Shown here in pieces: positions 1 to 64,000 of a stretch of 64,000 nucleotides of DNA. The DNA is from Patescibacteria group bacterium (GTDB lineage Bacteria > Patescibacteriota > Patescibacteriia > Patescibacteriales > WJLG01): assembly GCA_028707065.1 (NCBI GenBank), contig JAQTUZ010000001.1:1551-65550 (forward strand). Direction: 5' to 3'. Made by a program: the position numbers and the translations under genes. The notes beneath the pieces are model-generated. The model worked only from the letters and a program-made list of their open reading frames with translations. It ran no database searches and was not told the DNA's origin. Positions within the stretch are counted from its first letter, which is position 1; each line of letters opens with the position of its first letter.

Positions 1-247
1 CAAGGCCGCGGATTTTTTCCCACCAATCGGGCATCAAATCGCCGTCGCGGTCAGAACTGTCAACCGTTGCTTCTTTCGCCAAAGCAACATTGTTCAGTCT
101 TTTTGCCGCTGACAAAGAATTTATTTCCGCCCGATGCTTCAGGATCAATACGCTATCCGCGGCCTTAATTTGGGCCAAATCAACCTTTGCGGCGCCGATG
201 GAAACAAAAAGAAGAAGTGACAAGAAACAGGAAATCGCGAGCTTCAT
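1..247 (-). CDS. Partial CDS with its start at 247 and the C-terminus beyond the window edge; secreted hypothetical protein with an N-terminal signal peptide and a D-x-DGD calcium-binding-like motif
   Basis: The minus-strand ATG at 245-247 is preceded by AAGGAGG. The reading frame stays open to the window edge, and the N-terminus is hydrophobic (MKLAISCFLSLLLFVSIGAA). Confidence 0.45.
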   Translation of the reverse strand, partial: MKLAISCFLSLLLFVSIGAAKVDLAQIKAADSVLILKHRAEINSLSAAKRLNNVALAKEATVDSSDRDGDLMPDWWEKIRGL

Positions 248-480
248 ACCCGCCTCCTTTTTTTAAGTTATGGGTTTTGTTTTCGGACTTTTTTGCTCGA
301 TTTTAAAGAGCAAAAGAACCTTTTTTGTTATCAAACCTTACCGCTTTCGGCAAGCTTTGTCAATTAAAAATCCGGAGGATTATCTCTTAAAAATCCGCCT
401 ACTGCTTGCGGCACGATCGTCTCTGGCCGGCCCGGGCAAAAAGTCCGGCGGGAAAACAGTTATCTCAATACAAAAATAAA

Positions 481-508
481 AAAGCGAGGCTGCAATGTCC
501 TCGCTTTT
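481..508. terminator. Intrinsic terminator hairpin
   Basis: GCGAGG-9nt-CCTCGC followed by a T-run, directly downstream of the minus-strand CDS that ends at 513. Confidence 0.45.
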
Positions 509-512
509 GAAA

Positions 513-965
513 TTATCCCTTTCGCCCGGCGACATTGATTATGACGGCGGCAATTGCCCAATCTTTTAAGATTTCCGGCTCGCCGCCGGTATCGTCAGTT
601 CTTTTTATTGCTTCACGGCACTCTCCCCATCTTGTCTCCCAGCGGTATTCGGTTGCTCCGATCAGTCCGGCCAGTTCCGTACGATCCGCCTCGGCCTTGG
701 CCGCGGCAAATTTCTTTTTGTACGTTTGCAGCAGCGTATAGGTCGTTCTGAGCCTTTGGGGAAGATAGCCGACAACCCGGCGACTGCCGTTTTTAAAATC
801 TTTGGCCGATTTTTTGCTCGGCGGAATAAGAGCTTTTTTCCCTTTGGCCAGCAGACGATTTTCGTCGCCAATAATTTTATTTAGGACACCCACATTCCCT
901 CCTTTTTTAAACCTTGTTAAACATGCGGATTTCCCCGCCTGGATTTTTTTCTCCAGATCATCCAA
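513..965 (-). CDS. Hypothetical protein, paralogous to the next gene (shared FKNGxRR-x2-G-x-LP-x2-LR motif, possibly an HTH)
   Basis: 150-aa ORF with a motif shared with ORF 917..1351. It overlaps the upstream gene by 49 nt, so the true start may be a downstream non-ATG codon. Confidence 0.45.
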   Translation of the reverse strand: MDDLEKKIQAGKSACLTRFKKGGNVGVLNKIIGDENRLLAKGKKALIPPSKKSAKDFKNGSRRVVGYLPQRLRTTYTLLQTYKKKFAAAKAEADRTELAGLIGATEYRWETRWGECREAIKRTDDTGGEPEILKDWAIAAVIINVAGRKG

Positions 966-1351
966 GAATCATCGACACAAAGAGCCATAATGTCATCGCG
1001 CGAACATTTTCCCAGCTGCGGTTCTAACTGCAGCTGCAGAGTTTCTATAATGGTCCGTTTTTTCTCTGACTCAACCATCTTCCGGATTTCATTTGCGGCT
1101 TTCAAATCCCTGTACTCAATCCAAAGCAGCCAAATTTTTCTCAACTCTTCCGGCAGAAGGCCGGCCCTTTTCCGGCCGTTCTTGAAATTCAGCGGCGGAG
1201 TCGGCGCCTTAATGTTCGCTTTGCTTATTCGCTGCGAATCATCGGCTAATTCCCTGAACGCCTGGCTCAACGGGTTAGTCCCTTCTTGCTTCACGTTTTC
1301 CTCCTCTTTTTTTTCCGGGTTAGTTAAATAAAAAATTACAAATATCTCCAT
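917..1351 (-). CDS. Hypothetical protein, paralog of 513..965
   Basis: 144-aa ORF sharing the KNGxRR..G.LP..LR motif; the start overlaps the ychF 3' end. Confidence 0.4.
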   Translation of the reverse strand: MEIFVIFYLTNPEKKEEENVKQEGTNPLSQAFRELADDSQRISKANIKAPTPPLNFKNGRKRAGLLPEELRKIWLLWIEYRDLKAANEIRKMVESEKKRTIIETLQLQLEPQLGKCSRDDIMALCVDDSWMIWRKKSRRGNPHV

Positions 1352-2381
1352 CGCTGATAACGTATTCTTTGCCCTCCGTTCTGATCAAGCCTTTTTCCCG
1401 GGCTTTAGTTTCGCCGCCGACCGCGACAAAATCTTTCCAATTGATTATTTCAGCGCGGATGAATCCTTTTTCAAAATCGGTATGGATTTTTCCGGCAGCC
1501 TCGGGCGCGGTCGCGCCTTTATGAACTGTCCAGGCTCGGGTCTCGTCCGGCCCGGTGGTAAAAAAAGTGATCAGACCGAGCAAGCGATAAGCTTCGCGGA
1601 TCAATTTGTCCAAGCCGCTCTCGTTCAAACCCAGCTCTTTAATATACTCCGCTTGCTCATTTTCGGGCAAGGCCGCTATTTCCTGTTCTAATTTCGCATT
1701 CAACTTAATGGTATTCTGCGGCCACTGAACAAGATCGACCGGGGCTTCCGTGTCGGAAATATTCAAAACATACATGATCGGCTTGGCAGTCAGAAAACAA
1801 TTTTGCTTGACGATTTTTTTATCATCTTCATCTGATTCCATTTTCCGAATCGGCTGTTCCGATTCCAGGGCGGCTTTAATTTTGCCGAATAATTCTTTCA
1901 ATTTTATTTCTTCTTTTTTCCCGCTTTTGGCCGAGCTCTCGGCATTGCGATAAAGTTTTTCCGCCACGGCAAGATCGGCCAGGATCAATTCCGTATCGAT
2001 CGTGGCGCGATCCTCGTCCGGATTTATTTTTCCAGGCACATGGATAATGTCGGAATTTTCAAAATCCCTCACCACCTCGCAGATCGCGTCGCACTCCCTG
2101 ATGTGCGACAAAAATTTATTGCCCAAGCCCTCGCCTTCGTTGGCGCCTTTGACCAGGCCGGCGATATCGATGAATTCGATCGTCGTATTAATGATTTTTC
2201 CCGGCTTAGAAATTTCCGCCAACGCCAAAAGCCGTTCGTCAGGAACTTTGACGACGCCGACATTGGGGTCAATCGTGCAAAACGGATAATTTTCCGCCGC
2301 GACCTGCTTTTTAGTAATAGCGTTAAATAAAGTGGATTTGCCCACATTGGGCAAGCCGACAATACCGATCGAAAGAGACAT
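1320..2381 (-). CDS. ychF: Ribosome-binding ATPase YchF (Obg-family GTPase)
   Basis: N-terminal GLPNVGKST P-loop, TGS-like C-terminus, 353 aa. Confidence 0.9.
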   Translation of the reverse strand: MSLSIGIVGLPNVGKSTLFNAITKKQVAAENYPFCTIDPNVGVVKVPDERLLALAEISKPGKIINTTIEFIDIAGLVKGANEGEGLGNKFLSHIRECDAICEVVRDFENSDIIHVPGKINPDEDRATIDTELILADLAVAEKLYRNAESSAKSGKKEEIKLKELFGKIKAALESEQPIRKMESDEDDKKIVKQNCFLTAKPIMYVLNISDTEAPVDLVQWPQNTIKLNAKLEQEIAALPENEQAEYIKELGLNESGLDKLIREAYRLLGLITFFTTGPDETRAWTVHKGATAPEAAGKIHTDFEKGFIRAEIINWKDFVAVGGETKAREKGLIRTEGKEYVISDGDICNFLFN

Positions 2382-2570
2382 TAAAATTTATTTTACGATT
2401 AATAATTATGAGTTATCTTATAATACCTAAAGAAATAAAGCAATAATTCGTTGATTATCGGCGAATTTGCCTTTTCCCCGAAACTTTGAACCAAAGATTG
2501 CGGCGTGGTATAATTAATAATGTATTCGAATTTCTTTTAAACGGTAATTTTATAAATTTAACATAAAATT

Positions 2571-4025
2571 ATGACTTTAAAAAAATCTGCAAAAATTGGC
2601 GGCAACAAAGCAAGACCTGGAAAAAATTCCACTTTAAACTGCCAACCGGATAATCTTAGCCGCGGATCGGTTAAAATGGGTTTGATGCTTGCTCTCGTGA
2701 TCATCGCCGTCGTTTTGGCGTTCGCGGCCGCGGCTTATTATCTGTATCCGCAGTTAGCCGGCATTAAAAAACCGGCGGCGGAAAAAAATGCCGCCACCTC
2801 GACTCCGGTCACCATCACCTATATCTCCAATCAGCCTCTGGTCGATCCTACCGACGCGGCAATCATTAACCTGGATAATATTATCGCCGATTTCACCAAA
2901 CAAACCGGCATCAAAGTCAACCGGATCAAGCCGCCGCAAGCGGTGGAAAATTATTCCGACATCAGCATCTATTTGCGGGATATTCTCCGCTCGGATCAGT
3001 CCAAGTTCGACGTCACGATGGTTGATGGCCCGTGGACCGGCATGTTCGCGCCTTATATGCTTGAGCTTACTCCGTATTTTAAAAATCGGCTGACGGAATT
3101 TTTTCCTGAATTGATCGCCAACGGCATGGTTGACGGGAAATTGATCGCCATACCGTATTTCCAGGACATGACCGTTTTGTTTTACCGTACCGATCTCTTG
3201 AAAAAATACGGCTATGCCAATCCGCCGCAGACCTGGGATGAATTGGAACAAATGGCCAAAGTGATCCAGACCGGCGAAAGAAAAATCCACGATAATTTTT
3301 GGGGCTATGTCTGGGCGGCCGATGAAAGCGAATCTTTGACTTGCACCGCCCTCGGGCTGCAGGCTTCCTATGGCGGCGGAACCATCATCGATAACGGAGT
3401 GATCACGGTTGACAATCCCCGCACCGCCCAAGCTCTGGAAAAAGCCATTGGCTGGATCGGAACAATTTCTCCGCCCAATATTTTAAAGTCCACCGAAGAC
3501 GACATCATCATGGCCTGGGATATCGGCAACGCGGCCTTTATGCAAAACTGGCCCGATTCTTACCAGATCAGCGAAGAGTCCATAATCAACGGCGAATACC
3601 AAATAACCGCTCTGCCTTCGGGCGGCTTCAAGCATTCCGGAGTCTATGGCGGAGAATATCTGGGCATTGACAAGCGCACGGCGCATCCTCGCGAGGCGGC
3701 GATGTTTTTGCAATATATGACCAGCCCGGAGGTGCAAAAAAAGCGGGCCATGGAAGATGTTTGGTCGCCGGTTCTTCTGGCCTTATATTCCGATCCTGAT
3801 CTGGCCAAAGCGCAGCCGGTCTATAATTACATAAGTTCGGCAATTTTTGCCCAAGGAGTGGAGCGCCCCGGATCGCAGATCAAAAATATCTACGATAGCG
3901 TGGCATCCGCATACTTTACCAATATCCACGCGATCCTGGCCAAAAAGGTCAGCATCAAAAACGGGCTGAAAGAATTGGAAACGGAATTGATCAATCTTAC
4001 CGGCTTGCCGGCGAGCAATGATTAA
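2571..4025 (+). CDS. ABC transporter substrate-binding protein, family 1 (sugar/maltodextrin-type), membrane-anchored
   Basis: 484 aa with an N-terminal TM segment; carries the PYFQDMTVLFYRTDLL and WGY.W motifs typical of SBP family 1. The true start may be the internal Met near 2676. Confidence 0.8.
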   Translation: MTLKKSAKIGGNKARPGKNSTLNCQPDNLSRGSVKMGLMLALVIIAVVLAFAAAAYYLYPQLAGIKKPAAEKNAATSTPVTITYISNQPLVDPTDAAIINLDNIIADFTKQTGIKVNRIKPPQAVENYSDISIYLRDILRSDQSKFDVTMVDGPWTGMFAPYMLELTPYFKNRLTEFFPELIANGMVDGKLIAIPYFQDMTVLFYRTDLLKKYGYANPPQTWDELEQMAKVIQTGERKIHDNFWGYVWAADESESLTCTALGLQASYGGGTIIDNGVITVDNPRTAQALEKAIGWIGTISPPNILKSTEDDIIMAWDIGNAAFMQNWPDSYQISEESIINGEYQITALPSGGFKHSGVYGGEYLGIDKRTAHPREAAMFLQYMTSPEVQKKRAMEDVWSPVLLALYSDPDLAKAQPVYNYISSAIFAQGVERPGSQIKNIYDSVASAYFTNIHAILAKKVSIKNGLKELETELINLTGLPASND

Positions 4026-5460
4026 TTTGCTCCCGAAAAATAAATTAAAATATTCAATCAAGAAAATCATGAACAACAAAATAAAAAATTTCAATCAGCC
4101 GCCAAGTAAAAAAAATTCGCTTGGGCCGATCATTATCGCGCTGATCATTGTTGTTTTGGCGGCAACCGCTTATTTTCTTTATCCCCAATTATTCGGCCAT
4201 AAAAAATCAGCTCAAGAAAATCATATCACTCCCGCCGCCCCGGTCACCATTACTTATATCTCCAATCAGCCGTTGGTCGATGCCGGCGATGGCGCGGTTA
4301 ATCGCTTAAATAATATTATCAACACCTTCACCAAGCAGACGGGAATTAACGTGGAAAGGGTCATCCCGCCGCAATCGGTCGTAACCTATTCGGACATCGG
4401 CCTGTATTTGAAAGATACTTTGAAATCCGGCCAGTCAGTTTTTGACATAACCATGGTTGATGGCCCCTGGACCGGCATGTTCGCCCCCTATCTGCTTGAT
4501 CTGACGCCATATTTCAAAGATCGGTTAAAAGATTTTTTTCCTGACTTGATCGCCAATGCCACGGTAGACGAAAGATTAGTGGCCATGCCGTATTTTCAAG
4601 ACATGACGGTTTTATTTTACCGCACTGATCTTTTGGAAAAATACGGTTACGAAAATCCGCCGCAAACCTGGGATGAATTGGAGCAAATGGCCAAAGTGAT
4701 CCAATCGGGCGAAAGAAAAACTAATTCCAAATTTTGGGGGTATGTCTGGGCGGCCAACGAAAGCGAATCTTTGACCTGCACCGCGCTCGGGCTGCAAGCT
4801 TCTTATGGCGGCGGCACTATCATTGATAACGGCAAAATAACGGTTAACAATCCCGAGGCAATAAAAGCTTTCACCAAGGCAACCGGCTGGATCGGAACCA
4901 TTTCTCCGGTAAGCGTTTTACAATCATCCGAAAGCGATATTTTGACGACTTGGCAAAATGGCAACGCGGCTTTTATGCAAAGCTGGCCGGGCTCTTTCGC
5001 CATGGGCGCTAATTCCGTGATTAGCGGCGACTACCAAATAACCGCCCTGCCTTCGGGCGGCTTCAAGCATTCCGGAGTCTATGGCGGAGAATATCTGGGC
5101 ATTGATAAGCGCACCGCGCACCCCAAGGAAGCCGCGATGTTTTTACAATATCTTTCCAGCCCGGCCGTGCAAAAAGAGCGAGCCAGGGAAGATCTCTGGT
5201 CGCCGGTTCTTCCGGCCCTGTATTCCGATCCTGATCTGGCCAAAGCGCAGCCGGTCTATGAATTTATCAGTTCGGATATTTTTTCCCAAGGCGTAGCTCG
5301 TCCCGGCTCTCAAGCGGGAAATGTTTACGATCAATTGGCAAACGCTTATTTCTCCGATATCCACGCGATCTTAGCCAAGCAAATCAGCGCCCCGGCCGGA
5401 CTCGCGAAATTGGAATCGCAACTGCATGAAATTACCGGATTGCCGATCGCCACAAAATAA
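4018..5460 (+). CDS. ABC transporter substrate-binding protein, family 1; tandem paralog of the previous gene
   Basis: 480 aa, roughly 65-70% identical to the upstream SBP (tandem duplication); no permease or ATPase genes are adjacent. Confidence 0.8.
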   Translation: MINLLPKNKLKYSIKKIMNNKIKNFNQPPSKKNSLGPIIIALIIVVLAATAYFLYPQLFGHKKSAQENHITPAAPVTITYISNQPLVDAGDGAVNRLNNIINTFTKQTGINVERVIPPQSVVTYSDIGLYLKDTLKSGQSVFDITMVDGPWTGMFAPYLLDLTPYFKDRLKDFFPDLIANATVDERLVAMPYFQDMTVLFYRTDLLEKYGYENPPQTWDELEQMAKVIQSGERKTNSKFWGYVWAANESESLTCTALGLQASYGGGTIIDNGKITVNNPEAIKAFTKATGWIGTISPVSVLQSSESDILTTWQNGNAAFMQSWPGSFAMGANSVISGDYQITALPSGGFKHSGVYGGEYLGIDKRTAHPKEAAMFLQYLSSPAVQKERAREDLWSPVLPALYSDPDLAKAQPVYEFISSDIFSQGVARPGSQAGNVYDQLANAYFSDIHAILAKQISAPAGLAKLESQLHEITGLPIATK

Positions 5461-5607
5461 ATGGCATCAACCGCAGGGCAAGCCCTGCACCCATCTTTTC
5501 TAAAAGGTATCCTCGCCGCAAGCGGATGAGGTATTTATCATCGCTCGCTCGGAAATAATCTCCGCGCGGCGCGGGATTATTTCGCTCGCTTCGCTTGATA
5601 ATAAATA
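5454..5607. repeat. Repeat family 1, copy a: a ~150-bp intergenic module containing a near-perfect 32-bp palindrome (GAAATAATCTCCGCGCGGCGCGGGATTATTTC, 5552..5583)
   Basis: Near-identical copy at 8103..8256; both end a few nt before an ATG start codon. Confidence 0.8.
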
Positions 5608-7647
5608 ATGGCCACCAATCCTTCCGCCAAGAATCAGCGGTTAGATTTTTTCACCAAAAATCAACCGATCAGAAAAATCCTGATAGTCGGATCTATCGGC
5701 GTGCTTATTTTCGCCTTTGCGCTGACCTTGGTGATCGTGATCATCAGCGCCAACCAATTTTTAACCACCAAAACCGGCAAATCATTCTTAGCTTTAGCCC
5801 AATCCAATAGCCAGCAATTCAGCGACGAGATCGCGAGCGAGATGAGCCTCTTGGGCACTTTGACGCAAAACGACATGGTCTACATGTATCTGCGCGATGA
5901 ATTTGATCCGGAAATCGCCAATTTATCAAAAGTTGAGCGCCAGGCCCTGATCCTCCAGCGCGAGCAAAAATGGCTGAATAATGACCGAGAGGTTCGCGAT
6001 TCGGTCACGAACAATATCTTAAGCCAAGGCTTTACCGCGTTTATCAGGAAGAATTTCGGCGTTAGCGAGATCGTTTTAGTTGACAAAGAAGGAAGAGCAA
6101 TCGCCTCCGGCGGGACAATGCCGGATCATTATTATTTCGGCGAGCAAAAATGGTTCAAGGATGTCAGTAACGGAATGAGCGATATCTATCTTGAAGAACC
6201 GGCCGTCAGCTCCGGCCAAAATAAATCCGAAGTGGAAATTATTTTATCGGTCAATCTCCCGTCGTTCAGCGTCTCGCGGGGATATTTATACGCCAAATAC
6301 GACATCAGCCAGTTAAAATTATTTTCCACCATTTTATTGGGCGATCCCAACGTTCACATGTCATTAGTTAATCAAAACGGGCTGGTTCTTTTTGATACCG
6401 TGGCCGGTCAGATCGGCGGCAATTTATCGGCGGTGATGACCAGACAGACCAGCCAAGAAGCCGCGCCAAATTGGCATCTCGGCCAAGATGCTTCCCGCAC
6501 TCCGCTTATTTATAGTTACGCGCCGATCTACTTCAACGACTTATCGATCAATCATCTTTCTTGGTCGATCTTTGTCAGAGAAACAAGCGCCCAAGCTTTT
6601 TCTTTCTTGACCGTGCTGTCCTTGACCATCTTTTTTATCGCCATTTTTATCTTTATCCTGTCTTCGCTGGTGATCTTCTGGCTGGCTTCGGGAATTACCC
6701 GCCCGATCACCAATCTCTTGGGCGTAGTGGAAGAATTTACCGCGGGCAATTATTCCCAGCGCGCCGAAGAATCCGGACCGTACGAATTCAAACTTTTAGG
6801 CGCTTCTTTCAATAAAATGGTTGATAGCATCTTGGCGGCAGAGAAAAAACGCTTGGAAGCGGAAAGGATAAAGAGAGAAGCGGCGGAAAAATACGCAAAA
6901 AAATTGGAAGATCTGGACAAGACGAAGGACAATTTCATCAATATTGTCACTCATGAGCTTAAAACTCCGTTGATACCGATCCTCGGCTTGACCGACGTGA
7001 TGGTGCAAAAGAAAAAAACTTTGTCGGCCGATTTTCAAAACTATGTCGATATCATCCACGACGAAGCGATCAAGCTTTCCGACCTGATCAAACAAATGCT
7101 CACCACCACCAGAATCCAGAATAACATGAAAATTCAAGAAGAAACTTTCAAGATCGACGAATTTATTTCAGGGAATCAAACCGCCTTGAATGAGTTAACG
7201 AAAAGAACTGGTTCAAAAATTGAATACAAAATCAACGCGGCCAACGTGATGATCTCCAGCGATAAAGAAAGGATTTCCCAGGTTATTTACAATTTGGTGG
7301 ACAATGCGGTAAAATACGGGCCAGTGGGGCAAACCATCACCATTACCTTGAGCCAGCCCGACAGCCAATCAGTTAAAGTGGAGGTAGCGGATCAGGGCAA
7401 GGGGATCCCCGTCGAACTTCGAGACAAATTATTCTTGAAATTTTCCCAGCTTGATCCGGCCGCTTCCCGCGCCGGGGAAGGCGTCGGATTGGGATTATAC
7501 ATCTGCAAGCAAAATATCGACCACTTGGGCGGACGGATCGGTCTGGAGAGCGAAGTCGGCCATGGTTCAAAATTTTATTTCGTCTTGCCTTTGCGACATG
7601 AGCTAAAAGATAATATTTCAAACGCGGCGAATAAAAGCAGCGGTTAA
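5608..7647 (+). CDS. Sensor histidine kinase (two TM segments flanking a ~290-aa extracytoplasmic domain, then HAMP, HisKA and HATPase_c)
   Basis: HELKTPL H-box and N/G1/G2 ATP-lid motifs (DNAVKYG, GEGVGLGLYIC). Confidence 0.85.
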   Translation: MATNPSAKNQRLDFFTKNQPIRKILIVGSIGVLIFAFALTLVIVIISANQFLTTKTGKSFLALAQSNSQQFSDEIASEMSLLGTLTQNDMVYMYLRDEFDPEIANLSKVERQALILQREQKWLNNDREVRDSVTNNILSQGFTAFIRKNFGVSEIVLVDKEGRAIASGGTMPDHYYFGEQKWFKDVSNGMSDIYLEEPAVSSGQNKSEVEIILSVNLPSFSVSRGYLYAKYDISQLKLFSTILLGDPNVHMSLVNQNGLVLFDTVAGQIGGNLSAVMTRQTSQEAAPNWHLGQDASRTPLIYSYAPIYFNDLSINHLSWSIFVRETSAQAFSFLTVLSLTIFFIAIFIFILSSLVIFWLASGITRPITNLLGVVEEFTAGNYSQRAEESGPYEFKLLGASFNKMVDSILAAEKKRLEAERIKREAAEKYAKKLEDLDKTKDNFINIVTHELKTPLIPILGLTDVMVQKKKTLSADFQNYVDIIHDEAIKLSDLIKQMLTTTRIQNNMKIQEETFKIDEFISGNQTALNELTKRTGSKIEYKINAANVMISSDKERISQVIYNLVDNAVKYGPVGQTITITLSQPDSQSVKVEVADQGKGIPVELRDKLFLKFSQLDPAASRAGEGVGLGLYICKQNIDHLGGRIGLESEVGHGSKFYFVLPLRHELKDNISNAANKSSG

Positions 7648-7673
7648 ATATTTATTATTCTAATATTGCGCTT

Positions 7674-8060
7674 ATGAAAATCATAATTATCGACGATGAA
7701 ATGAATGTCGTCACTACCATCAAAGCATTCCTCGCCGAGTTGAGCTCGGAGGTCGATTTCGCTTACAGCGGACAGGCGGGGATAAAAAAAATCGAGGCCG
7801 CTCCCGACTATAGCCTGTTAATTCTTGATTTTATGATGTCGGGAATGAGCGGGCTGGATGTTTGCAAAGTAATGAGTGAGGATGAAAAAATGAAAAAAAT
7901 TCCGGTTTTGTTGATTTCGGCCCTGCCGGTCACTTCTCCCGAGTTGCATGAACTCCTCGAAGAATTCAACGAAACTCACATGGTAAAAGGCGTGCTGGAA
8001 AAACCGTTCGGCAAAGACGTTCTTTTGGAAGAAGTAAAAAAAATAGTGAAGGCAGACTAA
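7674..8060 (+). CDS. Single-domain response regulator (receiver only, CheY-like)
   Basis: 128 aa with a DD acidic pocket and a phospho-acceptor Asp in LLILDFMMSGMSG; no output domain. Confidence 0.8.
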   Translation: MKIIIIDDEMNVVTTIKAFLAELSSEVDFAYSGQAGIKKIEAAPDYSLLILDFMMSGMSGLDVCKVMSEDEKMKKIPVLLISALPVTSPELHELLEEFNETHMVKGVLEKPFGKDVLLEEVKKIVKAD

Positions 8061-8102
8061 GCGATCTTGAACGGGAAACCCTTTAACCGGCGAGCGATCA
8101 TA

Positions 8103-8256
8103 AAATAAATGGTATTCAACCGCAGGACAGAGCCCGGCACCCATCTTTTCTAAAAGGTATCCTCGCCGCAAGCGGACGATATCTTTATCATCGCTCGCTC
8201 GGAAAGAATCCCCGCGAGGCGCGGGATTATTTCACTCGCTTCGCTTGATAATAAAA
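8103..8256. repeat. Repeat family 1, copy b (palindrome-bearing module)
   Basis: Roughly 90% identical to 5454..5607; ends 16 nt before the ATG of the acidic-protein gene. Confidence 0.8.
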
Positions 8257-8272
8257 AATAATTTTTAAACCC

Positions 8273-8560
8273 ATGGACGAAATATCGCAACTTATTTTGG
8301 AACTGGCCAAAACCAAAATGCGCGAAGCCGGCAACTTCAGCCGCGAAGCTTTCCGCGATTTTATCGAGGAAAGCATCGAATATTATTATGAGATCGGCCG
8401 CCTCTCGGAAGAAGATGATCTGGACGCGCTCAAAGAAGAATTAATGGAAACGTACAACGAAATCGAAAACGAAGAAGTCGAGGAACGGGAATTAAACGAC
8501 GAGGATGAAGCGGAACGTAAAGAAAAAAACGAAGAGCTCGAAGAAGAAAAAGAAGAATAA
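8273..8560 (+). CDS. Hypothetical highly acidic protein (Glu-rich C-terminus)
   Basis: 95-aa ORF preceded by repeat family 1 copy b and followed by a strong terminator. Confidence 0.5.
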   Translation: MDEISQLILELAKTKMREAGNFSREAFRDFIEESIEYYYEIGRLSEEDDLDALKEELMETYNEIENEEVEERELNDEDEAERKEKNEELEEEKEE

Positions 8561-8580
8561 CCGACAATTTCATAAAACAT

Positions 8581-8614
8581 AAAACTCCCGAGTTGAAAAC
8601 CTCGGGAGTTTTTT
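8581..8614. terminator. Bidirectional intrinsic terminator
   Basis: CTCCCGAG-9nt-CTCGGGAG followed by TTTTTT; sits between convergent genes. Confidence 0.7.
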
Positions 8615-8738
8615 ATTCGACGAAAGCGCATTGCCTGGCATTGAAACTAAAGACAAAAAATCAAAGCGGCAGCCCTTCATCAGGAGGCTGCCGCTCAGCA
8701 AAAAACGTTGCGCGTTACGGGCTATGAGTCATGCGAAA

Positions 8739-10565
8739 TCAAACTTTAATCACTACCGGCAACACCATGGGGCGGCGCTTGGTTTTGGAGAAAAGGAATT
8801 GGCCGACCTCGTCGCGGATCTTATTCTTGATATGATCGACGTCGGCGGAAGTGCGCGAGTCATGCGATTCCACCATTTTTTTCACTTTCATTCTGGTCGC
8901 TTCGATCAGTTCGCGGCTGTCTTTCATATAGACGAAGCCGCGGGAAATAATATCCGGATTGCCGATTGTCTTACCATGTTCGGAATCGATGGTGGCGATG
9001 ATCACAATCATCCCGTCCTCGGCCATGACGCGGCGGTCTCTTAAAACAATATTGGAAACGTCGCCCACGCCCAGACCATCAACCATGACATAATCGGTCA
9101 CGACTTTTTCTTTGGTCAAGCGGCCAACCGTAACGCCGGTTTCATTTTTAGAAAATTCCACCACTTGCCCGTTATCGGCGATAAAAGTTTTTTCTTTGGG
9201 AATGCCCACGGCGCGAGCCAGATCGCCTTCGGCTTTCAGCATAAAGTGATTGCCCTCGATCGGCATAATATATTCCGGCTTTAATAAGCGCATCATCAAT
9301 TTCAAGTCTTCCTGCTTGGCATGGCCGCCGGCGTGCACGTCCATCATTTCATAATGAATAACATCAGCGCCCTGGCGGGTGATCATATCTTTCAAGCTTT
9401 GGATCGTGCGCTCATTGCCCGGGATGACCGAGGAAGAAAAGATCACTGTATCACCCTCCTTGAGATGAATGGTTTTATGCTCGTGCGAAACCACCCGCAC
9501 CAAAAAAGCATTGGACTCGCCTTGCGCGCCCGTGCCCAAAATCAAAACTTTATTATCGGGCAAGCGGTTCAATTCATTGTCCGTCACCAAAATGCGCGGA
9601 TTGAATTTCATATAGCCGATCTGGTGGGCGATCTCGACGTTATCGTTCATGCTCCGGCCCTGGAGATAAACACGGCGGCCGTACTTTTCCGCCAGATCGA
9701 ATAATTTTTGCACGCGAGCCAATTGCGAAGCGAAAGTGCCGATGATGATCCGCCCGTCGATCTTCTCAAAAATTTTATCCATTTCATTGCCGATGGCCGA
9801 TTCGGAAAGCTGATAGCCCGGATGAGTGGAGTCGGTGGAATCGGACATCAAGAGCATTACTCCTTCCGAACCGATCTGGGCGATGCGCTGCAAGTCGGCC
9901 GGCTTATCGTTGACCGGCGAATAATCGATCTTAAAATCCCCGGTATGAATGATACGGCCGACCGGCGTATCGACGATCACGGCGAAACAATCAGGAATGG
10001 AATGATTGACTCTTAAAAATCCAATTCGAAAGGCCCGGCCCAGCCGCAAAACCGAATTTTCATCGATGATCTGGTCATTTAATTTGGGGCAGTCGCGGTA
10101 TTCGGCGCATTTCTTTTTTACCAGCCCGGCTGTCAGCTTGCCCATGAAGATCGGCGGATTGCCGATCTCGCCCATAATATGAGGAATGCCGCCGATATGG
10201 TCATAATGGCCATGAGTAATGATCACGCCCTTAACCCATTCCGCCTTGTCTTTCAGATAGCTGACATTGGGAATGATGTAATCGATGCCCGGCATATCTT
10301 CTTCGGGAAATTGCAGGCCCATATCGATAATAATGATCTCCCGCTCGTATTCGATGAGAGTCATATTCCGGCCGACTTCTTCCAATCCGCCCAAGACGAT
10401 AATTTTTAATTTACCGTCCGGGCTGGTGATGATTTGTTCGGCCGGCGTCTTCGGCGCCGTTTGAGTCGGACGCGGTCCGTGATAGGAAGAAAAAAACTTC
10501 CTCTTTTCCCCTCCCGCGCCTCGCGGCGGCTGATGAGAGGTTCTTGGTTTGTACTTGGTGTTCAT
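8739..10565 (-). CDS. rnj: Ribonuclease J (metallo-beta-lactamase, beta-CASP and C-terminal domains) with a basic N-terminal extension
   Basis: HGHYDHIGG motif and beta-CASP architecture, 608 aa. Confidence 0.85.
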   Translation of the reverse strand: MNTKYKPRTSHQPPRGAGGEKRKFFSSYHGPRPTQTAPKTPAEQIITSPDGKLKIIVLGGLEEVGRNMTLIEYEREIIIIDMGLQFPEEDMPGIDYIIPNVSYLKDKAEWVKGVIITHGHYDHIGGIPHIMGEIGNPPIFMGKLTAGLVKKKCAEYRDCPKLNDQIIDENSVLRLGRAFRIGFLRVNHSIPDCFAVIVDTPVGRIIHTGDFKIDYSPVNDKPADLQRIAQIGSEGVMLLMSDSTDSTHPGYQLSESAIGNEMDKIFEKIDGRIIIGTFASQLARVQKLFDLAEKYGRRVYLQGRSMNDNVEIAHQIGYMKFNPRILVTDNELNRLPDNKVLILGTGAQGESNAFLVRVVSHEHKTIHLKEGDTVIFSSSVIPGNERTIQSLKDMITRQGADVIHYEMMDVHAGGHAKQEDLKLMMRLLKPEYIMPIEGNHFMLKAEGDLARAVGIPKEKTFIADNGQVVEFSKNETGVTVGRLTKEKVVTDYVMVDGLGVGDVSNIVLRDRRVMAEDGMIVIIATIDSEHGKTIGNPDIISRGFVYMKDSRELIEATRMKVKKMVESHDSRTSADVDHIKNKIRDEVGQFLFSKTKRRPMVLPVVIKV

Positions 10566-10671
10566 AAATTAGAAGCAAATTTAATAAAAATTATTTTGGA
10601 GTTCAAATTTTTAATTTGTTTGCTTAGATTAATATTGTTAGATTGTTAAATTGTTATGTTGTTGAGCATTT

Positions 10672-10708
10672 TTGGCTCTGGCAGAGTCTCGCATCAGCGG
10701 ACTCTGCC
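10672..10708. repeat. Repeat family 2, copy a: 37-bp hairpin element TGGCTCYGGCAGAGTCTCGC-NNN-AGCGGACTCTGCC
   Basis: 9-bp inverted repeat GGCAGAGTC/GACTCTGCC; other copies at 11476..11512 and 34694..34729. Confidence 0.8.
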
Positions 10709-10722
10709 ACTGACTTCAAAAT

Positions 10723-11454
10723 TTATTTTAAGCCTTTTTTAAACGGATTATAATAAACATCGTGGGTAGTCATAATATATGTGGCTCTCTTTTTGTAAAT
10801 ATTCTTTTCCTGTTTTTTGATTTTTGAATATTTTTGGCTATTGGAAACGGATTTATTTTTTAGCATCCGCGTTTTTATGTTTGGAGTATAATACCAGCGA
10901 ATATTTTGCGTCGCCGCCCTTCGGCAATAATCCGCATCCTCATGTCTTCTTATTCGGTCATAAAAATACCCAAGTTTTTTAAAAACAAATTTTGGAATGG
11001 AAAAAAATCCTCCGGCCAGTGTCCAAAACGGAAAGACATCTCCAAAAATCATTCTTCCCTTTTTGAATTCAAAACCTTTTTGATTGATTTTTCCTCCCAG
11101 AATAGCTTTATTATCCCAAATTTTATGAGCCTTCAACAAAACGTCGTTCCAATTTTTGGTTAAAACTTTTACATCGCGATCAATTATGGTAATGAAGTCC
11201 GCATCTTGATTTAAATTAATTATTTTATTTATACTTTTCGGTTTTCCAATATTTTTATTATTTCTAAGCAAGTTGATTCCAGAATTTATTTCCAAAAATT
11301 TTTTTAAATACTCGCTTGTTTGTTTATCACTCCCATCATCAATAACGTAAGTAATGCAACCTTTAAGATTGGTATTTTTTATATAGGCGGTGAGTGTTCT
11401 TTTTACAATTTGTAATTTATTGTAAACCGGAATAATAATCAGATGTTTTGTCAT
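10723..11454 (-). CDS. Glycosyltransferase family 2
   Basis: PVYN and DDGSD motifs; conspicuously AT-rich against the flanking DNA; flanked by direct copies of the family-2 hairpin repeat. Confidence 0.8.
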   Translation of the reverse strand: MTKHLIIIPVYNKLQIVKRTLTAYIKNTNLKGCITYVIDDGSDKQTSEYLKKFLEINSGINLLRNNKNIGKPKSINKIINLNQDADFITIIDRDVKVLTKNWNDVLLKAHKIWDNKAILGGKINQKGFEFKKGRMIFGDVFPFWTLAGGFFSIPKFVFKKLGYFYDRIRRHEDADYCRRAATQNIRWYYTPNIKTRMLKNKSVSNSQKYSKIKKQEKNIYKKRATYIMTTHDVYYNPFKKGLK

Positions 11455-11475
11455 ACTAATCTAAATAATGATTTT

Positions 11476-11512
11476 TTGGCTCCGGCAGAGTCTCGCGCCA
11501 GCGGACTCTGCC
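11476..11512. repeat. Repeat family 2, copy b
   Basis: Same 37-bp hairpin element in the same orientation as copy a, on the other side of the GT2 gene. Confidence 0.8.
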
Positions 11513-11536
11513 GCCGAAAACGACTGCTATCCCGGA

Positions 11537-12151
11537 TTAACATTGTAAATCGAAAGAATAATCTGCCTCATTGTTTTCCGAAATATCATCGAAAAAATAA
11601 GCTATCTTGAATCTTACCCTGCCGCCCCATAAAATATTTTCCAGTCTACAGCTGCCAAAATCCGATAAAGTTTCAAAAGTGAAATTTTTCGGAACTCTGC
11701 TGACGATATTAGGCGTGATATATCGCTTGGTCAAATCAAACATTTCTCTCAAACTTGGCCGCGTATCATCAAGCGTTGTCGCGTGGGCAGATTTTTCCGT
11801 TCCCGAAATGATTCTCCAATCAGGATCCAAAATAGCCACTTCGGCCGATAGATTTTTTAGTAAATTTTCATCGAGCACATCGCCAACAATAAAATTAATT
11901 TTATTATCAACGCCATATAGTTTGGCATTTTTTTTAGCATCATCGATCCTGCTTCGGTCAATGTCAACCGCAGTAACTTTATTCATCTTCTTGGCGAGCT
12001 GTATGGCGAGCATGCCAACGGCGCAACAAAGCTCAACTGCCGAACTAAAACGTGATAATTGGTTGGCGATGTGCTGGCCAACCACCTCGGGACAACTCAT
12101 ATAATAAGCGTCTTGATCAGCAAAGATGTCTTTTGAAAATTTCTGTTTCAT
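11537..12151 (-). CDS. Class I SAM-dependent methyltransferase
   Basis: VELCCAVG glycine-rich SAM-binding motif, 204 aa. Confidence 0.65.
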   Translation of the reverse strand: MKQKFSKDIFADQDAYYMSCPEVVGQHIANQLSRFSSAVELCCAVGMLAIQLAKKMNKVTAVDIDRSRIDDAKKNAKLYGVDNKINFIVGDVLDENLLKNLSAEVAILDPDWRIISGTEKSAHATTLDDTRPSLREMFDLTKRYITPNIVSRVPKNFTFETLSDFGSCRLENILWGGRVRFKIAYFFDDISENNEADYSFDLQC

Positions 12152-12299
12152 GATTTTATTTCGGTTATCGTAAAAAGATCACCTGTTCAGTAAACAAATT
12201 TGTATAAAATAGATCCTTCTCCGCCCGGGGCGGATCAGGATGACAAAAAACTGGAAAGCGCAACAACTAAGTACCTAATCAACTAATTGACTAATAGAC

Positions 12300-14303
12300 T
12301 TACCATTCGAGCCTTTCTCCCGTCTTCACGTACCAATTGAAAACGTCGGAGAAGCGGTCGGCGGGAGAGGCGATGCTTTTGACCGCGAAGCCTTTGATTT
12401 TTTTATTTTGCACGTAATTATAGTAAGGCGAGAAAAGGAAAACCGCCGGCGCGTCATTGGTCAACAAGGTTTGAAATTGCTGGTAATCGGCGATCCGCTG
12501 GTTGCGATCCAGGCTCAAGCGCCCCTCTTCCAAACTTTTATCAACCTCTTCGTTCTTGTAGTTGGCCAAATTCAAACCGCCGGCTCCGGCTTGCGTCGAA
12601 TGCCAAAAAACATAAACATCGGGATCGTTGCCGACTTGTTCGCTAAACAACAACACTTCATAATTTTTCGGTTTGACCACGCTGGCTTGGATTTCCTTGG
12701 CCGGAACCGGCGTAATAGCGACTTTGGCGCCGATCTTTTCCCAGCTATCTTTGACGATCTGGGCGATTTTGGCATTTTCCTCGTCAGCGCTGATCGACAA
12801 ATTAATGATCAAATAATTTCTTACCGCTGGCGTTGTCGTCTTGGTTTTTGTCGTGGCGGTTTTGCTCGCCGGCTCTTGATAAAGCCAGGTCCCTGCTCCC
12901 AGCGCAAGCTCGGATTTTTCAATATCGGTTAAAGAGGGCTTGGTCGTTGAAGCTTTTTTGGTCTCCAGCGCTTTAATCATTTCGTCGGTGACGATATCTT
13001 TTTTCCATCCCGCGGCATCTAATACGGATGCGGCTCGGGCCAGATCAAAATCATATTTCTGTATATTGGGATTATAGGCATAATTATCATCCAAGATCGG
13101 GCCGTTAACGATTCGGGCATTGCCTCCCTCAACTTGATCGATTATTTGTTGTTTGGGCGTGGCATAAGACAAAGCTTGCCGTACTTTCGCGTCTTTTAAA
13201 AGGGAATTTTTATCCTGATTGAAAAAAATCGCTTTTAATTGCGGCTGATCGAGCTGATAAAAATTCAAAGTATTTTTAGCGATCAAATTTTCCCGGTCAG
13301 TATTGGACAAATAACTCAAGCCATCAACGCTGTTATCGTTCAAAGCGTTGAGAGCTTCGGCGGCATCGGCGTAAAATTTAAAAACAATCTCTTTCAAATA
13401 AGGTTTCCGGCCGTAATAATTTTTATTGGCCGTCAAAGTATAACTCTTGATATTTCCGCTCTTATCCTTGACCAATGACTTGAATTGGTAAGGGCCGGAA
13501 CCGATCGGTTTTAAATTAGGCTCGGCCACCGGCGCGGACTCCGGAGCGACTTGGCCCCAAACCGATTGCGGCATAATGCCAAAGGTCAGCAAGCCCAAAA
13601 ATGGCGCGTAGTTCTCCGACAAAGTGAAGACCACGGTCTGATCATCTTGCCGGGTCGCGTCCACGCCGGCAAGACCGAATCGCAAAGGAGAATTATAAGC
13701 CGGATTGGCAATATCTTCGAAGGTAGAAACAACATCGTCGGCTGTAATTTTTTCACCGTCCTGCCAGCGGGCGTCACTCCTCAATTTTATCGTGTAGGCT
13801 TTGCCATCGGCTGAAACCTGATAGCTTTCCGCCAAATCGTTTTCCAGCTGTCCGTTGCCGTCATACTTAAAAAGAGCTGAGTAGATCAAATGGCCAAGAT
13901 CATCATCCACGTCGGAGAGCGTCGCGTAAAGCGGGTTGATATGCGCGGGGCTGCCGATCAATCCTTCGGCATATTGCCCCCCCGCTACGGGCATCACGCG
14001 CAAATGTTTCTGGGCCGCGTTAAAACCCAGCCAGCCTAAATTCAAAACGATAAAAATTATCAATAAATTGATCAGCCAAATTTCCCGCTTATGCAAAGTT
14101 TTACCCAAATGCTTAAGCTGGCGAAGCGAAGGAATTTTCGATTTCGACAAAGAATAAACTAATTTTTTGTCCAAATTTGCATTAATCATGATAACTTTCG
14201 GCCGTCGGGGACCAAAAATCTTACCGATAAAAAACAAGGAGTCGGCAAAAAATTTTCTGACCATGGCCAATAGCGGTAAAATTTTACTTTTTAATAAACC
14301 CAT
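12300..14303 (-). CDS. ABC transporter substrate-binding protein, family 5 (OppA/DppA-like), N-terminally membrane-anchored
   Basis: 667 aa with family-5 SBP-like architecture after an N-terminal TM helix; no cognate permease genes nearby. Confidence 0.7.
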   Translation of the reverse strand: MGLLKSKILPLLAMVRKFFADSLFFIGKIFGPRRPKVIMINANLDKKLVYSLSKSKIPSLRQLKHLGKTLHKREIWLINLLIIFIVLNLGWLGFNAAQKHLRVMPVAGGQYAEGLIGSPAHINPLYATLSDVDDDLGHLIYSALFKYDGNGQLENDLAESYQVSADGKAYTIKLRSDARWQDGEKITADDVVSTFEDIANPAYNSPLRFGLAGVDATRQDDQTVVFTLSENYAPFLGLLTFGIMPQSVWGQVAPESAPVAEPNLKPIGSGPYQFKSLVKDKSGNIKSYTLTANKNYYGRKPYLKEIVFKFYADAAEALNALNDNSVDGLSYLSNTDRENLIAKNTLNFYQLDQPQLKAIFFNQDKNSLLKDAKVRQALSYATPKQQIIDQVEGGNARIVNGPILDDNYAYNPNIQKYDFDLARAASVLDAAGWKKDIVTDEMIKALETKKASTTKPSLTDIEKSELALGAGTWLYQEPASKTATTKTKTTTPAVRNYLIINLSISADEENAKIAQIVKDSWEKIGAKVAITPVPAKEIQASVVKPKNYEVLLFSEQVGNDPDVYVFWHSTQAGAGGLNLANYKNEEVDKSLEEGRLSLDRNQRIADYQQFQTLLTNDAPAVFLFSPYYNYVQNKKIKGFAVKSIASPADRFSDVFNWYVKTGERLEW

Positions 14304-14367
14304 AAGTTAAAAATCAGAAATTCTAAACTAGAAATCCTAACACGCCCCGTCTCGCGCTCTAGAGCCA

Positions 14368-14383
14368 CCCCCCCCCCCCCCCC
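14368..14383. repeat. Homopolymeric C16 tract (simple sequence repeat) ~65 bp upstream of the OppA-like start codon
   Basis: 16 consecutive C read directly from the sequence. It is embedded in a ~60-bp motif (C-tract-CGCATCGCT..GCTTT.CGGG.CAGGCAAG.GGGGA) that recurs at 38770..38820 with a shorter C-run. Confidence 0.85.
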
Positions 14384-14579
14384 GCGCATCGCTTCGCTTT
14401 GCGGGACAGGCAAGCGGGGACTAAATTCGAAATTCTAAGCACAAAATTCAAAACAACTCCTAATAAAAAACATAAAATCTAGAACTGTAGTTGTTTCGGA
14501 TTTCGGATTTTGTGCTTCGGATTTGTAAACCCCTTAGTCAAATCTAATTCTGGGCTTGAAGATTAAAAATGAAAAAAAA

Positions 14580-14792
14580 TTATAACAAGAAGATAATTAA
14601 TGAGACCACGAAAAAAATGACGGCTAAAACAATGGAGCCGTAAAAGAGAACTTTATCAAAACCTCGCTTGGAAAGATAAACATTGCCCGAGCCGCCGAAA
14701 ATTCCGGAAAGAGACGCTCCTTTATTTTGCAATAAAATAGCCAGCATCAATAAAATAGCGGTGACAATTTGGAGTATTTTAAGTAAAAACAT
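14580..14792 (-). CDS. secG: Preprotein translocase subunit SecG
   Basis: 70 aa with two TM helices and the LLQ..KG..LSG.FGG signature. Confidence 0.7.
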   Translation of the reverse strand: MFLLKILQIVTAILLMLAILLQNKGASLSGIFGGSGNVYLSKRGFDKVLFYGSIVLAVIFFVVSLIIFLL

Positions 14793-14864
14793 AAAACGGA
14801 AATTGGAAATTTGAAATTAGAAATTTGAAGACAAAAAACTTTATACAAAATATTTCCGGCAGAA

Positions 14865-15212
14865 TTATTTTTTTACAGCCTCAATGATCTTAGCAAAAAT
14901 TTCTTTGTTATGCTCCGCCAAATCGGCTAAAACTTTTCTATCCAGATCGATTTTATTGGCATGAAGGGCGCCGATTAATTTGGAATAAGACATTCCCAAT
15001 TCTTTGGCGGCAATGCCGATCTTGATCTGCCAAAGCGCGCGATTGACTCTTTTTTTCCGGCGGCGGTCGACAAAAGCATGGACTCCGGCCTTAACAATAG
15101 CCGTGGCTCCGGTGCGAATGGTATTCTTGCGGTTCCATTTGAAACCTTTGGTTTTCCGAAAAAGTTTTCTTCTTTTTTTAACGTGGGTTGTACCTCTCTT
15201 TACTCTGGACAT
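14865..15212 (-). CDS. rplT: 50S ribosomal protein L20
   Basis: Strong similarity to L20 (MSRVKRG..., AIVKAG..A..DRR.KKR). Confidence 0.95.
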   Translation of the reverse strand: MSRVKRGTTHVKKRRKLFRKTKGFKWNRKNTIRTGATAIVKAGVHAFVDRRRKKRVNRALWQIKIGIAAKELGMSYSKLIGALHANKIDLDRKVLADLAEHNKEIFAKIIEAVKK

Positions 15213-15346
15213 ATGAAATAATATTGCTTTTAATAATACTTATTCTAGGTGAAATAAAAACTTCGCAATGCAGAACAAAGAGCAAGGATCAAAGAGCAAT
15301 TTTTAAATTATTTTGTTCTTTGCTCTGTGTTCCATGTTCTTTGACT

Positions 15347-15544
15347 TTAATTATAAGGAATGAAGCTCTGAATATTGCGAGTTTCAGTTTTATGAATATT
15401 AACATCACGGCGCTTATTCCGGCCGGTATTGCCCGTTTCCTTGGCGTTAAAATGATCCTGGCCGGCTTTTCTTTTCTTCACCGATCCTTTTTTGGTGATG
15501 AAATATCTTTTGGCAGTGGCCTGATGAGTCTTAATTTTTGGCAT
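15347..15544 (-). CDS. rpmI: 50S ribosomal protein L35
   Basis: MPKIKT... N-terminus, 65 aa, basic. Confidence 0.9.
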   Translation of the reverse strand: MPKIKTHQATAKRYFITKKGSVKKRKAGQDHFNAKETGNTGRNKRRDVNIHKTETRNIQSFIPYN

Positions 15545-15551
15545 AAAAAAA

Positions 15552-15662
15552 TATAATCCGAATACTACAAATTATATCCGAATACTACGAACTCCACGAA
15601 CCGAACAAATTTTCGTTAAAATGTTCGTGGTATTCGGATATTTCGTAGGTTCGGATTATAAA
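15552..15662. mobile_element. Repeat family 3, copy A: ~110-bp MITE-like element with terminal inverted repeats (ATAATCCGAATACTAC ... GTAGGTTCGGATTAT) and internal CGAATACTACGAAC/GTTCGTGGTATTCG arms
   Basis: Sits between infC and rpmI and ends 7 nt from the rpmI start codon; related copies at 23878..23979, 42369..42493, 48414..48536 and 49058..49112. Confidence 0.75.
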
Positions 15663-15707
15663 TTTCTGTTGAATATAAAAATCAGGCGGTAGGCCTGAAG
15701 AAGGCGA

Positions 15708-16265
15708 TTACTTCTTGTTCATTAAGACTATATTAAACCTTCCGCCCATTTTTGTCAAGTTCTGCTCAACCGTAGCATTGATGCCGGGAGTTGCCTTCAA
15801 AAGATCAATGAATTTGTAGATCACCTCTTCCGCTTTGGCCGGATGCTGTCTTTCACGGCCCTTAAGAACAACTTCGAGCTTAATCTTATCGCCTTCCTTG
15901 AGAAAATCTATCGCTTGATTTAAGCGAAAATTAAAATCATGTTCGCCGATCCTGACTGACAAACGAATTTCCTTGGTATCGATTTTCTTTTGGGCGACTT
16001 TCTGGCGGTGGGCCTTTTTTTCCGATTCATACTTTAATTGGCCTAAATTCACCATTTTCGCCACCGGCGGTTCGGCCTTGGGATTAACGATAGCCAGATC
16101 CAGATCAGCCTCTTGAGCCATCCGCAAAGCTTCGGCCGTGGAAATCTTGCCGACGCTCACCCCCTCATCATTAATCAAAAAAACTTCCGGAACCCGGATC
16201 TTATCATTAGCTACATATTCTTTTACTTCTTCTTTCGGCTTGAATCTCTGCCAGTGATGACGCAT
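15708..16265 (-). CDS. infC: Translation initiation factor IF-3
   Basis: Full-length similarity to IF-3. The ATG at 16265 (MRHHWQRF...) is a candidate start, but infC often uses unusual start codons, and the ORF track extends to 16292. Confidence 0.85.
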   Translation of the reverse strand: MRHHWQRFKPKEEVKEYVANDKIRVPEVFLINDEGVSVGKISTAEALRMAQEADLDLAIVNPKAEPPVAKMVNLGQLKYESEKKAHRQKVAQKKIDTKEIRLSVRIGEHDFNFRLNQAIDFLKEGDKIKLEVVLKGRERQHPAKAEEVIYKFIDLLKATPGINATVEQNLTKMGGRFNIVLMNKK

Positions 16266-16498
16266 AGATACAGAACAAAGATCATAGAACAAAGATCAAG
16301 TGTCAAAGATTGCTCTTTGTTCTTTGCTTCATATTCTTTTAAACTTCATGGCGCCAGAAAACCGACGCCCTTTAAAACTCTTTAATAATAATCAAATTAT
16401 GCCAGCCAGTCAAGATTGAGGTCAGTCTCGCGCTTCCAACTGTCATTATACTCTTTTTAGTCCCTTACTTCAAATCTTGCTCTAATATAAGAATAATT

Positions 16499-18157
16499 CT
16501 AAGCTAAGTCAGCTTTTAGCTGCGGCACAATCTTTGTCAGACCGATATCAACCAGCTCGGCGGCGCGGGCTTTGGAATCGGCGACCGAATAACACCTCAT
16601 CTCCGGCGCGTTGGCCGATTCCCTTAAATGGATAACCTCCTTGTTTTCGGTAAAAATTCTTAACCCATCCGTATAAACAAAAGACATAATTTTTGTCATG
16701 CCGTTGGGAAGCAAATATTTTTCCTCAAATATTTTTTTCTTTTCCAGCCATTCATTCCAGAAAGCCGAATCTTTTTTCATCGTTTCAACTGCGCCGTCTT
16801 TATGCGTGACTAGAATTTCCTCGGGGTAAAATTCAATTTTGTCGATTCGGCTGTCTTCGGGTGAATATTTTGTATTGATTTTTTCGGCAATTTCAAAAGG
16901 AAAATCTTTTATTTTATTGATGTCGGTATATCTTTTGGGCAGCCCGTTCATTATTTCCGAGAGCGTCGTGTTCTTCTCGATCGCTGAAAGGATGATGCAA
17001 AGCAGCGGCAAGACCGCGTCTCTGGTCGGCAGAGCCGCCAGTTTCTTGCCGTAAAATTCAAAATCGCTGTAAGTCATAAATCCGCCGTTGACTTCCCAGC
17101 CGGCGATCTTTTTAAACCCTTGCTTAGCCGCGTCCATCATTTTTTCTATCACATACGGCGAGCCGATCTTAGTCTTAACCAATTTTGCTTTTGACTCAAG
17201 GATCGTATCAACCGCATCGCTCACTGTTATCGGCACCGCGCCGAAATCAGCTCCCAAATATAAGATCATCAATCCGCCCAGCACGCCGCCGGGCAAAAAT
17301 TCACCATATTCATTGGATAGCCAGGGACGGTCGCAATCGCCATCGAAAGAAATCAGGGCGAAAGGATGATGTTTTTCCGCCCACTCCCGCATCAATTTTA
17401 TGTCATTTTCTTTCAGCGCCTCGGTGTCGACGGAGACAAACTGATCGGTCCGGCCTTCGATAACGATATCCGCGCCCAGTTTTCTGAATATTTCAGTGAC
17501 CGCGTCCCGCCCGACTGAAGAATGCTCATAGACCACGATCTTCTTGCCCTGCAAACAATCGGCCGGAAACACGTCCGTGTATCTTCTGATATAAATTTCC
17601 GCTTGGCTGGTATCGACCTCGGGCAGGGAAAAATCATCAATAAACATTCCGTCGGCGTTGAACTTTCCTTCCGGCTGGCCCAGCGTCGCGTAAATTTTCT
17701 CTCTCGCTTCGGCCACGCATTGCAGCATCGGCGCCTCATCGTATTTTAAAATTTCGCCATGAGTCTTGTTCGGTTTGATGCCGTTCCGGTCTTCCGGAAT
17801 ATGGCTGCCGGTAACCATGACGCTGGCGCAATTATTACGCATGCCGCAATAGGCCACGGCCGGCGACGACATGTTGCCGCAATTTCTTATCGCGCAGCCG
17901 GAATCCGCGGCGGCTCGGGCGATCGCTTTCATAATGCGAGGCGTGCTCGGCCGGAAATCACCGGCCAGATAAATTTCCGCGCCTTCTTTGATTCCGCCGT
18001 CCTCAGGGCTGATATTTTTTAAAAACTCAATAAACCCCCGCGTGTTGACATAACATTCCAGGTCGGTCAGATCGACCGCGGTACCCCGCATCCCGCTGGT
18101 GCCGAATTTTACCGGCGGCGGTTCTCGTTTTAAAAATGCTTTTCCGATTTGATCCAT
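16499..18157 (-). CDS. Phosphoglucomutase/phosphomannomutase family protein (alpha-D-phosphohexomutase)
   Basis: GTSGMRG active-site serine loop, 552 aa, four-domain architecture. Confidence 0.8.
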   Translation of the reverse strand: MDQIGKAFLKREPPPVKFGTSGMRGTAVDLTDLECYVNTRGFIEFLKNISPEDGGIKEGAEIYLAGDFRPSTPRIMKAIARAAADSGCAIRNCGNMSSPAVAYCGMRNNCASVMVTGSHIPEDRNGIKPNKTHGEILKYDEAPMLQCVAEAREKIYATLGQPEGKFNADGMFIDDFSLPEVDTSQAEIYIRRYTDVFPADCLQGKKIVVYEHSSVGRDAVTEIFRKLGADIVIEGRTDQFVSVDTEALKENDIKLMREWAEKHHPFALISFDGDCDRPWLSNEYGEFLPGGVLGGLMILYLGADFGAVPITVSDAVDTILESKAKLVKTKIGSPYVIEKMMDAAKQGFKKIAGWEVNGGFMTYSDFEFYGKKLAALPTRDAVLPLLCIILSAIEKNTTLSEIMNGLPKRYTDINKIKDFPFEIAEKINTKYSPEDSRIDKIEFYPEEILVTHKDGAVETMKKDSAFWNEWLEKKKIFEEKYLLPNGMTKIMSFVYTDGLRIFTENKEVIHLRESANAPEMRCYSVADSKARAAELVDIGLTKIVPQLKADLA

Positions 18158-18221
18158 TTTTTTGTTAACATTAAATAATCTGAAAAATATTACTATTTCA
18201 GATAATCATATTATAGCATAA

Positions 18222-27080: not shown

Positions 27081-27941
27081 CTACTCAAAGATGATACTGC
27101 CCATCTCCCGGGGCACGTTCACTCCGCTTTCCTTCCGGCTTGGAGAAAAGACATTATTGGGGTGAAAACCATAGTCATCATTATAGGTCGCCGGCTTTTT
27201 GTTGTAGTTAAGGTAATCAAGATTAAACTTCATCGGCTGATGATTATTGATCTTGGCGATCAGCAGCTTGCGGACATCGCCCCGCTCGAGTTTCAAACTG
27301 TCGGCTCTTTTAAAAGCGGCCAGCGAAATGCGCGTTTGGCATTTCCAGGAACGATTCGCCGTCCAAGTGGCAACCGCAATATCGCCGGAAGAAATTAATC
27401 CGTCATTCCGATATCCGGGCAAATGATCAACCCATTTTCCCGTGGCCTTAGCCGGTATTTCCAGCTGGAAAAAACTGTGGTAGGGGTGAGACAGCAGGCT
27501 GTGAAAATCCATTCTCGCATCGAAATTATCCCCGGCAAAAAATAGTTCAAGGCAATCGCCGTCGTAAGGCGATCCATAAGAAGACGCCACGATATCGTCA
27601 TCTTTGATATCCGCCGCCACATACCAAAACGAATCGTCATAGGCCATGTAAACCTTGATCTCGATCTGATTGCGCTTTAACGATGCTGGCAGGCGGCCCC
27701 TGACATTCTTCCACTGGCTAATTTTGGCGTTAGCGCTATCAACCGCGAAAACAAGATATGACGCATCCCAATCTTTAAGCAAACTGTCATTGGCGGCGAT
27801 GCATTTGCCGGCCGGTAAATGTTTGACCTTAAAAATAACCGGCGAACTTACTTCTTTATTGACTGAACAAGACAGCAAGCTGACCACCATTAACACTAAT
27901 CCTGAAAGACTGGCGAATCGAACCGATCTTTGAGCAAGCAT
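27081..27941 (-). CDS. Secreted or lipoprotein hypothetical (possible carbohydrate-binding/DOMON-like fold)
   Basis: Signal peptide with a lipobox-like LLSC, 286 aa; the domain call is weak. Confidence 0.5.
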   Translation of the reverse strand: MLAQRSVRFASLSGLVLMVVSLLSCSVNKEVSSPVIFKVKHLPAGKCIAANDSLLKDWDASYLVFAVDSANAKISQWKNVRGRLPASLKRNQIEIKVYMAYDDSFWYVAADIKDDDIVASSYGSPYDGDCLELFFAGDNFDARMDFHSLLSHPYHSFFQLEIPAKATGKWVDHLPGYRNDGLISSGDIAVATWTANRSWKCQTRISLAAFKRADSLKLERGDVRKLLIAKINNHQPMKFNLDYLNYNKKPATYNDDYGFHPNNVFSPSRKESGVNVPREMGSIIFE

Positions 27942-28083
27942 ACAAAACTCCTTTGTTAAAGAACCGGGAAAAAATAAGCGCGATTATCCGATAAAAGATT
28001 AATGCTTTAGGTTAATTTTGTCAAATAAAAAGGCCCGCGGTTGATCTGCCGCGGGGCCTGAGTTTTCGTTAATTGCTATTGGG

Positions 28084-28437
28084 TCATTCCTCGCCAATTG
28101 GCACAGTGAAAGAACGTTTTTTTTCTTTGGGCTTGGGGGGATTCCCGCAAATTAAAAGGGTGAATAGTTTCTCGTCATGCACTTGATGTTCGTCGAGTTC
28201 AGTAAATACCCCGTATTTGTGCCAAATTTTTAGTCTGACTTCCTTGGGCGTGATTTTTCTGTTGCCAAATAAACCACAATAAGCTTCGGCCGGACCGGAA
28301 TATTCTTTCCAGCGGCGAACGCCATGCCCGTCGGCAAAAATATGAATTTTTTTTTCATCGACCCTGACGCATATTTGATCAGTCAAGAGCAGGATGTCAG
28401 GGGCGACCTGCTTCTTGATTTCGATGACTTCGGGCAT
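28084..28437 (-). CDS. Hypothetical protein
   Basis: The start at 28437 (MPEVIEIKK) has an AAGGAGG SD 6 nt upstream; the longer ORF-track start absorbs that SD. Confidence 0.45.
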   Translation of the reverse strand: MPEVIEIKKQVAPDILLLTDQICVRVDEKKIHIFADGHGVRRWKEYSGPAEAYCGLFGNRKITPKEVRLKIWHKYGVFTELDEHQVHDEKLFTLLICGNPPKPKEKKRSFTVPIGEE

Positions 28438-28575
28438 CTCTTCCTCCTTAGTTGAGTTGAAGAACGGCTGTCCGCGATAGCCGCAAAACACGTTTATTAT
28501 TTTAAAAACGCCCCAAAGTGGGCGCTTGCTTACTTCAATCTATCAATAATATCTTATCTCGTCAAGACCGACCGA

Positions 28576-29577
28576 TTAAATCAATTTGTTTTCTTGATAA
28601 AATTTGATCGCTTTGGCCATGCTATCTTTAAAATCAACTTTCGGCCGCCAACCCAATTCAGTTCTTGCCTTGGTTGAATCAAAATAGCGGAATTTAAAAG
28701 TGAAATTCAGAGCCGAGGGAGAAAGCACGGGCTTTTTTTTAAAAACCAACAAGACCTTTTCCCAAAAATTCAAAAATAATTTTGCCGGAGCCAAAATCCA
28801 TTTTGGCGTCAACCGCTTAATCGGCTGGGAGCCCAAAAGTTTCGCGATCCGGCCGAACATCTCCTTATAAGCGATAAATTCATCGGCAAAAATATAATTT
28901 TCTCCCGGCCGGCCATTGGCCATAACTAAAAGATGCGCATCCACCACATCATCGACCGAAACGACCGCGTTGCCGCCCGGCGGGGCAAACCGCAATTTAT
29001 TTTCTTTTATTTTTTTAACTACTTTTCCCACGTGCATTTGCAAATCGCCCTGGCCATAGATCGTCGTCGGCGAGACAACCGAAACATCCAATCCTTCGCT
29101 GGCAAACTTTTTACAAAGCTCGATCGTTAAGTGTTTGGAATACATATACATCACCTTTTGATATTTTTTAAAATCAAAGGGCGCGCTTTCATCCAACGGC
29201 CTGGTTTTGTCTTCCGGAATGCCGATACCGGCGGTGGAAGCGGTCACGACGACCTTCTTAACGCCCAGTTCGCGCGCGGTTTCCAAAACATTCTTCACGC
29301 CATCAACGTGCGTAGTATACATATCCTTGTTATCCAGCAAATTATAAGACACCACCCCGGCCACCTGATAAACAAAATCACAACCCTTCATGGCCGCGAG
29401 CACCTCCTGCTTATTCCTGATATCGCCGTAAAAAACATTAAGCTTCAGGCCGTCAAGAAACGGATGCCAAGTGCCGGGTTTGATTAAAATATTGATATTG
29501 TGTTTTCCCCCGGCAAGCCTTTTGGTCAGGTTTGAACCGACACAGCCGGCCGCTCCGGTGATTAAAATGTTGCTCAT
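28576..29577 (-). CDS. NAD-dependent epimerase/dehydratase (SDR family)
   Basis: TGAAGCVGSNL Rossmann motif, 333 aa. Confidence 0.8.
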   Translation of the reverse strand: MSNILITGAAGCVGSNLTKRLAGGKHNINILIKPGTWHPFLDGLKLNVFYGDIRNKQEVLAAMKGCDFVYQVAGVVSYNLLDNKDMYTTHVDGVKNVLETARELGVKKVVVTASTAGIGIPEDKTRPLDESAPFDFKKYQKVMYMYSKHLTIELCKKFASEGLDVSVVSPTTIYGQGDLQMHVGKVVKKIKENKLRFAPPGGNAVVSVDDVVDAHLLVMANGRPGENYIFADEFIAYKEMFGRIAKLLGSQPIKRLTPKWILAPAKLFLNFWEKVLLVFKKKPVLSPSALNFTFKFRYFDSTKARTELGWRPKVDFKDSMAKAIKFYQENKLI

Positions 29578-30536
29578 TTTATTGAATTTATCGCGTCTTT
29601 TATGGTTTGAGACAAGTTGTATTTTGGCGCCCAGCCAAGCTGCCTGATTTTTTCCGAACTGTGAACCCGTTCTTTAAATGACATAAAAACATTTTCATAA
29701 GTTAGGGGAGAATTTTTAAATAGCCTTTCGGAAAATAAGGCTGCCGCCGAGGCAAGGGGCGCCATAAATTTCGGCGCGGTAAAAACCGGCGGCCTTGAAT
29801 TCAATTCTTTGGCGATGACCGAATTCAATTCTTTAAAAGAAAAATTTTCCGAAGCAACGATGAAGCTCTCGTTCTTAATGTCTTTGTCCAAAAGCAAGAT
29901 AATCGCGCTCACGAGATCGCGCACGTCAACATACGAATTTCTTCCCGGAGGATTGAAGGGCAATTTTTTATCTTTTACCGCGTCGATCAATTGCCGGGTA
30001 TTTTTCTTATCTCCCGGGCCGAGAACCAGGGGTGAATAGATTATTATCTGTCCGACTTGGCCTTTTTTTATTTCCGAATCAGCCAAAGACTTGGAATGAG
30101 AATAGACGCACCTTTTATTATCAGCCCAATCAAAGCAAAAATTTTCATCGATGATTTTATCTGAAAATCCCAGCGCGGCAGTCGAACTTAAATGGATCAA
30201 TTTTTTAACTGAATTATTTTCGCAGGCCCGCAAAACATTCAGCGCCCCCTGGCAATTATTTTTTTCCAATTCTTCCTTGTCTTTCTGCCGGAAAGAAACA
30301 AGTCCGCCAAGATTGACGACCATGCCGATATCTTTGAAATATTTTCCCAGCGCCGGATAATCCAAAATATCAACATTATAAAAAATCTTAACGCCGGGTA
30401 TTCGCTCAATATCGATATATTCGCCATATCTTCTTTTCCTGCAAATCACCGAAATATCATAACCTCTTGTTTGCAATTCTTCAATCAGATGCTGTCCGAT
30501 AAATCCAGTTCCGCCGACAATCAAAATTTTTGTCAT
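29574..30536 (-). CDS. NAD-dependent epimerase/dehydratase (SDR family), second tandem copy
   Basis: VGGTGFIGQHL motif; 4-nt overlap with the downstream gene (operon). Confidence 0.8.
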   Translation of the reverse strand: MTKILIVGGTGFIGQHLIEELQTRGYDISVICRKRRYGEYIDIERIPGVKIFYNVDILDYPALGKYFKDIGMVVNLGGLVSFRQKDKEELEKNNCQGALNVLRACENNSVKKLIHLSSTAALGFSDKIIDENFCFDWADNKRCVYSHSKSLADSEIKKGQVGQIIIYSPLVLGPGDKKNTRQLIDAVKDKKLPFNPPGRNSYVDVRDLVSAIILLLDKDIKNESFIVASENFSFKELNSVIAKELNSRPPVFTAPKFMAPLASAAALFSERLFKNSPLTYENVFMSFKERVHSSEKIRQLGWAPKYNLSQTIKDAINSIK

Positions 30537-30576
30537 ATTATTGCTGTTATCCGCCCTTTTACCCTTATTCCAACGG

Positions 30577-31269
30577 CTATTTCGTCAAAACCAAATAATA
30601 ATTAAAATTGTCCTTAAATATTTTTTTAATCTTGAGGCCGGATTTTTTTACCAATTTTTTCAATTCACCCCGATAAAAGACATGGTAGTAGCGCTTGCTC
30701 ATCTGGCTATTGGGCGCGCGCCAATCAAACAAAACATCATTCCAGTCCATTTTATTCTTGCCGAAAATTTTTAAGAGCGAAAATTTATAGATCATCTTCC
30801 GATATTTTTCCAGCGGCCACATATTCCAGACGGTCAGAATTATTTTCCCGCCGACTTTTATCTTGTTTTTTAATTGCTTCAAGGCTTGCACGCGCAGATC
30901 TTTTCCCGGCAGATGTTGCAAGACGGCGATGCAAAAGACATAATCAAAATCATAATCAGGCAATTCTCCCAGATTCAAAATATCCTCGACCGCGAATTTA
31001 TATTCCGGATATTTATCTTGGCAAATTTTTATCAAGCTTTCACTTTGATCTACGCCGATATACTTAGCGTGTCTTTCTGTTAAAATTTTTAATGTTCTTC
31101 CGTTGCCGCAGCCCACATCCAAAACTTTTACTCCTAGCTCCACTTTGTTGAGAAAATCCGAAAGCGGCGGCAAAATAAACTTCTCCCGCGTCTCGTCAAA
31201 GGTCCGAGCGTCATCTTCGTAATTCTTGCGCACGATCCTCAATAATTCCTTCTGCGTGTCTTTATTCAT
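30577..31269 (-). CDS. Class I SAM-dependent methyltransferase
   Basis: VLDVGCGNG motif, 230 aa. Confidence 0.7.
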   Translation of the reverse strand: MNKDTQKELLRIVRKNYEDDARTFDETREKFILPPLSDFLNKVELGVKVLDVGCGNGRTLKILTERHAKYIGVDQSESLIKICQDKYPEYKFAVEDILNLGELPDYDFDYVFCIAVLQHLPGKDLRVQALKQLKNKIKVGGKIILTVWNMWPLEKYRKMIYKFSLLKIFGKNKMDWNDVLFDWRAPNSQMSKRYYHVFYRGELKKLVKKSGLKIKKIFKDNFNYYLVLTK

Positions 31270-31295
31270 AATTTCAGATTATCAAAACCCCGCCC

Positions 31296-31437
31296 TTTTG
31301 TCATCCCGCCCCATTGTCATTGCGAGCGCCGCGCGAAGCAATCTCGCCCCTGGCGGAAAAACACTTCGCTATCGCGAGACGCGGGATTGCTTCGTCGTCC
31401 GCCCAAGGCGGACTCCTCGCAATGACAAAAATAAAAG
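31296..31437. repeat. Repeat family 4, variant copy: TIR element TGTCATTGCGAGCGCCGCGCGAAGCAATC ... GATTGCTTCGTC..CTCGCAATGACA
   Basis: Same architecture as the TGTCATCCTGAGCG copies, but with compensatory substitutions in both stem halves. Confidence 0.75.
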
Positions 31438-31489
31438 GCCCCGACACATTTCTGCGCGAGGCCAAGAACAAACAAACAATTTTCTCAGG

Positions 31490-32152
31490 TCACGTTGTAA
31501 TTGCTGCCAGGCAGTTAGCGTTTAAGGCGCAGGCGACAAAGCTGTAGGACCATTCCCGCCGTGAACCGGCCCAGTGGAAGCAACGGACATAGAGGTTGCC
31601 GCCAGTCTTGCAATAAATGGTGCCCCAGAAAAAAATCCATGCTTCATTTTTGAATTCTTCCGTAATAAATTCGGGGAATTCCACCAAGGCATCAAGAATA
31701 TTCGCATTAAGTACTGATTTGTTAGCAAGCTCTTTACGAATCTCGAATCCCTTAATCGTTTTGCCGATTTGCTGACGGTCAGAACGAAAAAAAATGACTT
31801 TCCGGCCATCAAGATACAATCCGTCCGGCCTTTTTTCCAAAACAGCCAGGCCCCTTCCTGAATGCGATTCGATCCCGTAACCTTCTTTAACCGGCTTCGG
31901 CGTCAAGCCTAAATTGACGATCAGCGTCGTATCATTAATCTTCCTGACCAACGGCTGTATGGCAATATATTCATCGCCGAGCGTTTGCAGGAATTTAATG
32001 AAACTTTCCTTCCCTTCGCCCATGAGCCAAGGAATTATTTCCAGCCCGATTTTCATCTGGCTGAAAGTTTCCCTGATGAGCGAGAACAAACTGATGACGT
32101 TCGACATGAGCTTGCCCAAATCCGCCCAATCCAACGACCGTTTCGCTGACAT
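31490..32152 (-). CDS. Hypothetical protein
   Basis: 220-aa ORF with no recognisable motifs. Confidence 0.4.
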   Translation of the reverse strand: MSAKRSLDWADLGKLMSNVISLFSLIRETFSQMKIGLEIIPWLMGEGKESFIKFLQTLGDEYIAIQPLVRKINDTTLIVNLGLTPKPVKEGYGIESHSGRGLAVLEKRPDGLYLDGRKVIFFRSDRQQIGKTIKGFEIRKELANKSVLNANILDALVEFPEFITEEFKNEAWIFFWGTIYCKTGGNLYVRCFHWAGSRREWSYSFVACALNANCLAAITT

Positions 32153-32313
32153 ACATCCTCCTTTGCCGCCTCATTGCCAAAATCCGCCCAAAGCGGACCG
32201 GCGCCGACTTAGCATTGGTTAAGGTTGAAAAAGTGCCTTTTTGCGGTCATTTAACCGCAAAAAACATAACCCGATATTAGCACAAAATTATTTTCCTGTC
32301 AACCTCACCTCAT

Positions 32314-32494
32314 TTGTCATCCTGAGCGCCGCGCGAAGGATCTATTATAGGAGATGCTTCTAAAAACATCAGCAAACATTAGAACGAACAAGTAAAAAAT
32401 ATCATCGATAAAAAAATTGGCAGTAGTAATTCAAGTTTTGCCTAGAATAGATCCTTCGTCGTCAGCCGAGGCGGCCTCCTCCTCAGGATGACAA
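32314..32494. mobile_element. Repeat family 4, copy 1: 181-bp MITE-like element with ~30-bp TIRs (TTGTCATCCTGAGCGCCGCGCGAAGGATCTATT / AATAGATCCTTCG..CTCAGGATGACAA)
   Basis: Near-perfect terminal inverted repeats with an AT-rich core; lies immediately downstream of the recQ stop. Confidence 0.8.
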
Positions 32495-32508
32495 AAAAAT
32501 GTTGTCTG

Positions 32509-34755
32509 CTACTTGTTACCTGATACCTGTTTGAATTTCGCCCGCGCAATTTTAATTTCTTCCCAAGAATAATCATCGCCAAGTTCGTCTTTGATCGGCG
32601 TCAGTTTTTCAAAGCCGACTTTTTTAATGGCGGCGAAAATCTTGTCCTGTTTTTTAGAACTCACCAATTTATCGATGTCTTTTATCAAGCCTTTTTCAAT
32701 TAAAAATACTAAGTGGTTATAAATCGTTTCAACGGTGAAGCCGCGCGCGCCGGCGATCCCGGCCGGATTGTAATTCTTGTTGAACAATTCCAAAGTTTCC
32801 AATTGCGTCAATTTGGTATTCAAAGTTTTCTTCTCCACCTTTATTTCTCCAAAATCCACCTTTAACACACCCCGGCGCTCCGAGACGTCGCGCCACCCCT
32901 CTCGAGAGGGGACTTTTTTAAAATCTTTTCGTGCGTAGCGATTCCCCTCTGGAGAGGGGTGGCTCGCGCCTCGCGAGACGGGGTGTGTGACGTCCGAAGC
33001 TCCGCCCAAACAATTATCGCACTTGCCGCAGTGTTCAACGTCGTATTCGCCGAAGTAATTCAGAATATATTCCGGACGGCAACTGAAATGATAGACATAA
33101 TCTTCCATCTCGTCTAATTTACTGTAAGCCCGGGCGGCTTTTTCGCGCATCGCCGAAAAATCTATCTTGACTTCGGATCGCGGAACGCGTTTCAAAATTT
33201 GGATTTCCGTACCGCGCTTAGGCGGATTATATTCGACCAGCTCGGCTTTTTTCCAGGCATTAATCGAGCGCACCAAAGCTTCGCGGCCGACTTCGATAGT
33301 TCCGGCCACTTCATCCAGATCAAATTCCCAGCCCTCGAACAACTCGGTGGCAAACCGCGCGTTCAATTTATTCAAGATTTCCACCTGCTTCTTGGCTTGT
33401 TTGGAAACAAAATCCAAAGTCGTCTGATGATTATTGATCATCCTTAAAAATGCCGGCGAAGTTTTTTCGCTCGAGCGGGCGATATAACCTTCTTTTTCCA
33501 GAATTTTCAAACAGGTGCCGACGGCCATGTCCGGGACTTTGTCCGACAAATTTTCCATCAGCTCGGCATAAGTCGTAAAAATCCGGTCGGTTTCATAGTT
33601 AGTCAAAACTTCGTAAATTTCCAGAACTGTTTCCGGCGCCGGGTTATCGCCCTTGATAAAAAATTCCCGCAAGAACCGATCCTTGGGCGCAAAAAATAAA
33701 AGACAAAGCGAAGGCGCGCCATCGCGACCGGCCCGGCCGGCCTCCTGATAATAGGCCTCGATCGTCCCCGGCATATCGTGATGAATCACGAAGCGCACGT
33801 CTTTTTTATCAATCCCTAAGCCGAAAGCGTTGGTGGCAACGATTATTTTAGTTTTGCCTTTCAGAAAATTTTCCTGCGTCCAAGAACGGCTTTCCGGATC
33901 CATCCCGGCGTGATAAAAAACCGCTTCCAAACCGCGCTCTAGTAATACGTCGGTAACTTCTTCAGCTTTGGCGCGCGTGCCGGTGTAAATTATCCCACAG
34001 CCTTCGACGCTTTCGGCCGCGTCAGCGATCAGCGATAATTTTTGCGCGTCCGGCGCTTTGATCACGCCGAATTGCAGATTCGGCCGGGTAAAGCCGGTGA
34101 TTATTTTTTTCACCCCAGTCATATTTAGCTGCTTCACAATATCCTCTTTTACTTCAGGTGTAGCTGTAGCTGTAAGCGCAACTATGGGAGGGTGACCGCA
34201 AAGTTCGATCGCTCTGCCCAATCTCATATAGCTGGGCCGGAAATCATGACCCCATTGCGAAATGCAATGCGCTTCGTCCACTGCGAATAATTTCACTTTC
34301 AACTGAGCAAGCTGTGAAACAAATTCATCATTATAAAATCTTTCCGGTGCGATATATAAAAGTTTATAAAATTCTTTTTTGACCAACTCCAACCTCTCTT
34401 TGGCCTCGTCGGGCGAGATCGAAGAATTGATGAAAGTCGCGGGCACGCCGATCTTATTCATCGAATCAACCTGATCTTTCATCAAGGCGATCAGCGGCGA
34501 AACCACGATTGCCACGCCGTCCAATACCAAAGCCGGCAATTGAAAAATCAAAGACTTGCCGCCGCCGGTCGGCATCACGACTAAAACGTCTTTGCCGTCC
34601 AAGATGGCGTCGATCGCTTCTTCCTGCCCGGGCCTAAATTTATCAAAACCATAATGGATTTTGAGCAATTCGACCGCCTGCTTCTTTTTTTGACTGGCTC
34701 CGGCAGAGTCTCGCGTAGCGGACTCTGCCGTTAAATTCGTATTTTCGGTATTCAT
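32509..34755 (-). CDS. recQ: ATP-dependent DNA helicase RecQ family with in-frame repeat-element insertions
   Basis: Helicase motifs (VVMPTGGGKS, DEAH) and a zinc-binding CGKCDNC. Family-7 elements at 32862..32911 and 32944..32989 and a family-2 hairpin at 34694..34729 are in-frame without stop codons. The true N-terminus is uncertain. Confidence 0.85.
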   Translation of the reverse strand: MNTENTNLTAESATRDSAGASQKKKQAVELLKIHYGFDKFRPGQEEAIDAILDGKDVLVVMPTGGGKSLIFQLPALVLDGVAIVVSPLIALMKDQVDSMNKIGVPATFINSSISPDEAKERLELVKKEFYKLLYIAPERFYNDEFVSQLAQLKVKLFAVDEAHCISQWGHDFRPSYMRLGRAIELCGHPPIVALTATATPEVKEDIVKQLNMTGVKKIITGFTRPNLQFGVIKAPDAQKLSLIADAAESVEGCGIIYTGTRAKAEEVTDVLLERGLEAVFYHAGMDPESRSWTQENFLKGKTKIIVATNAFGLGIDKKDVRFVIHHDMPGTIEAYYQEAGRAGRDGAPSLCLLFFAPKDRFLREFFIKGDNPAPETVLEIYEVLTNYETDRIFTTYAELMENLSDKVPDMAVGTCLKILEKEGYIARSSEKTSPAFLRMINNHQTTLDFVSKQAKKQVEILNKLNARFATELFEGWEFDLDEVAGTIEVGREALVRSINAWKKAELVEYNPPKRGTEIQILKRVPRSEVKIDFSAMREKAARAYSKLDEMEDYVYHFSCRPEYILNYFGEYDVEHCGKCDNCLGGASDVTHPVSRGASHPSPEGNRYARKDFKKVPSREGWRDVSERRGVLKVDFGEIKVEKKTLNTKLTQLETLELFNKNYNPAGIAGARGFTVETIYNHLVFLIEKGLIKDIDKLVSSKKQDKIFAAIKKVGFEKLTPIKDELGDDYSWEEIKIARAKFKQVSGNK
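32862..32989. repeat. Repeat family 7, copies ii and iii (inverted relative to each other) inside recQ coding sequence
   Basis: TTAACACACCCCG..CCACCCCTCTCGAGAGGGGA at 32862..32911 and its reverse-orientation relative at 32944..32989. They encode KKVPSREGWRDVSERRGVLK and DVTHPVSRGASHPSPEGN in the RecQ frame. Confidence 0.8.
34694..34729. repeat. Repeat family 2, copy c (37-bp hairpin) within the annotated recQ N-terminus
   Basis: CTGGCTCCGGCAGAGTCTCGCGTAGCGGACTCTGCC. Confidence 0.8.
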
Positions 34756-34828
34756 CTAATTCATCTTATAAAAAATACCGGCTATGCGCAAGCCGGGAAA
34801 TGTTTCATAAAAATAAGTGGTTCTTGTT

Positions 34829-34980
34829 TTGTCATCCTGCCTGCCCGGCCAGGGAGCGCGTCGCGAAGGATCTATTACACGCGAAGCGCGAACATCGTTG
34901 ACAAAAATTTTTATCGTATTGATATGGGCCTCATGAGTAATAGATCCTTCACTCCGCTCCGCTGCGTTCAGGATGACAAA
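34829..34980. mobile_element. Repeat family 4, copy 2 (152 bp) between recQ and the GIY-YIG gene
   Basis: TIRs TTGTCATCCTG..CGAAGGATCTATTA / TAATAGATCCTTC..CAGGATGACAA; the right TIR supplies the last codons of the GIY-YIG ORF. Confidence 0.8.
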
Positions 34981-35221
34981 AAATTTTTGCCAATTTTAAC
35001 TTTTCCGCTCTGGATAATTTCTTAATTTTACTTTCCGCCTTAGCCGCCGCGGACCGGTTGCGGAATTTTTTGGAGTAAACGATTTTCACCGGCCTTCTGG
35101 CGCGGGTATATTTCGCGCCCTTTTTCGATTCGTTATGCTCCTTAACTCGCCGCGCCAAATCAACCGTGATCCCGGTATATAAAGTCTGATCCGCGCATTT
35201 TAAGATATAAAGATAGTACAT
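34949..35221 (-). CDS. GIY-YIG nuclease domain protein (small, UPF0213-like)
   Basis: YYLYILKC..LYTGIT..L..R..EHN GIY-YIG motif, 90 aa; the C-terminal ~11 aa are encoded by the repeat TIR. Confidence 0.6.
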   Translation of the reverse strand: MYYLYILKCADQTLYTGITVDLARRVKEHNESKKGAKYTRARRPVKIVYSKKFRNRSAAAKAESKIKKLSRAEKLKLAKIFCHPERSGAE

Positions 35222-35299
35222 GAATTTATTATCGCACTTTTAAACAAAAAAAGGCAGACGCTCTGGTCTGCCGTTACTTAATGAAAAGGCGGATTTGTT

Positions 35300-35656
35300 T
35301 CAGGCCAAGGGACTGTCCTTGCCGAGACTCGCGATTATTTCCGCCGCCTCGTCCACCAATGGCCGTAAACTTTCGTCATGGGTAAAGACCAGCAGCCTGG
35401 TTCCGCGCTGAGCGCCCAAGGCGGATAATTCCAAGACATTAATAGCGTCAGCTTCGGCGCCGGTATCGGTCCGACAGACGGTTATTTTTCCCGGCTCGAC
35501 TTTTTTCTCCCGCATCCTGGCGGCAATGACCATGCAGGCCAGCTCTCCCAGCCCGCTCTTCGCCGAGACATCGCAAAATTCTTCGTACGTCGGTAATTTC
35601 CCTCTAATATTGGTTTTCCCGATCTTTTTTAAAGTCATTTTGCCCTCCCGTAGCAT
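35300..35656 (-). CDS. Hypothetical protein
   Basis: 118-aa ORF with no confident motif. Confidence 0.4.
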   Translation of the reverse strand: MLREGKMTLKKIGKTNIRGKLPTYEEFCDVSAKSGLGELACMVIAARMREKKVEPGKITVCRTDTGAEADAINVLELSALGAQRGTRLLVFTHDESLRPLVDEAAEIIASLGKDSPLA

Positions 35657-35710
35657 TAAAAAGATCCTGAATGTTCGGCCTCCAGAATCACTTTGCGCCT
35701 TTATACAAAA

Positions 35711-36589
35711 TTAGTCAACTTTTCTGCTCTTCCAGATTTCCACGGTATTTTTGAGCGCCGCGGCAATAGTTATCGGCCCGACTCCGCCCGGCACCGGCGT
35801 GAGATAACCGGCTTGGTCCTTGACGCTTGCGGCGTTCACATCGCCGCGAACTTTATCATCTTCTTTGCTGATGCCAATATCAATAATCACCGCGTCTTTT
35901 TTTATCATCTCGCCGGTTATCAAATCAGGTTGGCCCACCGCCGTAACCAAAATATCCGCCTTAGCCGTTTGCTCGGCCAAATCTCCATCGGCAGGCGTTA
36001 CGATTTTTGTCAGCGCGCCGTGCAATTCCAAAATTTTGGCGAGCGCCAGGCCGAATATTTCCGAATTGACCACAATGCAAGCCGACCTACCTTCGGGATT
36101 AAATTTTATTTCTTCAAAAATTTCCAAGATCACCTGGCAGACCGGCGGCAAAATTTCCTCGTCGCCCGCCATTAATTTTTTCAAATTCTCCGGATGAAAA
36201 CGATCCACATCCTTGGCCGGATCCATTAAAGCGATTATTTTATCCGTGTTGAAATTATCCGGCAGCGGCAATTGCAATAAAATTCCGTCCGTCGCCGTAT
36301 CATTATTCAAAAACTTGATCATTTCTTCCAGCTCGGCTTCAGCCGCATTGGCCGGCAATTTATAGAGCGTCGTATCCACGCCGACTTTTTTCGCCTCTTT
36401 TTCTTTGAGCGAAACATAAAGCTGCGAATCCGGCCGGTCGCCAACTAAAATAATTGCGAGCATCGGGCGCTTGGGCGCGCAAATATCGTTCTGATTGCGC
36501 AACAAAATCTCGGCGACAATCTCGTCCTTGATCTTATCGGCTATTTTTTTTCCATCGATAATTTTCACGTAACATGGAGCACACAACAC
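35711..36589 (-). CDS. folD: Bifunctional methylenetetrahydrofolate dehydrogenase/cyclohydrolase
   Basis: Full-length FolD similarity (ILVGD.PDSQLYV, GGVGP.T). Confidence 0.85.
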   Translation of the reverse strand: MLCAPCYVKIIDGKKIADKIKDEIVAEILLRNQNDICAPKRPMLAIILVGDRPDSQLYVSLKEKEAKKVGVDTTLYKLPANAAEAELEEMIKFLNNDTATDGILLQLPLPDNFNTDKIIALMDPAKDVDRFHPENLKKLMAGDEEILPPVCQVILEIFEEIKFNPEGRSACIVVNSEIFGLALAKILELHGALTKIVTPADGDLAEQTAKADILVTAVGQPDLITGEMIKKDAVIIDIGISKEDDKVRGDVNAASVKDQAGYLTPVPGGVGPITIAAALKNTVEIWKSRKVD

Positions 36590-36766
36590 GTAACAAATCT
36601 TAAAAAATTCGTTACCTGCTACGGGCTATTAATTAGTTCTAGTAGAATCTCTGCCGGCGATCTCCGCTAAGGTTGCCGTTATATTTGAATTTGACGGTGC
36701 AAATAATCGGGTATATATTATAGTGTTGCGGGTCCGAAATTTTTTCACTTTTTCAGGGAGGTACTG

Positions 36767-37078
36767 ATGATAAGTCCCGAAACCGTATTTGATTATTGCG
36801 TCAGGAAGCTGACCGAGCAAATCCGCGAATGCACTTTCAAGCCCCGGCTCCCCGATTCCGAAGGAATTGTTGATGAGGCAATCGCCAAAGCTTATCTCAA
36901 ATTACGCGAAGCCGCAGTGGTCGGACCCATCTATAAAGCATTACGGGACAAAAATCCGGATGAATACGGTTACCATGAGTTCGACCGCGATTACGGGAAA
37001 TACATCTGGGACAAGGGATACCAGTGGGTCAAGGGGATCATCGGCGAAGAACCTCTGTACGTAATCCACTTTCGATAA
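36767..37078 (+). CDS. Hypothetical small protein (paralog family with 37263..37586)
   Basis: GGGAGG SD; shared motif K.P(D/E).Y.(Y/F).(E/D)F(D/E)(R/K).(Y/F)G...WD. Confidence 0.5.
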   Translation: MISPETVFDYCVRKLTEQIRECTFKPRLPDSEGIVDEAIAKAYLKLREAAVVGPIYKALRDKNPDEYGYHEFDRDYGKYIWDKGYQWVKGIIGEEPLYVIHFR

Positions 37079-37262
37079 AGAAATAGGGGAATAAAGGGTT
37101 GTTTGGAATTCCAAGCGACCTTTTTTATTTTCTACTTATTCGGTCTCGATTACGGATTTTAACCATGCGGACCATTTGACAGTTTTAAGGGAAAAGACTA
37201 AGGTAAATTGAAAACTTAATCGCTCCTTTTGCCCTAAAATCTTTTTCCCCGAGAGGTGTTTT

Positions 37263-37586
37263 ATGGTTACCAAGGAAATTATTCGCCGCTTTTTCATCCA
37301 AAAACTGGCGAGCATAATCAGCCAACATTCGGAAAAAGGATTGCCGTTCTCTCCGGAAGAATCAGTCAAAATCGATTGGTGGATGGCTGAAAGGTGCATC
37401 GACCGTTATTTTCCCCATCTGGTGGAAGAAACTCTCCAAAAGATAAACGAAGAAAAACCGGAAAAATACGACTTTGCAGATTTCGAAAAAGGCTTTGGGT
37501 TCATGGTCTGGGACACGCTTTTCATAAGAAACGTCTCAGTCTGCCTGACCGCTCCTTTTTACGAAAACGTCTGGATTTACAAATAA
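37263..37586 (+). CDS. Hypothetical small protein, paralog of 36767..37078
   Basis: GAGAGG SD; shared KPEKYDFADFEKGFGFMVWD motif. Confidence 0.5.
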   Translation: MVTKEIIRRFFIQKLASIISQHSEKGLPFSPEESVKIDWWMAERCIDRYFPHLVEETLQKINEEKPEKYDFADFEKGFGFMVWDTLFIRNVSVCLTAPFYENVWIYK

Positions 37587-37651
37587 TAATTCCGGCCGCT
37601 ATTTACCCGAAGTTACTTAGGCAACTAAGTAACTTTTTTATTTTCCTTTAT

Positions 37652-38737
37652 TTATTTTAGGGATTTTCTTATTATATTCTCTTCAACGGCAAAAGCAAAT
37701 TGTCCTTCCTTTTGTTTAACTGTTCCGATTTTTATCGGCAGAACAAAACGCGGACTGCCGGATTGCGCTTTTTTATCATACTCCATTATCTCAACGAGCT
37801 TATTAATATTACCTTTATAAACAGTAGGCAACCCAGCGGAATGAATAAGTTCATTCTGACTGCTCAAGTCAGCGTCGCTTAAAAGCCCGAGCAAATTAGA
37901 AATTTTTCCTTCAAAAACCATCCCCAACGCGACCGCCTCACCATGAGAAATCTTATAGTTCTCAATCGTTTCAATGGCATGGCCGATAGTGTGGCCGTAG
38001 TTCAAAATTGTTCTTTCCCCAGATTCTTTTTCGTCTTTGCTGACAATCGCCGCTTTAATTTTGGCCGCTCTTTCAATAATTTCCACCAATTCTTTTTCTC
38101 CAAGATTTGAATAATTATTTTGTAAAAATTCATATAATTTAGCATCTTTGATCGTTCCGTATTTTATCAATTCCGCCAAACCATTTTTAATTTCTTTTTT
38201 CGGCAAAGTGTTTAAAAAATTTATAGCGGTAATCACGGCGACCGGCTGATAAAAAGCGCCGAATAAATTTTTTCCTTCGGGCATGTCCACTCCGGTTTTT
38301 CCGCCAATACTACTGTCCACTTGAGCCAGCAAAGTTGTCGGTATTTGAATAAATTTAATTCCTCTTTCGAAAATAGAAGCCAAAAATCCGGCTAAATCAC
38401 CAACCACTCCGCCACCCAAAGCGATTATCATCGATTCTCTACCAAAACCATTTTTAATCATTTTTCGGCCAAGAGAAATAACCGTGGCGAATGTTTTTGA
38501 TTTCTCGCCAGCTGTAAAACTAAATACTTTTGAAAACAAGCCGGCTTGATTAAGTTTTTTTCCCAAATCTACGGCATAAAGCTTCCCGACATTCGAATCT
38601 GTAATGATAGCAAATTTACCGCAGCCGAATTTTTTGAAATTTTCTTCAGCAACAATACCTTTTCCGATTTTTATCGGATAACTATTATTTTCAAGATTTA
38701 CAATTATTTCAACCATAAATGTCAGGAATAAACCCAC
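37652..38737 (-). CDS. aroB: 3-dehydroquinate synthase
   Basis: GGGVVGDLAGF and metal-binding motifs, 361 aa. Confidence 0.85.
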   Translation of the reverse strand: MGLFLTFMVEIIVNLENNSYPIKIGKGIVAEENFKKFGCGKFAIITDSNVGKLYAVDLGKKLNQAGLFSKVFSFTAGEKSKTFATVISLGRKMIKNGFGRESMIIALGGGVVGDLAGFLASIFERGIKFIQIPTTLLAQVDSSIGGKTGVDMPEGKNLFGAFYQPVAVITAINFLNTLPKKEIKNGLAELIKYGTIKDAKLYEFLQNNYSNLGEKELVEIIERAAKIKAAIVSKDEKESGERTILNYGHTIGHAIETIENYKISHGEAVALGMVFEGKISNLLGLLSDADLSSQNELIHSAGLPTVYKGNINKLVEIMEYDKKAQSGSPRFVLPIKIGTVKQKEGQFAFAVEENIIRKSLK

Positions 38738-38769
38738 CCTTCCGCCAGCTGGCGGATCGCCGGGCTCGG

Positions 38770-38820
38770 CACCCCTCCCCCACGCATCGCTATTGCTTTA
38801 CGGGGCAGGCAAGAGGGGAA
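38770..38820. repeat. Repeat family 8, copy B (C-tract motif CACCCCTCCCCCACGCATCGCT..GCTTTACGGGGCAGGCAAGAGGGGA)
   Basis: Related to 14361..14420. The palindrome TCCGCCAGCTGGCGGAT at 38741..38757 is identical to one inside family-3 copy C (42459..42475). Confidence 0.6.
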
Positions 38821-38850
38821 TTAAAAACGTTACGCATTATGAGTTATGAG

Positions 38851-40104
38851 TTATGCGTTACGCGAGGTGGGCAGCGGAAATTTTCCGCAAAGTTTTTTCA
38901 CTTCTTTTTTCAGCTCGGCCAATTTCGTTTCGTCATTTTTATTCATTATCGCCTGGTCGATCCACTCGGCGATTTTCGTCATTTCCGCTTCTTTCATGCC
39001 GCGGGTGGTAATCGCCGGCGTGCCCAGGCGGATCCCGGAAGGATCCATGGGCGAGCGGGGATCATCCGGCACCATATTTTTATTGACCGTGATTCCGGCC
39101 TTATCTAAAGCGATTTGCGCCTCTTTACCGCTGATATTTTTATTGGTGACATCGATCAACAATAAATGATTGTCAGTTTGCCCGAAACAAATACGATAAT
39201 CGCGTTTCTTAAATTCTTTTTCCAAAACTTTGGCGTTCGCCATTATCTGGCGGGCATATTCTTTAAAACTCGGCTCGAGCGCTTCCTTAAAAGCCACAGC
39301 CTTGGCGGCAATATTATTTTCATGCGGGCCGCCCTGAAATCCGGGGAAGACCGACTTGTCGATCGCCTTGGCGAACTTTTCTTTGCACATGATCATGCCG
39401 CCGCGGGGGCCGCGCAAAGTTTTGTGCGTGGTCGTGGTAACAATATCGAGGATCGGCACCGGATTATTCATCGCCCCGCCGGCAATCAGCCCGGCGATGT
39501 GAGCGATGTCAGCCATGGTAATGGCGCCGACTTCATCGGCAATCGCTTGAATTTTTTGATAATCGATTTCGCGCGAATAAGCGCTATAGCCCACCAAAAT
39601 TAATTTCGGTTTATGCTCGATCGCCATTTGGCGGAGATTATCCAGATCGATCACACCCGCGGCGTTCGTCTTATAGCGGACAAAATTAAAAATTTTCGCC
39701 ATATAAGTTACCGGGTGGCCGTGCGTCAGATGTCCGCCATGCGATAAATCCATGCCCAAAATCGTATCGCCCGGTTCAAGCAAGGCAAAATAGACGGCAA
39801 TATTGGCCGGCGCGCCCGAAAGCGGCTGGACATTGACGTGCTCGGCGCCAAAAATTTTCTTGGCCCGCTCGATCGCCAGCGTTTCGACTTCATCGATAAA
39901 TTGGCAGCCGCCATAATAACGCTTGCCGCAATAACCTTCGGAATATTTATTGGTCAGCACCGAGCCGAGCGCTTCCAGCACGGCCGGTGAAACGAAATTT
40001 TCCGATGGGATCATCTCCAGACCCTCTTCCTGCCGCTTGGTTTCTCTGGCCAAGGCCGCGTAAATTTCCTGATCCTCTTTTTTTAAATTTTTATATTTAA
40101 ACAT
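38851..40104 (-). CDS. glyA: Serine hydroxymethyltransferase
   Basis: Full-length SHMT similarity with the PLP-lysine region, 417 aa. Confidence 0.95.
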
Positions 40105-40323
40105 AGCAAAGAATTGTTAAAAATTATTAAAATCCGGCTAATTGCCGCCTATTACACCATAAGGCCCAAAATTATGACTAATGTCTTAATATTACAGCCT
40201 AAAATTCGCTCTGTCAAAACTAAAAATCCAAAAAAACAATAATTTCTTTGACAAATTATTTTTTATAAATTATTATATTTAGTTCCCTGTTTTTTCACTT
40301 ACCAAAAAAGAAAGGTCGTATCC

Positions 40324-40758
40324 ATGGATCAAACAAAAGCTGTTGCCCGGCAAAAAACTTCCCCGGGATCCGTGGCAGAGGCGATTGTCTTTGCTCCGGG
40401 TAAAACGATGTGTTCGATTTTTTTTCTTCCCAAATCCTGCCGCGATCGCGCCGTAGTCCCGATAGTTTATGAATATTTCTATGACGACGAAAATCTTGCC
40501 GCTCTGTTGAGAGCCAACTCGCGGGAGCAAAACGTCGTCAGACAAATTATTTTGCTCGGCGGCAAATACCTTGTTTCGACCGCCACCGGGACGATCATGG
40601 ATTTTAACCTGCCCGGGCTGCCCAAAACCGAACAGCTCGATTATTGTTCTTTTTCCAAAAAAAATATCGAGGCCGCCAAACGATTGGTAATGGCCGCGGA
40701 GATTGAACAGGCGGTGGCCGCCCTGATCTACTGGCCAAAAACGCAGGGCGAAGCATAA
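40324..40758 (+). CDS. Hypothetical protein
   Basis: 144 aa with an SD-like AAAGAAAGG and a convincing downstream terminator; the overlapping minus-strand ORF is rejected. Confidence 0.5.
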   Translation: MDQTKAVARQKTSPGSVAEAIVFAPGKTMCSIFFLPKSCRDRAVVPIVYEYFYDDENLAALLRANSREQNVVRQIILLGGKYLVSTATGTIMDFNLPGLPKTEQLDYCSFSKKNIEAAKRLVMAAEIEQAVAALIYWPKTQGEA

Positions 40759-40789
40759 GCAATCCCGGCTCAATCTATTTTTCGTATTA

Positions 40790-40830
40790 CAAAACCGTTA
40801 AACCCCGGCCAGGCTTAACGGTTTTTTCTT
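40790..40830 (+). terminator. Intrinsic terminator
   Basis: AACCGTTAA-13nt-TTAACGGTT followed by TTTT. Confidence 0.65.
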
Positions 40831-40839
40831 TTAGCCGCT

Positions 40840-41436
40840 TTATTGTCCGGTCGAATCCTGCGGGATAATTTCGAACCGAGCGGCCATTTCCGCAAAGATC
40901 GCGTCATATTGGCAAGAATTTTCCACGCAATAATGCTGCAATTTATAGAGAATGTCGCCGGAGACGGCGTTGATCTGGGTAATGGAAATCCTTTTGCCGA
41001 TAATTTGATTGACGTATTTTTCCTCCCGGCCCAAAAGCGGCCCGACTTTGACCGGCTCGGTCGAAGTAACAAATTGCAAGCCCGGAATGCCTTTTTGATT
41101 ATTGGCAAAATCCTCTTTCATAAATTCCGCCAGAGTAGTGGTGCTGTTCTTGGGCAGGGAATAAACGGAGATTACCACTTTTTCCGCCACGGTATTGGTC
41201 GCGATCGAACCCGGCGGCAAATAAAAAAGAAACATTCCCTGCTTTTGTTCCTGCCAATCGCCCGGAATGTAAACGCTCAAAGTTTTGTGCGTCATCTTTT
41301 GGGGATTCTTAATCGCGCCAAAATCATGCCCGTTTTTGTCGGCCGTATTTTGCTGCGGTAAAAAATTAATAAAAGCGCAGCCGCTAAGCGAGAGCGCCAG
41401 AAAAAAAATCACGGTTAAAAAAATTTTATTTTTCAT
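40840..41436 (-). CDS. Lipoprotein, hypothetical
   Basis: Signal peptide with lipobox LSLSGC, 198 aa. Confidence 0.5.
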   Translation of the reverse strand: MKNKIFLTVIFFLALSLSGCAFINFLPQQNTADKNGHDFGAIKNPQKMTHKTLSVYIPGDWQEQKQGMFLFYLPPGSIATNTVAEKVVISVYSLPKNSTTTLAEFMKEDFANNQKGIPGLQFVTSTEPVKVGPLLGREEKYVNQIIGKRISITQINAVSGDILYKLQHYCVENSCQYDAIFAEMAARFEIIPQDSTGQ

Positions 41437-42361
41437 TTGCTTTTAATGATATTTTTTTAAGATGATGGCATGATTTAAGGAAAAAATAGCCGACCACCGC
41501 GAAAGTCACCAGCGGCGAAAGGTAATTCGGGATATTCACTCCGAAAGAATCGAAGAGCATGATGGCGCCGAGAAAAAAAATCGAATACATCGCTCCGTTT
41601 TTCAAAAATAAATATTTTTTTATTCTTTCAATATTGCTGATGGTAAATTTTCTCACCACATAAGCGCCCAAACCGTTGCCCGCGATGATCAGCGGCACCG
41701 AAAGAGTAAAGGCAAAAGCGCCCAGCACGCCGTCGATGGAAAAAGTCGCGTCGATTATTTCCAAAAACATTATTTTGCTCACATCGGACAAGCCGCTGCC
41801 GGATAATTTCCGTTCGCTTTCTTCGGCGTTTTGCTTAAAACCATGGGTGATAAAAAAGGCGGTGGAACCGACCACGGCGCCAAAAGCGAGCATCGGACTC
41901 TCCTTCAGGGCAAACCAGACGATCACCGCCAATAAAAAAGAAACGACGGCAAAAAACCAAACGCCCTGGGACTCGATGAATTTTTCGCCATACAGGCCGT
42001 AATTCTTCGGCTCCAAAAAGAGCCAATGAAAAAATAAGAATATCAAGAATACGCCGCCGCCGATCAAAAGCGTCGGCGCGGAAAGTTCGATCGCCCTAAG
42101 GACGGAAGGGTCGTTGGAAAAGGACGCCACCAGCGCGCCAACCGGTCCGAGCGACGGCGTTACTCCCCAAACGATCGCCCAAGGCAGCAAGCCCCTGACC
42201 ACAAAGACCGCGAAGATCAAGCCCCAAAGCAAAAACCACCGGCGGGCGCGGGCGCCCATCGTGGAAAGAACTTGCGCATTGATAATGGCATTATCAATGC
42301 TGGAAATCGTCTCAAACAGACAAAGTCCGACAATGATGATTAGGATAGAAAATAAATCCAT
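41426..42361 (-). CDS. TerC-family integral membrane protein
   Basis: Multi-TM protein with the N-terminal ISSIDNAI motif characteristic of TerC/YjbE. Confidence 0.75.
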   Translation of the reverse strand: MDLFSILIIIVGLCLFETISSIDNAIINAQVLSTMGARARRWFLLWGLIFAVFVVRGLLPWAIVWGVTPSLGPVGALVASFSNDPSVLRAIELSAPTLLIGGGVFLIFLFFHWLFLEPKNYGLYGEKFIESQGVWFFAVVSFLLAVIVWFALKESPMLAFGAVVGSTAFFITHGFKQNAEESERKLSGSGLSDVSKIMFLEIIDATFSIDGVLGAFAFTLSVPLIIAGNGLGAYVVRKFTISNIERIKKYLFLKNGAMYSIFFLGAIMLFDSFGVNIPNYLSPLVTFAVVGYFFLKSCHHLKKISLKANEK

Positions 42362-42368
42362 AAAAATA

Positions 42369-42493
42369 ATATAATCTGAATACTACAAATTGTATCCGAA
42401 TTCTACGAACTCTACAAATCGAAAAATTTTCCGTAAAAAACGTTCGTAGTATTCGGTCCGCCAGCTGGCGGATTTCGTAGGTTCGGATTATAT
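42369..42493. mobile_element. Repeat family 3, copy C
   Basis: TIRs ATAATCTGAATACTACAAATT ... TTTCGTAGGTTCGGATTATAT; ends 8 nt upstream of the terC start. Confidence 0.75.
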
Positions 42494-42496
42494 TTT

Positions 42497-42865
42497 TTAT
42501 CGAGCTAAGCTTCCAATATAATATTGTTCCAAGGTCTGCCGGTCGATGTCAAAATTAGGCTGACCGGAATTTTTCTCGTCGGCATCAAAAACGGCGGTGG
42601 CGTCGCGGCCGCAATAAGCCGCGATAGCCGCTTCTTTGTCCGGATTAGGCGCGACATGATCGGTGATGTTGTAAATATTATTATTGACCACCAGCCAGCA
42701 ATCGGTCGACGAATTATGCTCAGCCACGGTCAAGAAGGGAATGCCGGTTTTCACCGCCGGTGCCGGAACGACAACCGATTTTTTCGCGCCGCAAGCGGAA
42801 ACCAAGCAAAGAACAAAGAACAAAGAACAAAGAACAAGAATTTTTCTCTTACTCATAGCTGGCAA
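42497..42865 (-). CDS. Secreted protein with a cytochrome b5-like heme/steroid-binding-like domain
   Basis: Signal peptide and an AEHNSSTDCWLVVNNNIYNITD segment resembling the cyt-b5 fold, though the HPGG motif is absent. Confidence 0.4.
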   Translation of the reverse strand: MPAMSKRKILVLCSLFFVLCLVSACGAKKSVVVPAPAVKTGIPFLTVAEHNSSTDCWLVVNNNIYNITDHVAPNPDKEAAIAAYCGRDATAVFDADEKNSGQPNFDIDRQTLEQYYIGSLAR

Positions 42866-42874
42866 ATTTAAAAA

Positions 42875-43954
42875 TTATTTTAATCGTTTCTGCAACTTTT
42901 TGATCGTTTCGCTGAAACTTTCTTTGAAAAAATTATAAGCTTTGTATTGCGAAGGCCGGCCGACCAATTCGAGAAATCCAAAACCTGACGCTTTCCGATT
43001 GCCAAAATAGCCGGAAACGGCCAGCGGTCCTTCCCAATAATTGATCGTGCCAAAGATCATTTCCTGATTTTTAATCAGCGGCGCGACTCGCAATTTTATT
43101 TTTTTCGCCGGTATTTCAATCAGCCAATTGAGCGGATACTTGGCTTTGGTCTTCGGGCTGGCCCACGCTTTGCCGATCGGCGTGAAAATAACTTCGGTCA
43201 AATGTTCAGTCTTGCCGTTAGGATAAGAAATATCAGCCAAAGTCATTTTTTTATTCTGGCTCGATAACTCGAAACAAACCATTTCCGTATTATCATCCAG
43301 CTGCAGCGAAAACCAATTCCACTCATCTTTAGCATAGGGCGCATTCGCCCATTGGTGATCCATCCAGGATTTGCCCGTCACTTTTATTTTCTGGCCGCCG
43401 ATCTTGATCTCGCCTTCAGTTTTTAAGTTGGTCAACGAATAATAATAGCTGCTCCTTTTACCCAGATCAAGCTGGCCCTGGCCGCCCTCCAAAAGCGGTT
43501 TTTTGGTCGAGGTTAAAATCAAATCAAAATTTTGGGATTTAATTTGATATTTAAACGGCGCGGTTTCCACCATTGCCGAAACAAGATACCCGTCAAGAAA
43601 ATTAGTGTCAATATAATTGACGAACAAAAGCGGCTGGCGAAAACTGTCCCGCGAGATGAGAGAAACATAATCGATCACCGGATAGGATTTTTGTTTTTTG
43701 ATATCCGACAGAATTGAATGCGAAAAATAAGCTTTGGCAAACGGCATTTTTATGAACGGCAAATTGACCTTTTTCGGTTTGGCCTGAAAAAGGCAGTCCA
43801 TAAAAGCATAACGGTTACCCGCCTTGTCTTGGAGGTTGCCGTTCCAATACCACCACTCGATTATCTTGTCGTGCGCGAGCTCGTCTTGCGGAAACTTTAT
43901 CGCGTAACTCATAACGCGTAACGCGTAACGGAAAATCGTAAATCCGATTTTCAA
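42875..43954 (-). CDS. Hypothetical protein (possible AttH/CrtC-like lipocalin-fold hydratase family)
   Basis: 359 aa with a WYWNGNL motif; weak family guess. The N-terminus is encoded through a CGCGTAACGCGTAACG repeat. Confidence 0.35.
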   Translation of the reverse strand: MKIGFTIFRYALRVMSYAIKFPQDELAHDKIIEWWYWNGNLQDKAGNRYAFMDCLFQAKPKKVNLPFIKMPFAKAYFSHSILSDIKKQKSYPVIDYVSLISRDSFRQPLLFVNYIDTNFLDGYLVSAMVETAPFKYQIKSQNFDLILTSTKKPLLEGGQGQLDLGKRSSYYYSLTNLKTEGEIKIGGQKIKVTGKSWMDHQWANAPYAKDEWNWFSLQLDDNTEMVCFELSSQNKKMTLADISYPNGKTEHLTEVIFTPIGKAWASPKTKAKYPLNWLIEIPAKKIKLRVAPLIKNQEMIFGTINYWEGPLAVSGYFGNRKASGFGFLELVGRPSQYKAYNFFKESFSETIKKLQKRLK

Positions 43955-44083
43955 TAATTGATTACGTTGGCGTTTTTATACCTCCATTATACCACAAAAC
44001 ACCATTAAAAATCTTTTGGATAAAAAATCCTCTTGCTGTCAAAGACAAGCAAGAGGAGGGGTTAAAGAAAAAAGTGACAAGTT

Positions 44084-44665
44084 TTAAACTGTTACGGAAC
44101 GGGAACGAAGAGTGTCATGGGAGAAGGACGGATCGTGCCGGTAGACCTCAACCTCATCGATGCCGAAGAAGACGTGCGGCACGCGGCCATCAGAATAGCG
44201 CGAACCCGGGCACAAAGAAATACTATTAACATCGATTGGGGCTCCGCACGTTAGAAAATTCTCGAGGGAAAACTGCGAGACCTCAAGCGAGGTCATCGTT
44301 TCAATGCCGCGTTCCCAGATTTTTTCCGCTGAAAGCAATTTTAGCTCTGCGTCGCCCTTATTCGCTTCGCGATGGCCGCCGTGACGGATAATATAACTTT
44401 GATCCGGCCAACGGTCGTGTTTAGCTTTCCCTAAAATATCAAGTTCGGGTGAAAAAGAATAATCAATACCCAATTTTTCCCGGAAAACTTTTTGGATCAA
44501 CGCATGAGTAAACCCTCGGGGGACGATCAAAAACGGCAAAGATAAACCGTTTTTTTCAATCGATTTTTCCATCACCGCCTGCAATACAACGATTTCCCCT
44601 AGGCGCAACCCATAAATTAGCCGGCAAAAATCATCCTTTTCTTGCAAAAACAGCCTGCAATCCAT
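44084..44665 (-). CDS. Hypothetical protein
   Basis: 193-aa ORF. Confidence 0.4.
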   Translation of the reverse strand: MDCRLFLQEKDDFCRLIYGLRLGEIVVLQAVMEKSIEKNGLSLPFLIVPRGFTHALIQKVFREKLGIDYSFSPELDILGKAKHDRWPDQSYIIRHGGHREANKGDAELKLLSAEKIWERGIETMTSLEVSQFSLENFLTCGAPIDVNSISLCPGSRYSDGRVPHVFFGIDEVEVYRHDPSFSHDTLRSRSVTV

Positions 44666-44750
44666 AATAAACCGCCTTTCTTTTTTATTTCTTAATTTTA
44701 AAAATGTTCAAACGAAATTTACCCGAATTTAGCATAAAAAATAAAATCTG

Positions 44751-46559
44751 TCAATTCTGCCCATTTTTTTTAACCATATATCCTTCTTCAAGGCGATAGC
44801 CGAGCTTTTTATAATAACCGCGCGTGCCGATCCCGGCGATAACCGCAATTTGATTAAAATTATTCTGTCGGGCGATCTTTTCCGCTTCGGCCAAAAGTTT
44901 TCTTCCCAATCCGCCGTGCTGGATTCCCCCCTCCTTTTCAAGGAGGGGTTTGGGGGTGGTTCTCCCGCCGACCGGCACCAGCTCGCCATACACATGCAAC
45001 TCTCTAACTATTGCCGAATTATTTAAAAAAGAATATTTTTCATCCGCTATCTTTTTGTCATCCTGAGCGCCGCGCGAAGGATCTATTGTCCGAGAAATTT
45101 TCAATTTCGCAATAAAAAATTTTGATTGAATAAAATCGGCGTTCTTACAAAATAGATCCTTCGTCAGGGACTCAGGATGACAAAGAAACGGAAGGCGTAA
45201 ACGGCAAAAACCGTAAAGCGTTTTCCCGTCTTGTGAATCAAAAGAAATGAAATATTCCTGTCCGCCCGACGCGGGATATTCTTGAATATTCAATTTCAAC
45301 TTTCCAGCTTTAATAGTTTTATCTTTAACTTCGCGGCAGCGGATGCAGCGGCAGCGCGCGCCTTCCTGCTGCATAACCTGGCGCAGATTAGTGATCGTGT
45401 TTCCCGCTTCGATCGATTCGCCGGGAATATCGCGGATCAATCTGATAATCCGGACATATTCGGGCACTGCTTTTTTGCAATCGATAATTAGCTGACGCAA
45501 AACTTTATCGGAGTACGGGCGATATTTGCCAGCCTTCCACCATCGATAAAGTTTTGAACCCTTAGTCACGACTGTCGGATAAAATTTTATCTGGTCCGGC
45601 TGGAAGCGCTCGTCAGAAAATGATTGCTTGAACATCGCCAGATCTTTTTTAGCCGTCGCGCCGGGCAAGCCCGGCATCAGATGATACGTGACTTTGAACC
45701 CAAAATTTTTCAGCAGTTCGGTCGCGCGGACAATTTCGGCCACGCCGTGACCGCGATTATTTTTCGCCAAAATTTTATCATCGACCGCCTGCACGCCCAA
45801 CTCGACCCGCGTCGCGCCCAGCTCGCGCATTTCGATCAATTCTTTCTCATCAATATAATCGGGCCTCGTCTCCAAAGTAATACCGATAATCTTATATTTT
45901 GCTTTTTCGTTTTTCTTCTGCTCGGAAAATAATTGCTTTTTAGTTTCTTCCAGCTTTAACACACCCCGTCTTGCGCGGCGCAAGCCACCCCTCTCGAGAG
46001 GGGACTTCTTATTTAATGCCCCGTCGCAGTCTCCGCCGCGGGACTGCGACGAAAACTCATTTGCCGCGCGGAAGCATTCTTTGATAAACCAAAATTTATA
46101 AGCGCGGGGCAAGACGCTCCAAGTTCCGCCGATCACGATCAGTTCGATCTTTTCCGGGCGATGGCCATTGATCTCCAAAGCTTCCAAGCGCGTCCGCACC
46201 TGCTCGTACGGATCATATTTATTACGGATCGCCCGCATCACGGCCGGCTCGTTAGACAAATAACTTTTTGGCACGTTTTTTTCCGTGGGGCAAAACGCGC
46301 ACTTGCCCGGACATTTCCAAGGCTTGGTCAAAACCGCCACCGGCGCCACGCCGGAAAGCGTGCGCACGGCGCGCCGCTTTAACAGCCGCGCGAATTTTTC
46401 ATCGAATTTAACCCGGCCGCTTTTTACCAAAAGCAAATACTCCCGCCACAGTTCCGAATGCCGGGGAAGTTCTTCACCTTTTTTGACCAATTTCCGCTTC
46501 AGGGCCATCAATTCTGCGGCGGTTTTTGGTTTTTGCTTAATAATTTCACCGATCATCAT
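44751..46559 (-). CDS. Elp3-family radical SAM/GNAT protein (tRNA wobble-uridine modification homolog) carrying two in-frame repeat-element insertions
   Basis: CPGKCAFCP radical-SAM cysteine cluster. The C-terminal GNAT region (FCRLRLP..VRELHVYG..QHGGLGRKLL.EAEKIAR) resembles Elp3. Element copies at 45055..45183 and 45956..46004 sit in-frame. Confidence 0.75.
   Translation of the reverse strand: MMIGEIIKQKPKTAAELMALKRKLVKKGEELPRHSELWREYLLLVKSGRVKFDEKFARLLKRRAVRTLSGVAPVAVLTKPWKCPGKCAFCPTEKNVPKSYLSNEPAVMRAIRNKYDPYEQVRTRLEALEINGHRPEKIELIVIGGTWSVLPRAYKFWFIKECFRAANEFSSQSRGGDCDGALNKKSPLERGGLRRARRGVLKLEETKKQLFSEQKKNEKAKYKIIGITLETRPDYIDEKELIEMRELGATRVELGVQAVDDKILAKNNRGHGVAEIVRATELLKNFGFKVTYHLMPGLPGATAKKDLAMFKQSFSDERFQPDQIKFYPTVVTKGSKLYRWWKAGKYRPYSDKVLRQLIIDCKKAVPEYVRIIRLIRDIPGESIEAGNTITNLRQVMQQEGARCRCIRCREVKDKTIKAGKLKLNIQEYPASGGQEYFISFDSQDGKTLYGFCRLRLPFLCHPESLTKDLFCKNADFIQSKFFIAKLKISRTIDPSRGAQDDKKIADEKYSFLNNSAIVRELHVYGELVPVGGRTTPKPLLEKEGGIQHGGLGRKLLAEAEKIARQNNFNQIAVIAGIGTRGYYKKLGYRLEEGYMVKKNGQN
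45055..45183. mobile_element. Repeat family 4, copy 3, inserted in-frame in the GNAT domain of the Elp3-like gene
   Basis: TIRs TTGTCATCCTGAGCG.../...CTCAGGATGACAA; translated on the minus strand as LCHPESLTKDLFCKNADFIQSKFFIAKLKISRTIDPSRGAQDDK with no stop. Confidence 0.8.
45956..46004. repeat. Repeat family 7, copy iv, in-frame in the radical-SAM domain of the Elp3-like gene
   Basis: TTAACACACCCCGTCTTGCGCGGCGCAAGCCACCCCTCTCGAGAGGGGA encodes KSPLERGGLRRARRGVLK. Confidence 0.8.
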
Positions 46560-46700
46560 TGTTTAATTATACTGCTATCATATAAAACCACAAAACGTTG
46601 CTTGACAAATCGCAATTGCTATTATAAAGTAAGGGGATTTTTGAACCTTGCCAATTAAAATGGAAAATTTCATTTACCATCAACCAACAGAGGAGGCCTT

Positions 46701-47699
46701 ATGCCTTATCTATTCCTTTTTTTGGGTTTGCTGTTAGCGAGCCCGATCGCGGCGGCGGGTGATAGCATCGCCTGCCCGACTTCCAAAGGATTGACTTCGC
46801 TGACGGATTCCCTGATCAAACAGGGCAAGGACGGCAAATGGGGCCTATACGGACTGACCACCAGAACGAGAAACTATGATTCAGTTAATTCGGCCAATCG
46901 GTACGAGATCGATGACACGCGCAAGACTCTGCGTAAGCGGGATATGGTGATTGTCAATGCGGGAATCACCGCCGAGCAGGCCACGCTGGCCCTGCATCAT
47001 CCCGATTCGCTGACCTCGGCAACCACAGTAAGCAAGTATGATGGCTGGCAATTTTGGCTGACAGAAAAAAAATCAGCCACCGGCATCGCTTATCATGGTG
47101 ATGAGCAAAAGACGGTCCAGAGGCAGACCAACGAGCTGGAGTCAAAAGTGTCTTGGAAGCTTGCGCTTTGCCTCTTCCTTATAAGCCTCTTCAGCGTTCT
47201 CTGCGCCCTGGATCTTTCCAAAAATACGCGGTTTAGAAACTCGAAGCACTTGATTTTCGCGAGTCTCTACTGTCTGGCGGTGATGGCCGTTCTGGTCAGC
47301 GAAGCAGTTGCCCTTTTCCAGACTCCGGCAATTACCTGGCCCAGAAAATTGCTGCTCGTGAACCTGGGGGCGTCCTTCCTTTTTATGGTCCTGATTGCCT
47401 TCAGCTTCAAAGATCAGCTGAAAATCCTGGTTAAGCCCAAGCTTAAGTTCGAAATCAAAGGAGCAGTCAGAGAATGGGTTTTGCCGCTGGGAATTTTCAC
47501 GATCGCGGAATTGGTGATTTACGCCGGCATGATCACCAACAGCTCTTTTGCTTTGTTGGGCTATGCGGGCGTTGCCGTCGCGTTTTTTCTTATTTTCGCC
47601 GGGCTCCCGGCCGGAATTGATGGCTTTAAAAATTGGCGGAGCAAAAAAAAGCCCGTCAAAACCGCACAACCACCCCAACAACCGCCTCGGAAGCAATGA
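46701..47699 (+). CDS. Membrane protein, hypothetical (signal peptide, extracytoplasmic N-domain, ~4 TM, Pro/Gln-rich tail)
   Basis: AGGAGG SD 6 nt upstream; hydrophobicity pattern. Confidence 0.55.
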   Translation: MPYLFLFLGLLLASPIAAAGDSIACPTSKGLTSLTDSLIKQGKDGKWGLYGLTTRTRNYDSVNSANRYEIDDTRKTLRKRDMVIVNAGITAEQATLALHHPDSLTSATTVSKYDGWQFWLTEKKSATGIAYHGDEQKTVQRQTNELESKVSWKLALCLFLISLFSVLCALDLSKNTRFRNSKHLIFASLYCLAVMAVLVSEAVALFQTPAITWPRKLLLVNLGASFLFMVLIAFSFKDQLKILVKPKLKFEIKGAVREWVLPLGIFTIAELVIYAGMITNSSFALLGYAGVAVAFFLIFAGLPAGIDGFKNWRSKKKPVKTAQPPQQPPRKQ

Positions 47700-47968
47700 T
47701 GAGTCAAAGCGAACAGTACTCCTGTTCGCTTTTTTATTTACCTTATGATTAAATTGGCCGGCGACCACCTCGCGTATTTGCGGATGGAAGAACATAATGC
47801 GAAACTACGTTTCTTACTTCTAACTTCTTACTTCGTTCCGGTTTCTCTTGCTTTTTCCGGCCTATCGTGTTATCTTTATTGTATCTTTAAAAATTAACTG
47901 TTTACCCCAACTTGGTTGCGGCAGAGGCTCTTTGAGCCTTAACCGTTTCTCGGCTGGGGAAAAAGCCA

Positions 47969-48346
47969 ATGTTAGACAAAAAAATCAAAGAAAAGATCAT
48001 CAAAAAGTTTCAGGAACATGCCAACGATACCGGTTCGCCGCAAGTGCAGATCGCCATTTTGACCGAAGAGATCAAACAATTGACCAAGCATTTGCAGGAA
48101 CACCGCAAAGATTTCTCTTCCCGCCGCGGTTTATTGAAGAAAGTCAGTGAACGCCGAAAACTTTTGAAATATCTGCAGAAAGAGAATGAAAAAGCTTTCA
48201 AGGACGTGGCGGAAAAATTAAAGTTGAAGATCGCCAAAAAAATGGAAGACGATAAAGAAAGGGAAGATGAACTGGCTCGCCTGGCCGAAGAAGGCCACGA
48301 GGAAGACCTGTTGAACGAAGCCGAGATCGCCGAAAAAAACGAATAG
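47969..48346 (+). CDS. rpsO: 30S ribosomal protein S15 with an acidic C-terminal extension
   Basis: [16 protein letters not shown]...[25 protein letters not shown] matches S15; an extra ~35-aa Glu/Asp-rich tail follows. Confidence 0.85.
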
Positions 48347-48413
48347 TTTTTATAATATAGGCCCAGCTTTTGGGTCTATATTTGTTAAGAGGCTTTTTAC
48401 AAATTTTCAAGTC

Positions 48414-48536
48414 AGTATATAATGCGAATACTACAAATTGTGCGCGAATACTACGAACGGATTTAACGAATTAAAAATAATTCGATAAATAATTTGCGGT
48501 ATTCGCGAATAATTCGTTGTATTCGCATCATGTCAT
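48414..48536. mobile_element. Repeat family 3, copy D
   Basis: TIRs TAATGCGAATACTACAAATT ... AATTCGTTGTATTCGCATCA; abuts the NYN gene start (6 nt). Confidence 0.75.
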
Positions 48537-49034
48537 ATGATAAAACATAAAGAACAGAGGGTTGGGGTGCTTGTTGATGCCTCCAATATGTATCATTCGG
48601 CGAGAAATCTTTTCGGCGCGCATCTAAATTATAAAGAAGTTTTGGACGTCGCGGTCGCCGGCCGGAAATTGATCCGGGCGATAGCTTACGTGGTCAAAAC
48701 CGAAGGCGAAGAAGAAACGCCGTTTTTTGAAGCTTTGTCGCAGTTGGGTTTTGAAATTAATATGAAAGACTTGCAAATTTTCCCGGGCGGAATGAAAAAA
48801 GCCGACTGGGATGTCGGTCTTTCGGTCGACGCGATCAAGCTGGCGGAAAAATTGGATGTGATTGTTTTGGTTACCGGCGACGGCGACTATCTGCCTTTAG
48901 TTGAATATCTGCAAAACACCAAAGGCTGCCTCGTCGAAGTCCTCGCCTTCCGCAAATCCGCCTCATCCAAACTGATCGAAGCCGCCGATGATTTTATTGA
49001 TTTGAGCGAGAATAAAAAATTCTTGATTCGCTAA
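48537..49034 (+). CDS. NYN-domain (LabA-like/DUF88) putative ribonuclease
   Basis: VGVLVDASNMYHSAR...VLVTGDGDYLPLV conserved acidic residues typical of the NYN/PIN-like fold. Confidence 0.65.
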   Translation: MIKHKEQRVGVLVDASNMYHSARNLFGAHLNYKEVLDVAVAGRKLIRAIAYVVKTEGEEETPFFEALSQLGFEINMKDLQIFPGGMKKADWDVGLSVDAIKLAEKLDVIVLVTGDGDYLPLVEYLQNTKGCLVEVLAFRKSASSKLIEAADDFIDLSENKKFLIR

Positions 49035-49057
49035 TTTTTTATAACCAGCTTGCTCAT

Positions 49058-49112
49058 ATAATGCGAACCTACGAATTGTACGCGAATACTACGAACAGTT
49101 TAACGAAGTTTA
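49058..49112. repeat. Repeat family 3, partial copy E (left-end half)
   Basis: ATAATGCGAACCTACGAATTGTACGCGAATACTACGAAC matches the left ends of copies A to D; no right TIR. Confidence 0.6.
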
Positions 49113-49131
49113 TTCGACTATTAATAAACCT

Positions 49132-49644
49132 ATGAAAAAAATTATTTTCCTTTTCGTTTCCGTTTTATTATTAGCAGGATGTGATTATAAAATTGTCAAA
49201 GAGCAACCAACTCAAAATTTTACAATACCGTCTATCGGCCAAATACAAACGAGCTCTCGGGCAACGCCAGAAACTAATACACAAACTAAGCAAAGTAATT
49301 TAACCTTACAAGCTAAATGTTCAAAAGATGCTGAAAATTTTTTTAATCTACATTGGCGCAAATCCATTCCTACCGGAATGTTAGCCTTAGATTATCAAAA
49401 TCATTACAACAAAACTCTTGATAAATGCTTTATACTAATAATATTCAATTTCAAAACTGACATAGGCGACGGATCTCCGGCGTCATACACAAATGATAAA
49501 TTTTTATATGACGTTTACGAGAATGTTCAATATGGAACAATAGATATTACAGACAAAATTTTACAAAAGTGTGAAGTTTCTAGTAAAAAATGTGTTTCCC
49601 TCGATGATTTTAATAATTTATCCGAATCATACATGAATAATTAA
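49132..49644 (+). CDS. Lipoprotein, hypothetical (AT-rich)
   Basis: Signal peptide with lipobox LLAGC, 170 aa; base composition much more AT-rich than the flanks. Confidence 0.5.
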   Translation: MKKIIFLFVSVLLLAGCDYKIVKEQPTQNFTIPSIGQIQTSSRATPETNTQTKQSNLTLQAKCSKDAENFFNLHWRKSIPTGMLALDYQNHYNKTLDKCFILIIFNFKTDIGDGSPASYTNDKFLYDVYENVQYGTIDITDKILQKCEVSSKKCVSLDDFNNLSESYMNN

Positions 49645-49664
49645 ACCTATCGATGTTTAATACT

Positions 49665-49829
49665 ATGAAAAAGTGTCCACGATGCCATTCGGAAAAAATA
49701 GAAAACTTACACATGGCCATTCTTCGCCGAGATGGTAAACCAACAAAATTTATGGGAGAGGCTGATTTTGTTAATTGTCAATGTGGAAACTGTGGCGAAA
49801 AATTTAAAATTCCTTATAGCGAGCATTGA
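49665..49829 (+). CDS. Small zinc-ribbon protein (CxxC-x31-CxCGNC); not in the supplied ORF track
   Basis: Manual translation gives MKKCPRCHSEKIENLHMAILRRDGKPTKFMGEADFVNCQCGNCGEKFKIPYSEH*. Confidence 0.4.
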   Translation: MKKCPRCHSEKIENLHMAILRRDGKPTKFMGEADFVNCQCGNCGEKFKIPYSEH

Positions 49830-50104
49830 AAAATTTTGGAAATGACGCGCAGCGTAGAGGCCGTGCAAAATTGCGTTGTCCGAAGTCCCGCTTCATTATT
49901 ACAATTTTATAAACGAAGGCGGGCAAGTATAGCAATTTTGCTAGGCTTCATAGCGGAGCGGCCCAAAATTTTTCCTGCGAGCAGTTTTTGCGCCACTTTT
50001 TTAAAAAAGTGGCAAAAGATATTTTAATTAATTTAAATAACGCCTGGTCGCCAAACATGCAGTTCCCAATCGGACTGAAGTTTGTCGGCCAAGCACAAAA
50101 GAAA

Positions 50105-52369
50105 ATGTCAGAAAAATTTCAAGAACAAAGAGTGTCCGGACCATGGCTTGGCCGGGAACTCTCCTTGCGCGCCGGTAAAGTGGCGCTGCAGGCCGATGCG
50201 GCCGTCATCGCCCAATATGGCGAGACCGTCGTCTTAGCCACCGTCGTCGAAGCCCAGGAAGAGCGCAACATCGATTATTTCCCGCTGACCGTTGATTTTG
50301 AAGAACGGCTTTATGCCGCCGGCATCATCAAAGGTTCGCGCTGGATCAAACGAGAAGGCCGCCCGACCGATGAATCGATCTTAAACGGCCGGATGGTCGA
50401 CCGTTCTTTGCGTCCGCTTTTTTCAGGTGTTTCGCGCAAAGATACGCAGATCGTCTGCACCGTGCTCTCTTATGACACGGAAAATAATTACGACATCGTC
50501 GGCTTAGTCGCCGCTTCGGCCGCGCTTTCCATTTCCGGAGTGGAATGGAAAGGCCCGGTTGGCGGAGTCAAAGTCGGCTTGATCGATGGCAACATAATTT
50601 TCAATCCGACTTACTCGCAAATGGCGACCAGTCAGATGGAATTGACTATCGTCGGCACCAAGGAGCGCACGATTATGATCGAAGCTTCCGCCAACGAAGT
50701 AAAGGAAGAAATAATGCTGGATGCGATCAGCCAGGCGCAAATCGAAATGCAGCCGGCGATCGAATTGATCAACGCCTTTAAGAAAAAAGTCGGCGTCAAA
50801 GAAAAAATAGAAAAAACCCAGCTGCTTTCCCCGGAACAGATCCAAAAATCCGAAGAAAAGAAAAAATTGATCGCTATTGCCGAAGGCTGGCTCAAGAAAA
50901 ATGTTTATCCCATTCTTTTTGACAAGCAATATTACACCAAGGGTGATAGAAAATTAGCCGTGGCCAAGATCGAAGCCGACCTGGATAAATTTCTTTTCGA
51001 CCAAGGCATCGACGAAGATCAACGCGGCTTTATCGTCGGCCAAACCGTCGAAGGCGCAGTCTATTCCGAAATAACCAAACAACTTTTGGATAACGAACGC
51101 CGCGTCGACGGTCGCAAGCTTGACGAGATCCGTCCGCTTTATTCGGAAGTAAATTTATTGCCGCGCAACCACGGCTCAGGTCTATTTATGAGAGGCGAGA
51201 CCCAGATCTTGTCCATCATCACTTTGGGCGCTCCGGGCTTGGAACAAAACCTGGAAGGATTGGAAGGCAAGAGCACTAAGCGCTTTATGCATCATTATAA
51301 TTTTCCTTCTTACTCGGTCGGCGAGACCGGACCGAACCGCGGACCGGGCCGCCGCGAGATCGGCCATGGCGCTTTGGCGGAAAAAGCCTTGCTCCCGGTC
51401 GTTCCGGAAAAAAATGATTTCCCTTATACCATCCGCGTCGTTTCCGAAACCATGGGTTCGAACGGCTCGTCTTCGATGGCTTCAACCTGCTGCGCTTCAT
51501 TATCCTTGATGGATGCGGGCGTACCGATCAAGCGTCCGGTCGCGGGCGTGGCCATCGGTTTGGCCTCCAATGCCGATATGAGCCAATGGAAAGTCTTAAC
51601 CGATATCCAGGATCTGGAAGATGGCCAAGGCGGGATGGATTTTAAGATCACCGGCACGTCAGTTGGCATCACCGCGATTCAACTTGATACCAAAACCGAT
51701 GGTTTGACCATGGAAATAGTCGAAGAAGCTTTGGAGCGCGGCCGCAAAGGCAGAATGCAAATCCTTGAAGTCATGACTCAGGCTATTCCCGCGCCAAGAG
51801 CTGAATTATCCAAATATGCTCCGCGCGTGGTCAGCTTCGCGATCAATCCGGACAAGATCCGCGACGTGATCGGCGCCGGCGGCAAGATCATCAACAAGAT
51901 TATCGAAGAGCATGAAGTTGAAATTGATATTGAAGACGACGGTATGGTCTTTGTCACGGGTTCGAAAGCCGAGCAAGTGGCCAAGGCGGTCGATTGGATC
52001 AAAAATATCGCCCACGAATTCAAGGTCGGCGAAATCTTCACCGGACCGGTGGCGCGCATCCTGGACTTCGGCGCTTTTGTCGAATTAACTCCGGGCAGCG
52101 ACGGCATGGTCCATGTTTCCAAATTGGCGCCGTATCGCGTCGGCCGTCCGGGCGACTTGCTTGATCCGGGAATGATGGTCACGGTCAAGATCGACGAGAT
52201 CGATGAAATGGGCCGCATCAATCTTTCGATGAAAGATTGCCCGGAAAATGCCCATCTCTGGGTTGACAAGAAAGGCGAACAGAAAGGTGATTTCAATACC
52301 GGCTTCCGCCCGCGCCGAGACTTCGGCGACCGCGGCGGCAATCGCGGACCAAGACGAGAGCGGAGATAA
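50105..52369 (+). CDS. pnp: Polyribonucleotide nucleotidyltransferase (PNPase) with an Arg/Gly-rich C-terminal tail
   Basis: Two RNase PH domains, KH and S1 domains; the likely start is the Met at 50105 (MSEKFQEQ...), while the ORF-track start at 49988 is an upstream extension. Confidence 0.9.
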   Translation: MSEKFQEQRVSGPWLGRELSLRAGKVALQADAAVIAQYGETVVLATVVEAQEERNIDYFPLTVDFEERLYAAGIIKGSRWIKREGRPTDESILNGRMVDRSLRPLFSGVSRKDTQIVCTVLSYDTENNYDIVGLVAASAALSISGVEWKGPVGGVKVGLIDGNIIFNPTYSQMATSQMELTIVGTKERTIMIEASANEVKEEIMLDAISQAQIEMQPAIELINAFKKKVGVKEKIEKTQLLSPEQIQKSEEKKKLIAIAEGWLKKNVYPILFDKQYYTKGDRKLAVAKIEADLDKFLFDQGIDEDQRGFIVGQTVEGAVYSEITKQLLDNERRVDGRKLDEIRPLYSEVNLLPRNHGSGLFMRGETQILSIITLGAPGLEQNLEGLEGKSTKRFMHHYNFPSYSVGETGPNRGPGRREIGHGALAEKALLPVVPEKNDFPYTIRVVSETMGSNGSSSMASTCCASLSLMDAGVPIKRPVAGVAIGLASNADMSQWKVLTDIQDLEDGQGGMDFKITGTSVGITAIQLDTKTDGLTMEIVEEALERGRKGRMQILEVMTQAIPAPRAELSKYAPRVVSFAINPDKIRDVIGAGGKIINKIIEEHEVEIDIEDDGMVFVTGSKAEQVAKAVDWIKNIAHEFKVGEIFTGPVARILDFGAFVELTPGSDGMVHVSKLAPYRVGRPGDLLDPGMMVTVKIDEIDEMGRINLSMKDCPENAHLWVDKKGEQKGDFNTGFRPRRDFGDRGGNRGPRRERR

Positions 52370-52407
52370 GTAAAAAGTAATAAGTAAAAATATATAAAGA
52401 AAAGCCG

Positions 52408-52441
52408 TTCGGAGAAATCCGAGCGGCTTTTTTGTTAACCA
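52408..52441 (+). terminator. Intrinsic terminator of pnp
   Basis: GCCGTTCGGA-GAAA-TCCGAGCGGC followed by TTTTTT. Confidence 0.7.
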
Positions 52442-52865
52442 TTATTTGCTTGATTAACAATGTGATGTTAGGTACCCCATCAACAGTATGATTACTGCCA
52501 CGATGATGGTCACTACCCAATCCTTTCTTGTCATCTTTTTTTGCTTCTTTTTTCCTTTTCCTTGTTCGATGTCCCCGTCTTGGGGGGCGCTTGAGTTAAA
52601 CATTGTAAATAACTCCTTTTTATTGGTGAAAAAACAGTTTATTTCTGTTTATATCTTAGCACCATTTTACCTTTTTGTCAATAGCCAAAAAACACCGCCT
52701 TTTTCTGCTTTTTTGAGTTTTATCAGAATCTCCCCTCTCTCGATGAACTCAAGACAGGGCGCAAGGCATCCTGACGCGGTCCACGGCGATATTCTGCCGG
52801 GACCAAACTAAAAATAAAAAAACACTTACCTCCCGGTAAAGTGTCGTTGGATTTTTGGCCAATTA

Positions 52866-53033
52866 TTTTTCACCATGGCCATGACGAGAAATAAGCGACG
52901 GCAGCCTGGCAGCCGAAGTAGCAAAGTGCCGCTAGCGCCAGGATGATGACGCCGAGGATGAGATACTTGCGCGCCTTGCCGCAACTCTTTTCCTTCTTGT
53001 CGGTCTTGAAATAATTCTCATGGTCGTGCATAC
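52866..53033 (-). CDS. Small C-terminally anchored membrane protein; not in the ORF track
   Basis: GGAGGT SD then ATG; manual translation MHDHENYFKTDKKEKSCGKARKYLILGVIILALAALCYFGCQAAVAYFSSWPW*. Confidence 0.35.
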
Positions 53034-53260
53034 GACCTCCTTTATAAAAAAGAATTGAAAATTTTCAATTGTTTGTAGCTTAGCGCTATTTTATCCGTTT
53101 GTCAACAAACAACGCTAAAAATTCTTTAAATCCCCTTTTTGTCTCTGGTTGCTGACCCGTCCTTATTTTTTAGCAGCCCTTCTCTGATTATGTTATAATA
53201 AGCTTAGCTTGACGTTATATTATTTTAAAGGTAATATATTTGCTTGTCTTCCAATAATTT

Positions 53261-56200
53261 ATGAATTTTCAACAAACCTGGTCTTCTAAGAAGGCCAACC
53301 ACACTCCGATGAACAACGGTTCCAATTGGCAATCGAAAAACAAGAAAGGCTTTTCCCTTGCCAAAATTATTTTCAATAAAACTTTCTTCAAGATCATCGC
53401 CGTCCTCTTTTTACTGGGCGTGGTTTCGCTGTTCGCCGTGTTCGCCTGGTTTTCCCGCGACCTGCCCAATCCGAATCAGCTGATGGACCGCCAGGTGGCG
53501 CAAAGCACCAAAATCTATGATCGCACCGGCCAAAATATCCTTTATGATATCCACGGCGACCAGCAACGGACATTGGTAGAGCTGAAAGATATTCCCAACT
53601 ATGTAAAATGGGCGACGGTGGCCGTGGAAGATAAAAATTTTTACGAGCACAAAGGCTTCAGCTTTTGGGCGATCTTCCGCACCATCGCCACTAACATTCT
53701 TTACCACAAAAAAGCGGGCGGCTCCACTTTAACCCAGCAATTCATCAAAAACGCGGTTTTGACCAATGAAAAAACTTACACGCGCAAGATCAAAGAATTG
53801 ATTTTGGCCTACAAGATGGAAAAGAAATTTTCCAAGGACCAGATCTTGCAGCTGTACCTGAACGAGATCCCTTACGGTTCGACCGCTTATGGCGTGCAGG
53901 CGGCCAGCCAGCGCTATTTTAAAAAAGACGTCAAGGATCTGACTTTGGCCGAAGCCGCTGTCTTGGCGGCGCTGCCGCAATCGCCGACGGTTTATTCCCC
54001 TTACGGCTCGCACAAGGACGCGCTGATCAAGCGCCAGCAATATATTCTGGGCCTGATGGCCGAGCAAGGCTATATTACCAAAGATGAAGCCGAAGCGGCA
54101 AAAAAAGAGCAGCTCAAATTCGCGCCGAACACGGAGAATATCACCGCGCCGCATTTTGTCATGTATGTCAAAGAATTGTTGACGGAAAAGTACGGTGAAA
54201 AAATGGTTGAGCAGGGCGGCTTGAAGATCACCACCACGCTTGATCTTTCCAAACAAAAAGCGGCCGAGCAGGCCATCGGCGATTGGTGGAACAAAACCAA
54301 AGTAATTGATAAAAAAACCGGCAAGGAAAGCAGCTATAATAGTTTTGGCGCTTCCAACGCCGCCCTGGTTTCCCTTGACCCCAAAACCGGGCAAGTGCTC
54401 GCGCTGGTGGGTTCCCGGGATTTTTTCAACGAAGAGATCGATGGCCAGGTCAACGTCGTCACTTCCTTGCGCCAGCCCGGTTCATCGCTTAAGCCCCTGG
54501 TTTATTCGGCTCTTTTTTTGAAAGGTTATACTCCCAACACCATCCTTTATGACGTCTTGACTAATTTTTCTTCTGATCCGAAAAAACCCTACACTCCCAA
54601 GGATTTCACCGGCAACGAGCTGGGCCCGGTTACCATTCGCACGGCTCTCGCCGGATCGCTGAATATTCCGGCGGTCAAAGCTACTTATTTGGCCGGTCTG
54701 GACAATATCATCAGCCTGGCCAAGACTTTCGGCTATACCAGCTTGAACGATCAAAGCCGCTTTGGCTTATCGCTGGCTTTGGGTGGCGCGGAAGTTGAAT
54801 TGCTGGAACATGCCAATGCTTACGGAGTTTTTGCCCAAGAAGGCATTTATCATCCGGTGGCTTCGATCTTAAAAGTCGAGGACAAGGATGGAAAAATCTT
54901 GGAACAATGGCAGCCCACGGAACAAAATGTTTTGGATCAAAATGTGGCCAGAGAAATCAATGATATTTTATCTGATAACAATGCCCGCGCTTTCATGTTT
55001 GGCGAACGTAATAATTTAATTTTGCCCAATCGGCCGGTCGCCGCCAAAACCGGCACCACCAACGACTATCATGACGCTTGGACAATGGGCTACACCCCTT
55101 CCTTGGTGGCGGGCGTTTGGGTGGGCAATAGCGACAACAAGGCGATGAACAAGGGAGCTTCGGCCGCCAACGCCGCCGGCCCGATCTGGAACGGATACAT
55201 GAAAACAATTTTAAACAATACGCCGGTGGAACAGTTCACCAAGCCGAACATTCCCGTAACGGGCAAGCCGATCTTAGACGGCATAATTCCGGGGCAAACG
55301 GTCAAGATCGACAAAGTCACCGGCCTCTTGGCCACCGACCTTACTCCTCCGGAAATGATCGTGGAAAAAACTTTCCAGCAAAATCACGATATTCTTTTTT
55401 ACGTCAACAAAGATGACCCTACCGGCCCGGTGCCAACCGATCCGGCTAGCGACCCGCAATTCGCCGAATGGGAAAAAGACTTGCAGGCCTGGACTGCCAA
55501 GCAAGCCGCCAGCTCCACGCTTGCTTTATCGACCGGCACGCCGCCGACTTTATACGACAACGTGCACACCCAGGAGAACAAACCAACCATAAAAATTATC
55601 GGTCCGATCAACAACGCGATCCTCACGGGAAATTTATTAACGACCGACGTCCAGGCTGACGCGCCGCGCGGAGTCAGTTCGGTAAAATATTACATCAACG
55701 ACAATCTCTTTGCCGCCAAAGAAGGGCATTTCTTTAATTTAAACAATCAGCCGCTGGCTTTCTTGGCCAATGGTTATCACAATCTCAAAGTAATGGCTTG
55801 CGACGACGTGGGCAATTGCTCCTCCGACTCCGTGGAAATCAATCTGGTCGGCGGCAGCGAAAATATCAACGCTGCTTTTTCCGCGGCCATTGCCTGGCCG
55901 TCAAGCGGTCTGGCTTTGGGGGAAGGAGAATTGCCGGCCAATCTTAAATTCCAATTATCCAATCCCGGCCAAGTCGGCCGCGTCGATGTTTACGCCCGCG
56001 CCAACGGCGGTGAAGATTCCTTCTTGGGTACGATCAATTCAGTCACCGGCAGTGAAGTTTCGTTCCGCTGGCCCGGCCCGGATCAGTCAGGAACTTACAC
56101 TCTTTTCGGCAAAGCCTATAGCTGGGAAGGCGATCTGGTAAAAACCAACGAAACAACGGTAACGATCACGCGCACGCCCGCCACCGTCGCCTTGCCTTAA
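53261..56200 (+). CDS. Penicillin-binding protein 1A family (bifunctional glycosyltransferase/transpeptidase) with a ~250-aa C-terminal extension
   Basis: N-terminal TM, GT51 motifs (EDKNFYEH, GGSTLTQQ) and transpeptidase motifs SSLKP, SLN, KTGT. Confidence 0.85.
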   Translation: MNFQQTWSSKKANHTPMNNGSNWQSKNKKGFSLAKIIFNKTFFKIIAVLFLLGVVSLFAVFAWFSRDLPNPNQLMDRQVAQSTKIYDRTGQNILYDIHGDQQRTLVELKDIPNYVKWATVAVEDKNFYEHKGFSFWAIFRTIATNILYHKKAGGSTLTQQFIKNAVLTNEKTYTRKIKELILAYKMEKKFSKDQILQLYLNEIPYGSTAYGVQAASQRYFKKDVKDLTLAEAAVLAALPQSPTVYSPYGSHKDALIKRQQYILGLMAEQGYITKDEAEAAKKEQLKFAPNTENITAPHFVMYVKELLTEKYGEKMVEQGGLKITTTLDLSKQKAAEQAIGDWWNKTKVIDKKTGKESSYNSFGASNAALVSLDPKTGQVLALVGSRDFFNEEIDGQVNVVTSLRQPGSSLKPLVYSALFLKGYTPNTILYDVLTNFSSDPKKPYTPKDFTGNELGPVTIRTALAGSLNIPAVKATYLAGLDNIISLAKTFGYTSLNDQSRFGLSLALGGAEVELLEHANAYGVFAQEGIYHPVASILKVEDKDGKILEQWQPTEQNVLDQNVAREINDILSDNNARAFMFGERNNLILPNRPVAAKTGTTNDYHDAWTMGYTPSLVAGVWVGNSDNKAMNKGASAANAAGPIWNGYMKTILNNTPVEQFTKPNIPVTGKPILDGIIPGQTVKIDKVTGLLATDLTPPEMIVEKTFQQNHDILFYVNKDDPTGPVPTDPASDPQFAEWEKDLQAWTAKQAASSTLALSTGTPPTLYDNVHTQENKPTIKIIGPINNAILTGNLLTTDVQADAPRGVSSVKYYINDNLFAAKEGHFFNLNNQPLAFLANGYHNLKVMACDDVGNCSSDSVEINLVGGSENINAAFSAAIAWPSSGLALGEGELPANLKFQLSNPGQVGRVDVYARANGGEDSFLGTINSVTGSEVSFRWPGPDQSGTYTLFGKAYSWEGDLVKTNETTVTITRTPATVALP

Positions 56201-56207
56201 AATAGTC

Positions 56208-56280
56208 AATAAGATGGTTACAAAATAGTTTTGTAACCATCTCAATTTAAAAACCGTCGTCTTAAAGGGGCGGCGGTTTT
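56208..56280. terminator. Two hairpins (a perfect 14-bp-stem palindrome, then a GC hairpin with T-run) terminating the PBP gene; possibly bidirectional
   Basis: GATGGTTACAAAAtagTTTTGTAACCATC and AACCGTCGTC..GGCGGCGGTTTTT. Confidence 0.6.
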
Positions 56281-56287
56281 TCGTTTT

Positions 56288-56440
56288 TTATTTCTTGATT
56301 GCTTTTTTTCGGATTTTTTTTGGATATAGCGCGGCCTTCCATTTTCTAATTTCCCGCATGCTTAGCTCCCTGTCCAACCATGGCCGTTTTTTTGCCGGGG
56401 TTTTGCCGCAACGTATCGCCACTGACTCGCCATGACCCAT
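56288..56440 (-). CDS. Small basic hypothetical protein (50 aa); not in the ORF track
   Basis: Perfect AAAGGAGGA SD 4 nt before the ATG; manual translation MGHGESVAIRCGKTPAKKRPWLDRELSMREIRKWKAALYPKKIRKKAIKK*. Confidence 0.4.
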   Translation of the reverse strand: MGHGESVAIRCGKTPAKKRPWLDRELSMREIRKWKAALYPKKIRKKAIKK

Positions 56441-56451
56441 TTCGTCCTCCT

Positions 56452-57594
56452 TTATTGTTTAATAGGCATAATAATATATAAATATCCTTTTTCACCCAGC
56501 GGCTTGATCAGGCACGGCGTATTGCCGTCAATCACTTCCAGCTTGATCGTTTCTTCGTCGATATTATTCAAGCCGTCCAATAAATATTGATAGTTGATGA
56601 TAATGCCGTTGTCAATGCCGTTGGTTTCAGCTTCAATCTTGACGATATTTTCGCCGGTAGTGCCGGAGGCCGAAGAAACGATCACTTGATTTTTTCCTTC
56701 GGGAAAGTCCAGATTAATATCATTGATGCCGCTTTTGGAAAAAAGCGCCGACGCCTTAATGGCCCTGATCAATTCAAAACGGTTCAGCACGGCCGTGGTT
56801 TTTCCGGCCGCGGGAATAATCTGTTTATAATCGGGATATTGCCCCTCGATCAGGCGAGAAATCAATTCGGTATTATCGACCGCGAATAATATTTGATTGT
56901 CGTTGATGTAAAAATTAATTTCCTTTTTACCCCCCTCGCCCTGGTCCAGGCCGGCCAAAATTCTTAATATTTCCTGAATGGTCCGGGCCGGAACAATGAC
57001 CTTTTGCTCTGGAACGGCCTTGTCTTTCCCCTCGCTACCCTCCTCTTTGATCTCCAATTCTTTTTCCGCCAAGCGATAGCTGTCCGTCGCCGCCAAAACC
57101 AATTTGTTCTGGCCAATCGTCATTAAAACTCCCGACAACTCGATGCGCGATTCACTGTTAGCCGCGGCAAAAACCACCTTGGCCAGCGCGTTCTTCAAGT
57201 CCGCGATCTTGACGGTTTTCTTATTTTTTTTCTCAATTTGCGGAATCAAAGGAAAATCCTCGCTCGCCTCGGTTTTTATTTTTGTCTTGAAATTTTCACA
57301 CTCCACGCGTAAGACCCCGTCTTCCTTGATCAGATCAATTTTTTTATTAGGTAAAAGGTTGATGTAATCGGCAAAAATTTTGGCATCTACCGTAAAACTT
57401 CCTTCTTTTTCCACTTTCCCCCGGATAAAATGAGTAATACCCACTTCCAAATTCGTCGTCATCAGCCGCACACCCTCTTTTTTAACCTCCACTAAAATAT
57501 TATTTAAAATCGGCAAGTTGGCATTTTTGCCGGCCAAGTGGCTGACAATAAATAACCCTTGTTTTAAATTTTCTTTTAGGATCGAGAGGTTCAT
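56452..57594 (-). CDS. dnaN: DNA polymerase III subunit beta (sliding clamp)
   Basis: 380 aa; three-domain clamp similarity; immediately downstream of dnaA. Confidence 0.9.
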   Translation of the reverse strand: MNLSILKENLKQGLFIVSHLAGKNANLPILNNILVEVKKEGVRLMTTNLEVGITHFIRGKVEKEGSFTVDAKIFADYINLLPNKKIDLIKEDGVLRVECENFKTKIKTEASEDFPLIPQIEKKNKKTVKIADLKNALAKVVFAAANSESRIELSGVLMTIGQNKLVLAATDSYRLAEKELEIKEEGSEGKDKAVPEQKVIVPARTIQEILRILAGLDQGEGGKKEINFYINDNQILFAVDNTELISRLIEGQYPDYKQIIPAAGKTTAVLNRFELIRAIKASALFSKSGINDINLDFPEGKNQVIVSSASGTTGENIVKIEAETNGIDNGIIINYQYLLDGLNNIDEETIKLEVIDGNTPCLIKPLGEKGYLYIIMPIKQ

Positions 57595-57840
57595 ATCTTT
57601 TATTAATTTAATATCTTTATTTAATAATAGTAATAAGCGAGTGGATAAGATTGGAAGAAAAAAATTATTGGTTAATATTAAATTGTTTATTCGTATAAAG
57701 CGGTGAATAAGGGTGGGGATGGAGTGTTGAAGGGTTTTAACGGTTTGGGGAAAAGTCCGCTCCGGCGGGACTTATCCCGAAACTGTAAAAAATTATGCGG
57801 TGGTTGTTAACCGTGTTTGGCGGCCTTGTTCACAGCTTGC
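57595..57840. promoter_or_regulatory. Candidate oriC segment in the dnaA-dnaN intergenic region: DnaA-box-like 9-mers plus an AT-rich stretch
   Basis: AGTGGATAA and GGTGAATAA (8/9 and 7/9 matches to TGTGGATAA) with a neighbouring AT-rich run (AAAAAATTATTGGTTAATATTAAATTGTTTATT). Confidence 0.4.
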
Positions 57841-59214
57841 TCACAAAGGCGAACTATAAAGAATTTGCCTGATCGACTCGATCTCCTGGATAACCTTTTC
57901 ATTTTCCTTTGATTCAACTTCGTCCAAAATTTTATTATAAGCATGCATGGCCGTGGTGTGATCGCGCCCGCCCAATTCCGCTCCGATGGTCGGGTAGGAA
58001 TAATTGATCTCCTTGCGCATCAAATAAATGGAAATCTGGCGCGGCCAGACCAGCTCTTTCTTGCGGCCCTTGCCGACCAGATCCTTATTTTCAATGCTAT
58101 AAAAACGGCAAACAGCCTCCATAATATCGCGGGGGGAAATTGAGCGGGCCTGCGTTGAAACGATCAGGTCGTTGAGGATGCTCTTAACGGTTTTTAGAGT
58201 CGGAGCGGTATTGTTGAACTCGTGATAGGCGACTACTTTATTTAGGGCGCCCTCCAGCTCGCGGATATTATTTTTAATATTGGTTGCGACATAATGGAGG
58301 ATTTCCGTATCAAGCAGATAATTTTTTTCCCGAGCCTTTCTTTCCAGGATGGCCACCTTGGTTTCGATGTCCGGCTGGCCGATATCGGCCACCATGCCCG
58401 ACTCAAAGCGCGAGGCTAACCGCGTTTCCAGCGCCGGAATCAGTTTCGGAGGTTTGTCGGAAGTGAGAATTATTTGTTTGTCGGCTTGCTGCAGTTCGTT
58501 GAAGGTATGGAAGAATTCTTGCTGGGTGCCGTCTTTGCCGCCCATGAATTGCACATCATCGATCAAGAGCAGATCAACATTGCGATAGCGGTCTTTAAAA
58601 TCCTTGGCTTTGCCCGACCGGACCGAGTTGACATAATCGTTGGTGAAATTTTCGCTGGTGGTATAGAGAACTTTATTGGTTCTTTTGGCGATCTCATTGC
58701 CGATAGCCTGCAAAAGATGAGTTTTTCCCAAACCGACGCCGCCATAAATGAATAAGGGATTATAAACGCGGCCGGGGTTGTTGGCCACCGCCTGGCAGGC
58801 GGCATGAGCCAGTTCGTTGCCGCGGCCGACGACGAAAGATTCAAAAGTATATCTGGGATTGAGCCCGAAGCGATTGACGGAAGAAACTATTTCGCCGGTT
58901 TCGCCGTTTTCTTTTTTCTTTTTGAGATGAATTTTTTCCAAGAGTCCGACGCCCGGGGAAGATTTTTTAAGCTCGACTTTATACAAAATTTCTTTGATCT
59001 TTTGGTTGACGACATGCTCCAGGGCGCTGGCTATTTCTTTGTGATATTTTGTTTCCAGCCATGATTTGGTAAAAGCGTTGGGAACGCAGAGGATCGCCTT
59101 GCCTTCTTCGAAAGAAGAAACAAAAGTATTTTTAAACCAAGTGGTGAAGTTCGCTTTGGACAAATTCAATTCGATTTCGCCCAAGGCCGCTTGCCAAATT
59201 TGCTCGTTATTCAT
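57841..59214 (-). CDS. dnaA: Chromosomal replication initiator DnaA
   Basis: AAA+ Walker A GGVGLGKTHL, sensor motifs and a C-terminal DNA-binding domain, 457 aa. Confidence 0.95.
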   Translation of the reverse strand: MNNEQIWQAALGEIELNLSKANFTTWFKNTFVSSFEEGKAILCVPNAFTKSWLETKYHKEIASALEHVVNQKIKEILYKVELKKSSPGVGLLEKIHLKKKKENGETGEIVSSVNRFGLNPRYTFESFVVGRGNELAHAACQAVANNPGRVYNPLFIYGGVGLGKTHLLQAIGNEIAKRTNKVLYTTSENFTNDYVNSVRSGKAKDFKDRYRNVDLLLIDDVQFMGGKDGTQQEFFHTFNELQQADKQIILTSDKPPKLIPALETRLASRFESGMVADIGQPDIETKVAILERKAREKNYLLDTEILHYVATNIKNNIRELEGALNKVVAYHEFNNTAPTLKTVKSILNDLIVSTQARSISPRDIMEAVCRFYSIENKDLVGKGRKKELVWPRQISIYLMRKEINYSYPTIGAELGGRDHTTAMHAYNKILDEVESKENEKVIQEIESIRQILYSSPL

Positions 59215-59339
59215 AGAAGCAAAGAGTTTTTTAAAGTGGTTATATCTTAAGGTAAGTAAAAATTTTTTGCAATAGCATCCCGAAAATCGCAGGCCGCGAC
59301 AAGTAATTAGTATATCAGAGGCGAGTAAATTAAAGAAGG

Positions 59340-59380
59340 CTGTAAATGTTCATAAGGTGTTGATAAGAGGTGGATAAAAG
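59340..59380. promoter_or_regulatory. Two tandem DnaA-box-like sites upstream of dnaA (TGTTGATAA, GGTGGATAA)
   Basis: 8/9 matches to the consensus TGTGGATAA, spaced ~9 bp apart. Confidence 0.4.
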
Positions 59381-59561
59381 AAATTGGTTAATTAGGTAAT
59401 TAGGAGATTGGTTGTTCGGCTAAAGTCTTGACTGTTGTCTGGTTTTTTGATAATGTTTTTATTAATGAAAGCGAAAAAAATTCGTTTTTTGTTTTTTAAT
59501 GATATAATAAGGTAGTCCTTCGACTGCGCTCAGGACAATTTTTGAGCGTAGCTCAAAAATT

Positions 59562-59635
59562 GGAGTGGTAGTTCAGTTGGTTAGAACGCTTCCCTGTCAC
59601 GGAAGAGGTCGCGGGTTCGAGTCCCGTCCACTCCG
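59562..59635 (+). tRNA. tRNA-Asp (GTC)
   Basis: Manual cloverleaf: acceptor GGAGTGG/CCACTCC, anticodon loop CTGTCAC, T-loop TTCGAGT. Confidence 0.9.
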
Positions 59636-59641
59636 CTCAAA

Positions 59642-59680
59642 ATAAAACAGACGGCATCAGGCCGTCTGTTTTATTTTGAG
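59642..59680 (+). terminator. Intrinsic terminator after tRNA-Asp
   Basis: AAAACAGACGGC-ATCAG-GCCGTCTGTTTT followed by T-run. Confidence 0.7.
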
Positions 59681-59685
59681 TAGAT

Positions 59686-60140
59686 TGAGGAAGCGGGACT
59701 CGAACTAGGCAGGAGCGAGACAAGTTTGCCGCCGCAATTCCGGCGGCGGTAAACGTAGTCGAGCGTCCGCCGACCAGCCGGGGGCTGGTCGGCGCTGCCT
59801 CTGGACAAGTGAGCGGAGCGGAAGCGACGCGAGCGCGACAACCGTTTGTTAAAATTGAACTGCTTGGCTCGGCGAGGGACTCGAAAGCCGGAGCGATGCC
59901 AGCCGAGCTTTCCGGCGAGGCTGGCCGCGAGGCGGGGTCGCGACCGAGCGAGCGGAAGCGAGCGAGAGTTGTGACCGAGTCCCGTCCAGAGCGACGAATA
60001 ATCGAGCGACGCCGGCCTTTCGGGAAAAGGCTGCCGCCAACCCTGGACAAGAGAGCGAGCCGCTTTCCGGCGGCGAGCGAACGCGGAAGTCCAGTCTATT
60101 GCCAACTGCTTGGCTCGGCGAGGGACTCGAAAGGCTCAAG
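59686..60140. repeat. GC-rich repeat array downstream of tRNA-Asp containing direct and inverted copies of the tRNA-Asp 3' end (GGGACTCGAA x3, CGAGTCCCGTCCA)
   Basis: Also holds a duplicated 30-mer ACTGCTTGGCTCGGCGAGGGACTCGAAAG and a ~100-bp module (59883..59997) shared with the tRNA-Ala locus. The 137-180-aa ORFs predicted here are artefacts. Confidence 0.7.
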
Positions 60141-60261
60141 CGTTGTGCGGCGGGCTTTTTGGGGCCCGCCGCACCGCGAGCCGCCTGACCAATTTTGGAT
60201 AAAAAAAGAGGTCCGCGTTTTTGCGAACCCCGTTATTTGTTATAGCCGTTTTTCCGGCACA

Positions 60262-60608
60262 TCATGTAAAACTCATTATCCTTCCGAGACACCCGAGGTA
60301 TTTTATTTCCCCGGAGTTTACCGAATATTGCAAAGTTGCTCCGCCGCCTGACAGACAGGCGATATCCGCGAAAGAAATAGTGGCCAGTTCTAGGCTGACG
60401 GTAAAGTCGGTGATCGTAAACCCCCCGTTTCTTTTACCCTGAGAGTATTTTTCGAAGATGGTTTCGATCTTTGCTTCTGTTTCCAGATCATCCGGGACAT
60501 AGAATCCGCCCGGCCTTTCTTTTTTGTTGATGAGGAGATCTTTCAAGATGCCCCGAAACGTTGCTTCGTTGCTTTTAGCAACCGGTAAATAATTATTTAC
60601 CCCATTCA
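60262..60608 (-). CDS. Hypothetical protein
   Basis: The start at 60608 (MNGVNNYLP...) has an AAGGGG SD-like sequence; the longer ORF-track N-terminus is unlikely. Confidence 0.4.
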
Positions 60609-60764
60609 TGGTTAGCCCCTTCCCAAGTAAAAGATGATTAATATATAAATTTAAAGACACGGTTTTTATTTAAGTGAGATTATCACATCTTTCTCGGTTT
60701 GTCAATAGCACAATATTTACGGTGAAACAAAAAAATAGCCAGATCTTAAAAAACTGGCTATTTG

Positions 60765-61010
60765 CTAAAAGTCGCTTCCTATTTCTTGCACGTAGAATTC
60801 CCCTTTAAACAGATCGCAGAAAGTGATTTTATAACGGACCATTTTTCCACTTTCATTCTCCTGGGAAAATGACATCATGACGTCCGTTTGGTCTTTCAGA
60901 ATGACTTCGCCGATTTCCGTGCCCTTTATGTTCACCAACCGTAATTTTTTTCCGGCGGGAAGCAAGCGAGGAATAGCGGGCAGGGCAAACTTAATAAGCC
61001 GTTTATCCAT
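60765..61010 (-). CDS. Hypothetical small protein
   Basis: The start at 61010 (MDKRLIK...) has an AAGGAGGG SD 6 nt upstream. Confidence 0.4.
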   Translation of the reverse strand: MDKRLIKFALPAIPRLLPAGKKLRLVNIKGTEIGEVILKDQTDVMMSFSQENESGKMVRYKITFCDLFKGEFYVQEIGSDF

Positions 61011-61113
61011 AAAGCCCTCCTTAAAGGACAAAAATATTTAACTCTAATAATATCGCGAGTGCTAAAAATGTCAAGTAGTTTCGCCAGAAAACATAAAAGC
61101 CGCTTTAAGGCGG

Positions 61114-61833
61114 CTAAATGGTTCTTTCTTTTCCCACGATTATTTTTATTTTTTCATCACCCACCTTTATCCGAGCCGGCGTCTTGATTTCCAGGGCGTT
61201 ATCAGTCACAACCAGCCCGTTTTTATTGACAATCAGCAGATCTTGGAAAAAAAACAGGCTTTCCCCCTTCTCGTCGCGCACCACCATTTTTAATTTTTTT
61301 TCCGCCAATTTGTCCTCGGGCCAAGTGGGAATATTTTTAATTTGGATTGCCGAAGGCTTTTGATTGTGGATCAGATAATTTTTATCAATTTCCAAAATAG
61401 TTTCCGGCGCCTGCATGGCCGCGCTAAATAAAAAAAAGCCATTGTTAATACTGGCTAACCGAAAGCTTTGCAGGCGGCGGGCAAGCAAAATTTCGCAAGC
61501 GCTGCTGATGGAATTGATGCCAAAAGTTCTGGCGATATCATTCCCCTTTTCTACGATCGGCACTATCCCTAAGGTCACTAAATGATGCTCGTCGCTTTTA
61601 TTTCCGGCAATGGCGTTGATGATCTGGGCGACCGTGCGGTCATTGCCTACGGCTACGATCGTTCTTGTCCCTTGCCTGATCTCGTCGTCCACGGCGACTT
61701 TGACATTTTTGGAAATACCGAGCCGGATAATTTTTCCATTCAAGCTAAGGTCAGTAAGCCGCTTTTCTATTTTATAGAGAAGCTTGCCGTATTTTGCTTC
61801 ATTAGTGAAGCTGTCGTAGATATATGCGTACAT
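61114..61833 (-). CDS. Diacylglycerol/lipid kinase catalytic-domain protein (DAGK_cat-like, degenerate GGDGT motif)
   Basis: TIVAVGNDRTV where DAGK_cat proteins have VAVGGDGT, followed by LGIVP..GNDIAR. Confidence 0.5.
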   Translation of the reverse strand: MYAYIYDSFTNEAKYGKLLYKIEKRLTDLSLNGKIIRLGISKNVKVAVDDEIRQGTRTIVAVGNDRTVAQIINAIAGNKSDEHHLVTLGIVPIVEKGNDIARTFGINSISSACEILLARRLQSFRLASINNGFFLFSAAMQAPETILEIDKNYLIHNQKPSAIQIKNIPTWPEDKLAEKKLKMVVRDEKGESLFFFQDLLIVNKNGLVVTDNALEIKTPARIKVGDEKIKIIVGKERTI

Positions 61834-61881
61834 AAAACAAAAAAACTGCCTAAGGGCGCTATATTTTAGAGTTCTTAAAAA

Positions 61882-62361
61882 TTATTTTTCGTCTTCAATT
61901 TCTTCGATGATTTTTTCCTCCTTTTTTTCCGGTTTTTCCACGGGCAGATTTTTAGTCATCACAATTTTGCCATTGATCACCGCGCCGGCCTCAACGGACA
62001 AAGAAGCGCATTCGATATCACCGAAAACTTTGGCTGAAGCAACGATTTGCAATTCCCCCTCGATCTTGATGTTGCCGCGGAGTTCGCCGCCGATCCGCGC
62101 GGTTTTGGCCTCAACGTCGGCCGTGATATTGGCCCGATCGCCAATATAGACATTGCCCGCGGTTTTGACGCCTCCTTTTAAGACGCCTTCAATGACGATA
62201 TTTCCCGAACTGTTGAAATTTCCCTTGACTATTACTGAAGGGCCGATGATAGTTTCGGCGTCCTTAAAATTTTCTCTGGTTTCCTGCTTGAACATAATTT
62301 TATTATGGTCAATCGATGAATCGCCGCGAGCGAATAACCAATTGAGTGCTTTTAGAGACAT
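61882..62361 (-). CDS. Bactofilin-family cytoskeletal protein with an acidic C-terminal tail
   Basis: Repetitive beta-helical G.V.G.I pattern (IEGVLKGGVKTAGNVYIGDRANITADVEA...). Confidence 0.6.
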   Translation of the reverse strand: MSLKALNWLFARGDSSIDHNKIMFKQETRENFKDAETIIGPSVIVKGNFNSSGNIVIEGVLKGGVKTAGNVYIGDRANITADVEAKTARIGGELRGNIKIEGELQIVASAKVFGDIECASLSVEAGAVINGKIVMTKNLPVEKPEKKEEKIIEEIEDEK

Positions 62362-62547
62362 AAATATTTTTTAAAATTTATAATAATATTTCAAGATTTA
62401 TGGTAAATAGCCGGAACTTTATTATTTATCTTACTGCACTATTGACATTGTGTCAAAGAGCTATATAATAAAAATAGCCATAAAAGCCCACATTTGCGGG
62501 CTTTTAAATTCTATTGGTCAGGACGAAAATATTTTAGCGATAATATT

Positions 62548-62619
62548 GTCCCCATAGTTCAACGGATAGAACGAGGATCTCCTAAGTCCTAAATCCATGT
62601 TCGATTCATGGTGGGGACA
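62548..62619 (+). tRNA. tRNA-Arg (CCT)
   Basis: Manual cloverleaf: acceptor GTCCCCA/TGGGGAC, anticodon loop CTCCTAA, T-loop TTCGATT. Confidence 0.85.
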
Positions 62620-62866
62620 CAGGGAAATTAAAAATTACAAATTAAGAATTAAAAATTTAAGGGTTAATGGTTATAACATGTAATTGTCAAGATTAAATTA
62701 CCGGACTTTAGTCCACGATATTGTGTACTAAAGTTAATGGTGATTATAAATATAGGCTAATATTAAATAAAATATATATTAATAGCTAATATTAAACAAG
62801 ATATTACGGTTTTTCAAAAAACAAACAATTTGTAATTTATAATTTTTAATTTATAATTGATTAAGA

Positions 62867-62940
<74 letters not shown>

Positions 62941-62949
62941 CATAAATTT

Positions 62950-62980
62950 TAAAAGCCTGACCTGCGTCAGGCTTTTAAAA
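62950..62980 (+). terminator. Intrinsic terminator after tRNA-Ala
   Basis: AAAAGCCTGAC-CTGC-GTCAGGCTTTT. Confidence 0.65.
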
Positions 62981-62989
62981 TTTATTCTG

Positions 62990-63520
62990 AACAAGGAGGC
63001 TTGAAAGCCGGAGCGATGCCCGAGGCGCAATTTCGGCGCCGAGGGCCGCGAGGCGGGGTCGCAACCGAGCGAGCGGAAGCGAGCAAGAGTTGTGACCAAG
63101 TCTCCTTGGGTCCACCTTCGCCCGCCAAAGCGGGCTACGGTGGACGCAGTCCACTACTCCTGCGAAGGAGGGAAAACAAAAACCGCGGTTTTCCGCGGTT
63201 TTTGCTTTGTCCAAGGAGACTTGAACTAAAGGGGTGTTAGGGGAAAGAATTTCCCCTAAGATTTGGGGGAGGTACTGGAGGGGCGGAAGTCCCTCCAGAG
63301 AGGAGCGGAAGCGACGATTCAAGTCTCCTTGGGTCCACCTTCGCCCGCCGGAGCGGGCTACGGTGGACGCAGTCCACTCGTGTCTGCGAAGGCGGGATTC
63401 GCCCGCCGGAGCGGGCTTCGGTCGCACGCCGCCATAGCTTCGGCGACGGCGCGTGGACGCAGTCCACTAAAGCCGCGAAGGAGGGAAAACAAAAACCGCG
63501 GTTTTCCGCGGTTTTTTAGT
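62990..63520. repeat. GC-rich repeat array downstream of tRNA-Ala with three or more extra copies (direct and inverted) of the tRNA-Ala 3' end (AAGTCTCCTTGGGTCCACC), two ~100-200-bp tandem units ending in the AAAACCGCGG-TTTT-CCGCGGTTTTT terminator hairpin, and a ~100-bp module shared with the tRNA-Asp locus
   Basis: Copies at 63098..63118, 63207..63225 (inverted) and 63320..63340; shared module at 63003..63114 against 59883..59997. Confidence 0.7.
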
Positions 63521-63526
63521 ATGATA

Positions 63527-63976
63527 CTATTTTTGTTTATCGCTAATATTAGGCCCATCTCCATTGGCCGGAATATCAGTTTTTGAGTTTTCATCGGCCA
63601 ATTCTCGATTTACAAATATCATCCAGACGAGTAATCCAGCTATAAAAACAGCAAAAATAAGAATATTCAATGTTTTTTTGTGGCTATCATTAGATAAATT
63701 ATTACTAATAGTTTTTTGAAAAACCAAATTAGACGACGAGTTTGACGCGATATTATCAATTTTGGTTGAATCCTGCATGTCAATGCTTGCGGGCGTGGTT
63801 GTGGCAATAATCTGGGGGGAACTAATGCAAAAAGGCAACGTGTTTGATCTGCGACTCTTGTTTCCTTTTTTATCTTGTGCGATTGCGTAAACGAGATGGT
63901 TTCCTCTTTCCAGCGACGCCTTTGGCGAGTAACTAAAAAATGAGGTGCCGGATGATTCATTGCCGGTCGGAACCAC
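63527..63976 (-). CDS. Hypothetical membrane-anchored Ser/Asn-rich protein (AT-rich; may extend beyond the window)
   Basis: ORF with one TM segment and low-complexity sequence. Confidence 0.3.
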   Translation of the reverse strand: MVPTGNESSGTSFFSYSPKASLERGNHLVYAIAQDKKGNKSRRSNTLPFCISSPQIIATTTPASIDMQDSTKIDNIASNSSSNLVFQKTISNNLSNDSHKKTLNILIFAVFIAGLLVWMIFVNRELADENSKTDIPANGDGPNISDKQK

Positions 63977-64000
63977 AGAAAATAGCTTATTGTCAATGTA

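Follow-up and report, generated by a model that had tools for sequence, protein, structure and literature searches.

Layout of the rpsO–pnp locus

The stretch analysed here (the window, 64,000 nucleotides of contig JAQTUZ010000001.1 from a Patescibacteria group bacterium) carries the genes for ribosomal protein S15 (rpsO) and polynucleotide phosphorylase (PNPase; pnp) in the same orientation, separated by 1,758 bp (rpsO stop to pnp start) that include a gene for a NYN-domain protein; all coordinates below are on the forward strand. rpsO (47969–48346; 125 aa; PF00312, E = 1.2e-32; TIGR00952, E = 4.6e-33) is preceded by a 5′ leader (47905–47968) in which the motif CTTGG...hairpin...CTCGG, a candidate structure for S15 autoregulation without an Rfam match, is conserved. 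The motif also precedes the S15 ATG in eight relatives, its closing C-G, U.G, G.U and G-C pairs being invariant and its outer helix covarying. The C-terminal tail of S15 is rich in K and E. Past rpsO lies a hairpin (ATATAGGCCCA-GCTTT-TGGGTCTATAT, then TTGTT; 48355–48381; −15.3 kcal/mol, z = −2.7) that looks like a terminator or attenuator and is kept in three relatives (L127, L128 and L130) with pairing-preserving base changes.

The palindromic family-3 element D (48418–48531, unstranded) with its left extension (48388–48423) separates this hairpin from the LabA-type NYN-domain nuclease gene (48537–49034; 165 aa; PF01936, E = 1.7e-33; PDB 2QIP, E = 7.5e-26). Beyond the NYN gene follow the half-element E (49057–49125), which aligns with the left arm of D, an AT-rich lipoprotein gene (49132–49644; 170 aa; signal peptide and lipobox, LPAM_1 match), a 58-aa CxxC ORF (49653–49829) that is a possible zinc ribbon (sub-threshold matches only) and a module of about 80 nt (49953–50030). 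A leader hairpin (50042–50094; −23.4 kcal/mol, z = −4.6) ends 10 nt before the ATG of pnp (50105–52369; 754 aa), the product of which has two RNase_PH domains, a KH and an S1 domain and is 64% identical to a Falkowbacteria PNPase. Homologous hairpins occur in nine relatives, with compensatory changes at 12 of the 23 pairs across ten sequences. Domains were assigned by Pfam profile matches, and the genes and repeats named in the first-pass annotation (S15, NYN and PNPase by Pfam, the lipobox and the CxxC ORF) are all present at the positions given there.

In Escherichia coli, the rpsO–pnp operon has a terminator after rpsO and a pnp leader hairpin cleaved by RNase III, and PNPase is autoregulated. 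The window operon is similar in that the S15 gene lies upstream of pnp in the same orientation, a hairpin follows rpsO and a long conserved leader hairpin stands right before the pnp start codon. It differs in the conserved third gene in between, which appears often to be translationally coupled to rpsO, and in two inserts that are specific to this lineage.

Conservation of the NYN gene between rpsO and pnp

When the window proteins were compared by tblastn with 80 PNPase loci, the order S15–NYN–PNPase was found in 15 of the 16 informative Patescibacteria loci (L001–L004, L006–L011, L013, L021, L023, L052 and L074). L020 has NYN–PNPase, only in L031 does S15 directly precede PNPase, and NYN was absent from all of the Bacillota and Chloroflexota loci in this set. 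The same order recurs in five close relatives, and some of the loci that have it are free of any repeats. NYN orthologues at this position in related genomes (56–92% identity) are mostly repeat-free, and the gaps are short: 0–47 nt between S15 and NYN in related loci (several ≤4 nt or overlapping) and as little as 3–8 nt between NYN and PNPase in some lineages. Several MAG loci carry taxon labels that cannot be relied on, so the breadth of the operon in Patescibacteria is a rough estimate.

The first-pass annotation had read the whole interval as a 1.7-kb insertion, with the NYN gene as the cargo of a composite MITE-derived transposon that had D and E as its ends and was dropped between contiguous rpsO and pnp. 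The NYN gene does physically lie between one complete family-3 element and one half-element, and family-3 arms bracket passenger genes in other contigs. We nevertheless consider this origin extremely improbable, given that the three-gene order is kept in nearly all informative loci and in the close relatives, including repeat-free ones with a spacing of 0–4 nt, that the composition of the NYN gene is native (GC3 of 0.54) and that no recognizable target-site duplication or flanking direct repeat was found at D or at E. The terminal TA belongs to the D palindrome itself, and a TA duplication is neither shown nor excluded. D and E were thus rejected as transposon ends carrying NYN, which stands at the same site in repeat-free loci, and also as a transposon pair, since E is one-armed, the matching TATAAT arms of the two elements are in direct and not inverted orientation, and no cognate transposase or autonomous element with matching ends is present in the window or in the 46 contigs with family-3 matches (in which the genes between distant arms are housekeeping genes).

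Gene order and composition instead identify the NYN gene as an old, conserved middle gene of the Patescibacteria rpsO–pnp operon. Within the 1,758-bp interval, the NYN gene (498 bp), the pnp leader and the hairpin past rpsO are ancestral; the lineage-specific share is confined to about 146 bp (D with its left extension) and about 1 kb (49035–50030). As far as NYN is concerned, relatives carry the same intervening gene without repeats, the finding that the first-pass annotation had named as refuting its reading, whereas D and the segment from E to the zinc-ribbon ORF are additions of this lineage. Because the pnp leader is untouched by the insertions, pnp regulation is probably preserved in this genome, and the earlier suggestion that pnp autoregulation had been rewired is weakened by the intact conserved hairpin beside the gene.

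Lineage-specific additions to the two spacers

The family-3 repeat itself is real: the 14-mer GCGAATACTACGAA occurs 17 times in the window with ≤3 mismatches (6.7 ± 2.5 expected; no shuffle reached 17). The family has five copies in the window and matches in 46 metagenome contigs. Full palindromes lie at about 15552–15652, 23875–23983 (copy B), 42370–42492 and 48418–48531 (D) and fold at −44 to −47 kcal/mol (z about −7). D, a short non-coding multi-copy element with terminal inverted repeats, was found by inverted-repeat detection as a 114-nt palindrome (−46.8 kcal/mol, z = −7.4), each arm of which carries two GCGAATACTACRAA 14-mers 20 bp apart; D is 88% identical to copy B, and the two have identical arm asymmetries. 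Together with its left extension, D sits past the rpsO-distal hairpin and ahead of the NYN start codon. The extension holds a sigma-70-like TTTACA (48396–48401), 16 nt and then TATAAT (48418–48423), which at 11 of 12 positions is the top promoter-like match in 47650–50200.

At the orthologous site in close relatives (NYN about 90% identical), this first spacer is empty (48 nt) in L127 and in a 58-kb contig, holds a palindrome related to D in L128/129 (−55 kcal/mol) and an unrelated one in L130 (−61 kcal/mol); the promoter-bearing extension (~30 nt) is missing at the empty site of L127 and kept in L128. Judged from these empty, related and unrelated states, the spacer is a hot spot for MITE-like palindromes, with the mobility of family-3 elements resting on presence or absence among relatives and on the similarity of copies.

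A second reading, partly compatible with the first, is that family-3 is a selected, non-mobile regulatory module of gene starts (that is, a promoter with an operator or 5′-leader hairpin). Several features suit it: an exact TATAAT is present in most of 46 independent family-3 arms, even though it lies outside the search pattern, and often has a conserved CTTGGGTA and a terminator-like hairpin upstream of it; nearly all copies have one end 4–36 nt from a start codon; and some contigs hold as many as about one copy per kb. We regard a purely regulatory, immobile module as unlikely, as presence varies at orthologous sites of 90%-identical relatives, L130 has an unrelated palindrome instead, the arm asymmetries common to B and D are expected from copying of a master sequence, other repeats are nested in family-3 loops, half-elements occur in both orientations, and the genes that follow the copies (L35, trigger factor, NYN and one for a membrane protein) are unrelated in function.

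The Correia repeat-enclosed elements of Neisseria are bacterial MITEs, as are ERIC, RUP and BOX. Family-3 resembles such MITEs as a multi-copy set of non-coding, intergenic palindromes of 100–150 bp near gene starts, and also in its −10-like end boxes, its long hairpins in read-through RNA and its presence/absence polymorphism. It has no sequence kinship with these elements and differs from them in arms with two direct 14-mers 20 bp apart and in having no known cognate transposase.

The second spacer holds an AT-rich, lineage-specific cassette of about 1 kb between the NYN stop and the intact pnp leader hairpin. At its left end, E consists of one family-3 arm (TATAAT and two 14-mers) directed towards the lipoprotein gene, plus a central mini-hairpin; the element as a whole did not fold in our folding analysis. 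GC3 is 0.246 in the lipoprotein gene, in line with the AT-richness noted earlier, and 0.271 in the CxxC ORF, against 0.54–0.61 in the neighbouring genes. The CxxC ORF, which starts 8 nt past the lipoprotein stop, is uncertain as a real gene and has no homologue that we could find, including in related loci. The lipoprotein has no tblastn match in any related locus, and its homologues (585 at E ≤ 1e-3) are all distant (37–49% identity). By their low GC3 and absence from all relatives, both ORFs are passengers foreign to the site. At the right end, the module of about 80 nt contains a palindrome (GCCACTTTTTT/AAAAAAGTGGC; 49992–50013) and is 86% identical over 81 nt to positions 1429–1350 of L125, the only other contig that has it, where the counterpart sits within a family-3 element carrying a 67-aa ORF. 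No right arm was found in 50015–50045, leaving passenger genes without inverted repeats on both sides.

An alternative without any insertion, in which the palindromes and the lipoprotein and zinc-ribbon ORFs would be ancestral and the relatives would have lost them, seems very unlikely. Several relatives do carry some ORF in the second spacer, but each occupied one has a different, unrelated small ORF of foreign type: a 151-aa membrane ORF (GC3 of 0.26), a 58-aa ORF within a 19-bp inverted repeat or, in L001, one of roughly 143 aa, and the spacer holds nothing in L130. In deeper lineages the spacers are just 3–140 nt, the window ORFs are foreign by composition, and the first spacer is either empty or filled in one of three different ways.

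Elsewhere, family-3 arms do flank variable passenger genes: they bracket a 131-aa ORF in L119, and at one orthologous site three strains (L094, L103 and L125) have three different inserts between arms; two-armed versions of the cassette exist in L119 and L125. On this basis E and its cargo are best described as a one-armed version of a family-3 passenger cassette, and the cargo idea of the first-pass annotation suits the lipoprotein and zinc-ribbon genes after E, not NYN. Mobile insertion cassettes, in which passenger genes lie between inverted repeats without a transposase (PMC4337579, PMC6542083), are comparable in that family-3 arms surround non-transposase passengers in these four contigs and that the segment from E to the zinc-ribbon ORF has its 3′ module in common with the L125 element. 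The window copy differs in being one-armed, and mobilization in trans is an unproven inference; the data would be explained equally by dispersed arms recombining homologously and so exchanging cassettes.

Possible roles of the NYN protein

The NYN protein scores 116.6 bits against PF01936 (curated cut-off, 24.2) and falls under the cut-off of TIGR00288. D14, N17, D90, D92, D98, D115, D117 and D151 are invariant among 12 operonic homologues (57–76% identity), and D14, D90, D92, D115 and D117 are the conserved acidic metal-binding residues. With its single NYN domain and retained acidic active-site residues, the protein resembles LabA/COG1432 members such as VPA0982 (PDB 2QIP), from which this subgroup differs in being fixed within the rpsO–pnp operon; we found no published description of this placement. 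None of the bacterial LabA-type NYN proteins has a demonstrated nuclease activity or an assigned biochemical function (PMC5499597). The operon gives this uncharacterized nuclease family a testable setting in RNA metabolism.

We favour, with good but not full confidence, a model in which the Patescibacteria rpsO–pnp operon has an ancestral NYN middle gene and acquired two lineage-specific spacer additions here, D giving NYN a promoter of its own and the pnp leader being preserved; the promoter, processing and coupling roles in it are inferred. In the ancestral state, rpsO and NYN would have been translationally coupled, and the leader hairpin would have governed pnp. Here D may uncouple rpsO from NYN, its TATAAT and the flanking TTTACA probably providing a separate promoter, and its hairpin (roughly 50 bp) may, on read-through RNA, serve as a processing site for an RNase III-type double-strand-specific activity or as a stabilizing site; the arm of E would likewise drive the passenger genes. 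A point against the model is that the bias of arm orientation relative to downstream genes loses significance after removal of redundant loci. The NYN protein would act as a metal-dependent endoribonuclease, expressed together with S15 and PNPase, and its internal cuts may supply 3′ ends for PNPase in mRNA decay, in 16S rRNA maturation or in both. More speculatively, it might be a dedicated endonuclease partner of PNPase in a minimal two-enzyme module for RNA decay or rRNA trimming, made in stoichiometry with S15, and might itself cut the pnp leader hairpin (RNase III's role in E. coli). If so, this would be the first biochemical function for a bacterial family of >8,000 uncharacterized proteins.

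The protein might instead have a ribosome-linked role (16S rRNA maturation or ribosome-associated cleavage) or be a non-catalytic regulator similar to cyanobacterial LabA, alternatives to a decay partnership with PNPase that we hold possible, if doubtful. A gene-neighbourhood study linked bacterial NYN domains to tRNA or rRNA processing (PMC5499597), whereas the related eukaryotic NYN proteins MARF1 and DNE1 are endonucleases that cut mRNA for decay (PMC6294520, PMC10226599) and the invariant catalytic residues argue against a non-catalytic role. In many lineages the S15 and NYN genes overlap or are separated by ≤4 nt, which in most is tighter than the junction of NYN with pnp, yet in some no more than 3–8 nt separate NYN from pnp.

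The rpsO–NYN–pnp gene order in Patescibacteria

The five genes that the first-pass annotation named in this region of a Falkowbacteria-like genome (Patescibacteria, CPR) are all present, on the basis of open reading frames (ORFs) and Pfam matches: S15 (rpsO; 47969-48346; PF00312), a NYN nuclease (48537-49034; PF01936), a lipoprotein (49132-49644; lipobox, LPAM_1), a 58-aa CxxC ORF (49653-49829; zinc-ribbon matches, all sub-threshold) and PNPase (pnp; 50105-52369; two RNase_PH domains, KH and S1). The annotation regarded NYN as transposon cargo bracketed by two copies of the palindromic family-3 repeat, that is, the full element D (48418-48531) and the single arm E (49057-49125). This reading fails, as related loci hold NYN between S15 and PNPase and the gene has a native composition (GC3 = 0.54). 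Among 80 loci around PNPase relatives searched with the window proteins, the order S15–NYN–PNPase was found in 15 Patescibacteria loci (NYN identity 56-76%), NYN–PNPase at the contig end in one further Patescibacteria locus, S15 adjoining PNPase in a single locus (Nealsonbacteria) and S15 plus PNPase without NYN in approximately 60 Bacillota/Chloroflexota loci; five contigs in which NYN is ~90% identical have the identical three-gene order. Given this conserved synteny, the comparison of related genomes that the annotation had itself put forward as a check therefore refutes its proposal as regards NYN, and we consider that the gene is, judged from gene order and composition, an ancestral member of the operon rather than cargo.

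In the Patescibacteria loci, the S15–NYN gap is 0-47 nt (<=4 nt or overlapping in seven loci) and the NYN–PNPase gap is as short as 3-8 nt, spacing that points to co-transcription of the three genes. A conserved rpsO–NYN–pnp operon appears to span several Patescibacteria lineages, and the region is a variant form of the known rpsO-pnp operon, with lineage-specific insertions that are ordinary though instructive. Our literature search found no paper on NYN within the Patescibacteria rpsO-pnp operon. The gene order corrects a plausible but wrong annotation (transposon cargo within an essential operon) and gives the uncharacterised bacterial LabA/NYN family a testable setting beside PNPase and S15.

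The acidic NYN residues D14, D90, D92, D115 and D117 are invariant. We take the protein to be a probable metal-dependent endoribonuclease that is co-produced with S15 and PNPase. The eukaryotic PF01936 proteins MARF1 and DNE1 are mRNA-decay endonucleases (PMC6294520, PMC10226599), and the family has no characterised bacterial member (PMC5499597). PADLOC returned a generic NYN domain match alone, without defence-system context. An exact-sequence query with the NYN protein gave no hit, and a protein matching it at 100% is encoded on an NCBI MAG contig (167,794 nt).

Element D and the rpsO–NYN spacer

A hairpin directly 3' of the rpsO stop codon (48355-48381) is common to the window and all four closest relatives, and what follows it differs among them: nothing in L127 and a 58-kb contig (in which the hairpin-bearing spacer to the NYN ATG measures 48 nt in total), ~40 nt and then a related palindrome (TATAAT-TCGAATCTACGAA..., dG -55 kcal/mol) in L128/L129, an unrelated palindrome (dG -61 kcal/mol) in L130, and ~30 nt and then element D in the window. 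The comparison thus marks the first spacer as a hot spot for palindromic elements. D and copy B, another full family-3 palindrome (~23875-23983) located upstream of trigger factor, are 88% identical and agree in their arm asymmetries, which suggests that both were copied from a common source. The target-site duplication sought at 48414 is not visible.

The best sigma-70-like match of the region is formed by the TATAAT of D and a flanking TTTACA (11 of 12 positions). We suggest that D probably supplies an internal promoter, probably uncouples NYN from rpsO in this genome and probably places a ~50-bp hairpin in read-through RNA. In Rfam, tmRNA and tRNAs were the sole matches at gathering thresholds; permissive thresholds matched D to plant miRNA-precursor models alone, an artefact caused by its long hairpin.

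S15 is a primary 16S rRNA-binding protein. The rpsO leader (47905-47968) has invariant CTTGG...CTCGG closing pairs (C-G, U.G, G.U, G-C) around a variable hairpin, its outer helix covaries, and the motif also lies upstream of S15 in eight other loci (L001, L002, L004, L006, L007, L074, L128 and L130). The leader, for which an Rfam search gave no match, could be an autoregulatory mimic of the S15 site on rRNA. Further upstream, ~175 nt before rpsO and just past the terminator of the preceding gene (47706-47732), CATAATGCGAAACTACG (47794-47811) looks like the beginning of a family-3 arm; an arm may have decayed here, or the similarity may be due to chance.

Probable passenger genes in the NYN–pnp spacer

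The stretch from the NYN stop codon to the pnp leader also varies in content: it comprises ~35 nt in L130, a 58-aa ORF with a 19-bp inverted repeat on its flanks in L128, a 151-aa membrane ORF (GC3 0.26) in L127 and the 58-kb contig, a ~143-aa ORF in L001 and ~1 kb in the window. The hairpin directly upstream of the pnp start is conserved in 10 sequences, with compensatory changes in 12 of 23 pairs; it is intact in the window (50042-50094), and through this leader pnp is probably still under separate control. In L128 (1300-1650), the 58-aa ORF has a strong Shine-Dalgarno site, the inverted repeat reads AAAATACTTTTAGAGG... and the leader hairpin holds a ~60-nt internal insertion.

The window's lipoprotein and zinc-ribbon ORFs have GC3 values of 0.25 and 0.27, compared with 0.54-0.61 in the flanking genes, and counterparts were found in none of the related loci searched. 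A word-based search returned just the lipoprotein itself; full HMMER then gave 585 distant relatives (best identity 37-49%; a family of small hypothetical proteins), and the idea of an orphan was therefore dropped. For the zinc-ribbon ORF, a putative gene, no homologue was found. Even in genomes as streamlined as these, palindromic repeats and small foreign ORFs enter both spacers of a core operon time and again.

E, a single arm, does not fold. The insert in the window ends in ~80 nt (49953-50030) that contain the palindrome GCCACTTTTTT/AAAAAAGTGGC and are 86% identical to a segment inside a family-3 element of L125, in which the order is arm, 67-aa ORF (which has a promoter-like sequence and a Shine-Dalgarno site of its own), terminator, this 80-nt module, nested GC-rich repeat and second arm. 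In L119, paired arms enclose a 131-aa ORF. At one orthologous site, located between a 396-aa gene and a ~902-aa gene (L094 3750-6050, L103 79-1301 and L125 1225-1890), the insert between the arms differs in each of three strains: an EamA transporter gene in L103, CmpB-like, SDR and EamA genes in L094, and the 67-aa ORF plus the module in L125. From these architectures, family-3 arms do bracket variable passenger genes, and E, the lipoprotein gene, the zinc-ribbon ORF and the module together look like a one-armed passenger cassette. The cargo idea, lost for NYN, is thus retained for the genes downstream of E.

No target-site duplication was recognisable at 49112 or around the 1-kb cassette; a weak 13/16 direct repeat (49029-44 and 49991-50006) overlaps a palindrome. 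No transposase with matching ends was found in the window or the 46 metagenome contigs with family-3 arms, and the genes between distant inverted arms ~2.2 kb apart (L094, L109), considered as candidates, encode SDR, EamA transporter, HD-domain and tRNA synthetase proteins. Mobilisation in trans is possible, as is recombination between dispersed arms. A palindromic family with promoter-like ends around passenger genes bears on how these organisms gain and express accessory genes.

Family-3 and other repeats

The family-3 repeat is real, as first proposed: its core 14-mer is strongly over-represented in the window, where four copies form palindromes of 100-125 nt (dG -44 to -47 kcal/mol, z about -7). 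In a metagenome scan, the two-14-mer arm was present in 46 contigs, at a density of ~1 copy per kb in some, and single arms made up about half of the copies. TATAAT is nearly invariant in the arms although absent from the search pattern, and in many cases CTTGGGTA and an upstream terminator-like hairpin come before it; almost every copy has one end 4-36 nt from a start codon. Arms are oriented towards downstream genes 16 to 4 in the raw count and ~10 to 4 without orthologous duplicates, which is not significant. The -10-like hexamer lies only 1-6 nt from the ATG in most copies, and for this reason the idea that the ends of the element act as leaderless promoters facing outwards was rejected. 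The features of the family fit a promoter-bearing, MITE-like repeat, comparable in this respect to Correia elements; a literature search found no paper describing it.

Copy A (15552-15652) lies 8 nt upstream of a gene that we read as L35 (rpmI), and the ORFs before and after it are presumably infC and rplT, from gene order alone. If this reading is true, a second conserved ribosomal/translation operon is split by a family-3 repeat.

A GC-rich palindromic repeat (…CCACCCCTC…GAGGGGA…) occurs within two long ORFs, a 602-aa radical-SAM/ELP3-like gene (repeat at 45959-46004; gene at 44751-46559) and a 748-aa ORF (32943-32988; 32509-34755), the frame staying open in both; it recalls the Rickettsia palindromic elements, which are inserted in-frame in genes, and is also nested in family-3 loops (L081, L089, L096, L107, L121 and L125). 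Another family (TTTGTCATCCTGAGCG...CGAAGGATC; 45054-45184, 32313-32354, 34828-34884 and 12219-12250) forms an inverted pair in the 3' portion of the ELP3-like ORF, which is uninterrupted and encodes 602 aa in the window versus 541 aa in the contig of a close relative. Repeats also lie beside the tmRNA and tRNA-Asp genes (20789-21071 and 59760-60057): ahead of the tmRNA gene (21065-21448), a 59-nt sequence is directly repeated (20789-20847 and 20985-21043, 98% identical), and a 79-nt stretch (20858-20936) matches 59760-59838, adjoining tRNA-Asp, in inverted orientation (82%).
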